The notes beneath the pieces are model-generated. The model was given only the letters and a program-made list of their open reading frames with translations. It ran no database searches and had not been told where the DNA came from. From NCBI GenBank assembly GCA_963732385.1, contig CAVSZB010000003.1:416001-480000 (forward strand): DNA of 64,000 bases, given 5' to 3'. How positions within the stretch are numbered: the stretch's first letter is position 1; every line of letters begins with the position of its first letter. Source of the stretch: an uncultured bacterium (lineage in GTDB: Bacteria > Krumholzibacteriota > Krumholzibacteriia > LZORAL124-64-63). Both the position numbers and the translations under genes were made by a program. Below are positions 1 through 64,000 of the stretch, piece after piece.

Positions 1-549
1 CAGGATGCTCGCCGTCACGAGTGCAATCGGCATGCCGCGCAGGATGCGCGGGGTGGCGGTCATGATGTCGAGCCGCTGGCGGATGCCGGCGAACAGCACC
101 ATCACGAGGCCGAAGCCGATCGACGAGCCCGTCGCGAAGACCACGGTCTTGAGGAATGAGAATTCCTTGGTAATCGACAGCAGCGCCGCGCCGAGCACCG
201 CGCAGTTGGTGGTGATCAGCGGCAGGTAGATCCCGAGCGCCTGGAACAGCCCCGGCGACACCTTGCGCACCACCATCTCCACGAACTGCACCAGCGCCGC
301 GATCACCAGGATGAACACGATCGTGCGCAGGAAGCCGAGGTGGAACGGCACCAGCAGCGAATAATACAGCAGCCAGCAGATCACCGAGGCGACCGTGATC
401 ACGAACACGACCGCCAGGCTCATGCCGACGGCCGATTCGATCTTCCGGCTGACGCCCAGGAACGGGCAGATGCCCAGGAACTGGGCCAGCAGGAAGTTGT
501 TGACCAGCATCGCCCACAGGACCAGCTGCAGATAGCTCGTGATCTCCAT
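1..549 (-). CDS. rnfA: Rnf electron transport complex subunit A (3' end outside window)
   Basis: Translated manually from ATG at 549: MEITSYLQLVLWAMLVNNFLLAQFLGICPFLGVS... and later LGIYLPLITTNCAVLG. Lies directly downstream of rnfE. Absent from the ORF track because its stop codon is outside the window. Confidence 0.95.
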   Translation of the reverse strand, partial: MEITSYLQLVLWAMLVNNFLLAQFLGICPFLGVSRKIESAVGMSLAVVFVITVASVICWLLYYSLLVPFHLGFLRTIVFILVIAALVQFVEMVVRKVSPGLFQALGIYLPLITTNCAVLGAALLSITKEFSFLKTVVFATGSSIGFGLVMVLFAGIRQRLDIMTATPRILRGMPIALVTASIL

Positions 550-550
550 G

Positions 551-1174
551 TCAGGCCCTCTCGCCCAGCCGCTTCACGCCGGCCATCAGCAGCCCGAGGG
601 TGAGGAACGCGCCGGGCGGCAACGTCATCACCAAAATCGGGCTGGCCTTGAAGCCGGCGCCCAGCGGCGCGATCTCGAACGGCGTGCCCGAAAGCAGCGT
701 GCCGTTGCCCAGCAGCTCGCGGATCACGCCCATCGCCACGAGGGCGATCATGAATCCGATGCCCATGCCCAACCCGTCGAGCGCGGAGCGCCAGACACCG
801 TTCTTGGAGGCGAACGCCTCGGCGCGCCCGAGGATGATGCAGTTGACCACGATCAGCGGGATGAACACGCCCAGCGCCTGGTGGAGGGGGAACATGAACC
901 CCTCCATGAGCAGGTCCACCATGGTCACGAATGAGGCGATGACCACGATGAAGGCCGGAATGCGCACGCCGTCGGGGATGAACTTGCGCAGCATGCTGAT
1001 GACGATGTTCGAGCAGACCAGCACGAAGGTGGCGGCCACGCCCATGCCGAAGCCGTTGAAGACCGTGGTGCTCGTGGCCAGCGCGGGGCAGGTGCCGAGC
1101 ACGAGGATGAAGAGGGGATTCTCCCTGATGAATCCCTTCGTGACCTCGCGGGCCGCGGTGACGTTCTCAGCCAC
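551..1174 (-). CDS. rnfE: Rnf complex subunit E
   Basis: ENPLFILVLGTCPALA, FIPLIVVNCIILGRAEAFASKN and LPPGAF motifs. Confidence 0.95.
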   Translation of the reverse strand: MAENVTAAREVTKGFIRENPLFILVLGTCPALATSTTVFNGFGMGVAATFVLVCSNIVISMLRKFIPDGVRIPAFIVVIASFVTMVDLLMEGFMFPLHQALGVFIPLIVVNCIILGRAEAFASKNGVWRSALDGLGMGIGFMIALVAMGVIRELLGNGTLLSGTPFEIAPLGAGFKASPILVMTLPPGAFLTLGLLMAGVKRLGERA

Positions 1175-1799
1175 TGACGCCTCCTTCGGCGGGCGCGGGG
1201 GGGGCGGCCGGCGCGGGGTCGCCCGGCGGCGCCGCCAGCCGCGGCGCGCTCTCGCGCATCGCCTTCACCGCCGCGTTGACCGCGCGGGTCACGCAGCGCG
1301 AAGAGATCGTCGCGCCGGTGATCGCCTGGATCGTGCCGCCGTCCTTGGTAACGCCCAGCCCCGGCGCCGGCGGCGTCAGGCCGCGGAACTGCCCGGAGAA
1401 CTTCTCCTCGCCCATCTTGCTGCCGAGGCCGGGGGTCTCCTTGTGCGCGAGCACCCGGATCGCGTGGACGGAGCCGTCCGCGAGCACCCCGACCATCAGC
1501 GTGACATCGCCGCCGTAGCCGCCGCGGTCGGTCACCTTGACGGCGGCCCCCATCAGCGCGCCGTCGCGGTAGGCGGGGTACATCTCGGGCTGGCCGGGGT
1601 CGAGCGCGGCCTTCGCCTGCGCGGCGTCGACCACCCGGTCGAATTCCGGCAGCACGGTCCGGATCGCCTGCTGCACGACGGCGGCGCGCGAGGCGGCGAT
1701 CGGGGCCTTGGTCACTTCGAAGACCGTGGCCAGCGTGGCGGCGGCCGCGGTGCAGATGACGGCGAGCACCAGCGCGTAGCGAACGAGCATCCGGATCAC
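1167..1799 (-). CDS. rnfG: Rnf complex subunit G (FMN-binding)
   Basis: N-terminal TM helix, GYGGDV, HKETPGLG and the flavinylation motif AITGATISS. The GTG start overlaps the rnfD stop (GTGA); alternative ATG at 1790. Confidence 0.92.
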   Translation of the reverse strand: MIRMLVRYALVLAVICTAAAATLATVFEVTKAPIAASRAAVVQQAIRTVLPEFDRVVDAAQAKAALDPGQPEMYPAYRDGALMGAAVKVTDRGGYGGDVTLMVGVLADGSVHAIRVLAHKETPGLGSKMGEEKFSGQFRGLTPPAPGLGVTKDGGTIQAITGATISSRCVTRAVNAAVKAMRESAPRLAAPPGDPAPAAPPAPAEGGVSG

Positions 1800-2875
1800 G
1801 ACGCCACCTCCGTGCGCGCGGTCACCGAACCGAACGTGCGCGGTCGCAGGTAGTGGTCGATCATCGGGGTGCCGGCGTTCATGAGCAGGATCGCGAAGCT
1901 GACCCCTTCCGGATAACCGCCCCAGAGGCGGATCACCGCGGTCAGCAGTCCGCAGCCGGTCCCGTAGATGAGCCGCCCCCGGAAGGTGATCGGGCAGGTC
2001 ACCATGTCGGTGGCCATGAAGAAAGCGCCCAGGATCAGGCCGCCCGCGAGTACGTGCAGGTGCGGCGCCAGGTAGTCCTGTGGTCCGCCCAGCACCCAGG
2101 CCGCGCCGGTCACCACGAACGTGGTGCCGATGAAGGCTGCCGGCACTTCCCAGGTGATGACCCGCTTCCAGAGCAGCAGAGCGCCGCCGATCAGCAGCGC
2201 GATGGCGCTGATCTCGCCCACGCTGCCGCCGAGGTTGCCGAAGAAGAGGTCGGCGCTGCTCGCGGAGAGTTCGCCCAGGCGCCCCTCCTTGAGCAGGCCG
2301 AGCGGCGTGGCTTCGGTGATCGCCGCGAGGTCGGAGCCCGGTGCGAGCCAGCCGCGGATGCCGGGCCGCAGCCAGGTCGTCATGTACGTGGGCCAGGAGA
2401 CGAGCAGGAAGACGCGCGCGGTCAGGGCCGGATTGAAGATGTTGCTGCCCAACCCTCCGAACAGGTGCTTGGCGACGACGATGGCGACGATCGCCCCGCA
2501 CAGGATCAGCCACCACGGCGCGGTGGGCGGCAGGTTCATGCCGAGCAGCAGGCCGGTTACGACGGCCGACCAGTCGGACAGCGTGCCGGGCGTGCGCATC
2601 ACGCGCAGGCAGAGCCACTCCACGCCGACGCAGAAGAGCGTGGAGAGCGCCAGCACGCGCAGTGCCGATACGCCGAAGAACCAGAGCGAGACCGCGGTTG
2701 CAGGCAGCAGCGCGATCAGCACCCAGCGCATGATCCACGGCACCGTCTCGGGCGAATGCAGGTGCGGCGCGGGGCCGACGTGCAGCGCCGGGCGGGCGGG
2801 AGCGGCGACCGGCGCGGGGGCGCGCGGGGCCGCGGCGGCGGTCCCCTCAGGACCTGGCTTTGGACTTGCGGTCAT
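1796..2875 (-). CDS. rnfD: Rnf complex subunit D
   Basis: AKHLFGGLGSNIFNPAL, ITEATPLG (FMN Thr), GAFFMATDMVTCP, GYPEGVSFAILLMN. Confidence 0.95.
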   Translation of the reverse strand: MTASPKPGPEGTAAAAPRAPAPVAAPARPALHVGPAPHLHSPETVPWIMRWVLIALLPATAVSLWFFGVSALRVLALSTLFCVGVEWLCLRVMRTPGTLSDWSAVVTGLLLGMNLPPTAPWWLILCGAIVAIVVAKHLFGGLGSNIFNPALTARVFLLVSWPTYMTTWLRPGIRGWLAPGSDLAAITEATPLGLLKEGRLGELSASSADLFFGNLGGSVGEISAIALLIGGALLLWKRVITWEVPAAFIGTTFVVTGAAWVLGGPQDYLAPHLHVLAGGLILGAFFMATDMVTCPITFRGRLIYGTGCGLLTAVIRLWGGYPEGVSFAILLMNAGTPMIDHYLRPRTFGSVTARTEVAS

Positions 2876-4211
2876 GGACCTTCGCCTTGCCGAGCCTCAA
2901 CGTCTGGACGAGCCAGCGATTAGAGGGGCAGATGTACGCACAGGATCCGCACTCCATGCATTCCTGGAGATGCAGCGCCTCCGCGGTGTCGAGATCCACG
3001 ATCTCCACCCGCAGCGCCAGTTCGCTCGGCTGCAGCCCGAGCGGGCAGGCCTCGCCGCAGCGGCCGCAGCGGATGCAGGGGTGGGGGACCGGGTCGGGCA
3101 CGTCGTCCCGGGTGAAGAACAGCAGACCCGAAGTGGCCTTGACGACCGGCACGTCGAGGTTGCCGAGGGCGGCGCCCATCATCGGTCCGCCGGCGATCAC
3201 GCGTGTCGGCGGCGAACTCAGACCGCCGCAGAACTCGAGCACTTCCGGCAGCGGCGTTCCCAGGCGCACGCGCAGGTTCGAAGGGCGGCAGACGGCCGAC
3301 CCCGACACCGTCAGGACCCGCTCGATGAGCGGGATCCCCTCTCTCACCGCACGGGCGACCGCGGCCGCCGTACCGACGTTCTGCACGACGACGCCCACGT
3401 CCAGCGGCAGCCCCGGCGGCGGCGGCACCTCGCGGCCGGTGAGGGCCTGGATGAGCTGCTTCTCGGCCCCCTGCGGGTACTTCACCCGGCAGCCGACCAC
3501 CTCAATGTCGGGATGGCCGGCGAAGGCGGCGGTCAGCTTCGCGATGGCGTCGGGCTTGTTCTGTTCGATACCGACGATCACGCGCGGCGCGCCGAGCACG
3601 CGCTGGAGGATGCGCACGCCGTGGACCACGGCGTCGGTCTCCTCGAGCATCGTGCGGTGGTCGCAGGTGAGGAACGGTTCGCATTCGGCGCCGTTGATGA
3701 TCAGCAGGTCGATCGTCTTCCCGGCGGGCGGCGACAGCTTGACGTGCGTGGGGAAGGCCGCGCCGCCGAGGCCCACCAGGCCGGCCGCCTGGATCAGCGC
3801 CTTCAGTTCGGCGGGGCTCGCCTGCTCATAATCCGGCCGTGCGTCCGGCAGGCGCCACGGCGGCGGCGGCCACGGCGCGCCGTCGACACCGGTGTCGCGG
3901 GCCTCGATCTCGACGCTCTCGCACGGGAACCCGCCGGGATGGAGGCGCGGACCGATGAAGGTGACCTCGCCGGCGATCGGCGCGTGCACCGGCGCCGAGA
4001 CGAACCCGGCGGCCTCCGCCACCGGCTGTCCTTCCGCCACGCGGTCGCCGACCTGCACGAGCGTCCTGGCCGGCACGCCGAGATGCTGGCGCAGCGGCAG
4101 CCGCACGCGCAGCGGCGCCGGCATGACACGGATCGGCTCGTGCTCGGTGAGGTGTTTGGCCTCGGGGGGGTGGACCCCGCCCCGGAACGTGTGCGAGATG
4201 GCCATGGTCAT
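2847..4211 (-). CDS. rnfC: Rnf complex subunit C
   Basis: TFRGGVHPPE, GLVGLGGAAFPTHVKL, NGAECEPFLTCD, YPQGAEKQL and two 4Fe-4S motifs (CIRCGRCGEACP, CMECGSCAYICP). Start is 4211 or 4205. Confidence 0.95.
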   Translation of the reverse strand: MTMAISHTFRGGVHPPEAKHLTEHEPIRVMPAPLRVRLPLRQHLGVPARTLVQVGDRVAEGQPVAEAAGFVSAPVHAPIAGEVTFIGPRLHPGGFPCESVEIEARDTGVDGAPWPPPPWRLPDARPDYEQASPAELKALIQAAGLVGLGGAAFPTHVKLSPPAGKTIDLLIINGAECEPFLTCDHRTMLEETDAVVHGVRILQRVLGAPRVIVGIEQNKPDAIAKLTAAFAGHPDIEVVGCRVKYPQGAEKQLIQALTGREVPPPPGLPLDVGVVVQNVGTAAAVARAVREGIPLIERVLTVSGSAVCRPSNLRVRLGTPLPEVLEFCGGLSSPPTRVIAGGPMMGAALGNLDVPVVKATSGLLFFTRDDVPDPVPHPCIRCGRCGEACPLGLQPSELALRVEIVDLDTAEALHLQECMECGSCAYICPSNRWLVQTLRLGKAKVHDRKSKARS

Positions 4212-4392
4212 CGTGCCGGAGGCTAGGGTCGGAACCGGTGACGCCGGCGCGCCTTCAGTTCCCGCATTGCGCGGACCGCGGCTGTTCCTCCACCCCACCC
4301 GCCGCGAAAGCTAGTATCCGCACGGACGTTTCCCAAGAAAAACCGGGGCAGGTGTGCACGGGCAAGTCCCGGTCATTCCATGTGATATGGGC

Positions 4393-5337
4393 TCAGCCGG
4401 CCAGTCGGCAACCCAGGGCGATCGAGAGGAATTTCGACTCTTCGGTGTCGGCGCGGCTGGTCAGCACGCAGGGGGCGGAGGTGCCGATCACGATCCCCGC
4501 CAGGCGGCCGCCGGCGAGCAGCGTGGCGCACTTGTAGAAGACATTGCCCGCGGCGATTTCGGGGAAGATGAGGATGTCCGCGGCGCCGCCCACCGGGCTC
4601 GACAGCTCCTTGATCGCGCAGGCTTCGGGCGAGAGCGCCACATCGAGCGCCAGCGGTCCGTCCACGATCGCGTCGCCGAGCTGTCCGCGGTCGGCCATCT
4701 TGGCGATGATCGCGGCATCGAGCGTTTCGGGCATCTTCTCGCTGACCTTCTCGTTCGCGGCGATCAGCGCGGCGCGTGGCCGCTCGATCCCGAAACTGCG
4801 CGCGGCCAGGATGCAGTACTTCAGGATCTTCGCCTTTGTGGCCAGGTCGGGCCGCGGGATGATGGCGACATCGGACACGAACAGCAGCTTGCCGTGCGTC
4901 CGCTGGTAAGCGGGGATGTCGAGCACCGCCAGGTGCGTCAGCACATTCCCGGGCGCCAACAGCCCCCTGTCTTTGTCGAGAATCAACCTCATGTACTTGT
5001 CGGTGCCGAGGAGCCCCTTCATCAGCACGTCGGCCTGACGTTCGCGCACGAGGTCGCGCGCGCGGATGCCGGCCGCGGCCTGGTCGGGCTCGTCGATGAT
5101 CGTAAAGAGGGTGGCGTCAATGTCGCGTTGCCGGCACAGGTCGAGGATCTTCGTCTGGTCGCCGACGAGGATCATCTCGGCGATGCCCTCCGCCGCCGCG
5201 CGCGCCGCGGCCTGGATGGAGTTGGGGTCGTGCCCCGCCGCCACCGCCACGCGCCGGGGCCGGACCGGCGTGGCGGAGGCGCGGCTGACGGCCTGCAGCG
5301 ACTCCACGAGCTGGTCGAGTGTGCGGATCGGGTTCAT
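4393..5337 (-). CDS. ptb: Phosphate butyryl/acyltransferase (PTA_PTB family)
   Basis: ADVLMKG, DGPLALDVALS, GNVFYK and an intact VLTSRAD catalytic motif; adjacent to butyrate kinase. Confidence 0.9.
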   Translation of the reverse strand: MNPIRTLDQLVESLQAVSRASATPVRPRRVAVAAGHDPNSIQAAARAAAEGIAEMILVGDQTKILDLCRQRDIDATLFTIIDEPDQAAAGIRARDLVRERQADVLMKGLLGTDKYMRLILDKDRGLLAPGNVLTHLAVLDIPAYQRTHGKLLFVSDVAIIPRPDLATKAKILKYCILAARSFGIERPRAALIAANEKVSEKMPETLDAAIIAKMADRGQLGDAIVDGPLALDVALSPEACAIKELSSPVGGAADILIFPEIAAGNVFYKCATLLAGGRLAGIVIGTSAPCVLTSRADTEESKFLSIALGCRLAG

Positions 5338-7550
5338 CGCGCCTCCTCCGGCGCGTAGACACGCGCCGCCTCCTTGCCCTGCAGGACGCGCAGGGCCCCC
5401 TTGACGAGGGCGGTCATTTCGTTCTCGCCAGGATAGACCGTCACGCCGCAGCCCAGCGCGGAGACCGAGCGCTCGATCATGTCCACCAGCAGTTGCGAAC
5501 GCGCCAGCCCGCCGGTGAGCAGGACGCGGTCGACCGGCTCGCCGTCGAAGGCCGGCACCAGCGCCGCGATGTTCTTGCCGATCTGGTAAGCCATCGCCTC
5601 CACGACCGCGGTCGCTTCAGGATCGCCGGACAGCACGCGCTGTTCCACCTCGCGGAAATCGGCGGTGCCGAGCAGGTCGATCAGGCCGCCGCGTCCCTTG
5701 TTGAGCTGCTTGAGCTCCGCGTGGGTGTAGCGCCCGGAGAAACAGAGATCGATGAGCTGGCCGGGTGGCAGCGAACCGGAGCGCTGCGGCGTGAAAGGGC
5801 CTTCGCCGTTGAGGCCATTGTTGACGTCGATGTAGCGTCCGTGCTTGTGCGCGCCGACCGTGATGCCGCCGCCCATGTGGCAGACGATCAGGTTCAGGCT
5901 CTCGTAGAAGTTCTCGTGTTCCTCGGCATAGCGCCGCGCGGTGGAGATCTGGTTGAGCGCGTGGCTGACGACCACGCGCCGGAGCGCCTTCAGGCCGGTG
6001 ATTTTTACCCGGTCCGGCACCTCGTCCACGACGACCGGATCGACAATGAACGCCGGCTTGCCGGTGCCCGTCACCAGTTCGTGCGCGATCAGAGCGCCGA
6101 GGTTCGAGGCGTGGTCGCCGCCGACGCCGCCCAGCAGGTCCTCCCGCATGCGGCTGTTCACGGCGTAGGTGCCGTGCGGGATCGGCCGCAGGACGCCGCC
6201 GCGTCCCGACACCGCGTCGAGATCCGCCACGCCGAGCTGATGCGCGGCGAGGGCGGTGAGGATGACCTCCTTGCGGAAGCCGTACTGCGCCATGATGCTC
6301 TGTCCCTCGAACGGCGCCAGTTCGGCGGCGGTGTGCGTGAGTTCGGCCGTGAAGACCTCCTGGTCCCCCTCGTAGACGCCGATCCTGGTGGAGGTCGAGC
6401 CGGGGTTCACCGCCAGGATGCGGAAGCGGCGGCAGAACGTGTCGAGCGGCGTGCGGCTCCAGTGCCCGAAGCGGTGCAGGCGCAGCACGCTCGCCTTGAC
6501 CGCCAGGCGGGCGTCCTCGGTGGCGCAGTCGAGCGGCAGGTCGACGCCGCGAAAGCGCAGTCCGAACATCACCGGGAACTTCTTCGATTCGGGGAAACGC
6601 GAAGCGTACAGATGGTAGAGCAGGTTCCCCATGTCGAGGTTCGGGCAGATGAGGGCGTTCGTGCCGCCGGCCAGCTCGGCATCTTCGGCATGGTAGTAGG
6701 TGGCGGAGCGGCGCGAGAGCGCCACGCTCACCTTCACGGGCCCGTGGATGCGGATCGACGCGTAGCGCGCGCCGACGGCCACGCGCTTGGCCAGGATTCC
6801 GGGCACGAGCGCCATGGCGTCGCGCACGAGGTCGGCTGCCGGCCCCTCGTCCGCGCCGCGGTGCGAGTACGATACGATGGCGCCCTTGATGACCGGCAAC
6901 ACGTCCTCGGGGATAAGGTCGCGCGCCACGGCGCAGGTGCCGACCGCGCAGTGAGCGAGAATCTCGGGCGTCATGGTGCCGTTCACGCCCACGTCCCCGA
7001 ACACGACGATGTTGTGGGGGAAGACGTCGCCCGGAAAATCGTCCGGCAACACGAATACGCCGGCCTCGCACTGGATGCGTTGCATGTGCAGCAGGCGCAG
7101 CATCGGTCGGAAATAGTCGCGTGGCTCGTGGTCGGCGCCGCCGACGACCATGTCGGCGTGGCCGAGCCGCACGCACATGATGCCGAACTTCGCCGGTTCG
7201 TACACCAGCGCCCGGGCTTCGTCTAGGGTGCGCGCCCGCGCCATCTCGGGCGGCAAATCGAGACAGGCGCGCGCGAACTGTTCGCGCAGATCCGCCCGCT
7301 CCTCGATGTCGATGAACGTGCTCTCGGCAAGCGTGAAACGCACCCTGGTTGAGTCGAGGTGGCACAGATCGCGCGCGATCACCTCGCGCACGGCCGCCTC
7401 GGGCGCGAGGAACACCGGACGCACGAAGCGGGTGAGGTGACACGCAGCCTCGATGATCCGCGGATCGAGCGGCTCGATAAAGACCACCGTGGGGCGGTTC
7501 TTCATGTGGGCCAGGATCTGGGTGTCGAGACTGTTCTCGAGGTCGTACAT
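5334..7550 (-). CDS. buk: Fusion of an N-terminal Pta-like domain (degenerate active site) and a C-terminal butyrate kinase
   Basis: The C-terminal half has ILAVNPGSTST, GRGG, HASNLG, VDPVVVDE, HALNQ, HMGGGITV and GPFTPQRSG. The N-terminal ~370 aa are Pta-like (LICPNLDMGNLLY). Start taken at MYDLEN (7550), preceded by GGAGG. Confidence 0.88.
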   Translation of the reverse strand: MYDLENSLDTQILAHMKNRPTVVFIEPLDPRIIEAACHLTRFVRPVFLAPEAAVREVIARDLCHLDSTRVRFTLAESTFIDIEERADLREQFARACLDLPPEMARARTLDEARALVYEPAKFGIMCVRLGHADMVVGGADHEPRDYFRPMLRLLHMQRIQCEAGVFVLPDDFPGDVFPHNIVVFGDVGVNGTMTPEILAHCAVGTCAVARDLIPEDVLPVIKGAIVSYSHRGADEGPAADLVRDAMALVPGILAKRVAVGARYASIRIHGPVKVSVALSRRSATYYHAEDAELAGGTNALICPNLDMGNLLYHLYASRFPESKKFPVMFGLRFRGVDLPLDCATEDARLAVKASVLRLHRFGHWSRTPLDTFCRRFRILAVNPGSTSTRIGVYEGDQEVFTAELTHTAAELAPFEGQSIMAQYGFRKEVILTALAAHQLGVADLDAVSGRGGVLRPIPHGTYAVNSRMREDLLGGVGGDHASNLGALIAHELVTGTGKPAFIVDPVVVDEVPDRVKITGLKALRRVVVSHALNQISTARRYAEEHENFYESLNLIVCHMGGGITVGAHKHGRYIDVNNGLNGEGPFTPQRSGSLPPGQLIDLCFSGRYTHAELKQLNKGRGGLIDLLGTADFREVEQRVLSGDPEATAVVEAMAYQIGKNIAALVPAFDGEPVDRVLLTGGLARSQLLVDMIERSVSALGCGVTVYPGENEMTALVKGALRVLQGKEAARVYAPEEAR

Positions 7551-7740
7551 CGGTCCCTCCCGCGGCGAGGGGGCGGCGGTCCGGCGACGGCGGCGGCGGT
7601 CTTCTAACCACAATAGTCACCCACGGGACGCGGTTTATCAACTTCAGCGACTCGCCGGCGGCGGTGCTCCGCCATTATTAATGTGGAAAAGCCGTCCGGG
7701 GCCGTGGCACGATCGGGGAACGTCTGCGGGTTTGTCGCCG

Positions 7741-9771
7741 GTGATCGGGGAGGCTGCGATCAGTAATTCAGGGAAGGCTGCGTTTGCCGCGCATGGAGCG
7801 CCGGGGGCGCCGGGGAAGTCCGCCCTGGTGGCCGCGGGCGAACGGCGCCTGGCCGGCGTGCTGGGCGCCGTGCCCGAGCGCTGGCTGCTGGTGAGCACGC
7901 ATTACCAGCGGCTGCTGCTGATCCGCAGCGGCGCCGTGGCGCGGCAGTACCGCGTGTCCACCGGCGCGGCCGGCGTGGACGGCCGCGAGGGTTCGGGCGG
8001 TACGCCGCCCGGCGTGCACACCATCGCCGCCCGGATCGGCGACGGCGAACCGGTCGGCGCGGTTTTCCGCGACCGCGTGGCCACGGGCGAAGTGTGGTCG
8101 TCGGCAGCGGCGGGCGGAGTGTCCGGCCCGGCCGCCGAACTCATTCTGACCCGCATCCTCACTATCGAGGGCTGGGAGCCGGGGGTGAACCGCGGTCCCG
8201 GCTGCGACAGTCTCGCCCGCTACATCTACATCCATGGCACCGATGACGAGGCGCGGCTCGGGCAGGCGGTGTCGCACGGCTGCGTCCGCCTGGCCGGCGA
8301 CGACATCGCCTCGCTCCACGACGAAGTGCAGGTGGGGGATCCGGTCGTCATCCTGCCGGATCGTCCGCTGCGCTACCACTTCGCCGGCATCGCCGGCAGC
8401 GGCATGAGTGCCCTGGCTCAGTACCACGTACTCGGCGGGGGGCTCTGCAGCGGAAGCGACCGGGCGTTCGACGCCGGTGAGAGGGGCGAGATCCGCGAGC
8501 GGCTCGAGGCGCTCGGCGTGGTGATCGCGCCGCAGGACGGCAGCGCGCTCGCTCCTGTCGCCGCGGGTGGCGCCGACGCCGCGTCTCCCGACTGCGACGG
8601 CCTCATCGTCTCGAGCGCCGTCGAGGAGAGCGTGCCCGACGTAGCCGCGGCGCGGCGGCTGGGCGTGCCGGTGCTGCACCGCTCCGAACTGCTGGCCCGA
8701 TGCGTCGACGAGCGGCAGACCGTCGCCGTGGCCGGCACGAGCGGCAAGTCCACGGTCGTGGCGATGATCTTCGAGATCCTGCGCGGCTGCCGGCGGGACC
8801 CCTCGGTCATCACAGGTGGTGAACTGCGGCTGCTGCAGGGCGAAGGGCTGCTTGGCAACGCCTGGGCCGGTCGCGGCAAGATGCTGGTCATCGAGGCGGA
8901 CGAGAGCGACGGCAGCGTGACCCGCTATGCGCCGTGGGCCGGCGTCCTGCTGAACATGCAGCGCGACCACAAGGAACTGGCCGAGCTGGCGGCGATCTTC
9001 GCGGCCTTCCGGCGCAACGTCCGCGGACCGTTCCTGGTCGGCGAGGACGAGAATCTCGCGCCGTTCGCGGCGAACGCCACCCGCTTCGGTTTATGCGAGA
9101 CCTGCGCCGTCCGCGCCCAGGATGTCCTGCTCACTCCCGACGGCGCGCGTTTCTCGGTCGCGGGGGTGCGTTTCACGCTGCCCGTTCCGGGCAAGCACAA
9201 CGTGAGCAACGCCGTCGCCGCTCTGGCCGTTTGCCAGGCGCTCGGACTGCGCTTCTCGCAGATGGCCGCCCCGCTGGCGCGGTTCCAGGGGGTGGCGCGG
9301 CGCTTCCAGATCGTGGGGCGCGCGCGCGGGGTGGAGGTCGTGGACGATTTCGCTCACAACCCCGACAAGATCGCGGCCGCTCTCTCCACCGCCCGTGCCC
9401 GCGGCAGGCGGATCCTCGCCGTCTTCCAGCCGCACGGCTTCGGCCCGACCCGCTTCCTGCGCGACGATCTCATCGCGGCGTTCACGCGCGGCCTGCGGCC
9501 GACCGATCGGCTGTATCTTCCGGAGATCTTCTTCGCCGGCGGCACCGTTACGCGCGACATCTCGTCGCACGATATCGCCGCGGCGGTGGCGGCGCGCGGC
9601 GTGCCGGCGCTCTTCACCGAGCGGCGCGACGACATCGTGCCGTCGATCGCCGGCGAGGCGCGCGAGGGGGATGTGATCCTGGTCATGGGCGCGCGCGATC
9701 CGTCGCTCACCGACTTCTGCCGACGGATTCTGGCGCGTCTCGAGGCGCGCGGCAGCGACGAACGGCGCTAA
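7741..9771 (+). CDS. Fusion of an L,D-transpeptidase (YkuD) domain and a UDP-MurNAc-peptide ligase (MurC/Mpl family)
   Basis: YkuD motifs: YRVSTG, TPPG, IYIHGT...SHGCVRL. Mur ligase motifs: HFAGIAGSGMSALA, AGTSGKST, EADESDGS, PGKHNVSNA, DDFAHNP, VFQPH. One continuous frame; start uncertain (7681-7828). Confidence 0.85.
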   Translation: MIGEAAISNSGKAAFAAHGAPGAPGKSALVAAGERRLAGVLGAVPERWLLVSTHYQRLLLIRSGAVARQYRVSTGAAGVDGREGSGGTPPGVHTIAARIGDGEPVGAVFRDRVATGEVWSSAAAGGVSGPAAELILTRILTIEGWEPGVNRGPGCDSLARYIYIHGTDDEARLGQAVSHGCVRLAGDDIASLHDEVQVGDPVVILPDRPLRYHFAGIAGSGMSALAQYHVLGGGLCSGSDRAFDAGERGEIRERLEALGVVIAPQDGSALAPVAAGGADAASPDCDGLIVSSAVEESVPDVAAARRLGVPVLHRSELLARCVDERQTVAVAGTSGKSTVVAMIFEILRGCRRDPSVITGGELRLLQGEGLLGNAWAGRGKMLVIEADESDGSVTRYAPWAGVLLNMQRDHKELAELAAIFAAFRRNVRGPFLVGEDENLAPFAANATRFGLCETCAVRAQDVLLTPDGARFSVAGVRFTLPVPGKHNVSNAVAALAVCQALGLRFSQMAAPLARFQGVARRFQIVGRARGVEVVDDFAHNPDKIAAALSTARARGRRILAVFQPHGFGPTRFLRDDLIAAFTRGLRPTDRLYLPEIFFAGGTVTRDISSHDIAAAVAARGVPALFTERRDDIVPSIAGEAREGDVILVMGARDPSLTDFCRRILARLEARGSDERR

Positions 9772-10877
9772 CGCACCAGCGCACCGGCCGCCAGCTCGCG
9801 TCCCGCTCCGGTCAGCGTCAGCGCGCCGGCCTGCTCGCTCACCAGTCCGCGTTGTCCGGCGGCGCGCACCACGCGCGCCGCGAACTCCGGCGCCCAGCGC
9901 AGATGATCGTGGAGGTGGTCCACGCGGCTCTCGACCGCCTCTTCGGGCGTGCCGGCGTGCTGGGCGAGATGGATGGCGAGCATGGCGAGGGCGAATTCGA
10001 GGCGCTGCCGCGCCCGGCGGCGGGCCTGCACGAGGAGGCCGCGTTCCGGGGCGAGCGCCAGCGCCAAAGCGAAGACGACGCCGGTCATCGTGGCCATCGA
10101 GCCGGCGATCGAGGCGTCGAGCAGGTGCGCCATCCAGTAGCCGCCCAGGGCGGCCGCCACGCCCAGCAGCACGCTCAGTCCGATCATGGCCGGCAGCCGG
10201 TCGGTCAGCAGGTAGGCGGCAGCAGGCGGTCCGATCATCAGCGCCACGACCAGGATGAGGCCGACCGCGTCGAACGCCCCGACCGCCGTGACCGACACCG
10301 CGCCCATCATGCCGTAGTGGATCAGCGCCGGCGCGAAGCCGAGCGCCGCCGTCAGACCCGGGTCGAACGACGCCAGCTTGAGCTCCTTGTAGAACACCAG
10401 CATCAGCAGGCCGTTCAGGGCGAGGATGCCGCCCATCATCCAGAGCGCGCGCGGGCCGAGGTCGACGCCGGCCGCGCGCAGGCGCTCGAACGGCGCGAAC
10501 GCCAGCTCGCCCAGCAGGACAGCGTCGATGTCGAGGTGCACGTTGCCGGCGTAGCGCGAAATGAGGATGACGCCGAGGCTGAACAGCGCCGGGAAGACCA
10601 GCCCGATGGCGGCGTCCTCGCGGACGCGTCCGGTGCGCTGCAGCAGCTCCACGAGGGCGACCGTCAGCACGCCGGTGGCTGCGGCGCCCAGGACGAGCCA
10701 CGGCGAGGCAAGATCGCCGGTGGCGAAGAAGGCGACCACGATGCCGACCAGGATCGAGTGGCTGATCGCGTCGCTGAGCATGGCCATCCGGCGCAGCACG
10801 AGGAAGACCCCCGGCAGCGCGCAGGCCGCGGCGGTCACGGCGGCGATGGCCTGGATCTCGAACTGTGGCTGGGTCAC
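9768..10877 (-). CDS. Mn/Zn/Fe ABC transporter permease (TroD/MntD-like) with C-terminal wHTH-like tail
   Basis: GVFLVLRRMAMLSDAISHSILVG, FYKELKLASFDP; GTG start coupled to the upstream stop. Confidence 0.9.
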   Translation of the reverse strand: MTQPQFEIQAIAAVTAAACALPGVFLVLRRMAMLSDAISHSILVGIVVAFFATGDLASPWLVLGAAATGVLTVALVELLQRTGRVREDAAIGLVFPALFSLGVILISRYAGNVHLDIDAVLLGELAFAPFERLRAAGVDLGPRALWMMGGILALNGLLMLVFYKELKLASFDPGLTAALGFAPALIHYGMMGAVSVTAVGAFDAVGLILVVALMIGPPAAAYLLTDRLPAMIGLSVLLGVAAALGGYWMAHLLDASIAGSMATMTGVVFALALALAPERGLLVQARRRARQRLEFALAMLAIHLAQHAGTPEEAVESRVDHLHDHLRWAPEFAARVVRAAGQRGLVSEQAGALTLTGAGRELAAGALVR

Positions 10878-12034
10878 GTCGCGACCTCCCCGTCCGGCGT
10901 TTCGCCCCGACCGGCGTGATCGCCGGCGACCAGCGCCCGCGCCGTCGCGACCCCCGCCAGGGTGAGCGCCCAGGCGTCGTCGCCGGCCGGGCGCACCAGG
11001 CCGCGGCCCTGCAGCGCCGCGAGGGCGCGCCGCGCGCCGGGTCCGGTGCCCATCGCGTGCAAAACGGCGCGCGCGTGCGGAGCCTCCTCGGGACGTTCGT
11101 GCTGGGCGGCGAGGTGGTAAAGGTTGGCCAGGACGGTGTCGGCGTGCAGGCGGCGCCGCGCCCGCTGGTTGCGCGCCGCCTGCCACAGCAGGCCGCGGTT
11201 TGGCGCGCAGGCGAGCGAGAACGCCACGATCGCCGTCGCGCACAGGACGATCACCGGGCCGGTCGGCAGGCGCGCCGTGAGGCTGCTGATGATCGCTCCG
11301 CCCACCCCGGCCGTCGCGCCGAAGATCGCCGAGAGAACGATCATCCGGCCGAGGCGGTCGGTCCACTGCCGCGCGGCCGCGGCCGGCGCCACGATCATCG
11401 CGCTCATCAGCACGACCCCCACCGTCTGCAGGCCGCTCACGATCGCCACGACGAGCAGCGTGGTCAGCAGCACATCGAGCCGGCGGGCCGGGAAGCCGAG
11501 GCTCGCCGCGAAATCGGGATCGAAGGCCAGCAGTTTGAATTCCTTCCAGAGGACGAGCACCACCACGAGCGCGGCGGCGCCGAGCACCGCCATGCTGATG
11601 ACGTCGCGCGCGAGCAGCGTGGCCGCCTGTCCGAACAGGAACTTGTCGAGGCCGGCCTGGGTGGCGTCGGGTCGTCGCTGGATGAAGGTGAGCAGGACCA
11701 TGCCGAAGCCGAAGAATACCGACAGCGTCAGGCCGAGCGCGCTGTCGGCCTTCACGCGCGACGAGCGCAGGATGCCGCCGATCAGCAGCGTGGCGAGCCA
11801 GCCGGCCGCCGCCGCGCCGAGCACCAGCACCAGCGGCGCCTTGCTGCCGGTCAGGAGGAACGCGAGGGCGATGCCGGGCAGCGCGGCGTGCGAGATGGCG
11901 TCGCCGAGCAGGCTCTGGCGACGCAGCACGGCGAAGGCGCCGAGCGCCCCGCTGGCCAGTCCGAGCACGCCCGAGCCGAGCGCCACGGTGCGCAGCGTGT
12001 AGTCGAACAGGAGGTCGTGCAGCAGCTTGCCCAT
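10874..12034 (-). CDS. Mn/Zn/Fe ABC transporter permease (TroC/MntC-like) with C-terminal wHTH-like tail
   Basis: GAFAVLRRQSLLGDAISHAALPG, WKEFKLLAFDP, PTGPVIV. Confidence 0.9.
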   Translation of the reverse strand: MGKLLHDLLFDYTLRTVALGSGVLGLASGALGAFAVLRRQSLLGDAISHAALPGIALAFLLTGSKAPLVLVLGAAAAGWLATLLIGGILRSSRVKADSALGLTLSVFFGFGMVLLTFIQRRPDATQAGLDKFLFGQAATLLARDVISMAVLGAAALVVVLVLWKEFKLLAFDPDFAASLGFPARRLDVLLTTLLVVAIVSGLQTVGVVLMSAMIVAPAAAARQWTDRLGRMIVLSAIFGATAGVGGAIISSLTARLPTGPVIVLCATAIVAFSLACAPNRGLLWQAARNQRARRRLHADTVLANLYHLAAQHERPEEAPHARAVLHAMGTGPGARRALAALQGRGLVRPAGDDAWALTLAGVATARALVAGDHAGRGETPDGEVAT

Positions 12035-12041
12035 CAGGCCC

Positions 12042-12866
12042 TCACACCCGCCCGCGCCCGCCGGTCGGCGTGGCCGTGTCGTCGCTGCCGCCCGCCGCGC
12101 CCGGGCCGTCGGGCGCCAGGAAACCGACGCGCCCGCCGTACGCCAGGCGCAGATTCTGCTCCGTAAAAGCCGTCGCCACCGGACCGCTGGCGATGCGGCG
12201 CACGTTGAGCAGCGTGACCCAGTCGAAGTACTCCGGCACCGTCTGCAGGTCGTGGTGCACGACGACGACCGTCTTCCCCTCCGCGCGCAGGTCCTGCAGC
12301 AGGCCGATGATGGCCCGCTCCGTGCGCGCATCGACCCCCTGGAACGGTTCGTCCATGAAATAGACCTGCGCCTCCTGCACGAGCGCGCGCGCCAGGAAGA
12401 CCCGCTGCTGCTGCCCCCCCGACAGCTGGCTGATCTGACGGCCGCGGAAGTCGGCCATGCCGACCTTGGCCAGCGCCTCGAGGGCGAGGTCGCGCTCGCG
12501 GCGCCCCGGGCGGCGCACCCAGCCCAGCGCGCCGTAGCGTCCCATCATCACGACGTCGAGCACGGTCGTGGGGAAGTCCCAGTCGACGCTGCCGCGCTGG
12601 GGCACGTAGCCGACGATACCGCGCTGCTGCGCGTATGGCCGGCCGTGGATCAGCACCTGCCCGGCCGCCGGCCTGACGAGGCCGAGGATCGCCTTCATGA
12701 GCGTGGTCTTGCCGGCGCCGTTGGGCCCGACGATCGCCATCAGGATGCCGGGCGGCACGGCGAGGTCGACGTCCCACAGGACCGGGCGTTCGCGGTAGGC
12801 GACGGTGAGGTCGGCCACCTCGATCGCGAAGCTGGCGGTGGTGGCGGCGCTGGCGTGGACGTTCAT
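12042..12866 (-). CDS. Metal ABC transporter ATP-binding protein (TroB/MntB-like)
   Basis: Walker A GPNGAGKT, signature LSGGQQQR, Walker [24 protein letters not shown]. Confidence 0.93.
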
Positions 12867-13828
12867 GGCGTCTCCGGAGGGGTGAGGAGCCCCGCGACGA
12901 TCGTGTCGATGTTGTGGCGCACCATACCGGCGTACGTCCCCGCGGGGGAGCCGCGGGCGCCCATGGCGTCCGAGTAGAGCGAGCCGCCGATGCGCACCGC
13001 GAAGCCGCGCGCCCGCACCGCGGCCCGCACCGCCTCGATCGCGCGCGGCGATACCGAGGTCTCCACGAACAACGCCGGGATCCGGCGCTCCGCGATCAGC
13101 GCCGCCAGCTGCTGCACGTCCGCCGTGCCGGCCTCGGCGGCGGTGCTGATCCCCTGCAGTCCGCGCACCTCGAACCCGTAGGCGCGGCCGAAGTAGTTGA
13201 AAGCGTCGTGCGCCGTGATCAGCACCCGCTGCGCCTGCGGCACCCGCGCCGCCTGGACGCGTACGTAGGTGTCGAGCGAGTCGAGCGTCGCCAGATAGCG
13301 GTCGGCGTCGGCGCGATATTCCGCCTCGCGGTCGCGATCGGCCACGATCAGCGCGTCCAGCACCCGCGTCGCCGCCTCCCGCCACAGCATCACGTCGAAC
13401 CAGATGTGCGGGTCGTGAGCCCCCTTGAAGGCGGCCGGCGCCAGCAGCTGCGCCTCCGGGATCCGTTCCGCCACCGCCACCGTGCGGATCCGCCCCTGCA
13501 TCCGCTCGAATACCCGCGCCAGCCGCGCCTCGAGGTGCAGCCCGTTGTAGAAGACGAGGTCGGCCTCCTGCAGCCGCTGCACGTCCCCCTCGCTCGCCTT
13601 GTAGAGGTGGGGATCGACTCCGGGCCCCATCAGGGCGCGCACCCGCACGCGTTCGCCGCCGATGTTCAGCGCGATGTCGGCGATCATGCCGGTCGTGGTG
13701 ACGACGTTGAGGTGGCGCGGGCCGCCAGCGGTCTCATCGCGGTTGTTCCGCGCGCAGCCCGCGGCGGCTGCCGCGAACAGGGCGAGCACGATTGCCAGGA
13801 ACACGACCGGTACACGTTCCGCCCTCAC
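12863..13828 (-). CDS. Metal ABC transporter substrate-binding lipoprotein (TroA/MntA-like)
   Basis: Lipobox-like [29 protein letters not shown] and LYSD metal ligands. Confidence 0.93.
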
Positions 13829-13911
13829 GCCGCCTCCTCCCGCCGCACGAACACGGCGGCCGCCGCTGTTTCGCCGCCGGCCTGCGCCATCCTGCCCGTC
13901 CGCACCGTCAA
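13825..13911 (-). pseudogene. Possible 3' remnant of a DtxR/MntR (FeoA-domain) regulator gene, or a 28-codon coupling ORF
   Basis: Reads [28 protein letters not shown]. Its TGA overlaps the troA GTG (GTGA), and the sequence resembles FeoA/SH3 C-termini. Confidence 0.35.
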
Positions 13912-15437
13912 CGCCCCCGGTCGTAGAGCCCCAGGTTCAGCTTCAGGATGACCAGCAGCCGGCGCGGGTCGGTCAGGTCGCCGCGCGTGGCGGTCCGCAC
14001 CGCGTCATAATAACGAGCCAGGCGGGGATCGGCGATCTGGTTGCGATTCGTTTCGAGGGAAGCTTCGTAACCCTCGGGCACCGAGCGCTCCAGGTGTCCC
14101 AGGCGCCACTCCGGATCGCGGCGGCCGGGCAGACGCGCCAGCAACGGGTCGGCCAGCCCGAACAGGTCGATGATGTGCACCGTCGGCCCCGCGTAGTAGC
14201 CGAAGAATCCGATGGTGCGCTTCCGGACAACCGGGGTTCCGGCGAGCCGCGCGCGCAGGCCGTTGTTCGCCCAGGGCATATCGACGGGCGCGGAGCGGCC
14301 GGCGGCGCCGAGCAGGGAGGTGTGGGGGAAGTAGACCGCGCGTTCGTCCGCCACGCCGCCGGCGCCGCGGGCGTCCGCGCGTCCCTCTCCGAAGTGCGGG
14401 CCGCTGAGCCAGGTCGGGTCGGGGGCGGCCAGGCCCAGTCCCAGCACGACCACGGCGGCCACGGCGGTCGCGCGCCGATCGTTCAGGAAGGGCTGGCGCG
14501 CGAGCAACACGACCGCGGCCAGAAACGGCGCGGCCAGGAAGCGTCCCATCATGAAGTCGCCGCCGATGCGCACCGTGTACAGCAGTTGCAGCACGATGCC
14601 CAGGGTGATCGGGAAGCTCCGTCCATCGCGTCGCCGGGCAGCCAGGGCGATTGCGGCCAGGATCAGCAGGGGCGTCAGCGGGTCGCCCTGGAAAGTGGCG
14701 ACCAGATACGTCCCCCCGCGTCCCAGCAGCTCGCCCAGCGGCACCCCCGCCCCCAGCTTGGCGTAGGCGCTGTTGGGGAAGGGCGCGCCATAATACCAGC
14801 ACGAGAAGATCTCCCAGACGAGCAGCGGTGCGAAGCCCAGCGCCAGGGCGCGCAGACCGGGGCGGCGACCGACGGTGAAAAACCCCGCCACCAGCGCCGG
14901 CAGGAACAGCAGCAGGGTGTCCATCCGGTTCAGCGTGGCCAGACCCGCCAGCAGGGCGAGTCCGCCGTACGTGTGCGAGTCGATCCCGTCCCGCAGCCAG
15001 CGCCAGAGGAAGAGGGCGAGCAGCAGGTAGGTCAGGGGGGTTTCCAGACCGGAGCTGGCGAAGTCGGTGAAGGCTCGCGATCCGGCCAGGGCCAGCAGGA
15101 GCACCAGTCGGGGGCCGGGGCGCCGGCCCACCGCCGCGGCCGCGACCATCGCCGCGGCCGCGCTCAGCAGCAAAGACAGCAGCAGGCTGGTGTAGTACAC
15201 CTCGCCGCTGAGCGCGGTCAGGGGGCTGAGCAGCAACAGCCACAGGGGGTGCGTCGAGGGGAGCACGCGCTCGGCGACGTTCCAGACCAGTCCGCGACCG
15301 TGCACGAAGTTGTCGATCACGCGGAAGGTGATGTAGGCGTCGTCGCAGAGCCAGGCGGTCCGCACCATCACCGCCGACAGCAGGAGCCAGCCGGCAGCGG
15401 GCAGGAGGCGGGCGGCGGACAGGATTTTTCCGGTCAT
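13908..15437 (-). CDS. GT-C fold membrane glycosyltransferase (arabinofuranosyltransferase AftB-like)
   Basis: WLCDDAYITFRVIDNF..G.GLVWN..ERV...THPLW, SGLETPL, YYGAPFPNSAYAK, GGDFM.GRFL, GHLER. Confidence 0.8.
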   Translation of the reverse strand: MTGKILSAARLLPAAGWLLLSAVMVRTAWLCDDAYITFRVIDNFVHGRGLVWNVAERVLPSTHPLWLLLLSPLTALSGEVYYTSLLLSLLLSAAAAMVAAAAVGRRPGPRLVLLLALAGSRAFTDFASSGLETPLTYLLLALFLWRWLRDGIDSHTYGGLALLAGLATLNRMDTLLLFLPALVAGFFTVGRRPGLRALALGFAPLLVWEIFSCWYYGAPFPNSAYAKLGAGVPLGELLGRGGTYLVATFQGDPLTPLLILAAIALAARRRDGRSFPITLGIVLQLLYTVRIGGDFMMGRFLAAPFLAAVVLLARQPFLNDRRATAVAAVVVLGLGLAAPDPTWLSGPHFGEGRADARGAGGVADERAVYFPHTSLLGAAGRSAPVDMPWANNGLRARLAGTPVVRKRTIGFFGYYAGPTVHIIDLFGLADPLLARLPGRRDPEWRLGHLERSVPEGYEASLETNRNQIADPRLARYYDAVRTATRGDLTDPRRLLVILKLNLGLYDRGR

Positions 15438-15482
15438 CGTATTCACCAACGCCCGATCGAAGCTCCCGTGAGGTCCCGGTGA

Positions 15483-15503
15483 GGATCGCCGGGCCGGCGA
15501 TCC
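15483..15503. repeat. Perfect inverted repeat (9-bp stem) between the two GT-C genes
   Basis: GGATCGCCG-GGC-CGGCGATCC. Confidence 0.5.
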
Positions 15504-15521
15504 CGGGGTCCGTCACACGAC

Positions 15522-17717
15522 TCAGTAGGTGATGAAGTAGAGGTCGGCCGCCACGGGACGGTCATCGACCATTGCCGTTCCTTCCGGGTAGGTGTCGCCG
15601 CGCAAGTCGGCGGGATCGTAAGCATGGCAGCCCAGGGCCACGGCCTGTTGTGGGTCGGCCAGGATTTCCAGGGTCCAGAGGATCTCCTGCCCCGCCGTTC
15701 CCGCCACCGGTCCAAAGGACCAACTCACCTTTTCCAGATTTTCCGAGACCACGACCGTCTGGGTCGACTCGCCGAGCGGTCGGGAAAAACCTCCCGCGCC
15801 GCGCCCCTGGATCCGCAGCCGGAGCCGCAGTTCCACCGGACCACGCTCGATGGCGCAACGGATCTGCAGGCCGGTCAGGCCGGCAGGCCCGATGCGGACC
15901 GTCTGACCGAGCCGGTGCCCCGGGCCCTGCAGCGGCAGCGAGTCGTCCAGGATGCGTTGCTCGACGTCCGGCAGCCGCTCGGCGAGGGGCCGGAGCTGAA
16001 TCGCGGATCGACCGCCGGGAGCCTGCGCCAGGATGTAATATTCGTCGAAGCCCCGCCGCAGGGGCATCACCACCGTGTAACGATCGCGAAGCCAGTCCCA
16101 AAGAGACGGGGAGAGATCGCGGATGCTGAATCTGCCCGCGACCAGGCCCCGAGCCTTGCCGATCACGGCCACCGCCGGGGGGCAGGCGTTCAGCCCCGCG
16201 ATCACGGCCGCCGGATTGCGGACTTCACCGGCCAGCAGCGTGACCTGGGGCGTGGCCGGCGGCCGGCCCATGATCACGTGCAGGCCGGGCTGGGCCGGCC
16301 AGATCAGCACGGGCGCTCGCGGCGATGCCGACAAAGAGTCCACGAGTGAGGCAAGGTGCGCGATGACCTCCTGCCGATCCGCGCTGACGAGCACGCCCGC
16401 TCCGGGGGGAGCCCAGCGCACCAGCCCCGGTCGTCCACTGTGCGAGGCGAGCCAGACGCCCTCCGCAAGGAAGACGCCCCAGCCCAGCGCGCACCCGACG
16501 AGCGCCACCGCGGCTCCGGCCGCCCGCGCGTGGCGCAGGGACGGATGCCATGTCCCCAGGAGCGCTGGCAGCAGCACGAGGCTGCCCAGCCAGGCCTGCT
16601 TCAGATGAGTGACGTCGCCTCGGCTGCTCATGGTCAGCCAGCCGCACAGGGCGACGGCGGTGGCGGCCATCCACGCCGGTCCTGCTCCGCGCAGACAGCG
16701 CCGGATGCCGAGCAGTGGAATGAGGACGAGGCCGAGGATGAGCGTCCGAATGCCGTGCGTGACTCCCGCCGCGTGTCCCGGCCAGGCGGCCGGCAGGATT
16801 TCGGCCGTGTCGAGGGAGGCGAAGGCGAAGGGCTGGCCAAATTCCGGAGCTGTCCGGAACGTCTCCCACCAGGAGATGCCCATCGCCGCGCGGAAGCCGG
16901 TCAGGGGATAGACCACCGTGTCCCACCACGCAGCATCGGCCGCCCCCGTGACCAGCAGCACGAGCCAGGCGCCGCCCAGGATGGTGATGCCGCCCACGAC
17001 GATTCCGGCTGTCTCGGCCGGCGGTGGCAACGGCGCCGTCGCGACCCGGCGGGTCACCGCGGCGATGACGGAAGGTCCCAGGAGCGTGCCGGCGACGACC
17101 ACCGTGGCGTAGGCCAGGCCGTCGACGCCGAAGAGGGCGACGGCTCCCCACACCGCGCCCAAACCACACCCCCGCAACAGCGCGGACCGGGTCCCCGGGC
17201 CGGCCGCTGCGTCTGAGTGGACGAGGCGATCCGCCCGATACGCCAGCAGGAACGCCAGGGCCACGATCGCCACGAAACGCGGATCGAAGGGACCGAGCGC
17301 CGCCACGCCGATCGGCACCAGCCAGCCCCATCTCCCGGCCCCGAGCCGTCGGCTCAGGGCGAAACCGATGGCGGCCGCGGCGCCGGTGGTCAGCGCCTTC
17401 AGGATCGCGAGACTGAGCGCGCTCGGACCGACCAGCCACGAGATCGGCAGGAGCAGGAGATAGCGCGCCGGACCGTAGATCGAGAACAGGTCGCGGTAGA
17501 GCAGCCCCCCCTCGGCAAGGATCCTGGCGCCGAGCACCCAGAGCCCGTCGTCGAGCAGGTTGAAACCCTGCCGGTAGACCGCCAGACCCAGGGCCAGCGG
17601 GCCGGCGCCCGCCGCCAGCGTCAGCAGGCATTCGCGGCGTTGCGGTGTCAATTTGCGGACCTCAGGGGAGTCGAGCCCGAGCGGATGACCTGTATTGCTG
17701 CCGGACTGGAGTCTCAT
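15522..17717 (-). CDS. Polytopic membrane protein, GT-C/PMT-like N-terminus with a C-terminal soluble beta domain
   Basis: GFNLLDDGLWVLGARILAEGGLLYRDLFSIYGP acidic first loop and many TM segments; start uncertain. Confidence 0.65.
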   Translation of the reverse strand: MRLQSGSNTGHPLGLDSPEVRKLTPQRRECLLTLAAGAGPLALGLAVYRQGFNLLDDGLWVLGARILAEGGLLYRDLFSIYGPARYLLLLPISWLVGPSALSLAILKALTTGAAAAIGFALSRRLGAGRWGWLVPIGVAALGPFDPRFVAIVALAFLLAYRADRLVHSDAAAGPGTRSALLRGCGLGAVWGAVALFGVDGLAYATVVVAGTLLGPSVIAAVTRRVATAPLPPPAETAGIVVGGITILGGAWLVLLVTGAADAAWWDTVVYPLTGFRAAMGISWWETFRTAPEFGQPFAFASLDTAEILPAAWPGHAAGVTHGIRTLILGLVLIPLLGIRRCLRGAGPAWMAATAVALCGWLTMSSRGDVTHLKQAWLGSLVLLPALLGTWHPSLRHARAAGAAVALVGCALGWGVFLAEGVWLASHSGRPGLVRWAPPGAGVLVSADRQEVIAHLASLVDSLSASPRAPVLIWPAQPGLHVIMGRPPATPQVTLLAGEVRNPAAVIAGLNACPPAVAVIGKARGLVAGRFSIRDLSPSLWDWLRDRYTVVMPLRRGFDEYYILAQAPGGRSAIQLRPLAERLPDVEQRILDDSLPLQGPGHRLGQTVRIGPAGLTGLQIRCAIERGPVELRLRLRIQGRGAGGFSRPLGESTQTVVVSENLEKVSWSFGPVAGTAGQEILWTLEILADPQQAVALGCHAYDPADLRGDTYPEGTAMVDDRPVAADLYFITY

Positions 17718-17909
17718 CCTAGCAAGGCTGGAGATCGCTGTCTCTACCGGAAACTCCCCTGCCCGCGGTTTTGAGTCGGCGGTGGCGGCCGAAATGATTC
17801 TCAGGGCCCAAGTGTGTCGGACGCGCGGTCGGCTGCCCATTTCTTTGACAGCGTTATGGCTCGCTTCACGTGCTTCCCTTTGGCGATGCTTGCCCATGGA
17901 TGGGGCGGC

Positions 17910-19121
17910 TCAACCGGCCTCCTGGGGGACAAGTCCGGTCCCCGCTGCCGGCCGGCAGGTGAAACAGACGCCATCTTTTCCGCTCTGCTGGCGATAACGC
18001 GCCTGCGTGGCGGCCGCGAAGTCGGCGGCCGCTCCCGCTTCCACCAGCGCGATGGCGCTTCCGCCGAAGCCCGCGCCCGTGAGCCGCGCGCCGTGGCAGG
18101 TGGGGTGGTCGCGGGCCAGACCGGTGATCAGGTCGAGCTCGGGACAGGAGCCTTCGAACAGGTCGCGCAGGCTGGCGTGTGAGGCGTCCAGCAGACGGCC
18201 GGCCTCCGCGAAGTCGCGCCCGACCAGGGCGGCGGCCAGGGCTGCCGGTCGGGCCATCTCCTCCACCACATGGCGGGCGCGGCGCAGGAGGGTGTCGCCG
18301 GGGCTGCGCAGGAGGGTGTGGCCGGCGGCGAGGAGGTCGGGGGTGACGTCGCGCAGCGCGGTGATCGCGGGATCGAGAACGCGCAGGCGCCGCACCGCTT
18401 CGGCGCACGCCGCGCGCCGCTCGTTGTAGGCGCTGGCCGCGAGCCGGCGCGACACGGCGGTGTCCATGACGACGAAGGCCACCTCCTCCGGCAGCGGCAC
18501 CGGGGTGCATTCCAGCGAACGGCAGTCGAGCAGCAACGCCTGGCCGGCGCGGCCGCACGCCGAGGCGTACTGGTCCATCAGGCCGCAGGCGACGCCGACG
18601 AACCGGTTCTCCGCGCGCTGGCACAGGCGCGCCATGGCGACCGGATCCCAGGGGAGGCCGGCGGCGGCGCAGAGGGCGCGGGCCACGGCCAGTTCGAGGG
18701 CGGCGGAGGAGGCGAGACCGGCGCCCAGGGGGATGCTGCCGGCGAGGGCGAGATCGGCCCCGACAATCGGGAGGCCGGCCTCGCGCAGGGCCCACGCCGT
18801 GCCGGCCACGTAGGCGAACCAGTCGCCGCGGTGCGTGGCGTCGGGCGGCGGGAGGACGAGGTCGGACAGGCGGGTCTCGCGCGTCTCGGCGAAGGCGGCG
18901 GCGTGGGCGCGCAGGGTGCCGTCGGCGCGGGGGGCGACGGCGACGGCGACGTGGCGGTCGATCGCCATCGGGAGCACCTGGCCGTCCTGGTGGTCGACGT
19001 GCTCGCCGATCAGGTTGACGCGGGCGGGGGAGAGGACGATCGCCGCGGGGGCTGCGGCGGGGCTGAAGGTGACGGCGAAGGCCCGGCGGACCGCCGAAAT
19101 GAGTGATTGGGGCCGGGACAT
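17910..19121 (-). CDS. galK: Galactokinase
   Basis: PARVNLIGEHVDH, IPLGAGLASSAA, CGLMDQ, GARLTGAGFGG. Confidence 0.92.
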   Translation of the reverse strand: MSRPQSLISAVRRAFAVTFSPAAAPAAIVLSPARVNLIGEHVDHQDGQVLPMAIDRHVAVAVAPRADGTLRAHAAAFAETRETRLSDLVLPPPDATHRGDWFAYVAGTAWALREAGLPIVGADLALAGSIPLGAGLASSAALELAVARALCAAAGLPWDPVAMARLCQRAENRFVGVACGLMDQYASACGRAGQALLLDCRSLECTPVPLPEEVAFVVMDTAVSRRLAASAYNERRAACAEAVRRLRVLDPAITALRDVTPDLLAAGHTLLRSPGDTLLRRARHVVEEMARPAALAAALVGRDFAEAGRLLDASHASLRDLFEGSCPELDLITGLARDHPTCHGARLTGAGFGGSAIALVEAGAAADFAAATQARYRQQSGKDGVCFTCRPAAGTGLVPQEAG

Positions 19122-19231
19122 GGGCAACCTCCCGCGGGCGGACGCGCCGCCGGCGGGGGATGATGGGACCGGGCGATGGCGGTTGTCCAGCCCGGGGAGT
19201 AGCAAAAGAGGAGTTTTCGCATGAATTGTCA

Positions 19232-19240
19232 TGTTATGAT
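19232..19240 (+). promoter_or_regulatory. Extended -10 promoter candidate for the LVIVD gene
   Basis: TGtTATGAT in an AT-rich patch of the divergent intergenic region. Confidence 0.4.
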
Positions 19241-19323
19241 CAAGTGGTCTCAACTGCCACGACGAGGCGGCTGGGGCCATGGGGAGGGGCACAACGGGGG
19301 GATTGCTTTCGGAGGGGAGTTCC

Positions 19324-22300
19324 ATGGGAATCGGTTGCGGATTTAGACGTTTGCTGGCCGCGGTTTCGTGCGTTCTGATCGGTTCCGGAACCGCGGCGGC
19401 AACGGCGCCAACCTACGTCGAGAACTTCTCCACGACGGATTATCGGGACCCGGCCCAGACCACGGCGTTATGGAATACCGCTGCCGGTGAACTGCGGCTG
19501 CATCCTTTCCAGATGTCCCTGCTCGATGCCTTCGACACCGGCACCGCCATGGATCTGGCCGTCGCCGGTCAGAGAATCTACGTCGCCGATTACACCAACG
19601 GCCTCTGCGTCCTGGATCTTTCGTGGTCCGCGTCGCTCAATCAGATCGGCCGGTACGATACTCCCGGCAATCCCTACGGGGTATTCGTGGCCGGGGACGT
19701 GGCCTATGTGGCCGACTACGCAGCCGGCCTGATCGTGATCGATATCAGTAATCCCAGCGCACCCAGCCTCCTGGGCAGTTACAACACCGCGGGCTATGCC
19801 CAGGGCGTGGTCGTGGCCGGGAATTACGCCTTCGTGGCCGACGGCCCCGCGGGGGTGGCCGTGATAAACGTCAGCAACCCCGCGAGTCCGACCTACGCCG
19901 GCGGGCTGGACACTCCCAGTACCGCCGTCCACCTGGCGCTGTCGGGAAACCTTCTCTTCGTGGCCGACGGAACGTCAGGTGTCCAGGTCATGGATGTCAC
20001 GGTTCCCGGCTCGCCTTCCCTGGTCGGTTCCTACAACACACCCGGCACGGCGCGCGGGGTGGCGGCCGATGGCGACTGGCTCTACGTGGCCGACTACAAT
20101 AACGGTCTGGTCATCCTGGACATCGCCAATCCCGCCGTGCCGACCCTGCTCGGCACCCTCGACACATCGGGCTATGCCAACCGGGTGTTCGTGTCCGGGA
20201 ATATGGCCTACCTGGCCGATCACAACAGCGGACTGCTCGCGATCGACGTCACCGACCGGGCCCATCCCGTGCTGGTGGAAGCCTTCGATACCCCGGGCGC
20301 GGCCTATTCCCTGGTCCTGGCCGACGAGCGCGCCTTCGTGGCCGACGGCACCTCCGGCGTGCAGATCGTCGACGTCCAGGATCTGGGAACTCCCCTGATC
20401 ACGGGCGTGGGATCCTCCGCGCTCAGCTCAGCCGTTGGCGTTGCGGTCCATGGTGATTTTGCCTTCGTGGCTGATGGACCGGGCGGAATGTCCGTCTATG
20501 ACATCAGCGACCTGTCCTCGCCGCAATTCGTCGCGAACTATCCCGCCGTCGGCGGCGCGTCGGCGGTGGTCACGGACGGGAACCATGCCTTCCTCGCCTG
20601 CGGATCCGACGGGCTGCATGTTTTCGACATCACGATTCCGGCTTCGCCGGTCCGCGTGGGCGGGTACGACACGCCCGGCAGCACGCTCGATGTGGTGGTC
20701 GACGGAGACTACGTCTATCTGGCGGACGGCCTGAACGGGGTGGGCGTTCTGAATATCAGCAATCCCGCCAGCCCTGCCTATGTGGGATGGTACCAGACGA
20801 ACGGCCTCGCCAGCGGACTGGCCCTGGCCGGGGATCGTCTCTTCGTGGCCGACAGCGGGAACGGAATCTGCGCACTGGATATCAGCAATCCGGCCTCATT
20901 GACTCTTGTGGGGACCCGTGCGGAGGCCGCCCGCCGTCTGGCCATCCACGGGGATCTTCTCTTTGTCGCGACGGACAACAATTTCCTGAACATTTTCGAC
21001 ATCAACGATCCCGCAAACATTTACATCTGGAACCCCTATTACGGCGAGAACTACACGCAGATCCGGGATATCACGATCGAAGGGGACTACGCTTTCCTCA
21101 GCGACGCGTCCACCGGTCTCCATGTTCTGGATATTTCCGACCCCAGCCGCTCCCTGGTTCCCGTGGGGTGGTGTGATCTGCCGCACCCCGGGCGCGTCTT
21201 GATCCGCGGCGCCCACGCCTTCGTTCCGAACCGCGACCTGGGCCTGGCGGTCGCGGAGGTCTTCTTCCGGGATTTCGACCTGACGAGGAACCGGGCCCAG
21301 TCCCTGACGCTGAACCCGGAGGGGCTGGAGATCGTTCGCGGCCGGTTGCAGAGCGCCCAGACCGACAGCCTGACCTGGCAGTTGACGGCCGACGGGGGCG
21401 TCCACTGGGTGGATCTGGCCCCGGGCGAGACAGGGATCGCCTTCGCTTCTCCGGGATCGGATCTCCGCTGGAGCGCGGAACTCTTTCTCGATCAGCCCCA
21501 GGTCAGCCCCGCGGTTTCCCGGCTGCAGGTGGACTGGTTCTATGCGGTTCCCTTCATCGTCGCAGTCACCGACATCCCGAACGACCAGGGCCGGCAGGTC
21601 CGGGTGGAGTGGAGCCGCAGCGGTCACGATTTTCTGGGCGATCCGTCCCAGATCGTCGAGTACGCGGTCTACCGGAAGATCGCCGATCCGGCCAAGGCGA
21701 CCGGCCCGGATCTGCCCGCGGCGCTGAGCGACGTGGCGCGTGAGTCCGCGCTGGCCATGGCCGCCGCCGGCTGGGATTTCGTGGCCAGCGTGCCGGTCCG
21801 CGTGCAGGACAGCTACGCGGTCGTCGTGCCCACCCTGGGGGACTCGACCCTCACCGACGGCCAGTTCTTCAGCACCTTCCTGGTCAGCGCGCTGACCGCT
21901 ACCCCGGGCGTGTTCTTCGATTCCCCGCCAGACAGCGGCTACTCCCTGGACAACCTCGCGCCCTCGGTGCCGGGCGGCTTCCTGGTGGACTACGCGCTGG
22001 CGGGCAACAGTCTCTCGTGGCTGGAAATCCCCGACCTGGACTTCCGCTGCTTCCGCGTCTACCGCGGCACGACGACCGACTTCGTGCCCGGCCCCGACAA
22101 TCTGGTGCACCTGACGATCGGCACCGGCTGGGTCGACCCCGTGGCCGACCCGTGGCGCTATCGTTACCAGTTGAGCGCGGTGGATTTCGCGGGCAACGAA
22201 AGCCCCCTGGCCCTGCCCGCCGCGGTGACGGGGATCGACGACGGCGCCGCGCCCACGCCCTTCGCCCTGAGCGCGAACGCGCCCAACCCGTTCAACCCGT

Positions 22301-22533
22301 TGACGACGATCGCGTTCGTGCTGCCCCGCGCCGAGCGGGTCAGGCTGGGCATCTTCGATCTGACGGGGCGCGTCGTGCGTGTCCTCGTCGACGAAGTGCG
22401 GCCGGCCGGCAGCCATGAGGTCCAGTGGAACGGGACGGACCATCGCGGCCAGCCGATGGCCTCGGGGGTGTACGTCTGCCGGATGGAGGCGGGCCCGTTC
22501 CGCGAGACGAGGCGGATGACGCTGGTGAAGTGA
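19324..22533 (+). CDS. Secreted LVIVD-repeat beta-propeller protein with C-terminal FlgD-Ig/T9SS-like domain
   Basis: Signal peptide; about a dozen YVAD...GLVILDISNP..P..LG.YDTPG repeats; C-terminal NAPNPFNP...IFDLTGRVVR...WNGTD..G..MASGVY...RRMTLVK. Confidence 0.88.
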   Translation: MGIGCGFRRLLAAVSCVLIGSGTAAATAPTYVENFSTTDYRDPAQTTALWNTAAGELRLHPFQMSLLDAFDTGTAMDLAVAGQRIYVADYTNGLCVLDLSWSASLNQIGRYDTPGNPYGVFVAGDVAYVADYAAGLIVIDISNPSAPSLLGSYNTAGYAQGVVVAGNYAFVADGPAGVAVINVSNPASPTYAGGLDTPSTAVHLALSGNLLFVADGTSGVQVMDVTVPGSPSLVGSYNTPGTARGVAADGDWLYVADYNNGLVILDIANPAVPTLLGTLDTSGYANRVFVSGNMAYLADHNSGLLAIDVTDRAHPVLVEAFDTPGAAYSLVLADERAFVADGTSGVQIVDVQDLGTPLITGVGSSALSSAVGVAVHGDFAFVADGPGGMSVYDISDLSSPQFVANYPAVGGASAVVTDGNHAFLACGSDGLHVFDITIPASPVRVGGYDTPGSTLDVVVDGDYVYLADGLNGVGVLNISNPASPAYVGWYQTNGLASGLALAGDRLFVADSGNGICALDISNPASLTLVGTRAEAARRLAIHGDLLFVATDNNFLNIFDINDPANIYIWNPYYGENYTQIRDITIEGDYAFLSDASTGLHVLDISDPSRSLVPVGWCDLPHPGRVLIRGAHAFVPNRDLGLAVAEVFFRDFDLTRNRAQSLTLNPEGLEIVRGRLQSAQTDSLTWQLTADGGVHWVDLAPGETGIAFASPGSDLRWSAELFLDQPQVSPAVSRLQVDWFYAVPFIVAVTDIPNDQGRQVRVEWSRSGHDFLGDPSQIVEYAVYRKIADPAKATGPDLPAALSDVARESALAMAAAGWDFVASVPVRVQDSYAVVVPTLGDSTLTDGQFFSTFLVSALTATPGVFFDSPPDSGYSLDNLAPSVPGGFLVDYALAGNSLSWLEIPDLDFRCFRVYRGTTTDFVPGPDNLVHLTIGTGWVDPVADPWRYRYQLSAVDFAGNESPLALPAAVTGIDDGAAPTPFALSANAPNPFNPLTTIAFVLPRAERVRLGIFDLTGRVVRVLVDEVRPAGSHEVQWNGTDHRGQPMASGVYVCRMEAGPFRETRRMTLVK

Positions 22534-22724
22534 CTCTATATCCGCGGCTGTTTCGGCAGCAGGAGCGGGCGGCCGGAGCGAAGTCCGGCGGGGGAATGCG
22601 GGGCTGCCACATCCGCGCTTCCCCCGGAGCCGGCGCCGGGGCGAGCGGCACTTTTCTTGACACCCCCCCCGTCACCCCTTTCTTTGTCCCCCCTCCGGTC
22701 CCATACTGTCCGCGAGGAGTTGTC

Positions 22725-23189
22725 TTGCTCTGGACCTTGCCGACCAGCTATTGGCCCACTTCGGGCGCGGCCGAGGGGATCACGCCGCTGAACGCGTTCG
22801 ACAACGCGCTTCTGCGGGCTGGCATCGGCAACCTGAACCTGGTTAAACTGAGCAGTGTGCTGCCGGCGGGGGCCGTCCGGCTGGCGGAGGCGCCGGCCAT
22901 CGCGGCCGGCTCGCTGGTGCCGACCGTCTACACGACGAAGACCGGGACGAAGCCGGGAGAGGTCGTGGCGGCGGCGGTCGGGATCGGGCGCCAGCGCGAG
23001 GGTCACGGCATGATCTACGAGTGCACGGGCACTTCGCGGGCGGCCGTGGAGAGCCAGGTGCGCCGCATGGTGGAAGAGAGCTTCGCGCAGCGGGGGTACG
23101 AGCTGCACGACTTCCTCGTGGCCTCGGCAGAGCACCGGGTCGAGAGCGTCGGCTGCGCTCTGGCCGCGGTCGTTCTGTGGTGGGGGTGA
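22725..23189 (+). CDS. pdaD: Pyruvoyl-dependent arginine decarboxylase
   Basis: EGITPLNAFDNALLRAGIGNLNLVKLSSVLP with the Ser-Ser self-cleavage site; TTG start after GAGGAG. Confidence 0.9.
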   Translation: MLWTLPTSYWPTSGAAEGITPLNAFDNALLRAGIGNLNLVKLSSVLPAGAVRLAEAPAIAAGSLVPTVYTTKTGTKPGEVVAAAVGIGRQREGHGMIYECTGTSRAAVESQVRRMVEESFAQRGYELHDFLVASAEHRVESVGCALAAVVLWWG

Positions 23190-23192
23190 GAA

Positions 23193-23624
23193 TTGGAAAG
23201 CATAGGCCGTCATCTCATTCTGGAGCTGTGGGGTTGTGACTTCGGCCTCCTCAACTCCGTGCCCGGCATCGAAAATGCCATGCGCGAAACCATCGACGCG
23301 AGCGGCTCGCGCTGCATCGACCTGAAGGTGGTTCCGTTCACGCCGCAGGGCATCACGGGCATCGCTGTCCTGGCCGAGTCCCACCTGGTCATCCACACGT
23401 GGCCGGAGCGCGGCTATGCCGGCGCCGAGCTGTTCGTATGCAGTTCGCTCGTCGACCTCGACAAGGCCACCGAGGTGCTGCAGCGCCACTTCCAGCCGGC
23501 GCACATCGGGGTCATGCAGCTCAACCGCGGCGTGATGCCGATCGGCGGCCCGGCCGCCCTGCAAGGAGTCGCCGCATGCGCGAGTTCGCCGAGCCCTTCC
23601 GACACGGCTGGCGGCAAGCGGTAG
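23193..23624 (+). CDS. speD: S-adenosylmethionine decarboxylase proenzyme (class 1B, SpeD/SpeH)
   Basis: GRHLILELWGC, FTPQGITG...LAESHLVIHTWPE. Confidence 0.9.
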   Translation: MESIGRHLILELWGCDFGLLNSVPGIENAMRETIDASGSRCIDLKVVPFTPQGITGIAVLAESHLVIHTWPERGYAGAELFVCSSLVDLDKATEVLQRHFQPAHIGVMQLNRGVMPIGGPAALQGVAACASSPSPSDTAGGKR

Positions 23625-24466
23625 AGGTCCGGGCGACCCTCGTCGACATCCAGAGCCCCTTCCAGCGGATCCAGGTCGTGGACACGGTTCCGTTCGGCCG
23701 GATGCTGGTGCTCGACGACGCCGCGCAGACCGCCGAGACCGAAGAGTACGTGTACCACGAGATGCTGGTGCACGTGCCGATGCTGGCCCATCCCGACCCG
23801 CGCCGTGTCCTGATCATCGGCGGCGGCGATGGCGGCGCGTTGCGGCGCGTGCTTGCGCATCCGGTGACGCTGGCGCGCCAGGTCGAGATCGACGGCGAAG
23901 TGGTCCGGGTGAGCCGCGAGCTGCTGCCCTCCATTTCGGCCGGCGCCTACGACGACCCGCGCGCCGACGCGGTGATCGGCGACGGCGTGGCCCACCTGCG
24001 CGACACTGCCGAGCGCTACGACGTCCTGCTCATCGACAGCACCGATCCGGTCGGTCCGGCCGTGGAACTGTTCGGCGATGCGTTCTATCGCGAGGCGCGG
24101 CGGGCGCTCGGCGGCACGGGGCTGCTGGTCACGCAGAGCGGCTCGCCGCTGGTCATGCTGGACGAATTGAAGGCGGCGCGCGCACTGCTGGCGCGCCACT
24201 TCCCGATCGTGCGGACCTACGTGTGCAGCATTCCGGCCTATCCGGGCGTGCTGTGGAGCTTCACCGCCGCGTCGGAAGCGATCGATCCCGCACGGATCGA
24301 CCAGGCTGCCGCGCGGAGTCGGCTGCGCGCGCTCGGCGCGCCCACCGGCTACTACACGCCCGCGGTGCACGCGGCGGCGTTCGCGTTGCCCAACTTCCTG
24401 CGCGCAGCCCTGGAGATGGACGATGACGGTGATCCTCCCGCCCTCCCCCCGCCCGTTTCTGGCTAG
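23576..24466 (+). CDS. speE: Polyamine aminopropyltransferase (spermidine synthase)
   Basis: SPFQRI, YHEMLVH, VLIIGGGDGG, VEID, DSTDPVGPA. Confidence 0.92.
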   Translation: MREFAEPFRHGWRQAVEVRATLVDIQSPFQRIQVVDTVPFGRMLVLDDAAQTAETEEYVYHEMLVHVPMLAHPDPRRVLIIGGGDGGALRRVLAHPVTLARQVEIDGEVVRVSRELLPSISAGAYDDPRADAVIGDGVAHLRDTAERYDVLLIDSTDPVGPAVELFGDAFYREARRALGGTGLLVTQSGSPLVMLDELKAARALLARHFPIVRTYVCSIPAYPGVLWSFTAASEAIDPARIDQAAARSRLRALGAPTGYYTPAVHAAAFALPNFLRAALEMDDDGDPPALPPPVSG

Positions 24467-25277
24467 CCGTCCCGGCGGGCGGGGACGGGTGACGCTGCTG
24501 GGCGCGCCGCTCGACCGCACCGGCTCGTTCCGGCCCGGCGCTGCGGGGGGTCCGGCCGGCATCCGCTGGGCGTCGGACAACCTCGAAACGTACAGCCCCG
24601 ACCTCGATCGCGACCTGACGGAGCTCGACTTTGCCGATGCCGGCGATCTCGATCTCGGCGCGCTCGACCAGCCGGCGGCACTGGCGGCGATCGCCGCGGC
24701 GACCGGCGAGCTGCTCGCCGGCGGTGCCCTCCCGGTGGTGCTGGGGGGCGAACACACGGTGGCGCTCGGCGTGGCGCGCGCGGTGCTGCGGCGGCACCCG
24801 GACGCGATGGTCGTCCACCTCGACGCGCACGCCGACCTGCGCGACGACTACCTCGGCGAGCGGCTGTCGCACGCGACCTGGGCCTGCCGACTGGGCGAGG
24901 AATTCGGTTTCGACCGTCTGCTGCAGTTCGGTATCCGCTCGGGTTTGCGGGAGGAGTTCGCGCGGGCGCGGGAGAGTTGCGGGCACTTCGACCGCGAGGT
25001 CGTCCTGACCGAGGCGGCGCGCGGGCTGTTGGCGGATCGGCCGGTCCACCTGACGCTCGACGTGGACGTGCTCGACCCCGCCTTCCTCGCGGGGACCGGC
25101 ACGCCCGAGGCGGGGGGATGCACCTGGCGTGAACTGACGGCGTTTTTGGCCGCTTTGGGCGGGACGCGGATCGTGGCGATCGACATTTGCGAACTGGCGC
25201 CCGCGCTCGATCCCAGCGGCGCCAGCAGCGCCGTCGCGGCGAAGCTCGTTCGCGAACTGGCGCTGCGGTTCGGCTGA
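24423..25277 (+). CDS. speB: Agmatinase / ureohydrolase
   Basis: SFRPGA..GP, GGEHT, DAHADLRD, SHAT, DVDVLDP, GTGTPEAGG. Confidence 0.92.
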   Translation: MTVILPPSPRPFLASRPGGRGRVTLLGAPLDRTGSFRPGAAGGPAGIRWASDNLETYSPDLDRDLTELDFADAGDLDLGALDQPAALAAIAAATGELLAGGALPVVLGGEHTVALGVARAVLRRHPDAMVVHLDAHADLRDDYLGERLSHATWACRLGEEFGFDRLLQFGIRSGLREEFARARESCGHFDREVVLTEAARGLLADRPVHLTLDVDVLDPAFLAGTGTPEAGGCTWRELTAFLAALGGTRIVAIDICELAPALDPSGASSAVAAKLVRELALRFG

Positions 25278-25301
25278 GCGGCGCGCCCGCGGCCCGCCGC
25301 G

Positions 25302-25664
25302 CTACTTTTTCGCCACGAGCAGGTCAGGCATCTGGCCCGGCGTGGTTTTGACGCCCGGTTCGGCGGTCTTGCGCGTGATCTCGGCGTTGGCGGTCTTGTC
25401 GGCCCGCTCGGTCACCGCCGGGCCGTGCGGTTTGTCCTGGTTGCTCAGGCTCTCTTCGAGCAGGGCCTGACCCGCCGCCGAGATCTCAAGGGAATCGTTG
25501 CCCCGGGCGAGCCGCATTTCCGCTGTTTTCTGATATTTCTGTACATAGCCTTCCTGCTGGCGGGCCGCGAGCGGGTTCGAGGGCCCGGCCTGTTTCTTCT
25601 CTTCCGGGGCGGCGGGGCTGGACGGGGGTCGGGCCAGAGGGGTCAGTGCGGCATCGATCTTCAT
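25302..25664 (-). CDS. Hypothetical low-complexity protein with flagellar-regulon-like features
   Basis: 120 aa: MKIDA... DSLEISAAGQAL ... PGQMPDLLV; RBS GGAGG and a sigma28-like promoter upstream. Confidence 0.6.
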   Translation of the reverse strand: MKIDAALTPLARPPSSPAAPEEKKQAGPSNPLAARQQEGYVQKYQKTAEMRLARGNDSLEISAAGQALLEESLSNQDKPHGPAVTERADKTANAEITRKTAEPGVKTTPGQMPDLLVAKK

Positions 25665-25724
25665 GATGTCTGCCTCCCTGCTGCCCGGGTCAGCCCCGGG
25701 CAAGTTTTCCGGTATGCCCCCTAT

Positions 25725-25753
25725 TTATCGGCAGGGTAAGCCAAAACCTTTAG
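25725..25753 (-). promoter_or_regulatory. Sigma28 (FliA/SigD)-type promoter
   Basis: Minus strand reads CTAAA-N16-GCCGATAA (consensus TAAA-N15-GCCGATAA), about 60 nt upstream of the ATG at 25664. Confidence 0.65.
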
Positions 25754-25762
25754 CGCCATAAA

Positions 25763-26371
25763 TCACTTAAAACACCCCAAAGGCAAATCAAGTAGCCTGA
25801 GGTCAAAATTCCACGGGTCATCCTTACGACCCGGAGAGATCCGTGCGTGGGTGACAACGTAGCGAAGCGGGTAAAGACGGCCCATCCGCGCCAGCAGGGC
25901 GTTCAGGCCGGCATATTGCGCCGGCGTCAGGCTGTCGGTCCTGGTGGTCATCATTTCGATGCCGAGGGAGAACCCGTTGACCCCGGTGCGCCCGTCGGAC
26001 ATCCGGCTGCGGCCGGCGTGCCAGGCGACGTCGCGGTCACGCACCGTCCGCCAGACCGTGCCGGCGCGATCGATGACGTAATGCGGGGCCACCCCGTACT
26101 GGCGGTACTCCGCGAGCAGGCCGTCGAGGTCGTACGGATCGGGACCGAGCGCGTCGTAGGACGAATGGATGACCACGGTGTCGATCGCGCGCGGTGCGGC
26201 GTGCGGCGCGTGGCCGAAGTCGACCAGGCGGTCGTGGATGACAAGAGAGTCGGGGGGGGCGGTGGCGGCGTCCGGCGGCGCCGGGGCGGCGGGCACGAGT
26301 GTCGCCAACAAACCGAGGGCCGCGACGGCCAGCCCGAAGATCGCGCGGAGAGACCGGGGGCAGGATGGCAT
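25763..26371 (-). CDS. N-acetylmuramoyl-L-alanine amidase (Amidase_2/AmpD-like), exported
   Basis: Signal peptide; VVIHS, APHYVIDRAG, AWHAGRS, NGFSLGIE, VTHARISPGRKDDP. Confidence 0.88.
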   Translation of the reverse strand: MPSCPRSLRAIFGLAVAALGLLATLVPAAPAPPDAATAPPDSLVIHDRLVDFGHAPHAAPRAIDTVVIHSSYDALGPDPYDLDGLLAEYRQYGVAPHYVIDRAGTVWRTVRDRDVAWHAGRSRMSDGRTGVNGFSLGIEMMTTRTDSLTPAQYAGLNALLARMGRLYPLRYVVTHARISPGRKDDPWNFDLRLLDLPLGCFK

Positions 26372-26448
26372 GACCGACTCTCCCTGTCCGAGCCCCTTGT
26401 TCACGTGGCGAAAGACGCGGACCAGGTTCCGCCGGCGGGCGATCTGCG

Positions 26449-27216
26449 TCACCCCGGATCGTCCTCCCCCAATAACCCCGCAATCCGCGTCCTGATCTTC
26501 TCCACGTGCGTTCCTGGCCAGTACAGGTGGTCGCAGTCGGAGCAGAGGAAGTAATTGTCGCACCAGGAGCGGGTGCGCAGGGGGACGCGTACGGCGATAG
26601 CGGACTTCGGCACCGGGCGCAGTTCGCCGTTGCAGAGGTTGCAGCGGGAGAAGGGGCGCCCGCGCCCGATCAGGTCGAAGCGCTCGATCACCTCGCACGC
26701 CTGCGCATCGACCGCGCGGGAGCGCACCAGGCGGCCGACCTCGATCGCGCGGCGCTTGAGCAGGGCGCGGCTGCAGGTCAGGACGGCGCGGTGGTCGCGT
26801 GTGGCGTTGCGCGCGATCTCCGTCTCGCCCCAGTCGTTGCTGTAGAGGGTATCAAAGCCGAGCAGCCGCAGCAGGCGCGCGAGGCGGCCGAGGTGCTGGT
26901 CGCAGACGAAACGATCGCGGGCGAGAGGCCGCTGTTGCAGGCGGGCCTCGGGCCAGGGTGGCGCAACGGCCGGTGCGCGGCCGGAGCGCGGGACGGGATG
27001 CACCTCGAAACGGTCGGCATCGCGCACACGGTGGCCGAAACCGACCGGCAGACCGCCGAGCAGCAGGAGGTCGATCTCGGTATGGGGGATGCCGAGATTC
27101 TCGATCGCGTCCTTCACCGTGGTCGGTTCCGGCAGGCCCACCACATGGTGACGCAGGCCGGGCGCGCCGGTCAGCGAGGCCAGATCGCCATGGAGGCAAA
27201 AGGAGATCGCGAGCAT
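26449..27216 (-). CDS. Mut7-C RNase domain protein with N-terminal ubiquitin-like domain
   Basis: TVKDAIENLGIPHTEIDLLL; FVCDQHLGRLARLLRLLGFDT; Zn ribbon RCNLCNG...CSDCDHLYWPGTH. Confidence 0.9.
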   Translation of the reverse strand: MLAISFCLHGDLASLTGAPGLRHHVVGLPEPTTVKDAIENLGIPHTEIDLLLLGGLPVGFGHRVRDADRFEVHPVPRSGRAPAVAPPWPEARLQQRPLARDRFVCDQHLGRLARLLRLLGFDTLYSNDWGETEIARNATRDHRAVLTCSRALLKRRAIEVGRLVRSRAVDAQACEVIERFDLIGRGRPFSRCNLCNGELRPVPKSAIAVRVPLRTRSWCDNYFLCSDCDHLYWPGTHVEKIRTRIAGLLGEDDPG

Positions 27217-27329
27217 GGCGGTCTCCGTGGTTGGCGTTCAACCGCACGTTTGCAAGCCGGCGATGGGGGCCGTCCAGCCGACCGGGCCAGCATACCGCCA
27301 ATCTCCCCCGGCCACAATGGCGGTGTGGG

Positions 27330-27359
27330 TTGACAGACCGGACCCGGGAAGGCTACTTT
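27330..27359 (+). promoter_or_regulatory. Sigma70-type promoter for the TonB/PorV cassette
   Basis: TTGACA-N18-TACTTT, about 100 nt upstream of the GTG at 27462. Confidence 0.5.
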
Positions 27360-27461
27360 CCCACACCACGCGTGCCGCAAAGTCCGCGTGGCCGGTCGTG
27401 TCCCAGGCTCCCCGACCGCCTCGCGCGCCCCCCGGTCGCCGGCATCCCTGTGGAGGGCCAG

Positions 27462-29453
27462 GTGTCTGTCCCCCAATTGATATGTGCGCGGCGCCCCTGT
27501 GTTGCCGTCGCGGTGTTGCTCGCGTTGGGCCTTGCGGTCCCGGCGGCTGACGGCGCGCCGCGCAAGGACATCGTCACGAACGTCGGCCTGGTCGGGCTCA
27601 CGATCACGAACCTGGGCTACGTCGGCAACGGGTTCACCAATCAGTTCCAGCCGTCGTGCGAATATCCGCTCAACAGCCACGTGGAGCACGTCTTCCTCGG
27701 TGGAATCTGGGTCGGCGCGGTGGCGCCCGACGGCACGATCCACGTCTCGACCGGCGCGCAGGACGCCAGCAACCTGGTCGCCGGCGACGAAGTGCGCGAG
27801 TTCGTGGATTCGCCAGGCGCGGCGGTGGACATCTGGTCCAACAGCCAGAACAGCGACCGGTACCCTTACGATCCCCGCGCGCTGGCCACACAGCACATCG
27901 AAGTCACGTTCGACGACTACGCGACCATCGAATCCGGCAGCCACACGCCGCTGGGGTTGCAGGTCGTCCTGCGGGCGCTGGCGTACGGCAGCCCCTATGC
28001 GGACGATTTCGTCATCCTCGACTACGCCATCATCAACATCTCCGGCGGCGAATTGCGCGACGTCTATGTCGCCTACTGGACCGACACCACGGTGGGCAAC
28101 ACGACGCGGACGGTTCCCTCCGAATACGATCCCCTGGCTCCGGTGAAGTGGAATTACTACGACGACCTCAACGGCGGCTGGGGTCCGGCCCGCTGGGTCC
28201 CGCCCGGGAGCGTTGTCAACGGTGATCCTGGCATCTGGATGATGTACGAGCACGACGACGACGGCGAAGAGAACCTCGCCACCTCCTGGGTCGGCAGTCG
28301 CCTGCTCGGGACGGCGCCGCTGGTGGCCACCCGCGTGACCGTCGCCGGCGACACCCTGCCGCCGGTGAGCTACAACAGCTGGCGTTTCCGGGGCGTGCCG
28401 GCCCAGGATGATGTCTACCTGATCAACCCGGGGCAGCCGACCGAAGAGCTGCGGGCCGGCAAGTACCAGGTGATGGGCAACGGCGATTTCGACGTGGGCG
28501 AGACGCAGAGCGAAAACTTCACCGTCGCGTCCGACTGGATGGGACTGCTCTCGACCGGGCCGTGGCCCTACATGGCGCCGGGCGATACGATCCATGTCAC
28601 TTATGCGATCGTCTGCGGGGCGGATTCGCTCTCGCTGCTGGCGAACAGCAAGATTGCGCAGGTGGCCTACGACGCCGGGTTCAGCATCCCGGCCGGGCCT
28701 CCGTCGCCGCGGCTCGCCGTCGCCACCGACAACGATCGCGTCATCCTGACCTGGAGCCCGGGCGATTCAGCCGCCGCCGACGCGGCCGGGCAGTCGCCCG
28801 AATTCCACCTCAGCTCGATCACCAACAAGCGCGATTTCCAGGGTTACCGGATCTTCCGCTTCCAGGGCGAAACGATCACCAAGGATCCCTACAGTCTGGC
28901 GACCCTGATTGCCGAGTACGACCGGATCGACGGCGTCGGCTTCGACACCGGCCTGCCGCCGCTCGATCTCGACGGCCGGCGGCGTTTCGTGGATGAGCAC
29001 CTGCTCGACGGCTTCCCCTACTGGTATTCCATCGTGTCGTTCTCGGCGCCCGACCAGGAGGCCGGCCTGCCGGAGTTCCAGAGCGGCTTCAATGAAAACG
29101 CGCGGCTGGTGTTTCCCGGTTCGGCGCCGTCCATCCCGACCGACCGGCGCACCGTGGGCGTCTTCCCGAATCCCTATCGCGCCGGGTCGTTCTTCGACTC
29201 GCCGCGCGGCGAAGTGGAGCTGGGCCGCAGGATCTGGTTCACCGGGCTGCCGCCCCGTTCAGTGATCCAGGTGTTCAACCTGGCGGGGGACCTGATCAGG
29301 ACCCTGCATCACGACGATCCCAATTCGGGCCAGGAGCCGTGGGACCTGCTCACCGAGCCGGTGCGGGCCCTCGCGAGCGGTCTCTACGTCTACGTGGTGA
29401 CCGATCTCGCCAGCGGCGAGGTCCAGCGCGGGAAGCTGGTGATCATCAAATGA
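27462..29453 (+). CDS. Secreted protein with Fn3-like region and T9SS-type C-terminal sorting-like domain
   Basis: GGAGG then GTG, signal peptide; VGLTITNLG, SCEYP.NS...LGGIWVGA, STGPW..APGDT, DFQGYRIFR; C-terminal VFPNPY...VFNLAGDLIRTL...WDL...ASGLYVY...GKLVIIK. Confidence 0.8.
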   Translation: MSVPQLICARRPCVAVAVLLALGLAVPAADGAPRKDIVTNVGLVGLTITNLGYVGNGFTNQFQPSCEYPLNSHVEHVFLGGIWVGAVAPDGTIHVSTGAQDASNLVAGDEVREFVDSPGAAVDIWSNSQNSDRYPYDPRALATQHIEVTFDDYATIESGSHTPLGLQVVLRALAYGSPYADDFVILDYAIINISGGELRDVYVAYWTDTTVGNTTRTVPSEYDPLAPVKWNYYDDLNGGWGPARWVPPGSVVNGDPGIWMMYEHDDDGEENLATSWVGSRLLGTAPLVATRVTVAGDTLPPVSYNSWRFRGVPAQDDVYLINPGQPTEELRAGKYQVMGNGDFDVGETQSENFTVASDWMGLLSTGPWPYMAPGDTIHVTYAIVCGADSLSLLANSKIAQVAYDAGFSIPAGPPSPRLAVATDNDRVILTWSPGDSAAADAAGQSPEFHLSSITNKRDFQGYRIFRFQGETITKDPYSLATLIAEYDRIDGVGFDTGLPPLDLDGRRRFVDEHLLDGFPYWYSIVSFSAPDQEAGLPEFQSGFNENARLVFPGSAPSIPTDRRTVGVFPNPYRAGSFFDSPRGEVELGRRIWFTGLPPRSVIQVFNLAGDLIRTLHHDDPNSGQEPWDLLTEPVRALASGLYVYVVTDLASGEVQRGKLVIIK

Positions 29454-31015
29454 GGCTGCGTCGTTTTCCGCGCCCGTCTGCCCGAAGTGTCGCGCTGACC
29501 GCCGCGCTGGCGACAGTGCTGGCGCTGGTGCTGGGCGGTGGCTGCACGAACGATCCGTTCGATCCCGACTCCCTCCCGAACGCGCGGCCGGTGGCGCGTA
29601 TCTTCGTCACCTCCGCTCCTGGCGAGACGCTCAATGCGACCAGCTACTTCCGGCGCACCTTCCGCTGGAGCGGCAGCGACGCCGACGGCCGGGTGGTGGA
29701 ATACCACGTCTCGATCGAGACGCAGCGCGGGACGCCGGCGCCCTGGGACACGACCGCGCGCACTGACACCACGATGACCTTCACTACCGACGACGTGGGT
29801 CACGCCGAGGCCACCGTGCGTGTGGCCTGCCGGGACGATCGCGGCGCGCTCAGCGATACCGTCACGCAGTACATCCCGCTGCGGAATTTTCCGCCCGTGA
29901 TCAATTTCCAGGCTGATTTCGACACCGTGCGCTGGAGCTACGGCGCCGCCAATTTCCGCCTGTTCGCGCTCGACCTCGATGGGAACGAGACGCTCGACGA
30001 CTCGCTGCTCTACCGGCTGGATACGGCCGACACGACTATCGTGCGCGCCAGCGGATCCCCGGGCGCCGATCCGGCCCTCTGCTGGGTGAAGAAGGCGTTC
30101 GACGATCCGCTGGGGCGGACCTTCAGCATCGCGCTCAAGGGGACGCCCCCGGCTGCGGCGCGCACGCTCACGATCTCGGTGCGGGACGAAGCTCACTCCG
30201 AAGCGCGGCTCAACTGGACCTGGAAGGTTCTGGAGGCGCGCGGGCCGGTGCTGCTGGTGGCCGACGCCGGTCCGAGCACCTTCACCGCTTTCTATCGCCC
30301 GGTCATGGACGCGCTGTTGGGCGCGGGGCAGTGGTCGCTCTACAACGTCGGCAGTCCGCTCGTCGACCGCTCGCTCTCGGGCGTTTCTCCCGAGCTGTAC
30401 TATGTGGGGTTGCCGGACAGGCCGTGGGTGCTGCTCGAATCGCTGCGGCAGTTCCCGGTCGTGCTGTGGTATACCGGAGGGGGCTCGTCGCTCAACCTGA
30501 AGAACTCCGTGGAACCGCTCAAGAGCTACCTGACGCCGCCGCCGAATCCCGCCACCGGCCTGCCGGAAGCGCCGGCCGGCCGGCTGGTGCTCGTGAGCAA
30601 GTCCATCATCGGGGTCTCCTCGAATCTGCCGGCCGACTTCGTCAAGAGCGTGCTCGGCGTGAGCACGGTCGCCGCGCCGCCGGCCGATTTCGTGGTCCCG
30701 ATCGGCAAACAGGCGCTCGGCCAGCGGGTGACGCTGCCCCCCTTCACCGCGATTTCGTCGACCAACCGGCAGGCGATCGGGGTCAAGCTGCTCACCGGCA
30801 CGGAAGCGCTCTACAAGCTCGAATACTATCAGTACAGCCCCGATGGCCGGCCGCCATATGACCCGATCGTGGTCACCCGGAAGCCGCCGGCCGCTACGGC
30901 TCCTCTGGCGAGCGTGCTCGTGATGTCGCTGCAGCTCGAGTACTTCGACCAGGCGCAGGTGGTCCTGGCGCTGCGGGCGCTGCTGCTCAATGAGCTGGGG
31001 GTGATGCTGCCTTGA
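29450..31015 (+). CDS. Putative lipoprotein with Ig/PKD-like domains
   Basis: Signal ending LGGGC; FRWSGSDADGRVVEY; ATGA coupling to the upstream gene. Confidence 0.7.
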   Translation: MRLRRFPRPSARSVALTAALATVLALVLGGGCTNDPFDPDSLPNARPVARIFVTSAPGETLNATSYFRRTFRWSGSDADGRVVEYHVSIETQRGTPAPWDTTARTDTTMTFTTDDVGHAEATVRVACRDDRGALSDTVTQYIPLRNFPPVINFQADFDTVRWSYGAANFRLFALDLDGNETLDDSLLYRLDTADTTIVRASGSPGADPALCWVKKAFDDPLGRTFSIALKGTPPAAARTLTISVRDEAHSEARLNWTWKVLEARGPVLLVADAGPSTFTAFYRPVMDALLGAGQWSLYNVGSPLVDRSLSGVSPELYYVGLPDRPWVLLESLRQFPVVLWYTGGGSSLNLKNSVEPLKSYLTPPPNPATGLPEAPAGRLVLVSKSIIGVSSNLPADFVKSVLGVSTVAAPPADFVVPIGKQALGQRVTLPPFTAISSTNRQAIGVKLLTGTEALYKLEYYQYSPDGRPPYDPIVVTRKPPAATAPLASVLVMSLQLEYFDQAQVVLALRALLLNELGVMLP

Positions 31016-33969
31016 ACCTCCGCCCCCTTCGCCTGCTGCCGTGGCCGGTGTCGATGGCTGTCCTGGCCCTCGCGCTCGCGGTCGCGCCGGCACGGGCGCA
31101 GGCGCCGGCGGCCGCCGGTCGCCTGATGTACGACGGCGCCGGGGCGGCCGCCGCGCCGACAAGCCTGCTGGCGCCGGGCGGAACAGGTGGCGCGCCCGAT
31201 CTTGAGCAATCCCCCCCCGCGGTCATCAAGGGATTCGTCCGCGAAGCCGGGACGGGCGACTCGCTGCCCTACACGAACGTGTTCCTGGCCGGCACGAACA
31301 TCGGCACCATGGCTTTCAACGACGGTTATTACATCATCCGGGGGTTGCGGCCCGGCACCTACACCGTCAGGGCGTCCTACATCTCCTACGCGCTGGGCAG
31401 CCGCACGGTGACGGTGGGGCCGGGCGAGATCGCCCAGGTCGATTTCTCGCTGGAGGTCGAGGCGATCCTCATGGACGCCATCGATGTTTCGGCGGAGCGT
31501 CGCCTCATCGAGATCGAACGCACCGGCAGCGTGCATCGGCTTTCGGCCGCCGAGATGGCCGCCATGCCGGTGGACAACGTCGTCGACATGCTGCAGCACC
31601 AGGCTGGCGTTTCGGTGCAGGACAACGAGATCCACATCCGGGGCGGGCGCGCCGACGACACCCAGTTCGTCGTGGACGGCATGTCGGTGAATGACCCGCT
31701 CGCCGGCGGCGGCTATGGCTATCAGATCGACCCCTCGCTCATCAACGAGATCGAGGTCCTGACCGGCGGCTTCAACGCTGAATACGGGCAGGCGGTGTCG
31801 GGCGTGGTCAACGTCTCGACCAAGGAGGGCACCGACCGCGTTTCCGGGTCGGCGAGCTGGAAGCGCGACTACCTGACCGCCGTCAACAAGCACGACTACG
31901 TCGGGTGGCGGGACTATGACGATTTCAGCGAGCCGCAGAACATCGACGTGGTCAAGGCGTCGCTGTCCGGGCCGGACCCGCTGTCGTCGGCGTTGCGCCG
32001 CGCGGGGATCGACCTGCCCGGTCGCCAGTACCTGCTCGTGAGCGGTTCGGCCGACCTGCGCGATGGCTATCTGCCGATCTTCTCGCGCACGCAGGACCTG
32101 CGCTCGCCGATGTACGCCGGCTGGCTGTCGCCGCGGCAGGAGTCCGAGTGGAACGGCATGGCGAAGTGGTCCTGGCACCTCACGCCGCGCCACAAGATCA
32201 ACCTGACCTCGAGCCGCCAGGTCGGCATCGGCCAGGGCTTCGACCTGCCGGGGGAGGGTTTCCCGCGGCCGTTCCTCAACGGCCTCGACCGCTTTCTCGT
32301 CTTTACGAGCGAGAACATCCTCACGCAGCTCTACTACCGGCAGGTACTCGGCGAGAATGACTTCCTGGAGTTCCAGGTCGGACGCAATTTCAACCGCCTG
32401 CACGCGAACATCAACGGCGACGACGACTTCACCGATTACGAACTCATCGACGCGCCCCCGTCGCCGGAGGGCCAGGCCGACGGCGGCGCGGACCGCTGGC
32501 ACGATCACTATTCCGAATCCTGGACTGCGAAGGGCACCTATTCCTTCATGAAGAGCCGGGCCAACCAGTACAAGGCCGGCTTCGAGTTCTCGTTCACCGA
32601 ACTGCAGCTTGTGGACCTGCAGTCGTCGCTCGGCTCGCCGCCGCCCGGCAAGCTCGCCATCCAGGACGACATCTTCAAGGTGCACCCGATCGTCGGTTCG
32701 GCCTTCCTGCAGGACACGATCACGTACCACGGCATGATCCTGAACGCCGGCCTGCGCAGCGATGTCTGGGCGCCGGGGCGTGAAGTCGAGAGCGTGATGC
32801 GCAACGCTGACGACTACCTGTTCATCTTCCCCGAGATGGTGACCGACTTCGAGAACAGCACGATCGGGGTTTTGGGGCGACGCTGGAAGACCCGGGTTTC
32901 GCCGCGGCTCGGCATGAATTTCCCGGTGACCGAGCACGACAAGTTTTTCTTCAACTACGGGCATTTTTCGCAGTGGCCGCGGTTCGCGTACGTCTACCCG
33001 CAGCTCGAAGCGCGCTCCACGACGAAGATCCAGCTGCTGGGCAACCCCAACCTCAATCCCAAGGTGACGGTCGAGTACGAGACCGGCGTGCAGCACGAAT
33101 TCGGCGGGCTGTGGAGCCTGGGCGTGACCTTCTACAACCGGGACATCTACGGTTACGCCAAGTCGGTCACGCTGGCCCCGGTGGACATCGGCGCCGACGA
33201 GACTCCCGATCCCTACGATACCGGCACGGTGACCGTGCAGCCGGTTCGCTACTTCAACGGTGACTCCGCGCGCAGCCTGGGCATGGAGATCAGCGTCACG
33301 AAGCGCACCACGCGGTGGCTCTCCGGATCGGGGAACCTGGAGTTTTCGCGCAGCACCGGCACCAACAGCAGCGCGGAGGAGGCCTACCTCCAGGCGGTGT
33401 ATGACGAGGCCTACACGCCCACCGCCTCGATCGGCGGTCTCAAGCGCACGCCGCTGTTGTGGGACCGGCCGTGGTCGCTCTCGTTCAACCTCGACTTCTC
33501 GGTCGATGACAAGGATCGACCCACGCTGATCGGCTGGCGGATGCCGCCGAACTGGAGCGCCAACCTGCTGTTCAGCGCGGAGTCCGGCCAGCGCTACACG
33601 CCGCGTACCTATGTCGGGCAGGGCCAGTACACGTCGGGCGACTACAATTCGGGGCGCGGACCGTACCGCAGCAGCCTGAACCTGCGTCTGAACAAATACT
33701 GGACCCATGGGCGGCGGCAGAAGCTGACGGTCTTCTTCGAGGGGCGCAACATCTTCAATCACCGGAACTACCGGCGCATCAACCCCTGGACCGGCAGCGG
33801 CTACCGGATCGGCGACTTCAATCCCACCTGGGTGAACCGCTGGTTCCCGGACGAGGACCCGGAAACGACCCTGGAGACCTATTCCGAGGCGTACGCCCAG
33901 GGTGTCGTGGATCCGAGCTACGTGGAGGATCCGCGTATGCTGCTCGTGGGGGTGACGTGGTCGTGGTAA
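31012..33969 (+). CDS. TonB-dependent receptor with N-terminal carboxypeptidase-regulatory-like domain
   Basis: IKGFVRE..TGDSLPYTNV, plug IHIRGGRAD...VDG, TGGFNAEYG...SGVVN, SPRLG.NFP, GNPNL.P..TVEYE.G, C-terminal aromatic residue. Confidence 0.92.
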   Translation: MNLRPLRLLPWPVSMAVLALALAVAPARAQAPAAAGRLMYDGAGAAAAPTSLLAPGGTGGAPDLEQSPPAVIKGFVREAGTGDSLPYTNVFLAGTNIGTMAFNDGYYIIRGLRPGTYTVRASYISYALGSRTVTVGPGEIAQVDFSLEVEAILMDAIDVSAERRLIEIERTGSVHRLSAAEMAAMPVDNVVDMLQHQAGVSVQDNEIHIRGGRADDTQFVVDGMSVNDPLAGGGYGYQIDPSLINEIEVLTGGFNAEYGQAVSGVVNVSTKEGTDRVSGSASWKRDYLTAVNKHDYVGWRDYDDFSEPQNIDVVKASLSGPDPLSSALRRAGIDLPGRQYLLVSGSADLRDGYLPIFSRTQDLRSPMYAGWLSPRQESEWNGMAKWSWHLTPRHKINLTSSRQVGIGQGFDLPGEGFPRPFLNGLDRFLVFTSENILTQLYYRQVLGENDFLEFQVGRNFNRLHANINGDDDFTDYELIDAPPSPEGQADGGADRWHDHYSESWTAKGTYSFMKSRANQYKAGFEFSFTELQLVDLQSSLGSPPPGKLAIQDDIFKVHPIVGSAFLQDTITYHGMILNAGLRSDVWAPGREVESVMRNADDYLFIFPEMVTDFENSTIGVLGRRWKTRVSPRLGMNFPVTEHDKFFFNYGHFSQWPRFAYVYPQLEARSTTKIQLLGNPNLNPKVTVEYETGVQHEFGGLWSLGVTFYNRDIYGYAKSVTLAPVDIGADETPDPYDTGTVTVQPVRYFNGDSARSLGMEISVTKRTTRWLSGSGNLEFSRSTGTNSSAEEAYLQAVYDEAYTPTASIGGLKRTPLLWDRPWSLSFNLDFSVDDKDRPTLIGWRMPPNWSANLLFSAESGQRYTPRTYVGQGQYTSGDYNSGRGPYRSSLNLRLNKYWTHGRRQKLTVFFEGRNIFNHRNYRRINPWTGSGYRIGDFNPTWVNRWFPDEDPETTLETYSEAYAQGVVDPSYVEDPRMLLVGVTWSW

Positions 33970-34994
33970 AGACGCGTCTCACGGCGGCCTGCGCGGCGGC
34001 TCTGCTTTTGTCTCTCGGCCTGGCCGGGACGGCGGCGGCGCAGCGCGACATTCTCAGCCTGTACGGCGGTGAAAACCGCGGTTCCGCCGGCGCGCAGTTT
34101 TTGCGCCTGCCGGTCGGCGCGCGCGGCATCGCGCTCGGACAGGCCTACACCGCCTCGGCCACCGACGGTTCGGCGCTGTTCTGGAACCCGGCCGGTGTCA
34201 TGCGCACGCCGGCGCGGCGCAATTTCTTCCTGTCGCACACCGAGTACGCCGCGGGCATCGATCTCGATCACGTTTCCGCGCACTGGCGCGGCCAGAATTT
34301 CGGCTTCGGGGTGCTGGCCGGGATGCTCCGCTCCGGCGAGATCCCGCGCACGACGGAACTGCACCAGGAGGGGACCGGCCAGACCTTCCGCGCCGACCAG
34401 TACTTCCTCGGCCTGACGCTCGCGCGCGCGATGACCGACCGCTTCTCGATCGGCGGCACCGTGAAGTACTACCAGGAGAATCTCGACGACTTCGAGGTGC
34501 GCGCACTGTTGATGGACCTGGGCATTCTCTACTTCGTCGGTTACGGCGATCTGCGGATCGGTTTCGCAGTGCGCAATTTCGGCCCGGACCTTGCGCCGGG
34601 CGGCACGCCGCCGGCGCTGCCGGCCGGCTACCAGCAGACCGGAGATTTCCAGAGCTTTCCCGCCCCGACCTCCGGCTCCTTCGGCGTGGCGCATACCCTG
34701 GCTCTGGCCAGTCGCATCGGCCTGCTGTTCGCCGCCGATTTCAACCATCCGTCCGACTACTCGGAGAGCTTCCGGATCGGCGGCGAACTGGGGCTCGACG
34801 AGCGCCTCTTCCTGCGGGGCGGCTTCGAAACGAATCGCGACGAGGGGGGCTTCGCCGCCGGATTCGGCGTGAAGACCGGCATGGACGGCTTCGACCTGCG
34901 GGTCGACTACGCCCTCCGGGACATGGGCAGCTTCGGCACCATGCACCACGTGTCGCTCGATATTTCGCCGCTGTTCGGGAGGAAGCCGCGATGA
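33957..34994 (+). CDS. PorV/PorQ-family outer membrane beta-barrel
   Basis: AGAQFLRLPVGARGIALGQAYTA...DGSALFWNPAG; C-terminal VDYA...G.FG..HHVSL. Confidence 0.85.
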   Translation: MVVVKTRLTAACAAALLLSLGLAGTAAAQRDILSLYGGENRGSAGAQFLRLPVGARGIALGQAYTASATDGSALFWNPAGVMRTPARRNFFLSHTEYAAGIDLDHVSAHWRGQNFGFGVLAGMLRSGEIPRTTELHQEGTGQTFRADQYFLGLTLARAMTDRFSIGGTVKYYQENLDDFEVRALLMDLGILYFVGYGDLRIGFAVRNFGPDLAPGGTPPALPAGYQQTGDFQSFPAPTSGSFGVAHTLALASRIGLLFAADFNHPSDYSESFRIGGELGLDERLFLRGGFETNRDEGGFAAGFGVKTGMDGFDLRVDYALRDMGSFGTMHHVSLDISPLFGRKPR

Positions 34995-36145
34995 AGGGCA
35001 GGGGCCGCGCGACCGGGATGTGGATCGCCTGCGCCGGCGTTTTGGCCGCGCTGGCGGCCGGTTGCGGCGAGAAGATCACTGTGCCGCGCCCCGAGGGTCT
35101 CTTCTCGGTGAGCGCGTACTATCTCGACCACATCTTCGCCGACGAACAGCCGCTGCAGGTCGCCGTCGCCAACAACAACCTGTTCGTGCTATCGGCGAAC
35201 GGATCGCTTACCAAGCGCACGCTCGCCTATGACGAGATCGTCCGGGCAAGCGGGCTCGACCAGCCGACCGCCTTCTGTCGGGGCGATTACTCCGAGCTGA
35301 TCTTCGTCTGGGAGCAGGGATCCCGGCGCGTGAAGGTGCTCAGCTCCACCGATCTGGCGCCGCTCGACTCGAGTCTCGCCCTGCCCGAGGTCCTGGGCGT
35401 CAACCACCTGGCGACCTGCCGGACCGGCGTGGAGACGGTGGCGGGCGCCCGCACGTTCGTCTACCTGGCCGATTCCACCGCGGCGGTCATCCACCGCTAC
35501 GCGTACACGGAGGGGGGCAGCTTCGTCTCGTGGGGTCTCCTGGCGCGCGGCGATGGCACCGGGGCGCGCTCCGTGCACCTGCCGTCGGGTATGGCCGTCG
35601 ATGCGGCGGGCGCGTTGCTCGTCTGCGAAGCCGACACGGCGCGCAACTGGGTCATCCGTTTCGACCCGACCCCCGACCCGACCGATCTCACGCCGCTCTG
35701 GAACGGTCTGCCGCCGCTGCGCGGTCGCGCCGTCCCGTTCGGCACGCCGACGTGCGAGCCGGCCTCGCTGGCCGACGTCACGCTCGGCTACGCCGCGGAG
35801 TGCGGCCAGACCGACTGGGTCGGGCGGCGCGGCTCGGCCGAGGGTGAGTTCGATGTCCCGCTGGGGATCGTGGTGGACGGAGCCGGCCGCATCTATGTCT
35901 CCGACAGCGGCAACGACCGGGTGCAGATCTTCACGGCCGACGGTGTCTATGACATGCGCTTCGGCACCGCCGAGCGCACCCCCGCGCCGGCTTCGCTGGC
36001 GCTGGTCGACTGGCGCATCAGTTCGAACCGCATCAACTACGGGGCCTATCTGTTCATGGTCGACTCCGCCGGTGGTCAGGTCCGCAAGTTCATCTCCGCC
36101 GAGCAGTACATCTACGTGAATCAGGAACCGCCGCCGCCGAACTAG
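34991..36145 (+). CDS. Lipoprotein with NHL/beta-propeller repeats
   Basis: Lipobox LAAGC; GEFDVPLGIVVDGAGRIYVSDSGNDRVQIF. Confidence 0.8.
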   Translation: MKGRGRATGMWIACAGVLAALAAGCGEKITVPRPEGLFSVSAYYLDHIFADEQPLQVAVANNNLFVLSANGSLTKRTLAYDEIVRASGLDQPTAFCRGDYSELIFVWEQGSRRVKVLSSTDLAPLDSSLALPEVLGVNHLATCRTGVETVAGARTFVYLADSTAAVIHRYAYTEGGSFVSWGLLARGDGTGARSVHLPSGMAVDAAGALLVCEADTARNWVIRFDPTPDPTDLTPLWNGLPPLRGRAVPFGTPTCEPASLADVTLGYAAECGQTDWVGRRGSAEGEFDVPLGIVVDGAGRIYVSDSGNDRVQIFTADGVYDMRFGTAERTPAPASLALVDWRISSNRINYGAYLFMVDSAGGQVRKFISAEQYIYVNQEPPPPN

Positions 36146-36153
36146 GCGCGGCG

Positions 36154-37488
36154 TCAGAAGCTCCCGTACAGATCCTCCAGGCGGGTGTTCACCACGTTGT
36201 TGACGGCGGCGCCGAAGGTGTAGGTCAGTCCGACCTGGCCGGAGTAGCGGTAGGCGGTGGCGAGTTCCCGCAGGCGCGAGAGGATCTCCTCGTCGCTGGC
36301 GTCGCCGCGGGGCAGCGCAAGCTGATCGTGGATGCGCGACCAGGAGCCGGTCAGGGAGAGCGACAGGCCGCGGCACAGGCGCAACTGGGCGTTGGCGAGC
36401 GCGGTAACGCTGTACTTGTCGCCGTCATGCAGGTACTGCGTGGCCCAGACCGAGAGCGCGGTCGAGCCCCAGGGCTGCCGCAGGGCGAGCTCGGTCACTG
36501 CCCGGTGGTAGAAGAGGGTTTCCCGCGACTTCCCGTAGATCGTCTCCTGGGCGTAGTCGGCCCGATAGGCCCGGGCCTCCCAGGCCAGAATCCAGCTGCG
36601 GCGCGCCGATTCCGCGTACGGGAAGATGTTGAACTCGATGGTCGGACCGGCGCCGCAGGTGAAGTCGAGATTGCCGTACGTCGAATGGGACACGCTCCCG
36701 CGAGCGCCCGCCGACCAGCGCGGCGCCAGGCTCCGCACGCCCCGCGCGCCGACCGACCAGGAGCGGTTGATCGACGTGAATTGGCTGCCGTCGGCCAGGG
36801 TGTAGCGCCCCTCGCTGTAGCTGTGCGCGGCGTTCAGGCCGAGCTTCAGCGTTTCGGTGACCCGGCTCGCCGCCACCGAACTGCCGAGGTAGTGGTTGCG
36901 GTAGCTCTTCTCGCCGTCTAGCGAACCGCTCACGCTCGTGCTCATCACCCAGGCGCGCCAGGGATCCGCCGCCGGGACGGCGGCCGGACGCGCGGCGGCG
37001 CCCGGGCCCGGGACGTCGGCCATCACCCGGACCTCGAGCCGTTCCCCGTCCGGCGTGCCGACCAGATCGCGCGCCAGCCCCGCCGCCAGCGCGCGGGCGA
37101 GGGCGCGGCGCGTGTCGTCCGCGGTGCCGTCGCGCGGCAGGAAGAAGCGGAGCGTGTCGGCCGCGGGGCCCCGGCCGGGGCGGCGCAGGAAGCAGAGTTG
37201 CGTCGCGAAGCCGCCGTCGCCGGTTAAATTTCCCGTGACCAGCACGTGCACATCGGCATCCTCACGGTCCCGAGCCCAGTCCACGAAAGTCAGCTCGCGC
37301 ATCAGGAAGGCGAGGTCGCAGTCGTTGCCCTCGCAGTCGAGGAAGAGGCGGAGGCGCGGCTTGCCGGGGGAGGCGGCGTCCGTAACGGGGACGTCAGCGG
37401 TGGCCTGAGCGCCGCGCGCGTCCGACGGCGGGGCGGCCGCGACCGTCAGCAACAGCAGCAAAAGACAGGTGGGTGCCGGTGTCGCCAT
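36154..37488 (-). CDS. Hypothetical outer-membrane beta-barrel protein
   Basis: Signal peptide, FLDC...CD..F...ELTFVDWARDREDADVHVL, amphipathic strands, YTFG...NNVVNTR. Confidence 0.65.
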   Translation of the reverse strand: MATPAPTCLLLLLLTVAAAPPSDARGAQATADVPVTDAASPGKPRLRLFLDCEGNDCDLAFLMRELTFVDWARDREDADVHVLVTGNLTGDGGFATQLCFLRRPGRGPAADTLRFFLPRDGTADDTRRALARALAAGLARDLVGTPDGERLEVRVMADVPGPGAAARPAAVPAADPWRAWVMSTSVSGSLDGEKSYRNHYLGSSVAASRVTETLKLGLNAAHSYSEGRYTLADGSQFTSINRSWSVGARGVRSLAPRWSAGARGSVSHSTYGNLDFTCGAGPTIEFNIFPYAESARRSWILAWEARAYRADYAQETIYGKSRETLFYHRAVTELALRQPWGSTALSVWATQYLHDGDKYSVTALANAQLRLCRGLSLSLTGSWSRIHDQLALPRGDASDEEILSRLRELATAYRYSGQVGLTYTFGAAVNNVVNTRLEDLYGSF

Positions 37489-37764
37489 CGTCACTCCGGA
37501 TCGGGCTCCGGGACGGCGACGCGGCAGAAGGCGAATTTACGGCGAATCTCCGCGGGGATCATGGCCCTTCCTGTCGGGGCGGGGGTGGCCGGGGAGGGCA
37601 TGGTAGGCGCGGGCCGGGTCGCTGTCAACGACACCCCGCCGCCCGCGGGTCCTGCGTTAATTGCCCGATCCGGGCCGCAGACACTCGACGCGGTCCCCCG
37701 GGTGTATTACTATCCGTCGTCAGGCTGATGCGCCCTTGCCGGGCGCGCCCTGTGGAGGATCAAA

Positions 37765-38481
37765 TTGGCCGCCGAAGCGCCTCCGCCCCCCGATTCCCCG
37801 GAACTGGACGAGCGATCCCTTAAGGAGCTCGCGGAACGGACGCGCGCGCTGCTGGCGCGGCAGTTCGGCGTCGCGGTGCCGCCGACTCCGACCCGCCCCG
37901 CCGCGCCGGACGCGGCGGCCGGCCCGCCGCGCGCCTGCGCCGCCGCCGCCTCGTCGTCGCCGCCGTCGTCGCCGCGCCCCGCGCCGGTTCCGGCGCCGGC
38001 CCCGACCGCCCCGCGCCTGGCGCCCGGAGCGGATCGCCGGATCGCCATCGGCGCCGACCACGGCGGTTTCGCGCTGAAACAGCAGCTGGTCGAGCTGCTG
38101 CGGGAGCTGGCGTGGGAGCCGGTCGACGTCGGCACGCACGACCTCGGCGCCGTGGACTACCCGGACTTCGCGGTCAGGGTGGCGCGGACCGTGGCGCGGG
38201 GCGAGGCGTGGCGCGGCATCATGATCGACGGCGCCGGCATCGGCTCGGCGATGGCGGCCAACAAGATCGCCGGGGTGCGCGCCGCGACCGTCCACAACGA
38301 GGCCACGGCCGTCAATTCCCGGGAGCACAACGACGCGAACGTGCTCGTGCTCGGCAGCGGGCAGGTCAACCGTGGCCTGGCGCGACGGCTCGTGCGCCTC
38401 TGGCTCGCCACCGACTTCGCCGGCGGACGCCATCAGAAGCGCGTGGACAAGATCATCGCGCTCGACCGGGAGAAGGCATGA
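37765..38481 (+). CDS. rpiB: RpiB/LacAB-family sugar-phosphate isomerase with N-terminal helix and Pro/Ala linker
   Basis: IAIGADHGG, VDYPDFA, AANKIAGVRAA, SREHNDANVL, FAGGRH..RVDKI; TTG start after GGAGG. Confidence 0.88.
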   Translation: MAAEAPPPPDSPELDERSLKELAERTRALLARQFGVAVPPTPTRPAAPDAAAGPPRACAAAASSSPPSSPRPAPVPAPAPTAPRLAPGADRRIAIGADHGGFALKQQLVELLRELAWEPVDVGTHDLGAVDYPDFAVRVARTVARGEAWRGIMIDGAGIGSAMAANKIAGVRAATVHNEATAVNSREHNDANVLVLGSGQVNRGLARRLVRLWLATDFAGGRHQKRVDKIIALDREKA

Positions 38482-39164
38482 CCGGAACCCCCGCGCGACC
38501 GCTGCCGGTCACGCCCTTCTACCTCGCCATCGCCGGCAACATCGGTGTCGGCAAGTCCATGGTGACCGAATTGATCGGGCGGACGTACGGCTGGCGGACC
38601 TTCTACGAGCCGGTCATCGACAATCCGTACCTCGACGACTACTACGCCGACATGCGGCGCTGGGCGTTCCAGCTCCAGATCTACTTCCTGAGCAAGCGGT
38701 TCGAAGTGCAGAAGGCGATCCTCGACGACGGCGGCCCGGCCGTGCAGGACCGCACCATATACGAGGACGTCGAGATCTTCGCGCCGACCCTGCACCGACG
38801 CGGCTGCATCGACGACCGCGACTACGCCAGCTACCGCGAGATCTTCGCCAACATGACGGCCTTTTTGCGCGCGCCGGATCTGATCCTCTACCTGCGCGCC
38901 ACGCCCGACACGACCATCGAGCGGATCCGGCAGCGCGGGCGGACCTGTGAGCAGGGAGTCCCGCGCGACTTCATCGTGGCGCTGCACGAGGCCTACGAGG
39001 CGTGGCTCGGACGCGCGACGGCGCTTTGCCCCGTCGAGACCATCGACACCGAAACCGTCAACCTGCGCGACGACGAGTCCGCTCGCCGCGGTCTCTTCGC
39101 CCTGATCGATCGTCACCAGGCGGCGCGCCGGGCGCGTGGCCAGGCCGCTGGAGAGAGCCGATGA
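38478..39164 (+). CDS. Deoxynucleoside kinase (dNK family)
   Basis: AIAGNIGVGKS, NPYLDDYY.DM.RWAF.LQIYFL, QDRTIYED, RIRQRGR..E. Confidence 0.92.
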   Translation: MTGTPARPLPVTPFYLAIAGNIGVGKSMVTELIGRTYGWRTFYEPVIDNPYLDDYYADMRRWAFQLQIYFLSKRFEVQKAILDDGGPAVQDRTIYEDVEIFAPTLHRRGCIDDRDYASYREIFANMTAFLRAPDLILYLRATPDTTIERIRQRGRTCEQGVPRDFIVALHEAYEAWLGRATALCPVETIDTETVNLRDDESARRGLFALIDRHQAARRARGQAAGESR

Positions 39165-40267
39165 CCAGACGGAGCGATGCGCGACGCAGCGACCTGCTGC
39201 GGGGGGACGCCATCCCGGCCGATGTGCTGGCCGAGTTGCCCAAGACCGATCTGCACTGCCACCTCGACGGTTCCCTGCGCTGGGAAACGTTCGCGGAGCT
39301 GGCCCGCGCGGAGGGGATGGACCTGCCCGACGACCGGGACGAGGCGCGCCGTCTCTACCTTCCGCCGTCGCACGTGAGCGGGCAGACGGAGTTCCTGGGG
39401 CACTTCGAGCATCCGTTGGCCGTTTTGCAGACCCCCGAAGCTTTGCGGCGCGCGGCGTGCGAGCTCGCCCTCGATGCCGCCGCCGAGACATGCTGGTACC
39501 TTGAGGTCCGGTTCTGCCCGCTGCTGCACCAGAGGCGCGGCATGGATCCGGAGGCGGCCGTGGCCGCCGTCGTGGCGGGGTTGCGGGAGGCCGAGGCGCA
39601 GGCGCGCATCACGACCGGAGTGATCGTGACCGGGCTGCGCACGATCGACCCCGCGAAGTCGCGCGCGCTCGCCGAACTGGCGGTGCGCTGGAAGGGGCGC
39701 GGCGTGGTGGCCTTCGATCTGGCGGGGGCCGAGAAGGACTATCCCGCCAAGGACCACCGCGAGGCCTTCTACCACGTCATGAATCACAACCTGAACACCA
39801 CGATCCATGCCGGCGAAGGATTCGGGCCGACGTCGATCCACCAGGCCCTGCACTATTGCGGCGCCAACCGCATCGGGCACGGCACCCGCCTGCACGAGGA
39901 CGCCGACCTGCTCGCCTACGTGAACGATCACCGCATCCCGCTGGAGATGTGCATCAGCAGCAACGTGCAGATGGGGGTCGTTCCGGCCGTGGCGGACCAT
40001 CCGCTGCGCCGGTATCTCGACCTGGGCCTGCGGGTCACCATCAACACCGACAACCGGCTGTTCGCCCGCACCTCCCTGCTCAACGAGCTGCAACTGGCGG
40101 CGCGTACTTTCGATCTGACCCTGCTCGACGCGGAGAACCTGCTGCTCAACGGCTTCAAGAGCGCGTTCCTGCCGGCCGGCCCCCGCGCCGAGCTGCTGGG
40201 CGAGGCGCTCGAGACGATGGACGCCCTGCGGGACAAGTTCGGTCTCGACGACCTGGAGTTGTCGTGA
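39161..40267 (+). CDS. add: Adenosine deaminase
   Basis: LPKTDLHCHLDGS, YLEVRFCP, TIHAGE, RIGHG, LEMCISSN, INTDN. Confidence 0.93.
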   Translation: MTRRSDARRSDLLRGDAIPADVLAELPKTDLHCHLDGSLRWETFAELARAEGMDLPDDRDEARRLYLPPSHVSGQTEFLGHFEHPLAVLQTPEALRRAACELALDAAAETCWYLEVRFCPLLHQRRGMDPEAAVAAVVAGLREAEAQARITTGVIVTGLRTIDPAKSRALAELAVRWKGRGVVAFDLAGAEKDYPAKDHREAFYHVMNHNLNTTIHAGEGFGPTSIHQALHYCGANRIGHGTRLHEDADLLAYVNDHRIPLEMCISSNVQMGVVPAVADHPLRRYLDLGLRVTINTDNRLFARTSLLNELQLAARTFDLTLLDAENLLLNGFKSAFLPAGPRAELLGEALETMDALRDKFGLDDLELS

Positions 40268-41151
40268 ACGATGGCGCCGCCCGCATCGCCGCGCTCGGCG
40301 ACGTCTGGCGCGACGACGTCGCCGCGGCGGCCGACTGGCTGCGCGCGCGCGGTTTCTCCGGGCGCGTCGGTCTGGTCCTCGGCAGTGGCCTCGGTGCGTT
40401 CGCCGAGACACTGCCCGGCGCGCGGGCCGTGCCCTACGCACAGATCCCCGGCTTCCGCACCACCTCGGTGGCGGAGCACAAGGGGCGTTTGGTGGTGGGC
40501 GAGGCGGCCGGGGTGCCGGTCATCGTCATGCAGGGGCGGCTCCACCCTTACGAGGGGTTGCCGGGGGCGGTGTCGCTGCTGCCGACGGCGGTGCTGGCCG
40601 GGCTGGGGGTCGACTCGGCCGTGGTGACCAACGCGGCCGGGGGGCTGAACCGGCTCTATCTCCCGGGCGACCTGATGGTGATCCGCGAGCAGATCGACCT
40701 GCACCTGCGCGATCCGCTGCGCGGACTGCTGCGCGAAAGCCCCGGGGGCGGGCCTGACGGGCGCCGTCCTCCCGGCGCCGGCGGTCCGTACCACGTCCGC
40801 CTCGCGCGCCTGCTCGTCGAGACCGGCGCGGAAATCGGCGTACCTTTGCACATCGGCACCTACGCCAGCATGTCGGGGCCGGCTTACGAGACACGCGCGG
40901 AGATCGGCATGCTGCGGCGGATCGGCGGCGACGCGGTCGGCATGTCCACCGCCGCCGAAACGGCGCTCCTGTCGCGGCTCGGCGTGGCGGTCGTGGGACT
41001 GTCGTGCATCACGAACCCGGCGCGGGAGGTCGGACAGCCGGAATTGTCACACCAGGATGTCGTGGAGGTCGGCAACCGGGTGCGGGCGCGGCTGGAGCGG
41101 CTGTTGCTGGCGTTCCTGCCCCGGCTTGCGGATATTGGGGCCGGCTCGTAA
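40264..41151 (+). CDS. punA: Purine nucleoside phosphorylase (trimeric, inosine/guanosine type)
   Basis: GLVLGSGLG, QGRLHPYEG, TNAAGGLN, GPAYETRAE, AVGMST, CITN. Confidence 0.9.
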   Translation: MNDGAARIAALGDVWRDDVAAAADWLRARGFSGRVGLVLGSGLGAFAETLPGARAVPYAQIPGFRTTSVAEHKGRLVVGEAAGVPVIVMQGRLHPYEGLPGAVSLLPTAVLAGLGVDSAVVTNAAGGLNRLYLPGDLMVIREQIDLHLRDPLRGLLRESPGGGPDGRRPPGAGGPYHVRLARLLVETGAEIGVPLHIGTYASMSGPAYETRAEIGMLRRIGGDAVGMSTAAETALLSRLGVAVVGLSCITNPAREVGQPELSHQDVVEVGNRVRARLERLLLAFLPRLADIGAGS

Positions 41152-41174
41152 GCGGCGCGGAGGAGGTCCGTAAC

Positions 41175-41852
41175 ATGTTTTTCGATCCCACCTTCATGAT
41201 GCTCATCCCGGTGATAATCTTCGCGCTGTACGCGCAGGCGAAGGTCAAGAGCACGTATCAGAAGTACCTGAAGGTGCCGGCCTCGCGCGGGCTGACCGGC
41301 GCCGAATCGGCGCGCCGGCTGCTCGACGCCGCGGGCCTGTCGGCGGTCGCGATCCAGACGACTCCCGGTCGTCTGACCGACCACTACGACCCCCGCAAGC
41401 GGGCGCTTTTCCTCAGTGAGGACAACTTCAACGGACGCAGCGTGGCGTCGCTCGGTGTGGCGTGCCACGAGGCGGGGCACGCCATACAGCACGCGCAGGC
41501 CTTCGCGCCGCTGGCGATGCGGCAGGCGATCTGGCCGGTGGCCGGTTTCGGCAGCTGGCTCGCCTGGCCCATCTTCTTCGTCGGGCTGCTGATGCGCACC
41601 CCGTTGCTGATGGACGTGGGCATCATCGTGTTCCTTGTGGCGGCCTTCTTCACGATCATCACGCTGCCGGTGGAATTCGACGCCAGCAACCGCGCTATCA
41701 AGCTGCTTGCGCAGCACGGTCTCGTCTCGCGCGAGGAGCAGAGCGGGGCCCGGGCGGTGCTGAACGCCGCCGCGCTGACCTACGTCGCTGCCGCGCTGAT
41801 GTCGGTGGTGCAGCTCGTGCGGATGCTGATCCTGCGCAACGGTCGGAATTAG
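41175..41852 (+). CDS. Membrane zinc metallopeptidase (YugP/Zn_peptidase_2 family)
   Basis: LTDHYDP, ACHEAGHAIQH, TLPVEFDAS.RA, AAALTYVAA. Confidence 0.92.
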   Translation: MFFDPTFMMLIPVIIFALYAQAKVKSTYQKYLKVPASRGLTGAESARRLLDAAGLSAVAIQTTPGRLTDHYDPRKRALFLSEDNFNGRSVASLGVACHEAGHAIQHAQAFAPLAMRQAIWPVAGFGSWLAWPIFFVGLLMRTPLLMDVGIIVFLVAAFFTIITLPVEFDASNRAIKLLAQHGLVSREEQSGARAVLNAAALTYVAAALMSVVQLVRMLILRNGRN

Positions 41853-41888
41853 CGCCCGGCCTCCGGCCGGCAGGAAGCGAGGAGAGCG

Positions 41889-42656
41889 ATGCGGAGCCAC
41901 CTGGTCGCTGGGAACTGGAAACTGAATCTGGGGCCCGCCGCCGCGCAGAAGCTCGCGCGCGAGGTGCGCGACGGACTGCGGGGCGTCGACACGCGCGCCG
42001 AGGTCCTGATCTGTCCGCCGTTCGTCTCGCTGGCCGCGGCGCACGAGATGATCGCCGGCTCGCCGGTGCGTCTCGGGGCGCAGAACTGTGCCGCCTGGGA
42101 TGTGGGCGCCTACACCGGCGAGGTGTCGGCCGCGATGCTTGCCGAGGCGGGCTGCAGCCACGTCATCGTGGCGCACTCCGAGCGGCGGGCGCTGTTCGGC
42201 GAGCGGGATGAGGTTTTCATCGCCAAAATCGACCGCGCCCATGCCGCCGGTCTGGTCCCCATCTTCTGTTTCGGCGAAGTGCTCGAGGAGCGCCGCGGCG
42301 GCCGCGCCGAGGCGGTCGTGCAGGCGCAGCTCGAGGGGGTGCTGCCGCACCTGAAGAGCTGTACGCCGGCCGACACCGTGCTGGCCTACGAGCCGGTCTG
42401 GGCCATCGGCACCGGCGAAACCGCCACACCCGACATAGCGCAGGCCACGCACGCCTTCGCGCGCGGGGTCGTGGCGAAACTGCTCGGCCCGGTCACCGCC
42501 GCCGGCCTGCGCATTCTCTACGGCGGCAGCGTGAAGGCGGGCAACGCCGCGGAGCTGTTCACGCAGCCCGATATCGACGGCGGTCTCGTGGGTGGCGCGA
42601 GTCTGCAGGCGGCGGAGTTTATCGGCATCGTCAGAGGTGCGTCGGCCGGTCGCTGA
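41889..42656 (+). CDS. tpiA: Triosephosphate isomerase
   Basis: VAGNWK, GAYTGEVS, HSERR, AYEPVWAIGTG, YGGSV, DGGLVGGASL. Confidence 0.96.
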   Translation: MRSHLVAGNWKLNLGPAAAQKLAREVRDGLRGVDTRAEVLICPPFVSLAAAHEMIAGSPVRLGAQNCAAWDVGAYTGEVSAAMLAEAGCSHVIVAHSERRALFGERDEVFIAKIDRAHAAGLVPIFCFGEVLEERRGGRAEAVVQAQLEGVLPHLKSCTPADTVLAYEPVWAIGTGETATPDIAQATHAFARGVVAKLLGPVTAAGLRILYGGSVKAGNAAELFTQPDIDGGLVGGASLQAAEFIGIVRGASAGR

Positions 42657-42691
42657 GACCGCGGCGCGGCACCACGGCACGGAGGTTCAGG

Positions 42692-45424
42692 GTGACGATC
42701 GCGAGGCTGTGCAGGCCGCGGCGGACCGGGAGTGCGCAGCGCCCCGCGACCGTCGCGGTCGCGCTGTTCGTGATGGCCGGCGTTCTGGCGCTGGTCGCGG
42801 CGCCGACCGCGCGGGCGCTGACGGCCGGCGGCGCGTCGCCCCCGGTCGGCGCGCCGAATCCGGTCTGGACCGGCGCCGATCCGACGACCGCGCGTCTCGA
42901 TCCGGTCTTCCCCGCCCTGCCCGACGGCGCGGAGATTCTGCGGCTGGAGAACGGCCTGCGGGTCATCCTGCTGCGCAACCCCGCTCAGCCGATGGTCGGC
43001 ATCTACACTCAGGTCCGGGTCGGCTCGGCGTACGAGGATTTCCGCACGAGCGGCATGTCGCACATGCTCGAGCACCTGCTGTTCAACGGCACCACGCTGT
43101 ACACCCAGGAACAGCTCTACGACCTGGCCGATCTCAAAGGGGCCTATAACAACGCCACCACCTCCACCTTCTTCACGAACTTCATGACCGTATTGCCGAC
43201 GGGGGCGCTCGAGACCGGCCTGAAGATCCAGTCGCAGATGCTGTTCCACTCGACCCTGCCCGTCGACAAGTTCGCCAAGGAGCAGGGCATCGTGCTGGGC
43301 GAACTGGTGCAAAGCCGCGACCGCGACTCCGACTTTGCCGGCGAGACGCTCCAGGAGGTGCTGTACGAGGGGAGCAGCCAGGCCCTGCCCACGTTGGGAA
43401 CCCGCAGCACCATCGAACATCTGAGGCGGGAAGATGTGCTGGCCTTCTACCGCAACTTCTACGTGCCGAACAACATGATCACGACCATCGCCGGGAATTT
43501 CGACCGTGCCCGCGTGCTCGAGCTGCTGGAGAAGCACTACGGCGCCGCGGCTCCCGGCACGGTCATCGCGCCGCCGATCATGCCGCCGGTCTTCGTGGAC
43601 CGTACGCGCGCCGTAGTGCGTCGTGGGGGCGATCACCCGGTGGTCATGCTCGCCTTCGACGCGCCCACCTACGGCTCGTCTGATTACTTCCCGTTCCTGG
43701 TGCTGACGCGCCTGCTCGATGCGCCCGGCACCGGCATTCTCACGCGGGCCGTGGCCCAGCTTCCGGCCGCGCGCCGTCCCGAGTTGTCTCTGCAGTGGGA
43801 TCGGGCCGACATCTACGGGCGTCTCGTCGTACGCTTCGACCTCAAGCCGGGCGACGATCCGGCGCGCTACTACCGGCTCGTGCAGGAGGCCTGCGCCTCG
43901 GCGCTCGAGTGGGGGATCACCGACGAAGAGGTCATCGAGATCATACGCGCCGAGGAGACGCAGACCCTGATCGACCGCGAGCAGTTGCGGCAGCTCTCGA
44001 TCGTCGCCGCCGAGCCGATCGTGCTCGGCGGCCCCGACTTCTGGGTGACCACCCTCAGCCGCCTGCGTGAGGCGAACGCGATCCAGGTGGTCGATGCGCT
44101 CACAAATTACCTGTCCGAGACGGCATGTCTGGCCGTGGCCTGTGTTCCGGTCGCGGCGCCCGAAGCGGGTGTGGGCAAGGCCGACGAGGGCAGTCCGGTC
44201 GTCAAGCGCTCGGTCCTCAAGAGCGGCGCCGTGCTGGTTTCGCAGGAGACGCCCGGCTCGCCGCTCTTCGCCGTCCACCTGACGATGCGCAACCGCGCCC
44301 TGCTCGACGGTGAGCGGCCCGGAGCCGTCAACCTGGTGCACCGGCTGCTGACCAGCGGTGTCGGCGGCTGCGATGCGACCTGCCTGCAGCGCAAGCTCAA
44401 CCGCCTCGGCGCGGTGATCAAGCTGACGGACGATCCCCGCATCCCGATGGACAACTATTACACGAACGGCCGCTTCTCCTACATCCGGCTCGAGACCGCG
44501 GCCGACGCCGGGCCCGACGCCCTGGCCCTTCTGGCCGACCTGACCCGCAATGCCGGCTTCACCGCCGCGGACTTCGAGCGCGAGCGGGCCGCGCAGCTCA
44601 CGCAACTCGGACGCCAGCAGGCCAGTGCCGGAACCACAGCCAGCCGCCGGCTCGAGGAGACGCTCTTCGGCAACCACCCGCTCGGCCTGCCGGTCGAGGG
44701 CGATGCCGCGTCGCTCAAGGCGCTCACCTATGACGAGACGCGGCGCGTCTACGGCCTGGCCTTCGCGCCGGAGAACCTGATCGTGGCCGTGGCGTCGCCC
44801 TTCTCCCACGAGCAGCTCGCCGAGACGCTCGGCGGCCTGCTGCCTGGCCGCGGTCGTCCCGCCGGCGGTCTGCCCGGGCTGCCGGTCACGACGCAGGCGA
44901 CGCGCGTGGTCGCCTCTCTCGGCGGCCAGATGGCCGCGATCCGGGTCGGCTCGCTCATGCGCCTGCTGCCGGAGGACCGCCGTCCTCTGGAGTTGCTGAC
45001 CGCGATCGTGTCGAACCGTCTCGCCATGGACCTGCGCGAGCGGAAGGGGCTCTCCTACAGCGTCGGTGCAAGCTGGGAAACGATGGGCGGCGAAGGAGAG
45101 TTTTCGGCCTGGCTCAATCCGCCGCGCGAGCGGATGGAGGAGGGCGAGCGCACGCTGAAGGAATTCCTGGCGGCGTTCGATCCCGCCACGATCACGGCCG
45201 AAGAACTGGCGCGCACCCGCAGCGCCGTGGCGGGCCGCCTGATGATGCGCCGCCTCGCGAGCATCAGCCAGGCCTACTACCTGGCGATGGCTGAACTCGA
45301 GGGGGATCTTACACAGTACGGGAAGTCGCTGCGGGCCTATGAGTCCGTGACCCTGGCCGATCTGCGGGGGGCCTGGACGAAGTACCTGAAGGTCGCGCCG
45401 CTGGTGACGGTGATCGTGGACTGA
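42692..45424 (+). CDS. Exported M16 (pitrilysin/insulinase) zinc protease, two-halves fused form
   Basis: LENGLRV, GMSHMLEHLLFNGT (HxxEH), FYRNFYVPNNM, LRERKGLSYSV; start uncertain. Confidence 0.9.
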   Translation: MTIARLCRPRRTGSAQRPATVAVALFVMAGVLALVAAPTARALTAGGASPPVGAPNPVWTGADPTTARLDPVFPALPDGAEILRLENGLRVILLRNPAQPMVGIYTQVRVGSAYEDFRTSGMSHMLEHLLFNGTTLYTQEQLYDLADLKGAYNNATTSTFFTNFMTVLPTGALETGLKIQSQMLFHSTLPVDKFAKEQGIVLGELVQSRDRDSDFAGETLQEVLYEGSSQALPTLGTRSTIEHLRREDVLAFYRNFYVPNNMITTIAGNFDRARVLELLEKHYGAAAPGTVIAPPIMPPVFVDRTRAVVRRGGDHPVVMLAFDAPTYGSSDYFPFLVLTRLLDAPGTGILTRAVAQLPAARRPELSLQWDRADIYGRLVVRFDLKPGDDPARYYRLVQEACASALEWGITDEEVIEIIRAEETQTLIDREQLRQLSIVAAEPIVLGGPDFWVTTLSRLREANAIQVVDALTNYLSETACLAVACVPVAAPEAGVGKADEGSPVVKRSVLKSGAVLVSQETPGSPLFAVHLTMRNRALLDGERPGAVNLVHRLLTSGVGGCDATCLQRKLNRLGAVIKLTDDPRIPMDNYYTNGRFSYIRLETAADAGPDALALLADLTRNAGFTAADFERERAAQLTQLGRQQASAGTTASRRLEETLFGNHPLGLPVEGDAASLKALTYDETRRVYGLAFAPENLIVAVASPFSHEQLAETLGGLLPGRGRPAGGLPGLPVTTQATRVVASLGGQMAAIRVGSLMRLLPEDRRPLELLTAIVSNRLAMDLRERKGLSYSVGASWETMGGEGEFSAWLNPPRERMEEGERTLKEFLAAFDPATITAEELARTRSAVAGRLMMRRLASISQAYYLAMAELEGDLTQYGKSLRAYESVTLADLRGAWTKYLKVAPLVTVIVD

Positions 45425-45474
45425 TCTTCCGGCCCGGGAGCCGCGTGAATCGTTTTACGGTTGGAGAGCCCGAC

Positions 45475-47571
45475 ATGAAGCTTCGAGCCGGAATGCGGCG
45501 CCTGGGCTGCGTCCTGTCGATTCTGATCACGGTCCTGTGCGCGGCGCACGCGGTGGCGCAGCCGCTCGTTGTTCGCCATCGCGCGCATCTGACGCTCGAC
45601 CCCGTCCGCAACGCGCTGGTCGTGACCGATACAGTGTCGTTCGAAGGCGCGGCGCCCGACTCGTTCTCCCTGAACCGGCGGCTTTCCCTCGCCACGGGCC
45701 CGCGCGACGCCGCGTCGGGCCGGTCCGATTCCACACGGACGACCTGGCCGCTGCGGGCGCTGTGCGCGTCGGACGGCAACGATCCGGCCGCTGTGTACGT
45801 CGCCCGGGCCTCAGGCGTCTTCCTCGAGTCCACGCAGGACGTCGTCTTCACGCGGGAGAATGTCGGACGCGAGATCCAGGCCACGATCGGCGCGGAGGGG
45901 ATCTACCTGGCGGGCGAGGCGTGCTGGCTGCCGACGTTCAAGGACGCGCTCGTCACGTCCCGCCTGACGATCGACACTCCGGTCGGGATCGAACCGATGA
46001 CGAACGGGGTGCGGGCGGGCCGCGAGGTGCGGGGCGAACGGCTGATCACCGTCTGGGAGGAAAAGAGCCCGGTCGACGGCATCGCGCTGATCGCCGGGAA
46101 GTACACGGTGACGGAGGAGCAGGCGGGGTCGGTGGCCATCTCCACCTGGCTGTTGCGGGACGAGCCGAAGCTGGCCGCGCTCTACCTGGAGCGGACCCGC
46201 GCCTACCTGTCCATGTACGAGCAGATGATCGGGCCGTATCCGTTCGGCAAGTTCGCCACGGTGGAGAACTGGTTCCCCACCGGCTACGGCATGCCATCGT
46301 GGACGCTGCTCGGCGGCACGGTCCTGCGGCTGCCGTTCATCCCGTACACTTCGTTCGGACATGAGGTGGCGCACAACTGGTGGGGCAACTCGGTGTTCGT
46401 GGCCGACGAGGGGGGCAACTGGTGCGAGGGGCTCACCTCGTACTGCGCTGATTACCACTACAAGGAGCTCGAGTCGCCGGCGGCCGCGCGCGAGTACCGG
46501 CGCAACCTGCTCAAGGACTACGCCGCCTACGTGCGTGACCCCGCGCAGGACCTGCCGCTGACGCAGTTCCGCGCGCGCCACAGCGGCGCCACGCGGGCGA
46601 TCGGTTACGGCAAGTCGATGATGGTCTTCCACATGGTGGACCGCGCGATCGGGCGCGGCCGGTTCGAGCAGGCGCTGCGCGACGTCTACGCCGCGAAGCG
46701 CTTCCGGAAGGCGTCGTGGGACGACTTCTTCGCCGCCTTCGCGCAGGCGGCGGACCGCGACCTGACCACCTTTGCCCGGCAGTGGCTCACGCGCACCGGC
46801 GCGCCGGTCCTCACGCTCGACAAGGCGGCGCGGCAGGGGGACAGGGTCCGCTTTACGCTGAGCCAGGGTGCGCCGCCATACGATCTCGAGGTGCCGGTCG
46901 TGGTGACGACGGACACGGGGATCGTCGACACTTCGGTGCGGCTCGACCGGATGAGCGGCGACTTCGAAATGGTTGCGCCTGGCGCGGTGTCGCTGGCGAT
47001 CGATCCCGACTGCCACCTTTTCCGGCGGCTCGACCCGCGCGAGATCGAGCCGACCATCAGCCAGGTGCTGGGCGAGCAGACGCCGTTGATCGTCCTGCCT
47101 GACGCCACGGGGCCGGAACTGGCGGCGGCGGCGGCGTTCGCGCGGGCGTACACCGAAAGTGAAACGCCGATGACCGTTGGCGGCGGCCGTCCGCCGAACG
47201 ACGTCAGGCCGGGCGCCGGGGTGATGAAGGTGCTCGTCAACCCGCGCCCCGAGGTGCTGGCCGAGCGGTGCGCCGGAGCCCTCAAGGGGCTGCTCACGGT
47301 CTCCGGAGACCTCGTCTTCGTGGCGGGGCAGCGCCACGACCTGAAGCAGAATGACATCATCTTCGCGGCGTACGATCCGCGCGACCCCTCCGTGACCGAC
47401 CTGGTCGTGCTCTGCCGCTCGCCCGAGCGGCTGCCGGGCCTCGCGGGACGGATTGGGCACTACGGGAAGTACTCCTATCTGGTCTTTCCGGCCGCGCGCG
47501 GCGAAGCGGTCAGGGGGAACTGGCCGACGTCCGGTGGCCGGCTCACGGCGACCCTGACGCCGGCGCCCTGA
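45475..47571 (+). CDS. Exported M1-family aminopeptidase
   Basis: GPYPFGKF, GYGMPS, HEVAHNWWGN...WCEGL (HExxH-x18-E), YGKS.MVFHM. Confidence 0.88.
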   Translation: MKLRAGMRRLGCVLSILITVLCAAHAVAQPLVVRHRAHLTLDPVRNALVVTDTVSFEGAAPDSFSLNRRLSLATGPRDAASGRSDSTRTTWPLRALCASDGNDPAAVYVARASGVFLESTQDVVFTRENVGREIQATIGAEGIYLAGEACWLPTFKDALVTSRLTIDTPVGIEPMTNGVRAGREVRGERLITVWEEKSPVDGIALIAGKYTVTEEQAGSVAISTWLLRDEPKLAALYLERTRAYLSMYEQMIGPYPFGKFATVENWFPTGYGMPSWTLLGGTVLRLPFIPYTSFGHEVAHNWWGNSVFVADEGGNWCEGLTSYCADYHYKELESPAAAREYRRNLLKDYAAYVRDPAQDLPLTQFRARHSGATRAIGYGKSMMVFHMVDRAIGRGRFEQALRDVYAAKRFRKASWDDFFAAFAQAADRDLTTFARQWLTRTGAPVLTLDKAARQGDRVRFTLSQGAPPYDLEVPVVVTTDTGIVDTSVRLDRMSGDFEMVAPGAVSLAIDPDCHLFRRLDPREIEPTISQVLGEQTPLIVLPDATGPELAAAAAFARAYTESETPMTVGGGRPPNDVRPGAGVMKVLVNPRPEVLAERCAGALKGLLTVSGDLVFVAGQRHDLKQNDIIFAAYDPRDPSVTDLVVLCRSPERLPGLAGRIGHYGKYSYLVFPAARGEAVRGNWPTSGGRLTATLTPAP

Positions 47572-47691
47572 GCGTCCTGATCGCCGACGCCAAGCTGCGG
47601 GCGACACCGGCGCCCGGTGGTTGTATCTTGTATGATCGGGGGGGCGGAAACCCGGCCCGATCGGTGTTTGTTATCTTGGGAGGACATTGTC

Positions 47692-48345
47692 ATGCGCAGA
47701 CTGATTCCGTTCCTGGCCATTCTCTGCCTCGTCGCCCTGCTCGCCGGATGTGCCTCCTGGAGTAAGACCGGTCAGGGGGCCGCCATCGGCGGCGCCGCCG
47801 GCGCGGTGCTCGGCACGGCCGTCAGCAAGGACAACACGAAGGGCGCCGTCGTGGGCGGCGCGATCGGCGCGGTGGCCGGCGGCATCATCGGCAACTACCT
47901 CGACAAGCAGGCGAAGGAGCTCGAGGCGGTCAAGGGGGCGGAGGTGGAGCGCCAGGGCGACGAGCTGAAGATCACCTTCTCGGAGAAGATCCTGTTCGAC
48001 ATCAACTCGTCCACGCTCAAGAGCGCCTCGCAGTCGCAGCTCGACCAGGTGGCCGACGTGCTCAACAGGTACCCCGACACCGATATTCTGGTCATGGGTC
48101 ACACCGACGCCACCGGCACCGAGGAGTACAACCAGAAGCTGTCCGAGCGCCGCGCGACCGCGGTGACGTACTACATCGAGGGACGCGGCGTGGCCGACTC
48201 GCGCGTCCGCGCCAAGGGGTTCGGCGAGAGCGCCCCGGTGGCCGACAACGCCACCGAGGAGGGGCGCGCCCAGAACCGTCGGGTCGAGTTCTCCATCCAT
48301 GTCAACGAGGCCTTCAAGGCCGACGCGGCCAAGCAGGCGGGCTGA
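47692..48345 (+). CDS. OmpA-family lipoprotein (YiaD-like, glycine zipper)
   Basis: LLAGC lipobox, GAAIGGAAGA, LFDINSS, GHTD, NQKLSERRA, RAQNRRVE. Confidence 0.93.
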   Translation: MRRLIPFLAILCLVALLAGCASWSKTGQGAAIGGAAGAVLGTAVSKDNTKGAVVGGAIGAVAGGIIGNYLDKQAKELEAVKGAEVERQGDELKITFSEKILFDINSSTLKSASQSQLDQVADVLNRYPDTDILVMGHTDATGTEEYNQKLSERRATAVTYYIEGRGVADSRVRAKGFGESAPVADNATEEGRAQNRRVEFSIHVNEAFKADAAKQAG

Positions 48346-48489
48346 CCGGCTTTCCGGAGCGCGGCGGGGGGGCCTCTTCGGCGCTCCCGCCGCCCTGCCC
48401 GCCGCATCTTGACTTCAACCGGGCCGCGGCTTAACAGTTGGGGCCCCCGATTGCGACCGGCAACCGCCAAGCTCCCCCTAGGAGGGATC

Positions 48490-49938
48490 ATGAGTCAGTA
48501 CGATCAACTCGAACCGAAAGCCGTCTGGCAGATCTTCGGCGCCATGTCCGCCATTCCCCGCGGCTCGGGCAACGAGACCGCGGTCATGAAGATGCTCGCC
48601 GCCTGGGCGAAGGAGCGGGGCCTGGGCGTGAAGCAGGACCAGGTCGGCAACCTGCTGATCTCCATCCCGGCCACGCCGGGACACGAGAAAGCGGCTCCGG
48701 TCCTGATCCAGGGCCATGCCGACATGGTCTGCGTGAAGGACGAGGGGTCGAAGCACGACTTCATGAAGGATCCGATCCGCATGATCATCGACGGGGACTT
48801 CGTCCGGGCCGACGGCACGACCCTTGGCGCCGACAACGGCATCGGCGTGGCGCTGGGTCTTGCCGTCGCCGTCGATCCCTCCGTCGTGCACGGCCCGGTC
48901 GAGGTGCTGGTAACGGTGGACGAGGAGCGCGGTCTCACCGGCGCGGCCGGCGTCAAGCCCGGCTTCTTCACTGCCCGTAAGATGATCAACCTCGACTCCG
49001 AGGAGGACCACGCGATCTGCATCGGCTGCGCCGGCGGACGCGACACCGTTTTCAACGTTTTGCCCACGCAGGCGCGCGCGTCCAAGGACAGCACGGCCCG
49101 CAAGGTGACGGTGACCGGCCTGCTTGGCGGCCACTCCGGCGTCGAGATCCACCGCAACCGTGGCAACGCGATCAAGATCCTCGCCCGTCTGCTGCATGCC
49201 GCGCTCGATGAGATGGACGTGCGGGTGGTCGCTGTCGATGGCGGCAGCGTGCGCAACGCCATCCCGTGCGAGGCCGTGGCTACGGTCGTCATTCCCGCCG
49301 CGAAGGGGCGTATTTTCAAACAGCGCGTGGATGCCCTGGCCGCAAAGATCAAGGAGGAGCTCGAGGGGATCGACGACGGCTTCATCGTGAAGATGTCGAC
49401 CGTGAAGGCCGCCCGCTGCTTCAGCCGCGAAGCCTCGCGCAACCTGCTCAACCTGATGGCCGCCATCCCCAACGGCGTGCTCGGCATGTCGCCCACCGTG
49501 GACAAGCTCGTCGAGACAAGCAGCAACCTCGGCGTGGCCAAGACCGACGGCGCGAAGGTGCAGCTGGTCAGTTGCAGCCGCTCCTCCGTGATGTCGACCC
49601 TCGACGCTCTCGTCCTCCAGCACCGTGCCCTGGGCGAACTGGCCGGCGTCGACGTTGTCCAGCCCGAAGGTTACCCCGGCTGGAAGCCGAACCTGTCGTC
49701 CGAGTTGCTCGGCGTCGTCAGCCGCAAGTACGTCGCCACCTTCGCCAAAGAGCCCGAACTCCTCGCCATGCACGCCGGTCTCGAGTGCGGCCTCCTCACC
49801 GAAAAGTACCCGGGCCTCGACATGGTCTCCTTCGGCCCGAATCTTTTCGACGTGCATTCTCCCAAGGAGAAGGTAAGCATCTCTTCCCTCCAGAGGATCT
49901 GGAAACTGCTCAAGGGCGTGCTGGAAGACCTGTCGTAG
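48490..49938 (+). CDS. pepD: Aminoacyl-histidine dipeptidase (M20C)
   Basis: IPRGSGNE, QGHADMV, GTTLGADNGIG, DEERGLTGA, NLDSEE, GGHSG, HAGLECG. Confidence 0.94.
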   Translation: MSQYDQLEPKAVWQIFGAMSAIPRGSGNETAVMKMLAAWAKERGLGVKQDQVGNLLISIPATPGHEKAAPVLIQGHADMVCVKDEGSKHDFMKDPIRMIIDGDFVRADGTTLGADNGIGVALGLAVAVDPSVVHGPVEVLVTVDEERGLTGAAGVKPGFFTARKMINLDSEEDHAICIGCAGGRDTVFNVLPTQARASKDSTARKVTVTGLLGGHSGVEIHRNRGNAIKILARLLHAALDEMDVRVVAVDGGSVRNAIPCEAVATVVIPAAKGRIFKQRVDALAAKIKEELEGIDDGFIVKMSTVKAARCFSREASRNLLNLMAAIPNGVLGMSPTVDKLVETSSNLGVAKTDGAKVQLVSCSRSSVMSTLDALVLQHRALGELAGVDVVQPEGYPGWKPNLSSELLGVVSRKYVATFAKEPELLAMHAGLECGLLTEKYPGLDMVSFGPNLFDVHSPKEKVSISSLQRIWKLLKGVLEDLS

Positions 49939-49976
49939 ACAGGATTGCGGGCCATCGTGCCGATATCGGGATAAAG

Positions 49977-50004
49977 CGGGGCCGTTCCTGCGGGGACGGC
50001 CCCG
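49977..50004. terminator. Stem-loop after pepD
   Basis: CGGGGCCGTTCC-TGCG-GGGACGGCCCCG; no strong U-tract. Confidence 0.55.
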
Positions 50005-50042
50005 AATTCGTATCCCCCTTGACGTCCGGTCACTTCACGCTG

Positions 50043-50081
50043 ATATTACTGTTTCACGGACTGGCGGCGTTTCAGTAATAT
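50043..50081. promoter_or_regulatory. AT-rich inverted repeat, operator candidate
   Basis: ATATTACTG-N21-CAGTAATAT, downstream of a TTGACG -35-like hexamer. Confidence 0.45.
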
Positions 50082-50126
50082 TCGCCCCGTCGCCTGCGGT
50101 GCCGTTTTTCTTTCTGGAGGTAGGGT

Positions 50127-50663
50127 ATGCCCAGGACCAAGCCTGTACTCGCTTCAGACCTGAGCCTCGCCGATATCAAGCACCTGCTTGCGGCGAAGGA
50201 GAAGATGGTTGTACTCGAGGAGAAGAAGGCGAAGCTCGAAGAGGGTCTGGCTGCGGTGAACGCGCAGCTCGAAAAGCTGACCGCTTCAATCAAGCCGGGC
50301 GCGGCCAGAGCTGGCCGCAAGCCGGGTCGCAAGCCTGGCCGCAAGCCGGGTCGTCCGGCGGCGAAGAAGGCCGGGCGGCGTGTGATGAAGAAGGCGAAGA
50401 CGAAAGCGAAGGCGAAGGCGCCGGTGGGCCGGAAGGCGAAGCGAGCGCCGGCTCGCAAGGGGGGCACGCTGCAGGAAGTCGTGGCGAATCTGATCCACGA
50501 GAACGGCAAGCCGATGGCCTTCCAGGACATTCTGGCGGTCATAGCGAAGCGCAAGCTGGTCAAGACCCGCAGCAAGAACTTCGCGAACGTCCTGCGGCGC
50601 ACGATATCCGGGAGCAAGGCCTTCAATAACGTTGCTCGCGGCGTCTACGGTCTCAAGGGCTGA
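50127..50663 (+). CDS. Highly basic DNA-binding protein: coiled coil, K/R-rich linker, C-terminal winged helix (HARE-HTH-like)
   Basis: RBS GGAGG; (GRKP)3GRP repeat; TLQEVVANLIHENGKPM...F..VARGVYGLK. Confidence 0.8.
   Translation: MPRTKPVLASDLSLADIKHLLAAKEKMVVLEEKKAKLEEGLAAVNAQLEKLTASIKPGAARAGRKPGRKPGRKPGRPAAKKAGRRVMKKAKTKAKAKAPVGRKAKRAPARKGGTLQEVVANLIHENGKPMAFQDILAVIAKRKLVKTRSKNFANVLRRTISGSKAFNNVARGVYGLKG
50313..50357 (+). repeat. 12-bp coding tandem repeat (GRKP)n
   Basis: GGCCGCAAGCCG GGTCGCAAGCCT GGCCGCAAGCCG GGTCGTCCG. Confidence 0.8.
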
Positions 50664-50849
50664 TCCACGGCCTGCCGGCAGGGTCCATACGTCAGCCAGC
50701 AGTTGAACTTCGAGATTCCCTCGACTATCGAGGGGTTCGGTTCGACATCCTGTCGGACCGGTTTGGCGCTCGGGGAATCGCCCGGAATCATCCGGCGACG
50801 CTCCGCGCCTGCGATTGCCGGAGCCGCCGGCACCAGAGGTGAAGTCCGA

Positions 50850-51101
50850 ATGAAGAAGATCTACGTTGGGAACCTGCCGTCCTCCGCGACCAGTGAATCC
50901 GTAACCCAGCTGTTCGCGCAGCATGGTGCGGTGCACTCCGTGGCCCTGATCAACGACCGCGAGACCGGTCGCCCCCGCGGCTTCGGTTTCGTGGAGATGG
51001 ACGACAGCGCGGTCCCCGCCGCCATCAAGGCTCTCGATGGCCACGCGATGGACGGACGCAATCTCAGCGTGAACGAGGCCAAGGAACGGCCGGCGCGGTA
51101 G
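50850..51101 (+). CDS. RRM (RNP-1) RNA-binding protein
   Basis: KKIYVGNL (RNP2), DRETGRPRGFGFVEM (RNP1), GRNLSVNEAKER. Confidence 0.95.
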   Translation: MKKIYVGNLPSSATSESVTQLFAQHGAVHSVALINDRETGRPRGFGFVEMDDSAVPAAIKALDGHAMDGRNLSVNEAKERPAR

Positions 51102-51257
51102 AGCCGGCCGTAAGCTCCGGTCTGATCGGCTGCCGCGCAGTCTCGTCGGCAGGATTATCGCTGCCTCGCGGTTCGGCGTGGGGGCGTTGGTGGAGTTGTT
51201 CGCGGCGTGCGGGGCTCGGTACCAATCTGGCCGCACCCGCGGAAGTGGGAAAATGTG

Positions 51258-51292
51258 GGGGCCGTTCCTTCGGGGGCGGCCCCTGCTCCTTT
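51258..51292 (+). terminator. Rho-independent terminator candidate
   Basis: GGGGCCGTTCC-TTCG-GGGGCGGCCCC followed by TGCTCCTTT. Confidence 0.6.
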
Positions 51293-51442
51293 CGATCGGG
51301 AGTCACCCGCCTCGACCCGGGAGATCGCCGGTCGTCTGCTCCGACGGCGTGACGCCGCAGGCGGAGTGCCGTTTGCGACACCGGCGGGGGCGGGGCATAT
51401 TCGACGCGCGGGCACATTGCCCGCGGAAGGGCGGCGCGCGGC

Positions 51443-52393
51443 ATGGTCACGGAAGAGTCCCGCGAATTGCCGGTTACGGGGGCGACGGCGGGCCTGCGCC
51501 TCGACCGGTTCCTGGCGACTGAGCTGTCGGTCTCGCGGGAGCAGGCTCGCCGTCTGCTCGAAGACGGACGGGTGCAACTCAACGACCGCCCAATCGGCGC
51601 GGCGCACAAGGGAGAGGCGCTGGCGGCCGGCGAGGTGGTCACGGTGCGCGGATTCCGTCCGCCGGGAGAGGCGCGGGCTGTGGCGCAGCCTGAGCGTCCG
51701 CTGCGCGTGCTGGCCGAGGGGGCGGGCTGGGTCGCCGTGGACAAGCCTGCCGGCATGGCCGTGCATCCGCTGCGCGAGGACGAGCGCGACACCGCGCTCA
51801 ACGCGGTCGCGGCGCTATATCCGGCGATCCACGGCATCGGCGAGGGGGGGCTGCGCAGCGGCGTGGCGCACCGGCTCGACGTGGAGACCTCGGGCGTGCT
51901 GTTGTTCGCCACGGAGCAGACGACCTGGGAGCGGCTGCGGGCGCTGTTTGCCCGGCACAAGATGGCCAAGACCTACCGCGCGATCGTGCTGGGTGAACTC
52001 ACGCGCTCCGGTTCGATCGAGCTGGCGCTGCGGGTGGCGCGGTCGGCGCGTCCGGCGCGGGTGGAGGTAGTCGGCGAAGGCCCGGCCTCCGGCACGCGCG
52101 CCTGCGGCCTGAGCTGGCGACCGGTGGCCCCGTTGCGCGGCGCCACGCTCGTGGAGGCGCGCCCCGTGACCGGTTTTCTGCACCAGGTGCGGGTTACGTT
52201 CGCGCATCTCGGCCACCCGCTGGCTGGCGACCGGGTCTACGGGCCGGGGCCCGGCGAGGATCCCACCGGTGCGGCGCGCCACATGCTGCACGCCGCGCGC
52301 CTGGCGTGGGGCGACGTGGTGGTGGAGAGTCCGGATCCCGCAGATTTCGCGGCCCTGCTGGCCCGGCTGGCGCCGGACGCGAACGGCGGGTGA
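51443..52393 (+). CDS. RluA-family pseudouridine synthase with S4 domain (RluD-like)
   Basis: RLDRFL, VDKPAGMAVHP, HRLDVETSG, KTYRAIV, TGFLHQVRV, GHPLAGD..YG, LHAARL. Confidence 0.92.
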   Translation: MVTEESRELPVTGATAGLRLDRFLATELSVSREQARRLLEDGRVQLNDRPIGAAHKGEALAAGEVVTVRGFRPPGEARAVAQPERPLRVLAEGAGWVAVDKPAGMAVHPLREDERDTALNAVAALYPAIHGIGEGGLRSGVAHRLDVETSGVLLFATEQTTWERLRALFARHKMAKTYRAIVLGELTRSGSIELALRVARSARPARVEVVGEGPASGTRACGLSWRPVAPLRGATLVEARPVTGFLHQVRVTFAHLGHPLAGDRVYGPGPGEDPTGAARHMLHAARLAWGDVVVESPDPADFAALLARLAPDANGG

Positions 52394-52480
52394 GCCCAGG
52401 TCCGCGTTGCGGTCATCCTCTGTCACGCGATCAGCGGAAACCCCAACGGTGATATCCCCGGCGTGTGCTTGCTTCAGATA

Positions 52481-52547
52481 TTGACAACTGAGGACACAGA
52501 ATATCATCATGGTCGCAGTTGTCCTGATCTGACCTCTGTTGTCCTGA
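52481..52547 (+). promoter_or_regulatory. Promoter and 10-bp-phased direct repeats upstream of the Xis-HTH/EIIA regulator
   Basis: TTGACA at 52481 and TATCAT at 52502; TGTCCTGA/TGACCTCT/TGTCCTGA at 52520/52530/52540. Confidence 0.6.
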
Positions 52548-52559
52548 ACGGGATTGCGT

Positions 52560-53267
52560 ATGAAGCTGACGGTCGACGATGTCACCCGCCTGTTCAATGT
52601 CTCCGAGAAGACCGTGTACCGCTGGATCAAGAGCAGTGAGCTGCCGGCGTACCGGGTCAACAACCAGTACCGTTTCAATCGGGTCGATCTGCTGGAATGG
52701 GCGGCGGCGCACCGGGTGAATGTCTCGACCGGGCTGGTCGGGGAGTCGCCCGATCCCGAAGGCTCCGAACTGCCCGGCCTCGCGGAGGCGCTGGCCACCG
52801 GGGGCATCCACTATCGAGTCGGCGGTCACGACAAGGAAACGGTCCTGCGGGAGATCGTCGGCCTGCTGCAGCTCCCCGAGCGGATCGAGCGGGAGAGCCT
52901 GTTCCAGATCCTGCTGGCGCGCGAGGAGATGGGGTCGACCGGGATCGGCGACGGCATTGCGATTCCGCACGCGCGCAATCCGATCGTCATGAACATCACC
53001 CGTCCGAGCGTCACACTCTGTTTCCTGGAAGAGCCGGTCGACTTCGGGGCGCTTGACGGCCGGCGCGTGCAGGTGCTGTTCACCCTGATCACGCCGACGA
53101 TTCGCGTGCACCTTCATCTGCTGTCCCGGCTCGGCTTCGCGCTGCGGGCGGAAAGATTCCGGGCGGCGATCGTCGGGCACGCCTCGCGCGAGACCATCCT
53201 TGCGGAGGCGCGCCGCGCTGACACCGTGATCGGGGCCGAGTCGAGTGCTCCGGGGACTCCGGACTAG
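52560..53267 (+). CDS. Excisionase-type (HTH_17) DNA-binding domain fused to a PTS EIIA(Ntr/Fru) domain
   Basis: LTVDDVTRLFNVSEKTVYRWI...LPAYRVNNQYRF; REEMGSTGIGDGIAIPHAR (phospho-His), VDFGALDG. Confidence 0.9.
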   Translation: MKLTVDDVTRLFNVSEKTVYRWIKSSELPAYRVNNQYRFNRVDLLEWAAAHRVNVSTGLVGESPDPEGSELPGLAEALATGGIHYRVGGHDKETVLREIVGLLQLPERIERESLFQILLAREEMGSTGIGDGIAIPHARNPIVMNITRPSVTLCFLEEPVDFGALDGRRVQVLFTLITPTIRVHLHLLSRLGFALRAERFRAAIVGHASRETILAEARRADTVIGAESSAPGTPD

Positions 53268-53278
53268 ATCGGACGCGC

Positions 53279-55267
53279 ATGCGGCTGCTCGTCATGGCGC
53301 TGGGTCTGTTGACCGCCGGAGCGGTGGTGCCGCTGCTGTGGCCCCGCCAATCACGGTCGGGCGGCCGGTTCGGCGTGACCTGCGCCGTAACGGCGGGGCT
53401 CGTCGGTCTGGTCGGCGCGCTGCGGATCCTGCTGCGCCCCGGTGCCGTCGAGCAGGTACACCTGCCGTGGGCGGTGCCCTACGGCTCATTCTTCCTCGAA
53501 GCCGATCCGCTCTCGGTCTTCTTCCTGGTCCCGATCTTCCTGCTGACTGGACTCGCTGCCGTGTACGGAGCGGGCTATCTGAAGGTGCATGAAGGCGACC
53601 GGCCGACCGCGTCCGCCTGGGCCGCCTACAACGCGCTCACCGGAGCCATGGTGCTGGTGGTGCTCGCACGCAACGCCGTCCTTTTCCTGATGGCGTGGGA
53701 ATTGATGGCGGTGACCTCATTCCTGCTGGTGGCCCGCGACCACGAGAGCGCCGAAGTGCGCCGCGCCGGCCGGCTGTATCTCGTGGCCGGGCATCTCGGC
53801 ACCACCGCCCTGTTTTTGTTCTTCCTGCTTCTGGGCCGGGAGGCGGGATCGCTGGACTTCGACCGTCTGGCCGCGGCGGGGCTGGGCGGGTATCCCCACG
53901 CCGGCCTGCTGCTGGCTCTGGCGCTGATCGGCTTCGGCACGAAGGCGGGCCTTGTGCCGCTGCATGTCTGGTTGCCGGAGGCGCATCCGGCGGCGCCCAG
54001 CCATGTTTCGGCCGTGATGTCGGGCGTGATGATCAAAACCGGGGTGTACGGCGTCATCCGCGCGCTGACCTGGTTTGGCCCGCCGCCGGTCACGTGGGCC
54101 TGGGCGCTGATCGGCGTCGGCCTGCTCAGCGGGGTGCTCGGCGCGTTGATGGCGCTGACGCAGCGGGATCTCAAGCGCGTGCTGGCCTACAGCAGCATCG
54201 AGAATGGCGGCATCATCCTGGCCGGTCTCGGCCTGGGAGTCCTCGGGCAGGCGACGGGGGAGGCTCCGCTGATCGTCCTCGGCTATGGCGGTGCACTGTT
54301 GCATGTGCTCAATCACGCCCTTTTCAAAGGGCTGCTGTTTCTCGGGGCCGGCAGCGTGCAGTGCGGCGCGCACACGCTGGATCTCGAGCAGCTCGGCGGC
54401 CTCCAGCGCCGGATGCCGTGGTCCGGCGCCGCGTTCCTGATCGGCGCGGCGGCCATCTGCGGGCTGCCGCCGCTCAACGGTTTCGTGAGCGAGTTCACGG
54501 TCTTTCTCGGCGCGCTCCACGGCGTGCGCCTGGTCGGACCGGGCGTGGCGGCGCCGGCCTTCGCCGTGATCTGTGGACTCGGGCTGATGGGCGGGCTGGC
54601 GGCCGCCGTCTTCACCCGGGTGTTCGGCATCGGCTTCCTGGGCCGGCCGCGCAGCGCGTCGGCCGCGGGAGCCCGCGAGGCAGTGCCCGCCATGCTCTGG
54701 CCGATGGGGATCCTGGCGGCGCTCTGCCTGGGCGGCGGACTGGGAGCTCCGTGGCTGCTGGCCCTGCTCGGGCCGGTGCTGGCCCCGCTGGATGGCCTGT
54801 CACCGGGGGGTGGGGCGCGGACCTGCGCGGACCTGGCCGCCACGTTGAAATCGGTCGTGCTGGCGGGAACCGGTTTGGGTGGCGTTGCGCTGGCGCTGGT
54901 CGCGTGGCGGGGCGCGTTGTTGGCGCGGCGCGAGGTGCGTACGGGTCCCACCTGGGGATGCGGTTATGCCCAATCTTCGCCGCGCATGCAGTACACGGCC
55001 TCGTCATTTGCACAGCCGCTCGTGGAGTTCTTCTCGCTCCTGCGCCAGCGGCGGGTGATCCGGAGGCCGCAGGGCGACTTCCCGGCCGGTGCCGAACTGA
55101 CCACGGAAACGCCCGACGTCATTGCCGCCCACGGCTGGCGGCCCGCGTTCGATGGCGCGGGTCGGCTGCTGCTCAAGGTGCATCGCCTGCAGACCGGCAG
55201 CGTACACCTCTACATTCTCTACATCGCGCTCACCCTGATCGGGCTGCTGGTCTGGAGGCTGAGGTAG
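53279..55267 (+). CDS. Ehr/Hyf membrane antiporter-like subunit (HyfB/NuoL-like)
   Basis: FLMAWELM, GFGTKAGLVPLHVWLPEAHPAAPSHVSAVMSG, LAYSSIEN, NHALFK, TWGCGY. Confidence 0.9.
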   Translation: MRLLVMALGLLTAGAVVPLLWPRQSRSGGRFGVTCAVTAGLVGLVGALRILLRPGAVEQVHLPWAVPYGSFFLEADPLSVFFLVPIFLLTGLAAVYGAGYLKVHEGDRPTASAWAAYNALTGAMVLVVLARNAVLFLMAWELMAVTSFLLVARDHESAEVRRAGRLYLVAGHLGTTALFLFFLLLGREAGSLDFDRLAAAGLGGYPHAGLLLALALIGFGTKAGLVPLHVWLPEAHPAAPSHVSAVMSGVMIKTGVYGVIRALTWFGPPPVTWAWALIGVGLLSGVLGALMALTQRDLKRVLAYSSIENGGIILAGLGLGVLGQATGEAPLIVLGYGGALLHVLNHALFKGLLFLGAGSVQCGAHTLDLEQLGGLQRRMPWSGAAFLIGAAAICGLPPLNGFVSEFTVFLGALHGVRLVGPGVAAPAFAVICGLGLMGGLAAAVFTRVFGIGFLGRPRSASAAGAREAVPAMLWPMGILAALCLGGGLGAPWLLALLGPVLAPLDGLSPGGGARTCADLAATLKSVVLAGTGLGGVALALVAWRGALLARREVRTGPTWGCGYAQSSPRMQYTASSFAQPLVEFFSLLRQRRVIRRPQGDFPAGAELTTETPDVIAAHGWRPAFDGAGRLLLKVHRLQTGSVHLYILYIALTLIGLLVWRLR

Positions 55268-55268
55268 C

Positions 55269-56186
55269 ATGATGGCGACCCTGCTGCCGTTCCTGCACCC
55301 GGTCATTGCGCTGCTGGCGGCGCCGTTGCTGCCGGGCGTGATCAATCGCGTCAAGGCGTTCTATGCGGGACGGCGTGGCCCGCCGCTGCTGCAACTTTAC
55401 TACGACCTGGCCAGGCTGGCGTGCAAGGGCGCGGTCTACAGCGAGACCACCACCTGGCTGTTCAGGGCGGGACCCCTGCTTGGCGGCGCTGCGGTCGTCA
55501 TGGCGCTGTTCATCGTGCCGTGCGGCTGTCTGCCCGCGCCGGTACATTTCGCCGGCGACCTGCTGCTGTTCGCCTGGCTGCTTGGTCTGGGTCGTTTCTT
55601 CACCGTGCTCGCCGCCCTCGACACCGGCTCGAGTTTCGAAGGCATGGGCGCGAGCCGCGAGGTCTTCTTTTCCGCGCTGACCGAGCCTGTTCTGCTGGCC
55701 GGTCTGGCCGTGCTGGTCCGACTGACCGGCACCGTCTCGCTGACCGGGCTCTATGCCGGCGTGACTCCTTCACTCTGGGCCGGTTCCGCGGCCGTGATCG
55801 TGCTGGTGGCAGTGACCTTCCTGGTGGTGCTGCTGACCGAGAACGCGCGGCTGCCGGTCGATGATCCCGACACGCACCTGGAGCTGACCATGATCCACGA
55901 GGTGATGGTGCTGGATCACAGCGGGCCGGATCTGGCCCTCATCCACTATGGCGCGGCTTTGAAGCTGTGGGTGCTCGGAGCGCTGCTGGTCGGGCTGTGC
56001 GTGCCGGTGCGCACCGGCCGGCCGCTGATCGACGCCGCCGCGATGGCGGCCGGCATGGTCACCCTGGCGGCGCTCGTCGGCCTGATCGAGTCCACCATGG
56101 CGCGACTGCGCCTGTCACGGGTGCCACAGTTGCTGGTCGGTGCCGGCGCGATCTCCACCCTGGCCGTCATTTTGTCGTTGAGGTGA
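55269..56186 (+). CDS. Ehr/Hyf subunit, HyfC/HycD (NuoH-like)
   Basis: KA..AGRRGPPLLQ.YYDL, DTGSSFEGMGASRE, ENARLPVDDPDTHLELTMIHE. Confidence 0.9.
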   Translation: MMATLLPFLHPVIALLAAPLLPGVINRVKAFYAGRRGPPLLQLYYDLARLACKGAVYSETTTWLFRAGPLLGGAAVVMALFIVPCGCLPAPVHFAGDLLLFAWLLGLGRFFTVLAALDTGSSFEGMGASREVFFSALTEPVLLAGLAVLVRLTGTVSLTGLYAGVTPSLWAGSAAVIVLVAVTFLVVLLTENARLPVDDPDTHLELTMIHEVMVLDHSGPDLALIHYGAALKLWVLGALLVGLCVPVRTGRPLIDAAAMAAGMVTLAALVGLIESTMARLRLSRVPQLLVGAGAISTLAVILSLR

Positions 56187-56190
56187 ACCG

Positions 56191-56835
56191 TTGACGCACG
56201 TGGTGGACCTGATTCTCGCCCTGCTCGTGCTCTCGGGCTTCGTGTTTTTGGGATCGAGCCGCCTGCGGTTCTGCATCCGGACCCTGGCATTGCAGGGGAT
56301 CATGATCGGTCTGCTGCCGCTCTGGAGCGGATCGCACACGTTGCCGGCCCGCGCCCTGGCGCTGGCGGCGATGAGCATCGCCATCAAGGGGGCGCTGCTG
56401 CCGCGCCTGCTCGAGCGGGCCATGCAGCGGGTGAACGTGCGGCGTGAGGTGGAGCCGTTCATCGGTTACAACGCCTCCCTGTTCGTGGGCATCGTCTGCC
56501 TCGGGATTTCTTTCTGGATCGCCGCAAGGCTGCCGTTGCCCGAGTCGTCCGGGTCGTCACTGGCGGTAATGGCGGCCTTCTTCACGATGTTCAGCGGCCT
56601 GTTCGTCATCATCAGCCGGCGCCAGGCCCTGACGCAGGTGCTTGGCTATCTCGTGATGGAGAACGGGATCTACGTTTTCGGCGTGGCGCTGGCCCTCGAC
56701 ACGCCGGCGCTCGTGGAGTTCGGGGTGCTGCTGGACGTGTTCGTGGCGGTATTCGTGATGGGGATCATGATCTTCCAGATCAGCCGGACGTTCGAGCACA
56801 TCGACACCGACAAGCTGTCGGCGCTCAAGGAATGA
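56191..56835 (+). CDS. Ehr/Hyf subunit, HyfE-like
   Basis: QVLGYLVMENGI, VEFGVLLDVFV, C-terminal IDT.KL..LKE. Confidence 0.88.
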   Translation: MTHVVDLILALLVLSGFVFLGSSRLRFCIRTLALQGIMIGLLPLWSGSHTLPARALALAAMSIAIKGALLPRLLERAMQRVNVRREVEPFIGYNASLFVGIVCLGISFWIAARLPLPESSGSSLAVMAAFFTMFSGLFVIISRRQALTQVLGYLVMENGIYVFGVALALDTPALVEFGVLLDVFVAVFVMGIMIFQISRTFEHIDTDKLSALKE

Positions 56836-56841
56836 GCTGAC

Positions 56842-58338
56842 GTGACAACCGCGACCCTGGTGATCCCGGCCCTGGTGCTGGTGCCGCTGCTCGGCGGCAT
56901 CGGCGCTCTCATGATCCGGAGCGACCGCTCGCGGCGGGCTCTGCTCGCGGGGGCGGCCGCTGTCCATCTGTTGCTGACGGCGCTGTCGGGGCAGGCCGCT
57001 CCGGTGCTCGGGAACTGGCTCGTGCTCGACCCTCTGGGCCGCCTGTTCCTTGGCATCGTCAGCACGCTGTTCCTGGCTGCGGCGCTCTATGCCATCGGCT
57101 ATCTCGCGCGCGAAACCGGCACCGCCGACGACCGCCGCCGTGTCCTGGAAGAGGACGCGCTGTTCAGCAACGCGCCGGAAGCAGTGTTTACCGGCTGTCT
57201 GCTGTGCTTCCTGGCCACGATGACACTCGTCTGCGTGAGCAACCATCTCGGCATCCTCTGGGTCGCTGTGGAGGCGACGACGCTGGCCAGTGCGCCGCTG
57301 ATCTATTTTCACCGTCACCACCGCTCGCTGGAGGCCGCCTGGAAGTACCTGCTCATCTGTTCGATCGGTATCGCGCTGGCGCTGCTCGGCAACTTCCTGC
57401 TCGCCGTGGCGACCAAGAGCTCGCCGGGAGGAGAAATTCCGCTGCGCCTCGACCTGCTGCTGCCTGCCGCGGCCTCGTTCCAGCCGATGTGGCTTAAGGC
57501 CGCCTTCATCTTCCTGCTCATCGGCTACGGCACGAAGATGGGACTGGCGCCGCTGCACACCTGGCTGCCCGACGCGCACAGTGAGTCCCCCTCGCTCGTG
57601 TCGGCGCTGCTCTCGGGCGCCCTGCTGAACTGCGCGTTCCTCGGTGTGCTGCGGGCCCTGCAGGTTCTGGCGGCCGCCGGGCTCGCGCCGTTCGGGCAGC
57701 AGTTGCTCGTCGGCTTCGGCCTGTTCTCGATGGGGCTCGCCGCCGCGTTCATCCTCGGTCAGCACGACTACAAGAGGATGCTTGCCTACTCCAGCGTCGA
57801 GCACATGGGGATCCTGGCGCTGGGCGTGGGGCTGGGCGGCGGGGCCGTGTTCGGCGCGCTGTTCCACGCCGTCAACCATTCGCTGATCAAAGGGATGCTG
57901 TTTCTTGTGGCGGGCAACATCCTTACCGTCACGCGCACCAAGACGATCGCAGAGGTCCGCGGGCTGTCGCGCACGCTGCCAGTCTCCGGGGCGCTCTGGC
58001 TGGCCGGCTTCTTCGCCATCACCGGCACCCCGCCGTTCGGCACCTTTCTGAGCGAATTCACGATCCTCAAGGCCGCGGTCGATGGTGGGCGCACCGGCGT
58101 GGCGATCGCCTGCCTGATCGCACTCGCGGTGGTTTTCATCGGCATGTGCGGGATCGTGCTCCGGATGGTGCAGGGACGCCCGTCGACCGCAGCCGCGGCC
58201 CCGGTTCGCGAGCCGTGGCTGGCGCTGGCGCCGCCGGCCCTGCTCGGTCTCCTCGGACTGGCGCTGGGCCTGTACCTGCCGCCGTTTTTCGAACAGCTTC
58301 TGAGGGACGCTGCGCGGCTGCTGGAGGGGCTGTCGTGA
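56842..58338 (+). CDS. Ehr/Hyf membrane antiporter-like subunit, HyfF-like
   Basis: WVAVEATTLASAPL, SLEAAWKY, GYGTKMGLAPLHTWLPDAHSE, KRMLAYSSVEH. Confidence 0.9.
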   Translation: MTTATLVIPALVLVPLLGGIGALMIRSDRSRRALLAGAAAVHLLLTALSGQAAPVLGNWLVLDPLGRLFLGIVSTLFLAAALYAIGYLARETGTADDRRRVLEEDALFSNAPEAVFTGCLLCFLATMTLVCVSNHLGILWVAVEATTLASAPLIYFHRHHRSLEAAWKYLLICSIGIALALLGNFLLAVATKSSPGGEIPLRLDLLLPAAASFQPMWLKAAFIFLLIGYGTKMGLAPLHTWLPDAHSESPSLVSALLSGALLNCAFLGVLRALQVLAAAGLAPFGQQLLVGFGLFSMGLAAAFILGQHDYKRMLAYSSVEHMGILALGVGLGGGAVFGALFHAVNHSLIKGMLFLVAGNILTVTRTKTIAEVRGLSRTLPVSGALWLAGFFAITGTPPFGTFLSEFTILKAAVDGGRTGVAIACLIALAVVFIGMCGIVLRMVQGRPSTAAAAPVREPWLALAPPALLGLLGLALGLYLPPFFEQLLRDAARLLEGLS

Positions 58339-59813
58339 GCCGCGGCGACTATCTGGGCCTGCGCAACGGCGAGGCGGCGCGTCGGGCCGACCTGCCGGTC
58401 GTGCCTTTCCAGGCCTTCCGCCGCCAGGTCTGCGAGATGGTGGCTCACGGGGCGCGTCTGGCGGCGCTGTTCGTGGCGCCGACGCCCGACGGGAGGCGGC
58501 GCCTGCATGCGGTGGTGGCCCAGGCGTCGGTCGGGGAGATCCGGCTGCTCAGCGCTGATCCGGGCGATACGTTCGAATCGTTGACCCCGGACTGTTCCCA
58601 GGCGCAGGGCTTCGAGCGGGAGATCGCGGAGCAGTGGGGCCTGCATCCCGTCGGCCATCCGTGGTTGAAGCCGCTGCGCGTCCATTCGACCACACCCCCG
58701 TCCGACGGCGACTTCTTCCGGGTGGAGGGGGCGGAGGTGCACGAGGTGGCCGTCGGGCCGGTGCACGCCGGAATCATCGAGCCGGGCCACTTCCGATTCC
58801 AGTGTCATGGCGAAGAGGTGCTGCACCTCGAGATTGCGCTCGGCTACCAGCATCGTGGCATCGAGCGGACGCTGGTCGGCGGTCCCGGCCCCCGCACACC
58901 GCACTACATGGAAACCGTCGCCGGAGACAGCACCGTGGCGCACGCCATCGCCTATGGACTGGGGGTGGAGGGGTTGGCTGACGCGCGGGTGCCGGCTCGC
59001 GCCGAGGCGTTACGCGCGATCGGACTCGAGCTGGAGCGCCTGGCCAACCACGCCGGCGATCTGGGCGCGCTCGCCGGCGACGTCGGTTACCTGCCGACCG
59101 CGTCGTACTGCGGGCGGCTGCGCGGCGACCTGCTGAACCTGACGGCCCGGCTGTGCGGAAACCGCTTCGGACGCGGACTGGTCCGGCCGGGCGGCGTCGG
59201 TTTCGATCTTGAAGGGCCGCGTGCCGCGACGGTGCTGGAGAATCTCGAGCAGGTGTTCCGGGATCTTACGGCGGCGGTCGAGCTGCTTTGGGAGACGCCG
59301 TCGGTCATGGCGCGCTTCGAAGACACGGGCAACGTGACGAGGGCCGACGCGCTGCGCCTCGGTCTGGTGGGCGTGGCGGCGCGGGCCAGCGGCGTGGAGG
59401 CCGATGTGCGCACCGATTTCCCGGCCGGGCTCTATGGCTTCGCCAGCCTGCCGCCCGCCACCTGGGACACGGGAGACGTGCTGGCGCGCGCTTTCGTGCG
59501 CTGGCTGGAGATCCGTCGCTCGGTCGATTTTTTGCGGGAACAGCTGCGGGCGCTGCCGGGCGGGCCGCTCCGGGCGCCGGTCGGGTCGACGAAACCGGAG
59601 CGGATCGTGGTCTCGCTCGTGGAGGGCTGGCGAGGCGCCGTCTGCCATGTGGCGCTCACCGACGCGGGCGGGAGTTTCGCGGCCTACAGGATCGTCGATC
59701 CGTCGTTCGCCAACTGGCCCGGCCTGGCCCTGGCCATGAGGGGTCAGCAGATTTCCGATTTTCCGCTCTGCAACAAGAGCTTCAACCTGTCCTACTGCGG
59801 CCATGATCTGTGA
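58335..59813 (+). CDS. Ehr large subunit (HyfG/HycE, NuoCD-like) lacking NiFe-binding cysteines
   Basis: VGPVHAGIIEPGHFRF, ELERLANH, VEGWRG; the L1 region reads ETVAGDS and the L2 region reads DFPLCNKSFNLSYCGHDL, with no CxxC pairs. Confidence 0.9.
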   Translation: MSRGDYLGLRNGEAARRADLPVVPFQAFRRQVCEMVAHGARLAALFVAPTPDGRRRLHAVVAQASVGEIRLLSADPGDTFESLTPDCSQAQGFEREIAEQWGLHPVGHPWLKPLRVHSTTPPSDGDFFRVEGAEVHEVAVGPVHAGIIEPGHFRFQCHGEEVLHLEIALGYQHRGIERTLVGGPGPRTPHYMETVAGDSTVAHAIAYGLGVEGLADARVPARAEALRAIGLELERLANHAGDLGALAGDVGYLPTASYCGRLRGDLLNLTARLCGNRFGRGLVRPGGVGFDLEGPRAATVLENLEQVFRDLTAAVELLWETPSVMARFEDTGNVTRADALRLGLVGVAARASGVEADVRTDFPAGLYGFASLPPATWDTGDVLARAFVRWLEIRRSVDFLREQLRALPGGPLRAPVGSTKPERIVVSLVEGWRGAVCHVALTDAGGSFAAYRIVDPSFANWPGLALAMRGQQISDFPLCNKSFNLSYCGHDL

Positions 59814-59822
59814 GGCGAGAAG

Positions 59823-60623
59823 ATGCTGAAGATTCTGCGCACCCGCCTCGGCCAGGGGCACCGCACGCTGGCCTGGCCGGACCGGGAGCCGGAGCTTTCG
59901 GATCGGTTCCGCGGCCGGCCGGTGATCGACGCTGCCGCGTGCGCGCCGGAATGCAATCGCTGCGTGGCGGCTTGTCCGACCGGGGCCATCCTGGCGGCGG
60001 GCAGCCGCGCGGTGAGCGTCGATCTCGGACGTTGCCTGTTCTGCGCCGACTGCGTGGATGCCTGTCCCGCCGGGGCGATCCGCCACGCCGCGGACTACCG
60101 GCTCGCCGCCTCGCGGCGCGAAGATCTCGTGGTCGGGGCGGCCGGACCGGCCACGCCGCCGCCGATCCGCCTCGACGCGGAGTGCCGTCGTCTGTTCGGC
60201 CGTTCCCTGCGTCTGCGCCAGGTTAGCGCCGGCGGCTGCAACGCCTGCGAGGCGGACACGAATGTCCTGTCCACCATCGCGTACGACCTTGGCCGGTTCG
60301 GTATCCGGTTCACGGCATCGCCGCGCCACGCCGACGGCCTGCTGATCACCGGTCCGGTCACGGAGAACATGCGGGCGGCCCTGTTAGCGACCTGGGAGGC
60401 GGTGCCGTCGCCGCGATTCGTGATCGCCGTCGGCGCCTGTGCGATCTCGGGCGGTCCGTTCGCCGGCCATGTGGAGGTGCATGGCGGAGCGGGGAGTTGC
60501 CTGCCGGTCGATCTGCACGTTCCGGGCTGTCCGCCGCACCCGCTGACCATCCTCGATGGGTTGTTGCGTCTGCTCGGCCGGTTGCCGGCGCCGCCGGAAG
60601 CAATGCCTGGCGACGGCCGCTGA
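59823..60623 (+). CDS. Ehr small subunit: 2x[4Fe-4S] ferredoxin fused to a HyfI/NuoB-like domain
   Basis: C...C..C...CP and CLFCADCVDACP; VSAGGCNACE, ASPRHADGL..TGPV, VGACAISGG, PGCPPHP. Confidence 0.9.
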   Translation: MLKILRTRLGQGHRTLAWPDREPELSDRFRGRPVIDAAACAPECNRCVAACPTGAILAAGSRAVSVDLGRCLFCADCVDACPAGAIRHAADYRLAASRREDLVVGAAGPATPPPIRLDAECRRLFGRSLRLRQVSAGGCNACEADTNVLSTIAYDLGRFGIRFTASPRHADGLLITGPVTENMRAALLATWEAVPSPRFVIAVGACAISGGPFAGHVEVHGGAGSCLPVDLHVPGCPPHPLTILDGLLRLLGRLPAPPEAMPGDGR

Positions 60624-60656
60624 CGGTTCTCCCGCGGCGCAGGCGCTCCCGACCGC

Positions 60657-61316
60657 TCAGCCGGAACCGGCGCGCCCCACATATTCGTAGACCGCCCAGA
60701 AGTGGCAGCAGGTTCCCGCGAGCACGAACAGGTGCCAGACCGCGTGGTGGTACTTCATGCCGCGCCAAAGGTAGAACACGGTGCCGCCCGAATAGAAGAG
60801 CCCCCCGGCGAGCAGCCAGAGCAGGCCGGGGCCGGGAACGCTGTGGAGCAGTGGTTTCGTGGCCACGGCGCAGAGCCAGCCCATCCCGAGGTAGATAAGA
60901 GTCGAGACGAGCTTGAACCGTCCCGCGAACCAGACCTTGAACACGATCCCGCCGACGGCCAGTCCCCACACCACCCCGAACATGCTCCAGCCCCACGGCC
61001 CGCGCAGGCTGACCAGCAAAAATGGCGTGTAGCTGCCGGCGATCAGCAGGTAGATCGCGCCATGGTCCAGGATCTTGAAGACCCTTCGGGCGCGCGGCGG
61101 TTTCAGGGCGTGGTAGAGCGTGGAGGAGGTGTAGAGCACGACCATCGTCGCGCCGAAGACGGCGAAGCTGACGATCTGCCACGGATCGTCCGCGCGGACG
61201 GCTCGCACCACCAGAAGCACCAGGCCCACGATGCTGAGCGCGACTCCCAGGCCGTGCGTGATGCTGTGCGCGATCTCCTCGCCCAGCGAATAGTGCGCCA
61301 GCCGGCGCTCCGCCAT
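60657..61316 (-). CDS. Hemolysin III / PAQR family membrane protein (TrhA/YqfA-like)
   Basis: EEIAHSITHG, SSTLYH, LDHGAIYLLIAGSYTP, HHAVWHLFVL. Confidence 0.93.
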   Translation of the reverse strand: MAERRLAHYSLGEEIAHSITHGLGVALSIVGLVLLVVRAVRADDPWQIVSFAVFGATMVVLYTSSTLYHALKPPRARRVFKILDHGAIYLLIAGSYTPFLLVSLRGPWGWSMFGVVWGLAVGGIVFKVWFAGRFKLVSTLIYLGMGWLCAVATKPLLHSVPGPGLLWLLAGGLFYSGGTVFYLWRGMKYHHAVWHLFVLAGTCCHFWAVYEYVGRAGSG

Positions 61317-61353
61317 TGTCAACCTCCGTCGGGCGGTCCGTCGCCGTCCGTTT

Positions 61354-62640
61354 CTAGTGCAGGCCCAGCAGTCGGTCCAGATAACGCGATCGCACCTGCT
61401 CACGCGCCAGCGTGCGCTTGACTGGCGGCAGGTTGAGGATCGCGCCGAACACCGCCGCCAGGGCGCGATGGCTCCAGAGGGCGCGGTTGTCCCAGATGAG
61501 ATGCTGCAGCTTGCCGCGCTCGATCGCCATCGCCACGTAACGGTGGGCGGAGGTGGCGGGGGTGATCACCCGCGCGGCACGCTGTTTCAGCTGCAGGGAG
61601 CCCGGCGCGCAGTGTCGCACGCACACTCCGCAGCCGAGGCAGATCTGTTCGTCGACGACCGCCCGCCGCCGTTTCGGCCGGGCGGGATCTGACGCGCCCG
61701 CCAGGCTCAGCGCCGCCACCGGGCAGACTCCGACGCATTTTCCGCAACCGGTGCAGAGGTCTGCCGTCACGGTGGGCAGGTAGTTGGTCGTATGCACCGG
61801 CTGCAGGATGGCGAAGCGCTTCGCCGCGAGCATCGCCTCGCAGCAGCAGCCGCAGCAGTTGCAGATGAAACTCACGTGTCTTTTCACGTTCTCGCCGAAC
61901 TGCACGAGGTCGGCTTCGCGGGCCTGCTGCAGCAGGTCGTGTCCCTCGGCCGGATCGACACGGCGCGCGTGTCCGTGCCGGATCAGCGAATCGGCCGTGG
62001 CGCCGAAGGTCATGCAGATGTCCTGGGGCGCGTCGCAGGCGCGTTCGAGGTGCTGCATCTTGTGTCGGCAGTAGCAGAGCCCGACACCCATATGGCGCGC
62101 CGTGGCGACGACCTCGCTGGCGCGTTCGTAGTCCAGCACGTGCAGGGTGTTGTCATCCGTAAGCGCGGTTTCGTGCACGAAAATGCGCCCGAGCTGCGTA
62201 GTGCCGTCGGTGAAGAGCGCGCGGATGAAGGTCTCGTCCCGCGTGACGTACTCGTTGAACAGCTCGCTGAGCAGCTTCTGGTCGAGATCTCCCCGCGTGC
62301 GCATCATGGAAAACTCGAAGAAGCCGGCCATGGGCGGCGGCAAAACGTAGAGAGTCGCGTTCCCGCGGCCCTTCATATCGACGAGCATGGCGCGGTCGGC
62401 GAGCGAGTCGAGAATCTTCTGCGTTTCCGCCTCGGGGAGATTCCAGCGACGCGCAGCCTGGGCAGCCGTGAATGGCTTCAGCGGCAGAAGGGAAAGCAGC
62501 CCCGCCTCCCGCTCGTCGACGAGCAGGCGGAGGATCCGGAACAGCAGCTCTGACGGCGGCGCGCCCTGGGGGAAGCGGTTGAGCCGATCGCTCAGGTCTT
62601 CGTAGCCCGACTTCAGGGTGTGGTGGGCCATGGTCGCCAT
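61354..62640 (-). CDS. Uncharacterised 4Fe-4S dicluster protein with an additional Cys-rich motif
   Basis: CYCRH...C...ICM, FICNCCGCCC, CTGCGKCVGVCP, CLGCGVCVRHC. Confidence 0.85.
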   Translation of the reverse strand: MATMAHHTLKSGYEDLSDRLNRFPQGAPPSELLFRILRLLVDEREAGLLSLLPLKPFTAAQAARRWNLPEAETQKILDSLADRAMLVDMKGRGNATLYVLPPPMAGFFEFSMMRTRGDLDQKLLSELFNEYVTRDETFIRALFTDGTTQLGRIFVHETALTDDNTLHVLDYERASEVVATARHMGVGLCYCRHKMQHLERACDAPQDICMTFGATADSLIRHGHARRVDPAEGHDLLQQAREADLVQFGENVKRHVSFICNCCGCCCEAMLAAKRFAILQPVHTTNYLPTVTADLCTGCGKCVGVCPVAALSLAGASDPARPKRRRAVVDEQICLGCGVCVRHCAPGSLQLKQRAARVITPATSAHRYVAMAIERGKLQHLIWDNRALWSHRALAAVFGAILNLPPVKRTLAREQVRSRYLDRLLGLH

Positions 62641-62859
62641 GCCTCGGGGGTTGGTCGCGTTACCGACGACATTCTAGCGCGGCGCGGGATGGATGGCCAA
62701 GGCATGATCAAGCCTGCGGCAGGGCGGCCGGGAGGCCCCCAGACGTTGGCTGCCGGCGGCGGCGCGGAGAATCGCCCCGCGCGGGTTGCGCCGGAGGCCA
62801 TCAACGCATTGATTAAGGACTCTCACCACCATCATCAGATCCCCGGCAAAGGCAGGCCC

Positions 62860-64000
62860 ATGGAGATCCGCAACGTCGCCATCATCGCTCATGTGGACCA
62901 CGGCAAGACCACCCTGGTGGATCAGATCCTCCAGCAGTGCCACGTCTTCCGGCAGGGTCAGCAGGTGCGCGAGCGGTATCTCGACTCCAATGATCTCGAG
63001 CGCGAGCGGGGGATCACGATCACGGCCAAGAACTTCGCCGTCACCTACAACGGTGTTCGCATCAACCTGATCGACACCCCCGGGCACTCGGACTTCGGTG
63101 GTGAGGTGGAGCGGGTCCTGATGATGGCGGACGGGGTCCTGCTGCTGGTGGACGCCTTCGAGGGTCCCATGCCGCAGACCCGCTTCGTCCTGCAGAAGGC
63201 GTTGGAGTTGAATCTCAAGCCGGTGGTCGTCATCAACAAGGTGGATCGCAAGGATTCGCGTCCGCATGAGGTGCTCGACGAGGTGTTCAACCTTTTCTGC
63301 GAGCTCAAGGCGACCGACGAGCAGCTCGACTTCCGCGGTGTCTACGCCGCCGGGCGCGACGGCTGGGCCGTGGGCGAGCTGGGCGACGAAAGGCGCGACC
63401 TTGCGCCACTGCTCGACATGATCATCGCCCACGTGCCGCCGCCCCGGGTGCAGGAGGGGCCGCTGCAGATGCTGGTGGCCGCCATGGACCACAGCGATTA
63501 CGTGGGGCGGATCGGCGTGGGGCGCATCATGCGCGGGCGTCTGCGGGCGCGCGACATGGTCGCCCTGCTCAAGCGCGACGGCAGTCAGGCCAATGCGATC
63601 GCGAAGCAGCTCTATGTGTTCGACAATCTCGGCCGACGCGAGGTGACGGAAGTGGAGTGCGGCGACATCTGCGCCGTGGTCGGCCTCGACAACGTGGACA
63701 TCGGTGACACCCTGGCCGATCCCCTGCACCCCGAGCCGCTGCCGGTGATCGCCGTGGACGAGCCGACGCTCAGCATGAGCTTCATGGTCAACGACGGCCC
63801 GTTCTTCGGGCAGGATGGCAAGTACGTCACGAGCCGTCAGCTGCGGGACCGTCTTTTGCGGGAGTCGGAGCGCGACGTCGCCCTGCGCGTGGAGGATACG
63901 GCCACGTCCGACACGTTTCGCGTGAGCGGGCGGGGCATCCTGCACCTGTCGATCCTGATGGAGACCATGCGACGCGAAGGTTATGAGTTCATGGTCGGAC
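62860..64000 (+). CDS. typA: Translational GTPase TypA/BipA (3' end outside window)
   Basis: Translated manually: [94 protein letters not shown]. Confidence 0.96.

Follow-up and report, generated by a model that had tools for sequence, protein, structure and literature searches.

Butyrate kinase (Buk) and phosphate butyryltransferase (Ptb) are a standard marker pair for fermentative ATP formation. Phosphotransacetylase (Pta) and Ptb enzymes dimerise via their second subdomain. The catalytic Ser-Arg pair of Pta has been probed by mutagenesis in P. gingivalis, where the accessible part of the published study reports that the substitutions S311A and R312A abolish activity or lower it dramatically (PMC6461089). 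The PTA domain of the malic enzyme MaeB is described, in the available text, as devoid of Pta activity and as carrying a catalytic motif that departs from the consensus; its residues R581, N718 and Y721 contact acetyl-CoA, the N718D substitution or mutation of R535 abolishes binding, and the domain is also an oligomerisation core (PMC7902834). In the text available from the genome paper on Geobacter metallireducens, buk and ptb figure only as separate genes, alongside MaeB (PMC2700814). Full-text literature searches retrieved no description of a fusion between a Pta-like domain and butyrate kinase, whether keeping or lacking the Ser-Arg pair.

Such a fusion is encoded in the window, the whole stretch of 64,000 nucleotides analysed here, together with an adjoining ptb gene. 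The corresponding features are as follows.

5334..7550, minus strand: 738-aa fusion gene, putative pseudo-Pta domain plus butyrate kinase (open reading frame and translation; Pfam and NCBIfam matches; AlphaFold2 model)
7555..7561, minus strand: Shine-Dalgarno-like GGGAGGG, 4-nt spacer to the ATG at 7550 (sequence read)
6426..7550, minus strand: N-terminal Pta-fold domain (N-domain), residues 1-375, predicted non-catalytic (PTA_PTB match; Foldseek; dN/dS)
5334..6425, minus strand: butyrate kinase domain, residues 376-738, plus stop codon (TIGR02707; Foldseek against 1SAZ)
5334..5337, minus strand: ATGA overlap of fusion stop and ptb start (sequence read)
4393..5337, minus strand: standalone phosphate butyryltransferase Ptb, 314 aa, intact TSRAD (translation; PTA_PTB, 146.6 bits)

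Read and translated from 7550 to 5334 on the minus strand, the fusion gene yields a protein of 738 aa in which residues 1-375 adopt a Pta fold and residues 376-738 constitute a full butyrate kinase. The open reading frame itself (5334..7613, minus strand) is open for 759 aa counted from a TTG; the ATG at 7550 was chosen as the start, and the resulting product begins with MYDLE, matching the starts of its homologues. A sequence-only reading of this DNA had proposed a single 738-aa frame with a Pta-like first half and an intact Buk second half, leaving the minus strand unstated, and the Pfam and NCBIfam matches bear it out. Pfam PTA_PTB (PF01515) spans residues 17-332 with 81.3 bits (cut-off 24). 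Against the models of functional phosphotransacetylases the N-domain stays below the cut-offs, scoring 77.4 with TIGR00651 (cut-off 311.2) and 88.5 with NF007233 (cut-off 310). Its Foldseek matches include Pta (1QZT_B, TMt 0.85) and the MaeB PTA domain (6ZN9, TMt 0.82), and the ESM Atlas returned only generic PTA_PTB clusters with scores of 0.90-0.91. The C-terminal half matches the NCBIfam butyrate kinase model TIGR02707 over residues 377-729, corresponding to profile positions 1-349 of 351, with 430.4 bits (cut-off 289.1), and superposes on 1SAZ with a TMt of 0.91, an rmsd of 1.5 and 47% identity. By profile and fold it is thus an intact butyrate-type acyl kinase of the ASKHA acetokinase family, with a predicted phosphotransfer between acyl-phosphate and ADP. 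The AlphaFold2 model of the full 738-aa fusion has a pLDDT of 90.1 and a pTM of 0.84.

Absence of the fusion from relatives had been named beforehand as a finding that would speak against the sequence-only reading. The fusion is present in 86 of the 90 genomes of the window's own family, the four genomes that miss it being only 59-81% complete, and in none of the 117 genomes searched from eight other families. An assembly artefact is excluded: these 86 genomes all have the architecture uninterrupted, and so do 114 of the 120 best database hits. No sequencing run contained half or more of the words sampled from the stretch. Most of the gene is nevertheless covered by contigs that resemble the window at 90-99%; these come from two runs of sediment DNA and from two libraries of metatranscriptome origin. 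Contigs from sequencing runs bridge the junction between the two domains (X1 record 4, X19 record 21) as well as that between the fusion and ptb (X1 record 3, X18 record 10, X19 record 18), those from RNA libraries not being proof of transcription. Source names place the family of fusion carriers in Thermoanaerobaculaceae/Acidobacteriota, other phyla also have members, and the sources label the fusion simply 'butyrate kinase'.

The motifs of the N-domain were assigned by residue-by-residue alignment to Methanosarcina thermophila Pta (1QZT), and residue counts refer to 114 full-length relatives. Three segments are listed here.

7089..7151, minus strand: motif VVGGADHEPRDYFRPMLRLL, residues 134-154, with R148 (Pta R133) kept and S127/S128 replaced by E/P
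6720..6746, minus strand: HGPVKVSVA, residues 269-277 (DGELQVDAA in Pta), with Pta Q244 replaced by K273, invariant in the clade
6525..6542, minus strand: degenerate motif DLPLDC, D337-C342 (DLSRGC of M. thermophila Pta; alignment to 1QZT)

In the last of these, Pta residues D307, L308, S309, R310, G311 and C312 correspond to D337, L338, P339, L340, D341 and C342. None of the 114 relatives has Ser-Arg at positions 339/340: the first is Pro in 98, Ala in 15 and Thr in one, the second Met in 111 and Leu in three, and D341 is found in all. The acidic residues fare differently, Pta D307 being kept as D337 in 113 of 114 and Pta D316 as D346 in every one. Residues 308-313 read GNLLYH where M. thermophila Pta has GNIAYK. 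The counterparts of ligand-contacting residues are retained, namely R148 (Pta R133), N309 (N279) and Y/F312 (Y282), and K273, D341, D346, N309 and R148 are each present in 114 of 114. The substitutions that the sequence-only reading had picked out, DLPLDC in place of DLSRG and the HGPVKVSVA and GNLLYH variants, all hold, with S309/R310 falling on P339/L340 in the alignment; so does the intact Ser-Arg motif it had noticed in the neighbouring Ptb, which reads CVLTSRAD. With its catalytic Ser-Arg pair gone, the Pta-like half is predicted to be inactive in the Pta reaction.

The N-domain is nevertheless under strong purifying selection and is as low in dN/dS as the kinase domain and Ptb: over six pairs, the values are 0.08-0.24 for the N-domain, 0.16-0.29 for Buk and 0.15-0.24 for Ptb. 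Across 114 sequences, 94 of its 375 positions are at least 99% identical. These invariant positions account for 27 of 82 in the canonical motif segments and 67 of 293 elsewhere, a weak enrichment (Fisher p=0.08, with relatives that are non-independent samples), so conservation does not single out the cleft. Since the residue loss is clade-wide, a separate Ptb is present and purifying selection acts on the domain, the N-domain would be dead for the Pta reaction and still functional. Constraint is not uniform: in group C (L054, L056 and L064), where no ptb adjoins, the N-domain evolves fast and can thus drift in some lineages.

The neighbouring Ptb scores 287.1 with TIGR02706 and 303.4 with NF004472, both under the respective cut-offs, and its S294, R295 and D297 do not vary among 42 relatives. 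Of the 88 fusion loci in the window's own family, 75 have this gene directly downstream, and most of the remaining 13 lie at the end of a contig; among clade members drawn from species genomes the figure is 13 of 14. L050 carries a clade B fusion without adjoining ptb and has a Ptb homologue elsewhere in its genome. The ATGA overlap suggests translational coupling of the two genes. Open frames of about 1,069 aa had raised the possibility of a triple fusion of pseudo-Pta, Buk and Ptb; this was rejected, since Ptb and the fusion lie in different frames at all three loci retrieved (L107, L108 and L109), and at L107 the fusion stops after 739 aa and ptb begins at its stop codon. The long frames are accounted for by the high GC content of the DNA, in which alternative frames stay free of stops.

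Beyond ptb lies an rnf cluster, assigned by Pfam and NCBIfam matches.

4298..2847, minus strand: rnfC
2875..1796, minus strand: rnfD
2738..1167, minus strand: open reading frame containing rnfG, with an FMN_bind domain
1174..551, minus strand: rnfE
549..1, minus strand: rnfA, running off the window

Between ptb and rnfC, the minus strand shows no terminator-like site. The sequence-only reading had noted the position directly upstream of rnf, but comparison does not support a meaningful link: apart from the window, only L039 and L040, its two closest relatives, have rnf after ptb, and rnf is absent after ptb in 11 other group B loci. We therefore do not count rnf as part of a fusion/ptb module. 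The flanks of six other loci have no conserved pathway genes in common.

Fusions that keep the Ser-Arg pair, in the form D[FY]SR, occur in other phyla. None of nine has an adjoining ptb, and in three of the six genomes searched nothing homologous to Ptb came up at E<=1e-10. In two quick IQ-TREE trees these proteins are basal; the Ser-Arg-lacking forms make up one starred clade, which argues for a single change, and at its base stand P0125 and P0128, which read S-K and A-R, respectively. On these trees the loss of the pair is derived, with P0125 and P0128 as half-way states. The Ser-Arg-keeping fusions would then represent the still-bifunctional form; because they have no equivalent of R133 and often lack D316, their own activity can only be presumed. 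The resulting order, from an intact Ser-Arg pair without ptb, through half-degenerate forms, to degenerate domains accompanied by ptb, would be a natural case of an enzyme domain turning into a pseudo-enzyme after a recruited, non-orthologous relative took over its job.

The reading we favour, with the chances roughly balanced, is that the N-domain may be a pseudo-Pta kept as a regulatory and assembly module that binds CoA esters or acyl-phosphate. A recruited Ptb would have taken over the transferase step from an ancestral bifunctional Pta-Buk enzyme. The coupled Ptb would convert a short or branched acyl-CoA and phosphate into acyl-phosphate, from which the kinase domain would make ATP. The old transferase domain would have kept its cleft, with R148, N309, Y/F312, D337 and D346 retained and K273 and D341 newly fixed. 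This cleft could bind CoA, acyl-CoA or acyl-phosphate and thereby tune or organise the kinase, as the dead PTA domain of MaeB does for malic enzyme. A more specific version is tentative and less likely than not: the fusion would be a second independent case, after MaeB, of the Pta fold turned into an allosteric sensor, reading the acyl-CoA/CoA or acyl-phosphate pool and gating the ATP-yielding substrate-level phosphorylation of butyrate kinase, with the recruited Ptb doing the chemistry and the intermediates extant in different phyla.

Other explanations were weighed against this one. The N-domain might instead serve as a scaffold, pairing with the coupled Ptb, tethering it to the kinase and passing the labile acyl-phosphate on directly. 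The ATGA coupling, which favours equimolar synthesis, and the near-universal ptb adjacency fit such an arrangement, as does the similar divergence of Ptb (66-72% identity) and of the N-domain (about 67%) across the family. The accessible text on M. thermophila Pta moreover describes Q244 and K257 of the other subunit as contacting CoA (PMC9706017), and in a variant of the idea K273, the counterpart of this partner-supplied Q244, might be donated to the Ptb site. The N-domain and the neighbouring Ptb are, however, only 17% identical and sit on far-apart tree branches, so homology does not imply a heterodimer, and the clade B fusion of L050 manages with a Ptb homologue encoded elsewhere. We consider the scaffold unlikely. 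A rewired enzyme appears more doubtful still. The N-domain would in that case continue to transfer acyl groups by means of K273, D341, D337, D346 and H313, performing either the Pta reaction itself or a related one on another substrate, and Ptb would serve other acyl chains. The altered motifs are indeed fixed as catalytic ones would be, the dN/dS is as low as in true enzymes, and the Pta fold tolerates catalytic rewiring, since Ptb enzymes use a different Asp from Pta according to the available part of the same source (PMC9706017). Yet Pro/Ala and Met/Leu occupy the two positions at which one mutation is enough to cripple Pta, the loss of Ser-Arg coincides with the gain of a separate Ptb, and 77-88 bits against cut-offs of 310-311 leave the N-domain far below the functional Pta models.

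Comparably improbable to us is an entrenched structural domain, a legacy of the ancestral fusion needed for folding or oligomerisation of the kinase only and binding no ligand. The domain-wide spread of invariant positions, not concentrated in the cleft motifs, agrees with it; the pTM of the full model suggests a fixed packing of both domains; and the oligomerisation core reported for MaeB in the available text (PMC7902834) provides a precedent. Against it, the polar, ligand-type residues R148, N309, D346 and K273 (114/114 each) and D337 (113/114) exceed what packing needs. The kinase of group C also remains about 70% identical to that of the window despite a fast-drifting N-domain, which suggests that the kinase can accommodate extensive change there.

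If the regulatory reading is correct and the N-domain responds to CoA esters, butyrate kinase would have its first described means of regulation, and the Pta fold would serve as a sensor in a second setting. For annotation, the point is that the kinase of a whole family, and of members of other phyla, has an additional, strongly conserved domain that is predicted to be a pseudo-enzyme; metabolic models of these bacteria, which are common in sediment and soil, should leave the N-domain out when Pta enzymes are counted.

Among known systems, the PTA domains of hybrid malic enzymes (MaeB; B. bacteriovorus 6ZNG/6ZNT/6ZN9) offer the closest analogy, one already drawn in the sequence-only reading, and it stands in part. 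Both have the Pta fold, are fused to a working enzyme and have lost catalytic residues in the same motif; in the genome of the window, MaeB reads NVISYN where Pta reads NDLSRG. The counterparts of MaeB R581, N718 and Y721 are R148, N309 and Y/F312, equated by sequence spacing and not by alignment to the MaeB structure. The analogy does not extend to the identity of the lost residues, the fusion partner or the domain order: the domain described here lies N-terminally, ahead of butyrate kinase, which was once its partner in the pathway, whereas that of MaeB is C-terminal on a malic enzyme; S309/R310 are lost and D307/D316 kept, whereas MaeB deviates at V746 and Y576; and H313 and K273 stand where MaeB has K722 and Q683. 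The two domains share about 20% identity and stand apart in the tree. A regulatory PTA domain of the MaeB type binds acetyl-CoA or CoA, transmits allosteric inhibition and builds the oligomeric core as a hexamer of PTA dimers. The real MaeB of this genome is a separate gene (L002:40-2469), and a separate pta-ackA pair lies elsewhere in it (C7:1090904-1093074).

Canonical Pta enzymes (M. thermophila 1QZT, P. gingivalis 6IOW) have the same fold and motif order as the N-domain; they differ by the presence of Ser-Arg, by an identity of only 22-30% and by being encoded, like acetate kinase, as separate genes. The Ser-Arg-keeping fusions, such as those of Desulfatibacillum alkenivorans DSM 16219 (L060) and of Myxococcota MAGs (L057-L059), share the domain order, the M[FY]D[IL]E start, the GG and GNLLYH variants and the RTPxDxFF linker, and belong with the window protein to one starred clade, but retain the motifs D[FY]SR and E[LM]Q and have an N-domain only 35-39% identical to that of the window protein. 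Finally, the clostridial-type ptb-buk systems (C. acetobutylicum Ptb and Buk; T. maritima Buk2, 1SAZ) have the two reactions that are predicted for the window's fusion and Ptb: the kinase domain is 47% identical to Buk2, and the adjoining Ptb has retained the Ser, Arg and Asp described in the available text as conserved in C. acetobutylicum Ptb (PMC9706017). In contrast to these systems, the kinase gene here comes before ptb, the two genes overlap, and the kinase bears an additional 375-residue domain, a predicted pseudo-transferase.

The fusion gene couples a Pta-like N-domain (residues 1-375) to a butyrate kinase half (376-738) and lies in a window of about 70% G+C.

Features of the fusion gene in the window
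5334..7613, minus strand: open reading frame of the fusion, open from TTG
7550, minus strand: ATG start codon of the fusion, preceded by GGGAGGG and a 4-nt spacer

Translation from this ATG yields a 738-aa protein beginning with MYDLE, in agreement with the starts of its relatives; such fusion-type proteins are labelled 'butyrate kinase' in their sources. The kinase half (residues 377-729) scored 430.4 bits with the butyrate-kinase equivalog TIGR02707, whose cut-off is 289.1. Residues 17-332 matched Pfam PTA_PTB (81.3 bits) and the N-domain failed the functional Pta models (77.4 versus 311.2 and 88.5 versus 310). The AlphaFold2 model of the fusion, built with 57 sequences, is confident (pLDDT 90.1, pTM 0.84). 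Using Foldseek, its C-terminal half was matched to Thermotoga maritima butyrate kinase 2 (1SAZ, TMt 0.91, 47% identity) and its N-terminal half to structures of Pta (1QZT_B, TMt 0.85) as well as the PTA domain of the hybrid malic enzyme MaeB (6ZN9, TMt 0.82). No solved structure among the matches listed covers both halves, and the architecture was undescribed in the full-text literature searched.

The N-domain was aligned to Methanosarcina thermophila Pta with HMMER, which reproduced the published Pta numbering.

Residues of M. thermophila Pta and their counterparts in the fusion
S128: P143
R133: R148
Q244: K273
N279: N309
Y282: Y312
K283: H313
D307: D337
S309: P339
R310: L340
G311: D341
C312: C342
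D316: D346

The sequence-only reading had proposed that the Pta catalytic segment is altered, and this is borne out: the Ser-Arg pair is replaced by P339/L340 and occurs in none of the 114 full-length relatives (700-770 aa) among the best 120 matches listed. These carry P (98), A (15) or T (1) at position 339 and M (111) or L (3) at position 340; D341, D346, R148, K273 and N309 are each present in all 114. Five PTA_PTB-fold proteins are encoded by the 3.8-Mb genome. They include those of a MaeB whose PTA domain is likewise silent (contig C8:211779-212729, locus L002:40-2469), of a canonical pta-ackA pair (contig C7:1090904-1093074) and of a third gene, Pta-like and coding for 344 aa, which adjoins obg (contig C7:270733-271680, locus L003:1441-2475).

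Catalytic motifs in the paralogue alignment
Pta: NDLSRGC
Second Pta-like protein: CDLSRGC
MaeB PTA domain: NVISYNS
Ptb: LTSRAD
Fusion N-domain: VDLPLDC

At E<=1e-25, a phylum-level search of 208 sampled genomes, the window's own included, detected the N-domain in the window's family in 86 of 90 genomes, usually once per genome, and in none of 117 genomes from eight other families; the four family genomes lacking it are 59-81% complete. Taxon labels of the relatives are discordant: near relatives are called Thermoanaerobaculaceae, Thermoanaerobaculales, Acidobacteriota or Terriglobia, and one MAG 93% identical is labelled Fibrobacteraceae. An exhaustive search of representatives gave 40 clusters at E<=1e-30, separated by a gap from ordinary Pta near 1e-16. 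Scanning species genomes with the N-domain alignment gave 68 loci, 26 of which (L039-L064) form the fusion family, the remainder being ordinary Pta matches (E>=4e-17). Motif and tblastn synteny define three groups, the motif table excluding the frameshifted assembly L041.

Groups of the fusion family
Group A: 9 loci; Myxococcota- and 'Rickettsiales'-labelled MAGs, Desulfatibacillum alkenivorans DSM 16219
Group B: 14 loci; the window and 13 others, Eremiobacterota and Spirochaetales MAGs among them
Group C: 3 loci (L054, L056, L064); Zixibacteria, UBP14 and a third MAG

Group A retains both D[FY]SR and E[LM]Q, its N-domains are 35-39% identical to the window's, and ptb is directly downstream at 0/9 loci; three of six group A genomes searched with the window Ptb had no homologue at E<=1e-10. 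Group B (47-93% identical) is devoid of Ser-Arg and has ptb directly downstream at 13/14 loci, the sole exception, L050, having good Ptb homologues elsewhere in its genome; at L043 the contig ends inside the gene that follows, a Ptb homologue of lower similarity (34% identity). In group C the motif is degenerate (VDLDEK, VDLARE or VDLSID), GD replaces GN, the N-domain is 36-39% and the kinase half about 70% identical, and ptb is adjacent at 0/3 loci; two of its genomes have good Ptb homologues elsewhere and the third a weak match only, and tandem Ptb-like genes occur away from the fusion in two of the three.

Two quick IQ-TREE trees (51 rows rooted on Ptb, 39 rooted on Pta) both recovered a single starred clade that takes in every fusion-type N-domain and has group A at its base. 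Groups B and C formed a single starred clade in both, therefore pointing to one change of state, with proteins P0125 (DFSK) and P0128 (DFAR) at its base. Group C is nested within B on a long stem, the N-domain forming a long branch; here the domain may have entered a second phase of decay, at a quicker pace, or changed its function. The representative library also holds a 905-aa protein (P0153) in which aldehyde dehydrogenase, 4Fe-4S and BMC shell domains precede a PTA_PTB domain of the fusion subfamily, 41% identical across query residues 109-322; this hints at an additional use of the subfamily in microcompartment loci, or at separate genes called as one by mistake.

The genes RnfC, D, G, E and A follow ptb on the same strand after a 94-nt gap without a terminator-like site on the minus strand. 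The association with rnf noted from the sequence holds in the window, directly beyond ptb, but across genomes the linkage is not conserved: rnf follows ptb only there and at L039 and L040, and not at 11 other group B loci. Flanks elsewhere vary (malic enzyme, gamma-glutamyl transpeptidase, acyl-CoA dehydrogenase, DUF881/DUF1290). A physiological tie to Rnf, re-oxidising ferredoxin in amino-acid fermentation, is plausible. In L041, a MAG contig with an N-domain 96% identical, fusion and ptb are split over several frames, likely by assembly frameshifts; no rnf match occurs within about 6 kb after ptb, which shows that the linkage is lost even in a near relative.

No public sequencing run held at least half of the stretch's sampled words. 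In two sediment DNA runs, contigs 90-99% alike to the window run across both junctions, that between the domains (X1 record 4) and that between fusion and ptb (X1 record 3). Two metatranscriptome libraries of one study likewise gave contigs over these junctions (X19 record 21; X18 record 10 and X19 record 18, respectively), only a weak hint of expression.

On the plus strand, 7453-9771 holds a 772-aa open frame combining an ElsL-like L,D-carboxypeptidase (YkuD, residues 143-300; NF040925, 119.6 bits) with a MurC/Mpl-like Mur ligase (residues 308-749; TIGR01082, 288.8 bits), both under their cut-offs; it is possibly a single-protein cell-wall peptide recycling unit. Were ATG 7453 its start, the frame would share 98 nt with the 5' end of the divergent fusion gene; the true start therefore probably lies further downstream. 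A ZnuA/ABC-3/ABC_tran cluster (9768-13828, minus strand) with two ABC-3 permease genes, one ATPase and one ZnuA-like binding protein corresponds to a metal (Zn/Mn-type) importer.

The constraint on the N-domain bears on what it does. Its mean identity to the query is 67% (range 62-89%) versus 73% for the kinase half, 94/375 positions are at least 99% identical versus 119/363, and Nei-Gojobori dN/dS over six pairs is 0.08-0.24 (Buk 0.16-0.29, Ptb 0.15-0.24). The four canonical motif segments carry only a slight excess of invariant positions (27/82 versus 67/293 elsewhere, p=0.08). By these measures the N-domain is not a relic; that it is a purely structural remnant we hold improbable, and the same low credence goes to a rewired enzyme.

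A scaffold for Ptb seems a minor possibility. The fusion stop codon overlaps the start of the 314-aa Ptb gene (ATGA), and in the window's family a same-strand Ptb lies downstream at kinase-length distance in 75 of 88 N-domain places, the other 13 being mostly less than about 2.7 kb from a contig start or on contigs ending first (G125, G128 and G129 not individually verified). The N-domain and this Ptb share 17% identity and branch far apart; the latter is not a copy of the former. We give roughly even chances to the reading we favour, that the N-domain serves as a ligand-binding regulatory or assembly module. The facts observed are compatible with an ancestral Pta-like/Buk fusion, presumably bifunctional, beside which one lineage would have gained a canonical Ptb and lost the Ser-Arg pair, the domain being retained under selection as strong as on the enzymes.

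The regulatory or assembly role is favoured because of the MaeB precedent and the retained R148, N309 and Y/F312. The MaeB study describes a silent PTA fold without PTA activity, in which acetyl-CoA is bound by R535, K538, R581, N718, Y721, K722 and Q683, and both binding and inhibition are lost in R535A/E and N718D (PMC7902834). Matching sequence spacing equates MaeB R581, N718 and Y721 with Pta R133, N279 and Y282; on this equivalence their counterparts are kept in the fusion as R148, N309 and Y/F312, whereas those of K722 and Q683 are altered to H313 and K273.

Follow-up and report, generated by a model that had tools for sequence, protein, structure and literature searches.

A predicted trim-then-ligate enzyme for murein-peptide salvage: an ElsL-like YkuD domain fused to a MurC-like ligase of a separate clade

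The stretch of DNA analysed here (64,000 nucleotides, hereafter the window) carries on contig C3, flanked by pta/kinase genes and by a metal ABC transporter, a plus-strand gene in which an ElsL-like YkuD domain and a three-domain Mur ligase share one reading frame, open from 7453 to the stop at 9771 (Table 1). Within the window these neighbours gave no hint as to function. The upstream neighbour is encoded on the minus strand with its start at 7550, and the fusion gene has three candidate starts: ATG 7681, which was chosen by the gene caller and yields a 696-aa form, GTG 7741, from which the gene had been read in an earlier note on this DNA, and GTG 7828. Conservation among relatives of the fusion protein starts at about 7819, and residues 1–21 of the form starting at 7741 are predicted to be disordered in the AlphaFold2 model, which had a mean pLDDT of 89.3 and a pTM of 0.86. 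When this model was compared with the PDB using Foldseek, no entry spanning both domains of the fusion protein was found.

Table 1. Features of the fusion gene and the region upstream of it (positions in the window)
Feature	Position	Strand	Remarks
Divergent intergenic region with AT-rich stretch	7551..7740	.	Contains candidate start ATG 7681
Fusion gene	7741..9771	+	Predicted ElsL-like YkuD L,D-carboxypeptidase domain and class B MurC-like ligase; 676 aa from GTG 7741
N-terminal helix ALVAAGERRLAGVLGA, conserved	7816..7863	+	Residues 26-41 in the AlphaFold2 model; precedes the YkuD core; without hydrophobic signal-like segment
YkuD catalytic domain, ElsL-like	7879..8352	+	PF03734, 71.2 bits (cut-off 23.4), profile positions 2-146 of 146
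HGT motif, YkuD active site	8233..8241	+	Direct reading; H261, G262 and T263 invariant in 27/27 aligned fusions
SHGCVR motif, catalytic Cys	8272..8289	+	SHGC at 8272-8283; S274, H275, G276, C277 and R279 invariant in alignment A1
Linker LPDRPLR between the enzymes	8353..8373	+	In split relatives the two genes overlap at this site
Mur ligase N-terminal (nucleotide-sugar binding) domain	8374..8709	+	PF01225, 47.7 bits, above cut-off; holds HFAGIAGSGMSALA
Mur ligase middle (ATP) domain	8728..9234	+	PF08245, 40.3 bits, above cut-off; P-loop GTSGKST at 8734-8754, EADESDG
Mur ligase C-terminal domain, binds incoming amino acid or peptide	9298..9696	+	PF02875, 72.9 bits, above cut-off
DDFAHNPDKI motif	9343..9372	+	F at the MurC Tyr346 position; N where MurC and Mpl carry His
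QPHGFGPTR motif	9427..9453	+	Gly and Pro where H. influenzae MurC has Arg377 and Arg380, which bind L-Ala

The earlier note had described the YkuD catalytic motifs as intact, and direct reading and the Pfam match agree with this (Table 1); alignments of 27 and of 65 fusions also show the motifs unchanged. With regard to the type of YkuD enzyme, the domain matched the ElsL model NF040925 with 119.6 bits (E = 1.1e-34, profile positions 10–153 of 164), and with 123.6 bits when the protein was scored in the search of the whole genome, while models of periplasmic Ldt enzymes gave about 30 bits (E = 1e-6 to 1e-7). The equivalog cut-off of NF040925, 270 bits, was not reached, so the domain is a relative of ElsL and not an equivalog. 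In the part of the ElsL study drawn on here (PMC8649774), the Acinetobacter enzyme is presented as an L,D-carboxypeptidase of the YkuD type that acts in the cytoplasm, turns M4 into M3 and needs its Cys C138 for function. A crude Kyte-Doolittle scan detected an N-terminal hydrophobic h-region neither in the window protein nor in any of 120 homologs among the matches listed. The fusion is predicted to be cytoplasmic, and the joining of the YkuD domain to a cytoplasmic, ATP-dependent ligase argues in the same direction.

The in-frame junction to a complete Mur ligase, also claimed in the earlier note, was confirmed: a single frame encodes four Pfam domains, with the ligase beginning at 8374, and the same four domains (YkuD with Mur_ligase, Mur_ligase_M and Mur_ligase_C) were found in 120/120 homologs among the matches listed, at 54–92% identity. 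Two-gene relatives, which the note had envisaged together with a stop or frameshift near 8355–8370, do exist, but no such stop or frameshift was found in the window at these positions. In the family of the window, a YkuD gene lies directly upstream of the ligase gene and overlaps it in all 15 of the other ligase-bearing genomes examined, and at three loci (L018, L019 and L022) YkuD and ligase are two separate genes. Since the parts are overlapping genes in these relatives, a single-base indel would fuse them, and the single frame could accordingly be an assembly or sequencing artefact in which a one-base error joined two overlapping genes. We consider this very improbable and rejected it, as fused forms at 87–92% identity came from four different sources. 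Moreover, the single frame is also seen in two other genomes of the same family (G436 and G456), fused forms are present in several phyla, and contigs of relatives with about 94% identity, from two studies, bridge 8355–8370, the listed indels all lying elsewhere. A contig from an RNA library (X18, covering 8208–8475) also crosses the junction, which is no demonstration of transcription. Among public sequencing runs, none contained more than 0.22 of the sampled words of the fusion gene, and no description of a YkuD–Mur ligase fusion was found in the literature searched.

The ligase had been assigned to the MurC/Mpl type in the earlier note. This stands in so far as the protein is related to the MurC family, but it is well supported that it is an orthologue of neither MurC nor Mpl and belongs to a third, separate clade, for which we have coined the name class B and on which we came across nothing in the literature searched. 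The MurC model TIGR01082 was the best family model with 288.8 bits, which is below its cut-off of 335.1, and the Mpl model TIGR01081 gave 94.4 bits and did not reach its cut-off of 388.7. A profile built for class B separated the groups, with scores of 405–822 bits for class B, 173–286 for MurC and 99–154 for Mpl, the 822 bits of the window being partly by construction because the source alignment A1 contains its sequence. In a tree of 81 ligases (LG+G4, quick search), the 44 class B rows and the 12 Mpl rows each formed one branch with an SH-aLRT of 100, no class B row fell into the Mpl clade, and the window was placed in a YkuD-linked subclade of class B. Key rows of this tree were fixed first and 37 rows were then left out at random within over-represented groups; 12 near-duplicate Chitinophagaceae loci, 7 duplicate loci and 4 fragments had been excluded beforehand. 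The phylogenetic comparison suggested in the earlier note thus sets the window apart from both MurC and Mpl, on a MurC backbone so poorly resolved in the 81 rows that the sister group of class B (Mpl or a MurC subgroup) is not placed.

Class B members are recognised by three motifs, GT[SA]GK[ST]T, DD[FY][AG]HNP and QPHG[FY]xP, all of which are carried by the window. That its GTSGKST and DDFAHNPDKI sequences deviate from canonical MurC had been noticed before, and the comparison bears this out: the third P-loop residue is His in 35/35 MurC and 23/23 Mpl sequences and Ser in 48 of 51 class B sequences, and both GTSGKST and EADESDG are invariant in the aligned fusions. In H. influenzae MurC, L-Ala is bound by Tyr346, His348, His376, Arg377 and Arg380 (PMC3060825), positions that read F, H, H, G and P in the window protein, so that the MurC residue set is not present in full. 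The position of Arg380 is occupied by Arg in 35/35 MurC, Met in 23/23 Mpl and Pro in 51/51 class B sequences, and that of Arg377 by Arg in 30 of 35 MurC, Ser in all 23 Mpl and Gly in all 51 class B sequences; both MurC arginines are thus missing from Mpl as well as from class B. At the Tyr346 position, Tyr is found in 35/35 MurC, Phe in 23/23 Mpl, and Phe (41/51) or Tyr (10/51) in class B, while the next His position after this site is Asn throughout class B (51/51). The N-terminal domain holds HFAGIAGSGMSALA, which the alignments show to be common to the solved MurC chains. Two divergent groups are nested in the class B clade, the Elusimicrobia form (QPHA..S) and the 'type 3' form (QPHTPFS). 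Each is seemingly the sole MurC-like ligase of its genome, or one of two, and canonical MurC was not found in the genomes carrying them. The class B scaffold may therefore be able to add L-Ala without the arginine pair, and loss of the arginines alone is thus no proof of specificity for peptides.

Among 48 class B loci, 6 ligases were fused to YkuD, 3 had an adjacent YkuD gene and 8 an adjacent S66 gene, and linkage to YkuD or S66 was seen in 0 of 29 MurC-type loci. The partner carboxypeptidases thus belong to two unrelated folds, YkuD (fused or overlapping) and LdcA-type S66 (in an operon or head to head). The head-to-head arrangement was found in 21/21 class B Pseudomonadota genomes (66–299 nt between the profile matches), which are perhaps one lineage, the phyletic counts in general including related and hence non-independent genomes. 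In 31 of the 48 loci, mostly from Bacteroidota, a carboxypeptidase was absent from the examined flank; for 3/3 of the genomes of such loci that were checked, an S66 gene was found elsewhere in the genome. S66 includes members other than LdcA; it was present in 5/5 genomes in which the class B ligase stands alone and in 0/4 with the fusion. Altogether, the class B ligase is physically coupled to a trimming enzyme in at least 8 named lineages. A Chitinophaga class B gene has an MFS transporter as neighbour (L060).

The phyletic distribution of Mpl was compared with that of class B. No Mpl above the cut-off was found in any of 30 class B genomes, and in an even sample of 81 Pseudomonadota genomes Mpl was present in 55, the 3 class B genomes of this sample all being among the 26 without it. 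As regards the separate murC, ldcA and mpl genes that the earlier note had proposed to look for, neither an Mpl above the cut-off nor an S66 gene was found anywhere in the genome of the window, and a canonical murC (500.3 bits, above the cut-off) is located on contig C7, in the dcw cluster beside other mur genes. The fusion gene on C3 is thus outside the dcw cluster, as had been stated. The upstream part of a recycling route is thin in this genome: an AmpG-like permease scored 188.7 bits, below the cut-off of 350, one GH3 was detected, and neither AnmK nor a cytoplasmic AmpD-type amidase was found in the assembly (95.8% complete), whose sole Amidase_2 protein looks exported.

A MurC would be expected to be the sole L-Ala-adding ligase and usually to lie within the dcw cluster. 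Since a canonical murC is present elsewhere in the genome, the ligase of the fusion would be dispensable for de novo addition of L-Ala. It could nevertheless be a second L-Ala-adding MurC isozyme, or add Gly or L-Ser, with the carboxypeptidase only clearing precursors that bear tetrapeptides and no peptide being joined as a whole. We find this distinctly unlikely. Although MurC is its top family model, closed MurC structures have the nearest fold, and the Elusimicrobia and 'type 3' members seem to be housekeeping enzymes where canonical MurC was not found, the score of the window remains under the murC cut-off, the arginine that is invariant in MurC (Arg380) is replaced by Pro in every class B sequence, and a canonical murC accompanies the ligase here, as it does in 4 of the 5 genomes whose class B gene stands alone. 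An isozyme would also leave the repeated linkage to two carboxypeptidase folds, and the absence of Mpl, without a reason.

Peptide reuse during cell-wall recycling is known from Proteobacteria, in which the peptide is shortened by LdcA, ElsL or LdcV before its re-attachment by Mpl. To our knowledge, the two steps have so far been ascribed only to enzymes that are separate proteins, LdcA or ElsL for the first and Mpl for the second. In our view the fusion is probably a cytoplasmic trim-then-ligate enzyme for the salvage of murein peptides, a non-orthologous analogue of Mpl. The ElsL-like YkuD domain would first cleave the terminal D-Ala off recycled tetrapeptides, and the class B ligase domain would then re-attach the trimmed peptide to UDP-MurNAc. 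Both enzymatic activities, their substrates and the role of UDP-MurNAc as acceptor are what we infer, and Mpl-like peptide ligation by class B is predicted on the basis of linkage and phyletic pattern.

The earlier note had proposed a cytoplasmic enzyme of either peptidoglycan recycling or editing. LdcA-like trimming combined with Mpl-like re-ligation is backed by the ElsL match, the linkage to carboxypeptidases of two folds and the absence of Mpl, whereas nothing favours exchange or editing over trimming. An editing enzyme, in which YkuD transpeptidation or exchange swaps the terminal stem residue, or a ligase taking another substrate (a tetrapeptide, a dipeptide or another acceptor) appears unlikely to us. 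Most YkuD enzymes are transpeptidases, the ligase pocket is unlike those of MurC and Mpl (N for H; G..P) and leaves the choice of substrate wide, and Mpl of Psychrobacter arcticus (PaMpl) does take tetra- and pentapeptides, albeit poorly (PMC3060825). On the other hand, ElsL, the nearest characterised YkuD relative, is a hydrolytic carboxypeptidase, and in other lineages the YkuD partner is replaced by S66, a family without transpeptidases, which points to trimming as the common step. The UDP-binding motif of the N-terminal domain, too, is one that the ligase shares with MurC.

For trim-then-ligate salvage, the physical tie between the two activities would make sense because a lone peptide ligase would presumably produce toxic UDP-MurNAc-tetrapeptide. 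In ldcA and elsL mutants, as described in those parts of PMC8649774 and PMC13046382 on which we draw, ligated untrimmed tetrapeptide poisons cross-linking. Going beyond the window, we lean towards the view that class B makes up a third family of UDP-MurNAc ligases, one that serves many bacteria without Mpl as their murein-peptide ligase and is in every case retained alongside an L,D-carboxypeptidase of one of the two folds, because ligation of untrimmed tetrapeptide is toxic. Somewhat more likely than its opposite, too, is that this role extends over Krumholzibacteria-like bacteria, Acidobacteriota, Verrucomicrobiota, Chloroflexota, Nitrospirota, Fibrobacterota and some Alphaproteobacteria and Bacteroidota. 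According to the portion of a 2026 Caulobacter study used here (PMC13046382), tripeptide reuse is improbable in the many species that lack LdcA and Mpl, the current view given there being that such species degrade stem peptides to amino acids. A class B ligase that is coupled to a trimmer, and exclusive of Mpl in the genomes searched, would fill this gap; tripeptide recycling would then be far more widespread than currently held, and the coupling would explain why trimmer and ligase are retained jointly. In public databases the homologs are labelled MurC, 'L,D-transpeptidase family protein' or 'glutamate ligase domain-containing protein', and with such labels class B proteins are missed in pathway reconstructions.

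Compared with known ligases, MurC is the closest to the window in both sequence and fold. It gave the best sequence match among solved structures (E = 2e-47) and the closest fold (TM 0.84–0.87; TM 0.86 and rmsd 2.7 Å to 1p3d), and both proteins have an N-terminal HFxGIxGxGMS. MurC differs by Arg377/Arg380 and the P-loop His, where the window has Gly/Pro and Ser, and by the location of the true murC in the dcw cluster on C7. Mpl resembles the window ligase as a three-domain Mur ligase related to MurC that has no L-Ala arginine pair and carries Phe for Tyr346 of MurC; both would have the same role, downstream of an L,D-carboxypeptidase. Its motifs GTHGKTT, DDFAHHPTAI and EPRSNTM are nevertheless different from GTSGKST, DDFAHNPxK and QPHGxGP of the window, and its fold is more distant (TM 0.69), although Mpl has been solved in an open conformation.

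For the trimming half, the closest known system is ElsL of Acinetobacter baumannii, which shares with the domain described here the YkuD fold and an SHGC motif with the catalytic Cys, which has no signal peptide, as is also predicted for the fusion, and whose profile NF040925 is matched at 144 of 164 positions. In the passages of PMC8649774 used here, ElsL trims cytoplasmic tetrapeptides to tripeptides upstream of a peptide ligase, and the ortholog section names orthologs in Proteobacteria and Verrucomicrobia, the lineage of the window being outside these. Whereas ElsL stands alone as the partner of a separate Mpl, the YkuD domain of the fusion is part of one protein with a ligase from a different clade. 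LdcA (Peptidase_S66) and Mpl of E. coli follow the same predicted logic, in that the tetrapeptide is trimmed and the tripeptide then ligated. In E. coli, however, this branch consists of separate enzymes, whereas the window would combine a YkuD-fold trimmer with the ligase and so place both steps on one polypeptide.

The YkuD-ligase gene lies in one open frame on the forward strand, running from 7453 to the stop codon at 9769-9771, and Pfam detects four domains in this frame, each above its cut-off (see table; domain residues are counted from 7453). Direct reading of the DNA placed the HGT and SHGC motifs of the YkuD part exactly where the earlier note had them, and its in-frame joining of the two parts was confirmed, as were the ligase motifs GTSGKST and DDFAHNPDKI. 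Three start codons are candidates: ATG 7681 (gene caller, 696-aa form), GTG 7741 and GTG 7828. Similarity between the relatives starts near 7819, and residues 1-21 of the form starting at 7741 are predicted to be disordered in the AlphaFold2 model. Neither the window protein nor any of 120 homologs showed a signal-like N-terminus in a crude hydropathy scan, in agreement with the claim of no evident signal peptide; the hydrophobic windows that the scan flagged were solely inside folded domains, in all but two cases in the ligase (the exceptions being the YkuD core of homolog P0108 and, in homolog P0071, a strand before the YkuD core at residues 33-51). The gene was also held to lie outside any dcw cluster, which fits the host genome (3.82 Mb, 9 contigs, 95.8% complete): a separate canonical murC (500.3 bits) adjoins other mur genes on contig C7, and the window belongs to contig C3. 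The gene is flanked by a divergent gene for a 738-aa PTA_PTB phosphotransacylase fused to an acetate/butyrate-kinase-family domain, which is directly followed by a second PTA_PTB gene, and by a convergent ZnuA-type metal ABC-transporter operon whose last stop overlaps that of the YkuD-ligase gene. Past the Pfam domain, both ABC-3 permeases of this operon have a further ~95-110 residues without a family match.

The YkuD-ligase fusion is genuine and conserved. Among the matches listed, 120/120 homologs have the complete four-domain set (54-92% identity), the nearest of which (87-92%) come from four different sources, and a single frame over both parts is also seen in two more genomes from the window's family (G436 and G456). 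No public sequencing run contained more than 0.22 of the sampled words of the gene. Contigs of relatives (~94% identical, two studies) span 7700-9750, with the listed indels only at 7800/7805, 8522, 8552-8563 and 8659/8662. Within the window's family, the ligase gene is present in 18 of 21 sampled genomes (host counted), and all 15 family genomes without the single frame have an ElsL-like YkuD ORF directly upstream, in another frame and overlapping the ligase ORF. The overlap of such split pairs, found in many relatives, is 14-45 nt. At loci L018, L019 and L022 a ligase-frame TTG follows a GGAGG-like stretch within the end of the YkuD gene, and as judged by these sequences they look like true overlapping gene pairs. 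The earlier note had set separate genes in relatives, together with a stop or frameshift at the junction, against a fusion; the former do occur, in the 15 family genomes and at these three loci, and none of the indels listed for the ~94%-identical contigs touches the junction. Since the two parts are separate overlapping genes in many relatives, what separates fused from split forms is a frame change within a short overlap; they switch between genera within one family, and both states are natural.

The ligase domain is, by its sequence, neither MurC nor Mpl, scoring below the cut-offs of both the murC model (288.8 bits, cut-off 335.1) and the mpl model (94.4 bits, cut-off 388.7). A scan of species-representative genomes yielded 80 loci, which were sorted by motif into three kinds: MurC (GTHGKTT, DDY[AG]HHPxE, QPHR[YF][ST]RT), Mpl (GTHGKTT, DDFAHHPTAI, EPRSNTM; reference set of E. 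coli K-12 and 22 Pseudomonadota loci) and a clade that we call class B (GTSGKST, DD[FY]AHNPxK, QPHG[FY]GPTRFL). A profile made from the fusions scored 405-822 bits for class B, 173-286 for MurC and 99-154 for Mpl. A maximum-likelihood phylogeny of 81 ligase domains (LG+G4, quick search, MurD outgroup) recovered class B (44 rows) and Mpl (12 rows) as one branch each, both with an SH-aLRT of 100, and left the MurC backbone unresolved; all 17 YkuD-linked rows clustered (support 87), and homolog P0008 was nearest to the window ligase. The label MurC/Mpl-type was thus not upheld by this phylogeny. Canonical MurC exceeded its cut-off in 4/5 genomes that carry class B as a stand-alone gene. In the source databases these proteins are labelled MurC, 'L,D-transpeptidase family protein' or 'glutamate ligase domain-containing protein'. 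An internal stop interrupts a few class B genes, in a Chitinophagaceae MAG and in the window's family; these may be pseudogenes or sequencing errors.

Coordinates of features in the window and at related loci
Feature	Position	Strand	Source
YkuD	residues 143-300	+	Pfam, fusion frame
Mur_ligase	residues 308-419	+	Pfam, fusion frame
Mur_ligase_M	residues 426-594	+	Pfam, fusion frame
Mur_ligase_C	residues 616-748	+	Pfam, fusion frame
HGT motif (YkuD)	8233-8241	+	direct DNA reading
SHGC motif (YkuD)	8272-8283	+	direct DNA reading
Second PTA_PTB gene	4396-5337	-	
PTA_PTB/kinase fusion gene	5337-7550	-	
Metal ABC-transporter operon	9771-13828	-	
Amidase_2 gene	25766-26380	-	
Split YkuD/ligase pairs	L018:2276-4325, L019:7983-9906, L022:1593-3525; L164-L178		
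Class B genes with internal stop	L034:2441-3832 (Chitinophagaceae MAG); G450:C97:9455-10849, G427:C1:222273-223709 (window's family)		
Bacteroidota neighbour loci	L031:9614-10684, L025:8985-10295, L060:6729-7946, L031:7172-7885		

In H. influenzae MurC the incoming L-Ala is surrounded by His376, Arg377, Arg380, Tyr346 and His348 (PMC3060825). These positions were mapped via E. coli MurC, where the Tyr-His spacing is also 30 residues, and counted in 35 MurC, 23 Mpl and 51 class B sequences. The Arg380 position is R in 35/35 MurC, M in 23/23 Mpl and P in 51/51 class B sequences; Arg377 is R in 30/35, S in 23/23 and G in 51/51, respectively, and Tyr346 is Y in 35/35, F in 23/23 and, in class B, F in 41 and Y in 10. 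The arginine pair is therefore gone from class B, as from Mpl. The AlphaFold2 model of the fusion protein is confident (mean pLDDT 89.3, pTM 0.86), and its predicted ligase part matches closed MurC structures (TM 0.84-0.87, rmsd 2.4-2.8 Å) more closely than an open Mpl structure (TM 0.69). The structure comparison found no solved entry spanning both YkuD and ligase domains. The clade also holds two divergent groups, an Elusimicrobia form (QPHA..S) and 'type 3' (QPHTPFS), which from their sequences seem to act in place of MurC as housekeeping ligase: one genome (G004) has a class-B-like ligase alone, and another (G010) has class B and type 3 with no canonical MurC match. Class B is therefore not uniform, and arginine loss alone cannot exclude L-Ala; the Mpl of Psychrobacter arcticus (PaMpl) has weak L-Ala activity (0.7 vs 260 per minute, PMC3060825). 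Divergent members were seen at L024, L030 and L046 (Elusimicrobiota) and at L065, L070 and L108 (Alphaproteobacteria MAGs); the Elusimicrobia genes adjoin other mur ligase genes.

The best NCBIfam match of the YkuD domain is ElsL (119.6 bits, E 1.1e-34, profile positions 10-153 of 164), although its score falls well short of the 270 set for the equivalog; for periplasmic Ldt models the domain gave E 1e-6 to 1e-7 at best. ElsL is described as a cytoplasmic YkuD protein requiring its active-site cysteine; the purified enzyme turns disaccharide tetrapeptide into tripeptide but does not act on pentapeptide, and cells that lose it suffer toxicity because tetrapeptides are then ligated by Mpl (PMC8649774). 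The passages of that paper covered here make no mention of a natural fusion to a ligase. At E <= 0.001, a library of 1.84 billion representative proteins contains 2515 relatives of the window's domain, and the best 150 of these are mostly stand-alone (150-290 aa), three being fused to a Mur ligase. Close relatives also occur C-terminally in other proteins, joined to a rhamnosidase-like six-hairpin glycosidase in seven clusters (P0144, P0158, P0160, P0214, P0220, P0244, P0260) and to Bac_transf, Peptidase_M23, apolipoprotein N-acyltransferase, CYTH and DUF423 (P0148, P0215, P0238, P0256 and P0127, respectively).

Carboxypeptidases of two folds, YkuD and S66 (LdcA-type), accompany class B and substitute for each other. 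Of the 48 class B loci that the species-representative scan yielded, six are fused to YkuD, three have an adjacent YkuD gene and eight adjoin an S66 gene, vs 0/29 MurC-type loci with either. S66 shares the strand of the ligase, overlapping it or lying immediately downstream, in Latescibacterota, Holophagaceae and gut Alphaproteobacteria MAGs; a Parvularculaceae MAG has it in divergent orientation. Class B is present in 21/401 genomes of an even Pseudomonadota sample, and in 21/21 it stands head to head with S66 (66-299 nt between profile matches). S66 was found in 5/5 stand-alone class B genomes vs 0/4 YkuD-fusion genomes, among them the host, in which no separate ldcA was thus detected. Stand-alone class B genes of Bacteroidota sometimes adjoin other cell-wall turnover genes (an SLT lytic transglycosylase at two loci, a glucosamine-6-phosphate isomerase-like gene), and a Chitinophaga one has an MFS transporter directly upstream.

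Mpl exceeded its cut-off in 55/81 evenly sampled Pseudomonadota and in 0/30 class B genomes (the host, where no separate mpl reached the cut-off; G006, G007, G008, G010; 21 Pseudomonadota; G001, G002, G003, G005), counts that overstate independence because the class B genomes are related. All three class B genomes in the sample of 81 belong to the 26 without Mpl (one-sided exact test, ~0.03). The distribution of class B is patchy, with 4/121 Bacteroidota (centre genome counted) beside the Pseudomonadota, and 18/61 in the sample of the window's phylum, every one in one family. According to a 2026 eLife paper, tripeptides may go unrecycled in species that lack LdcA and Mpl (PMC13046382).

The most likely role of the fusion is peptide salvage by trimming and then ligation, with its ligase as a non-orthologous analogue of Mpl. 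Recycled stem peptides would enter the cytoplasm, where the YkuD domain would take off the terminal D-Ala; the ligase would then activate UDP-MurNAc with ATP via an acyl-phosphate, chemistry common to Mur ligases (PMC3060825), and join the tripeptide, giving a product for MurF. The tight coupling of trimmer and ligase, whether as a fusion, as overlapping genes, in an operon or as a divergent pair, would be consistent with the known toxicity of ligated untrimmed tetrapeptide. As to the upstream route, the host genome has an AmpG-like permease (188.7 bits, under the cut-off of 350) and one GH3; AnmK was not found there. Its sole Amidase_2 (AmpD/AmiD fold) has a hydrophobic, signal-like N-terminus (AIFGLAVAALGLLATLVPA) and looks exported rather than a cytoplasmic AmpD, and the substrate may accordingly be free peptides, not anhydromuropeptides. 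Cytoplasmic trimming and re-ligation, as proposed in the earlier note, is favoured by the ElsL-like domain, the carboxypeptidase linkage and the lack of co-occurrence with Mpl in the class B genomes searched; the ligase, typed as MurC/Mpl in that note, belongs to a separate clade. The literature searched held no earlier description of the YkuD-ligase fusion or of class B, and we regard the fusion as a probable variant of the known peptide-recycling pathway.
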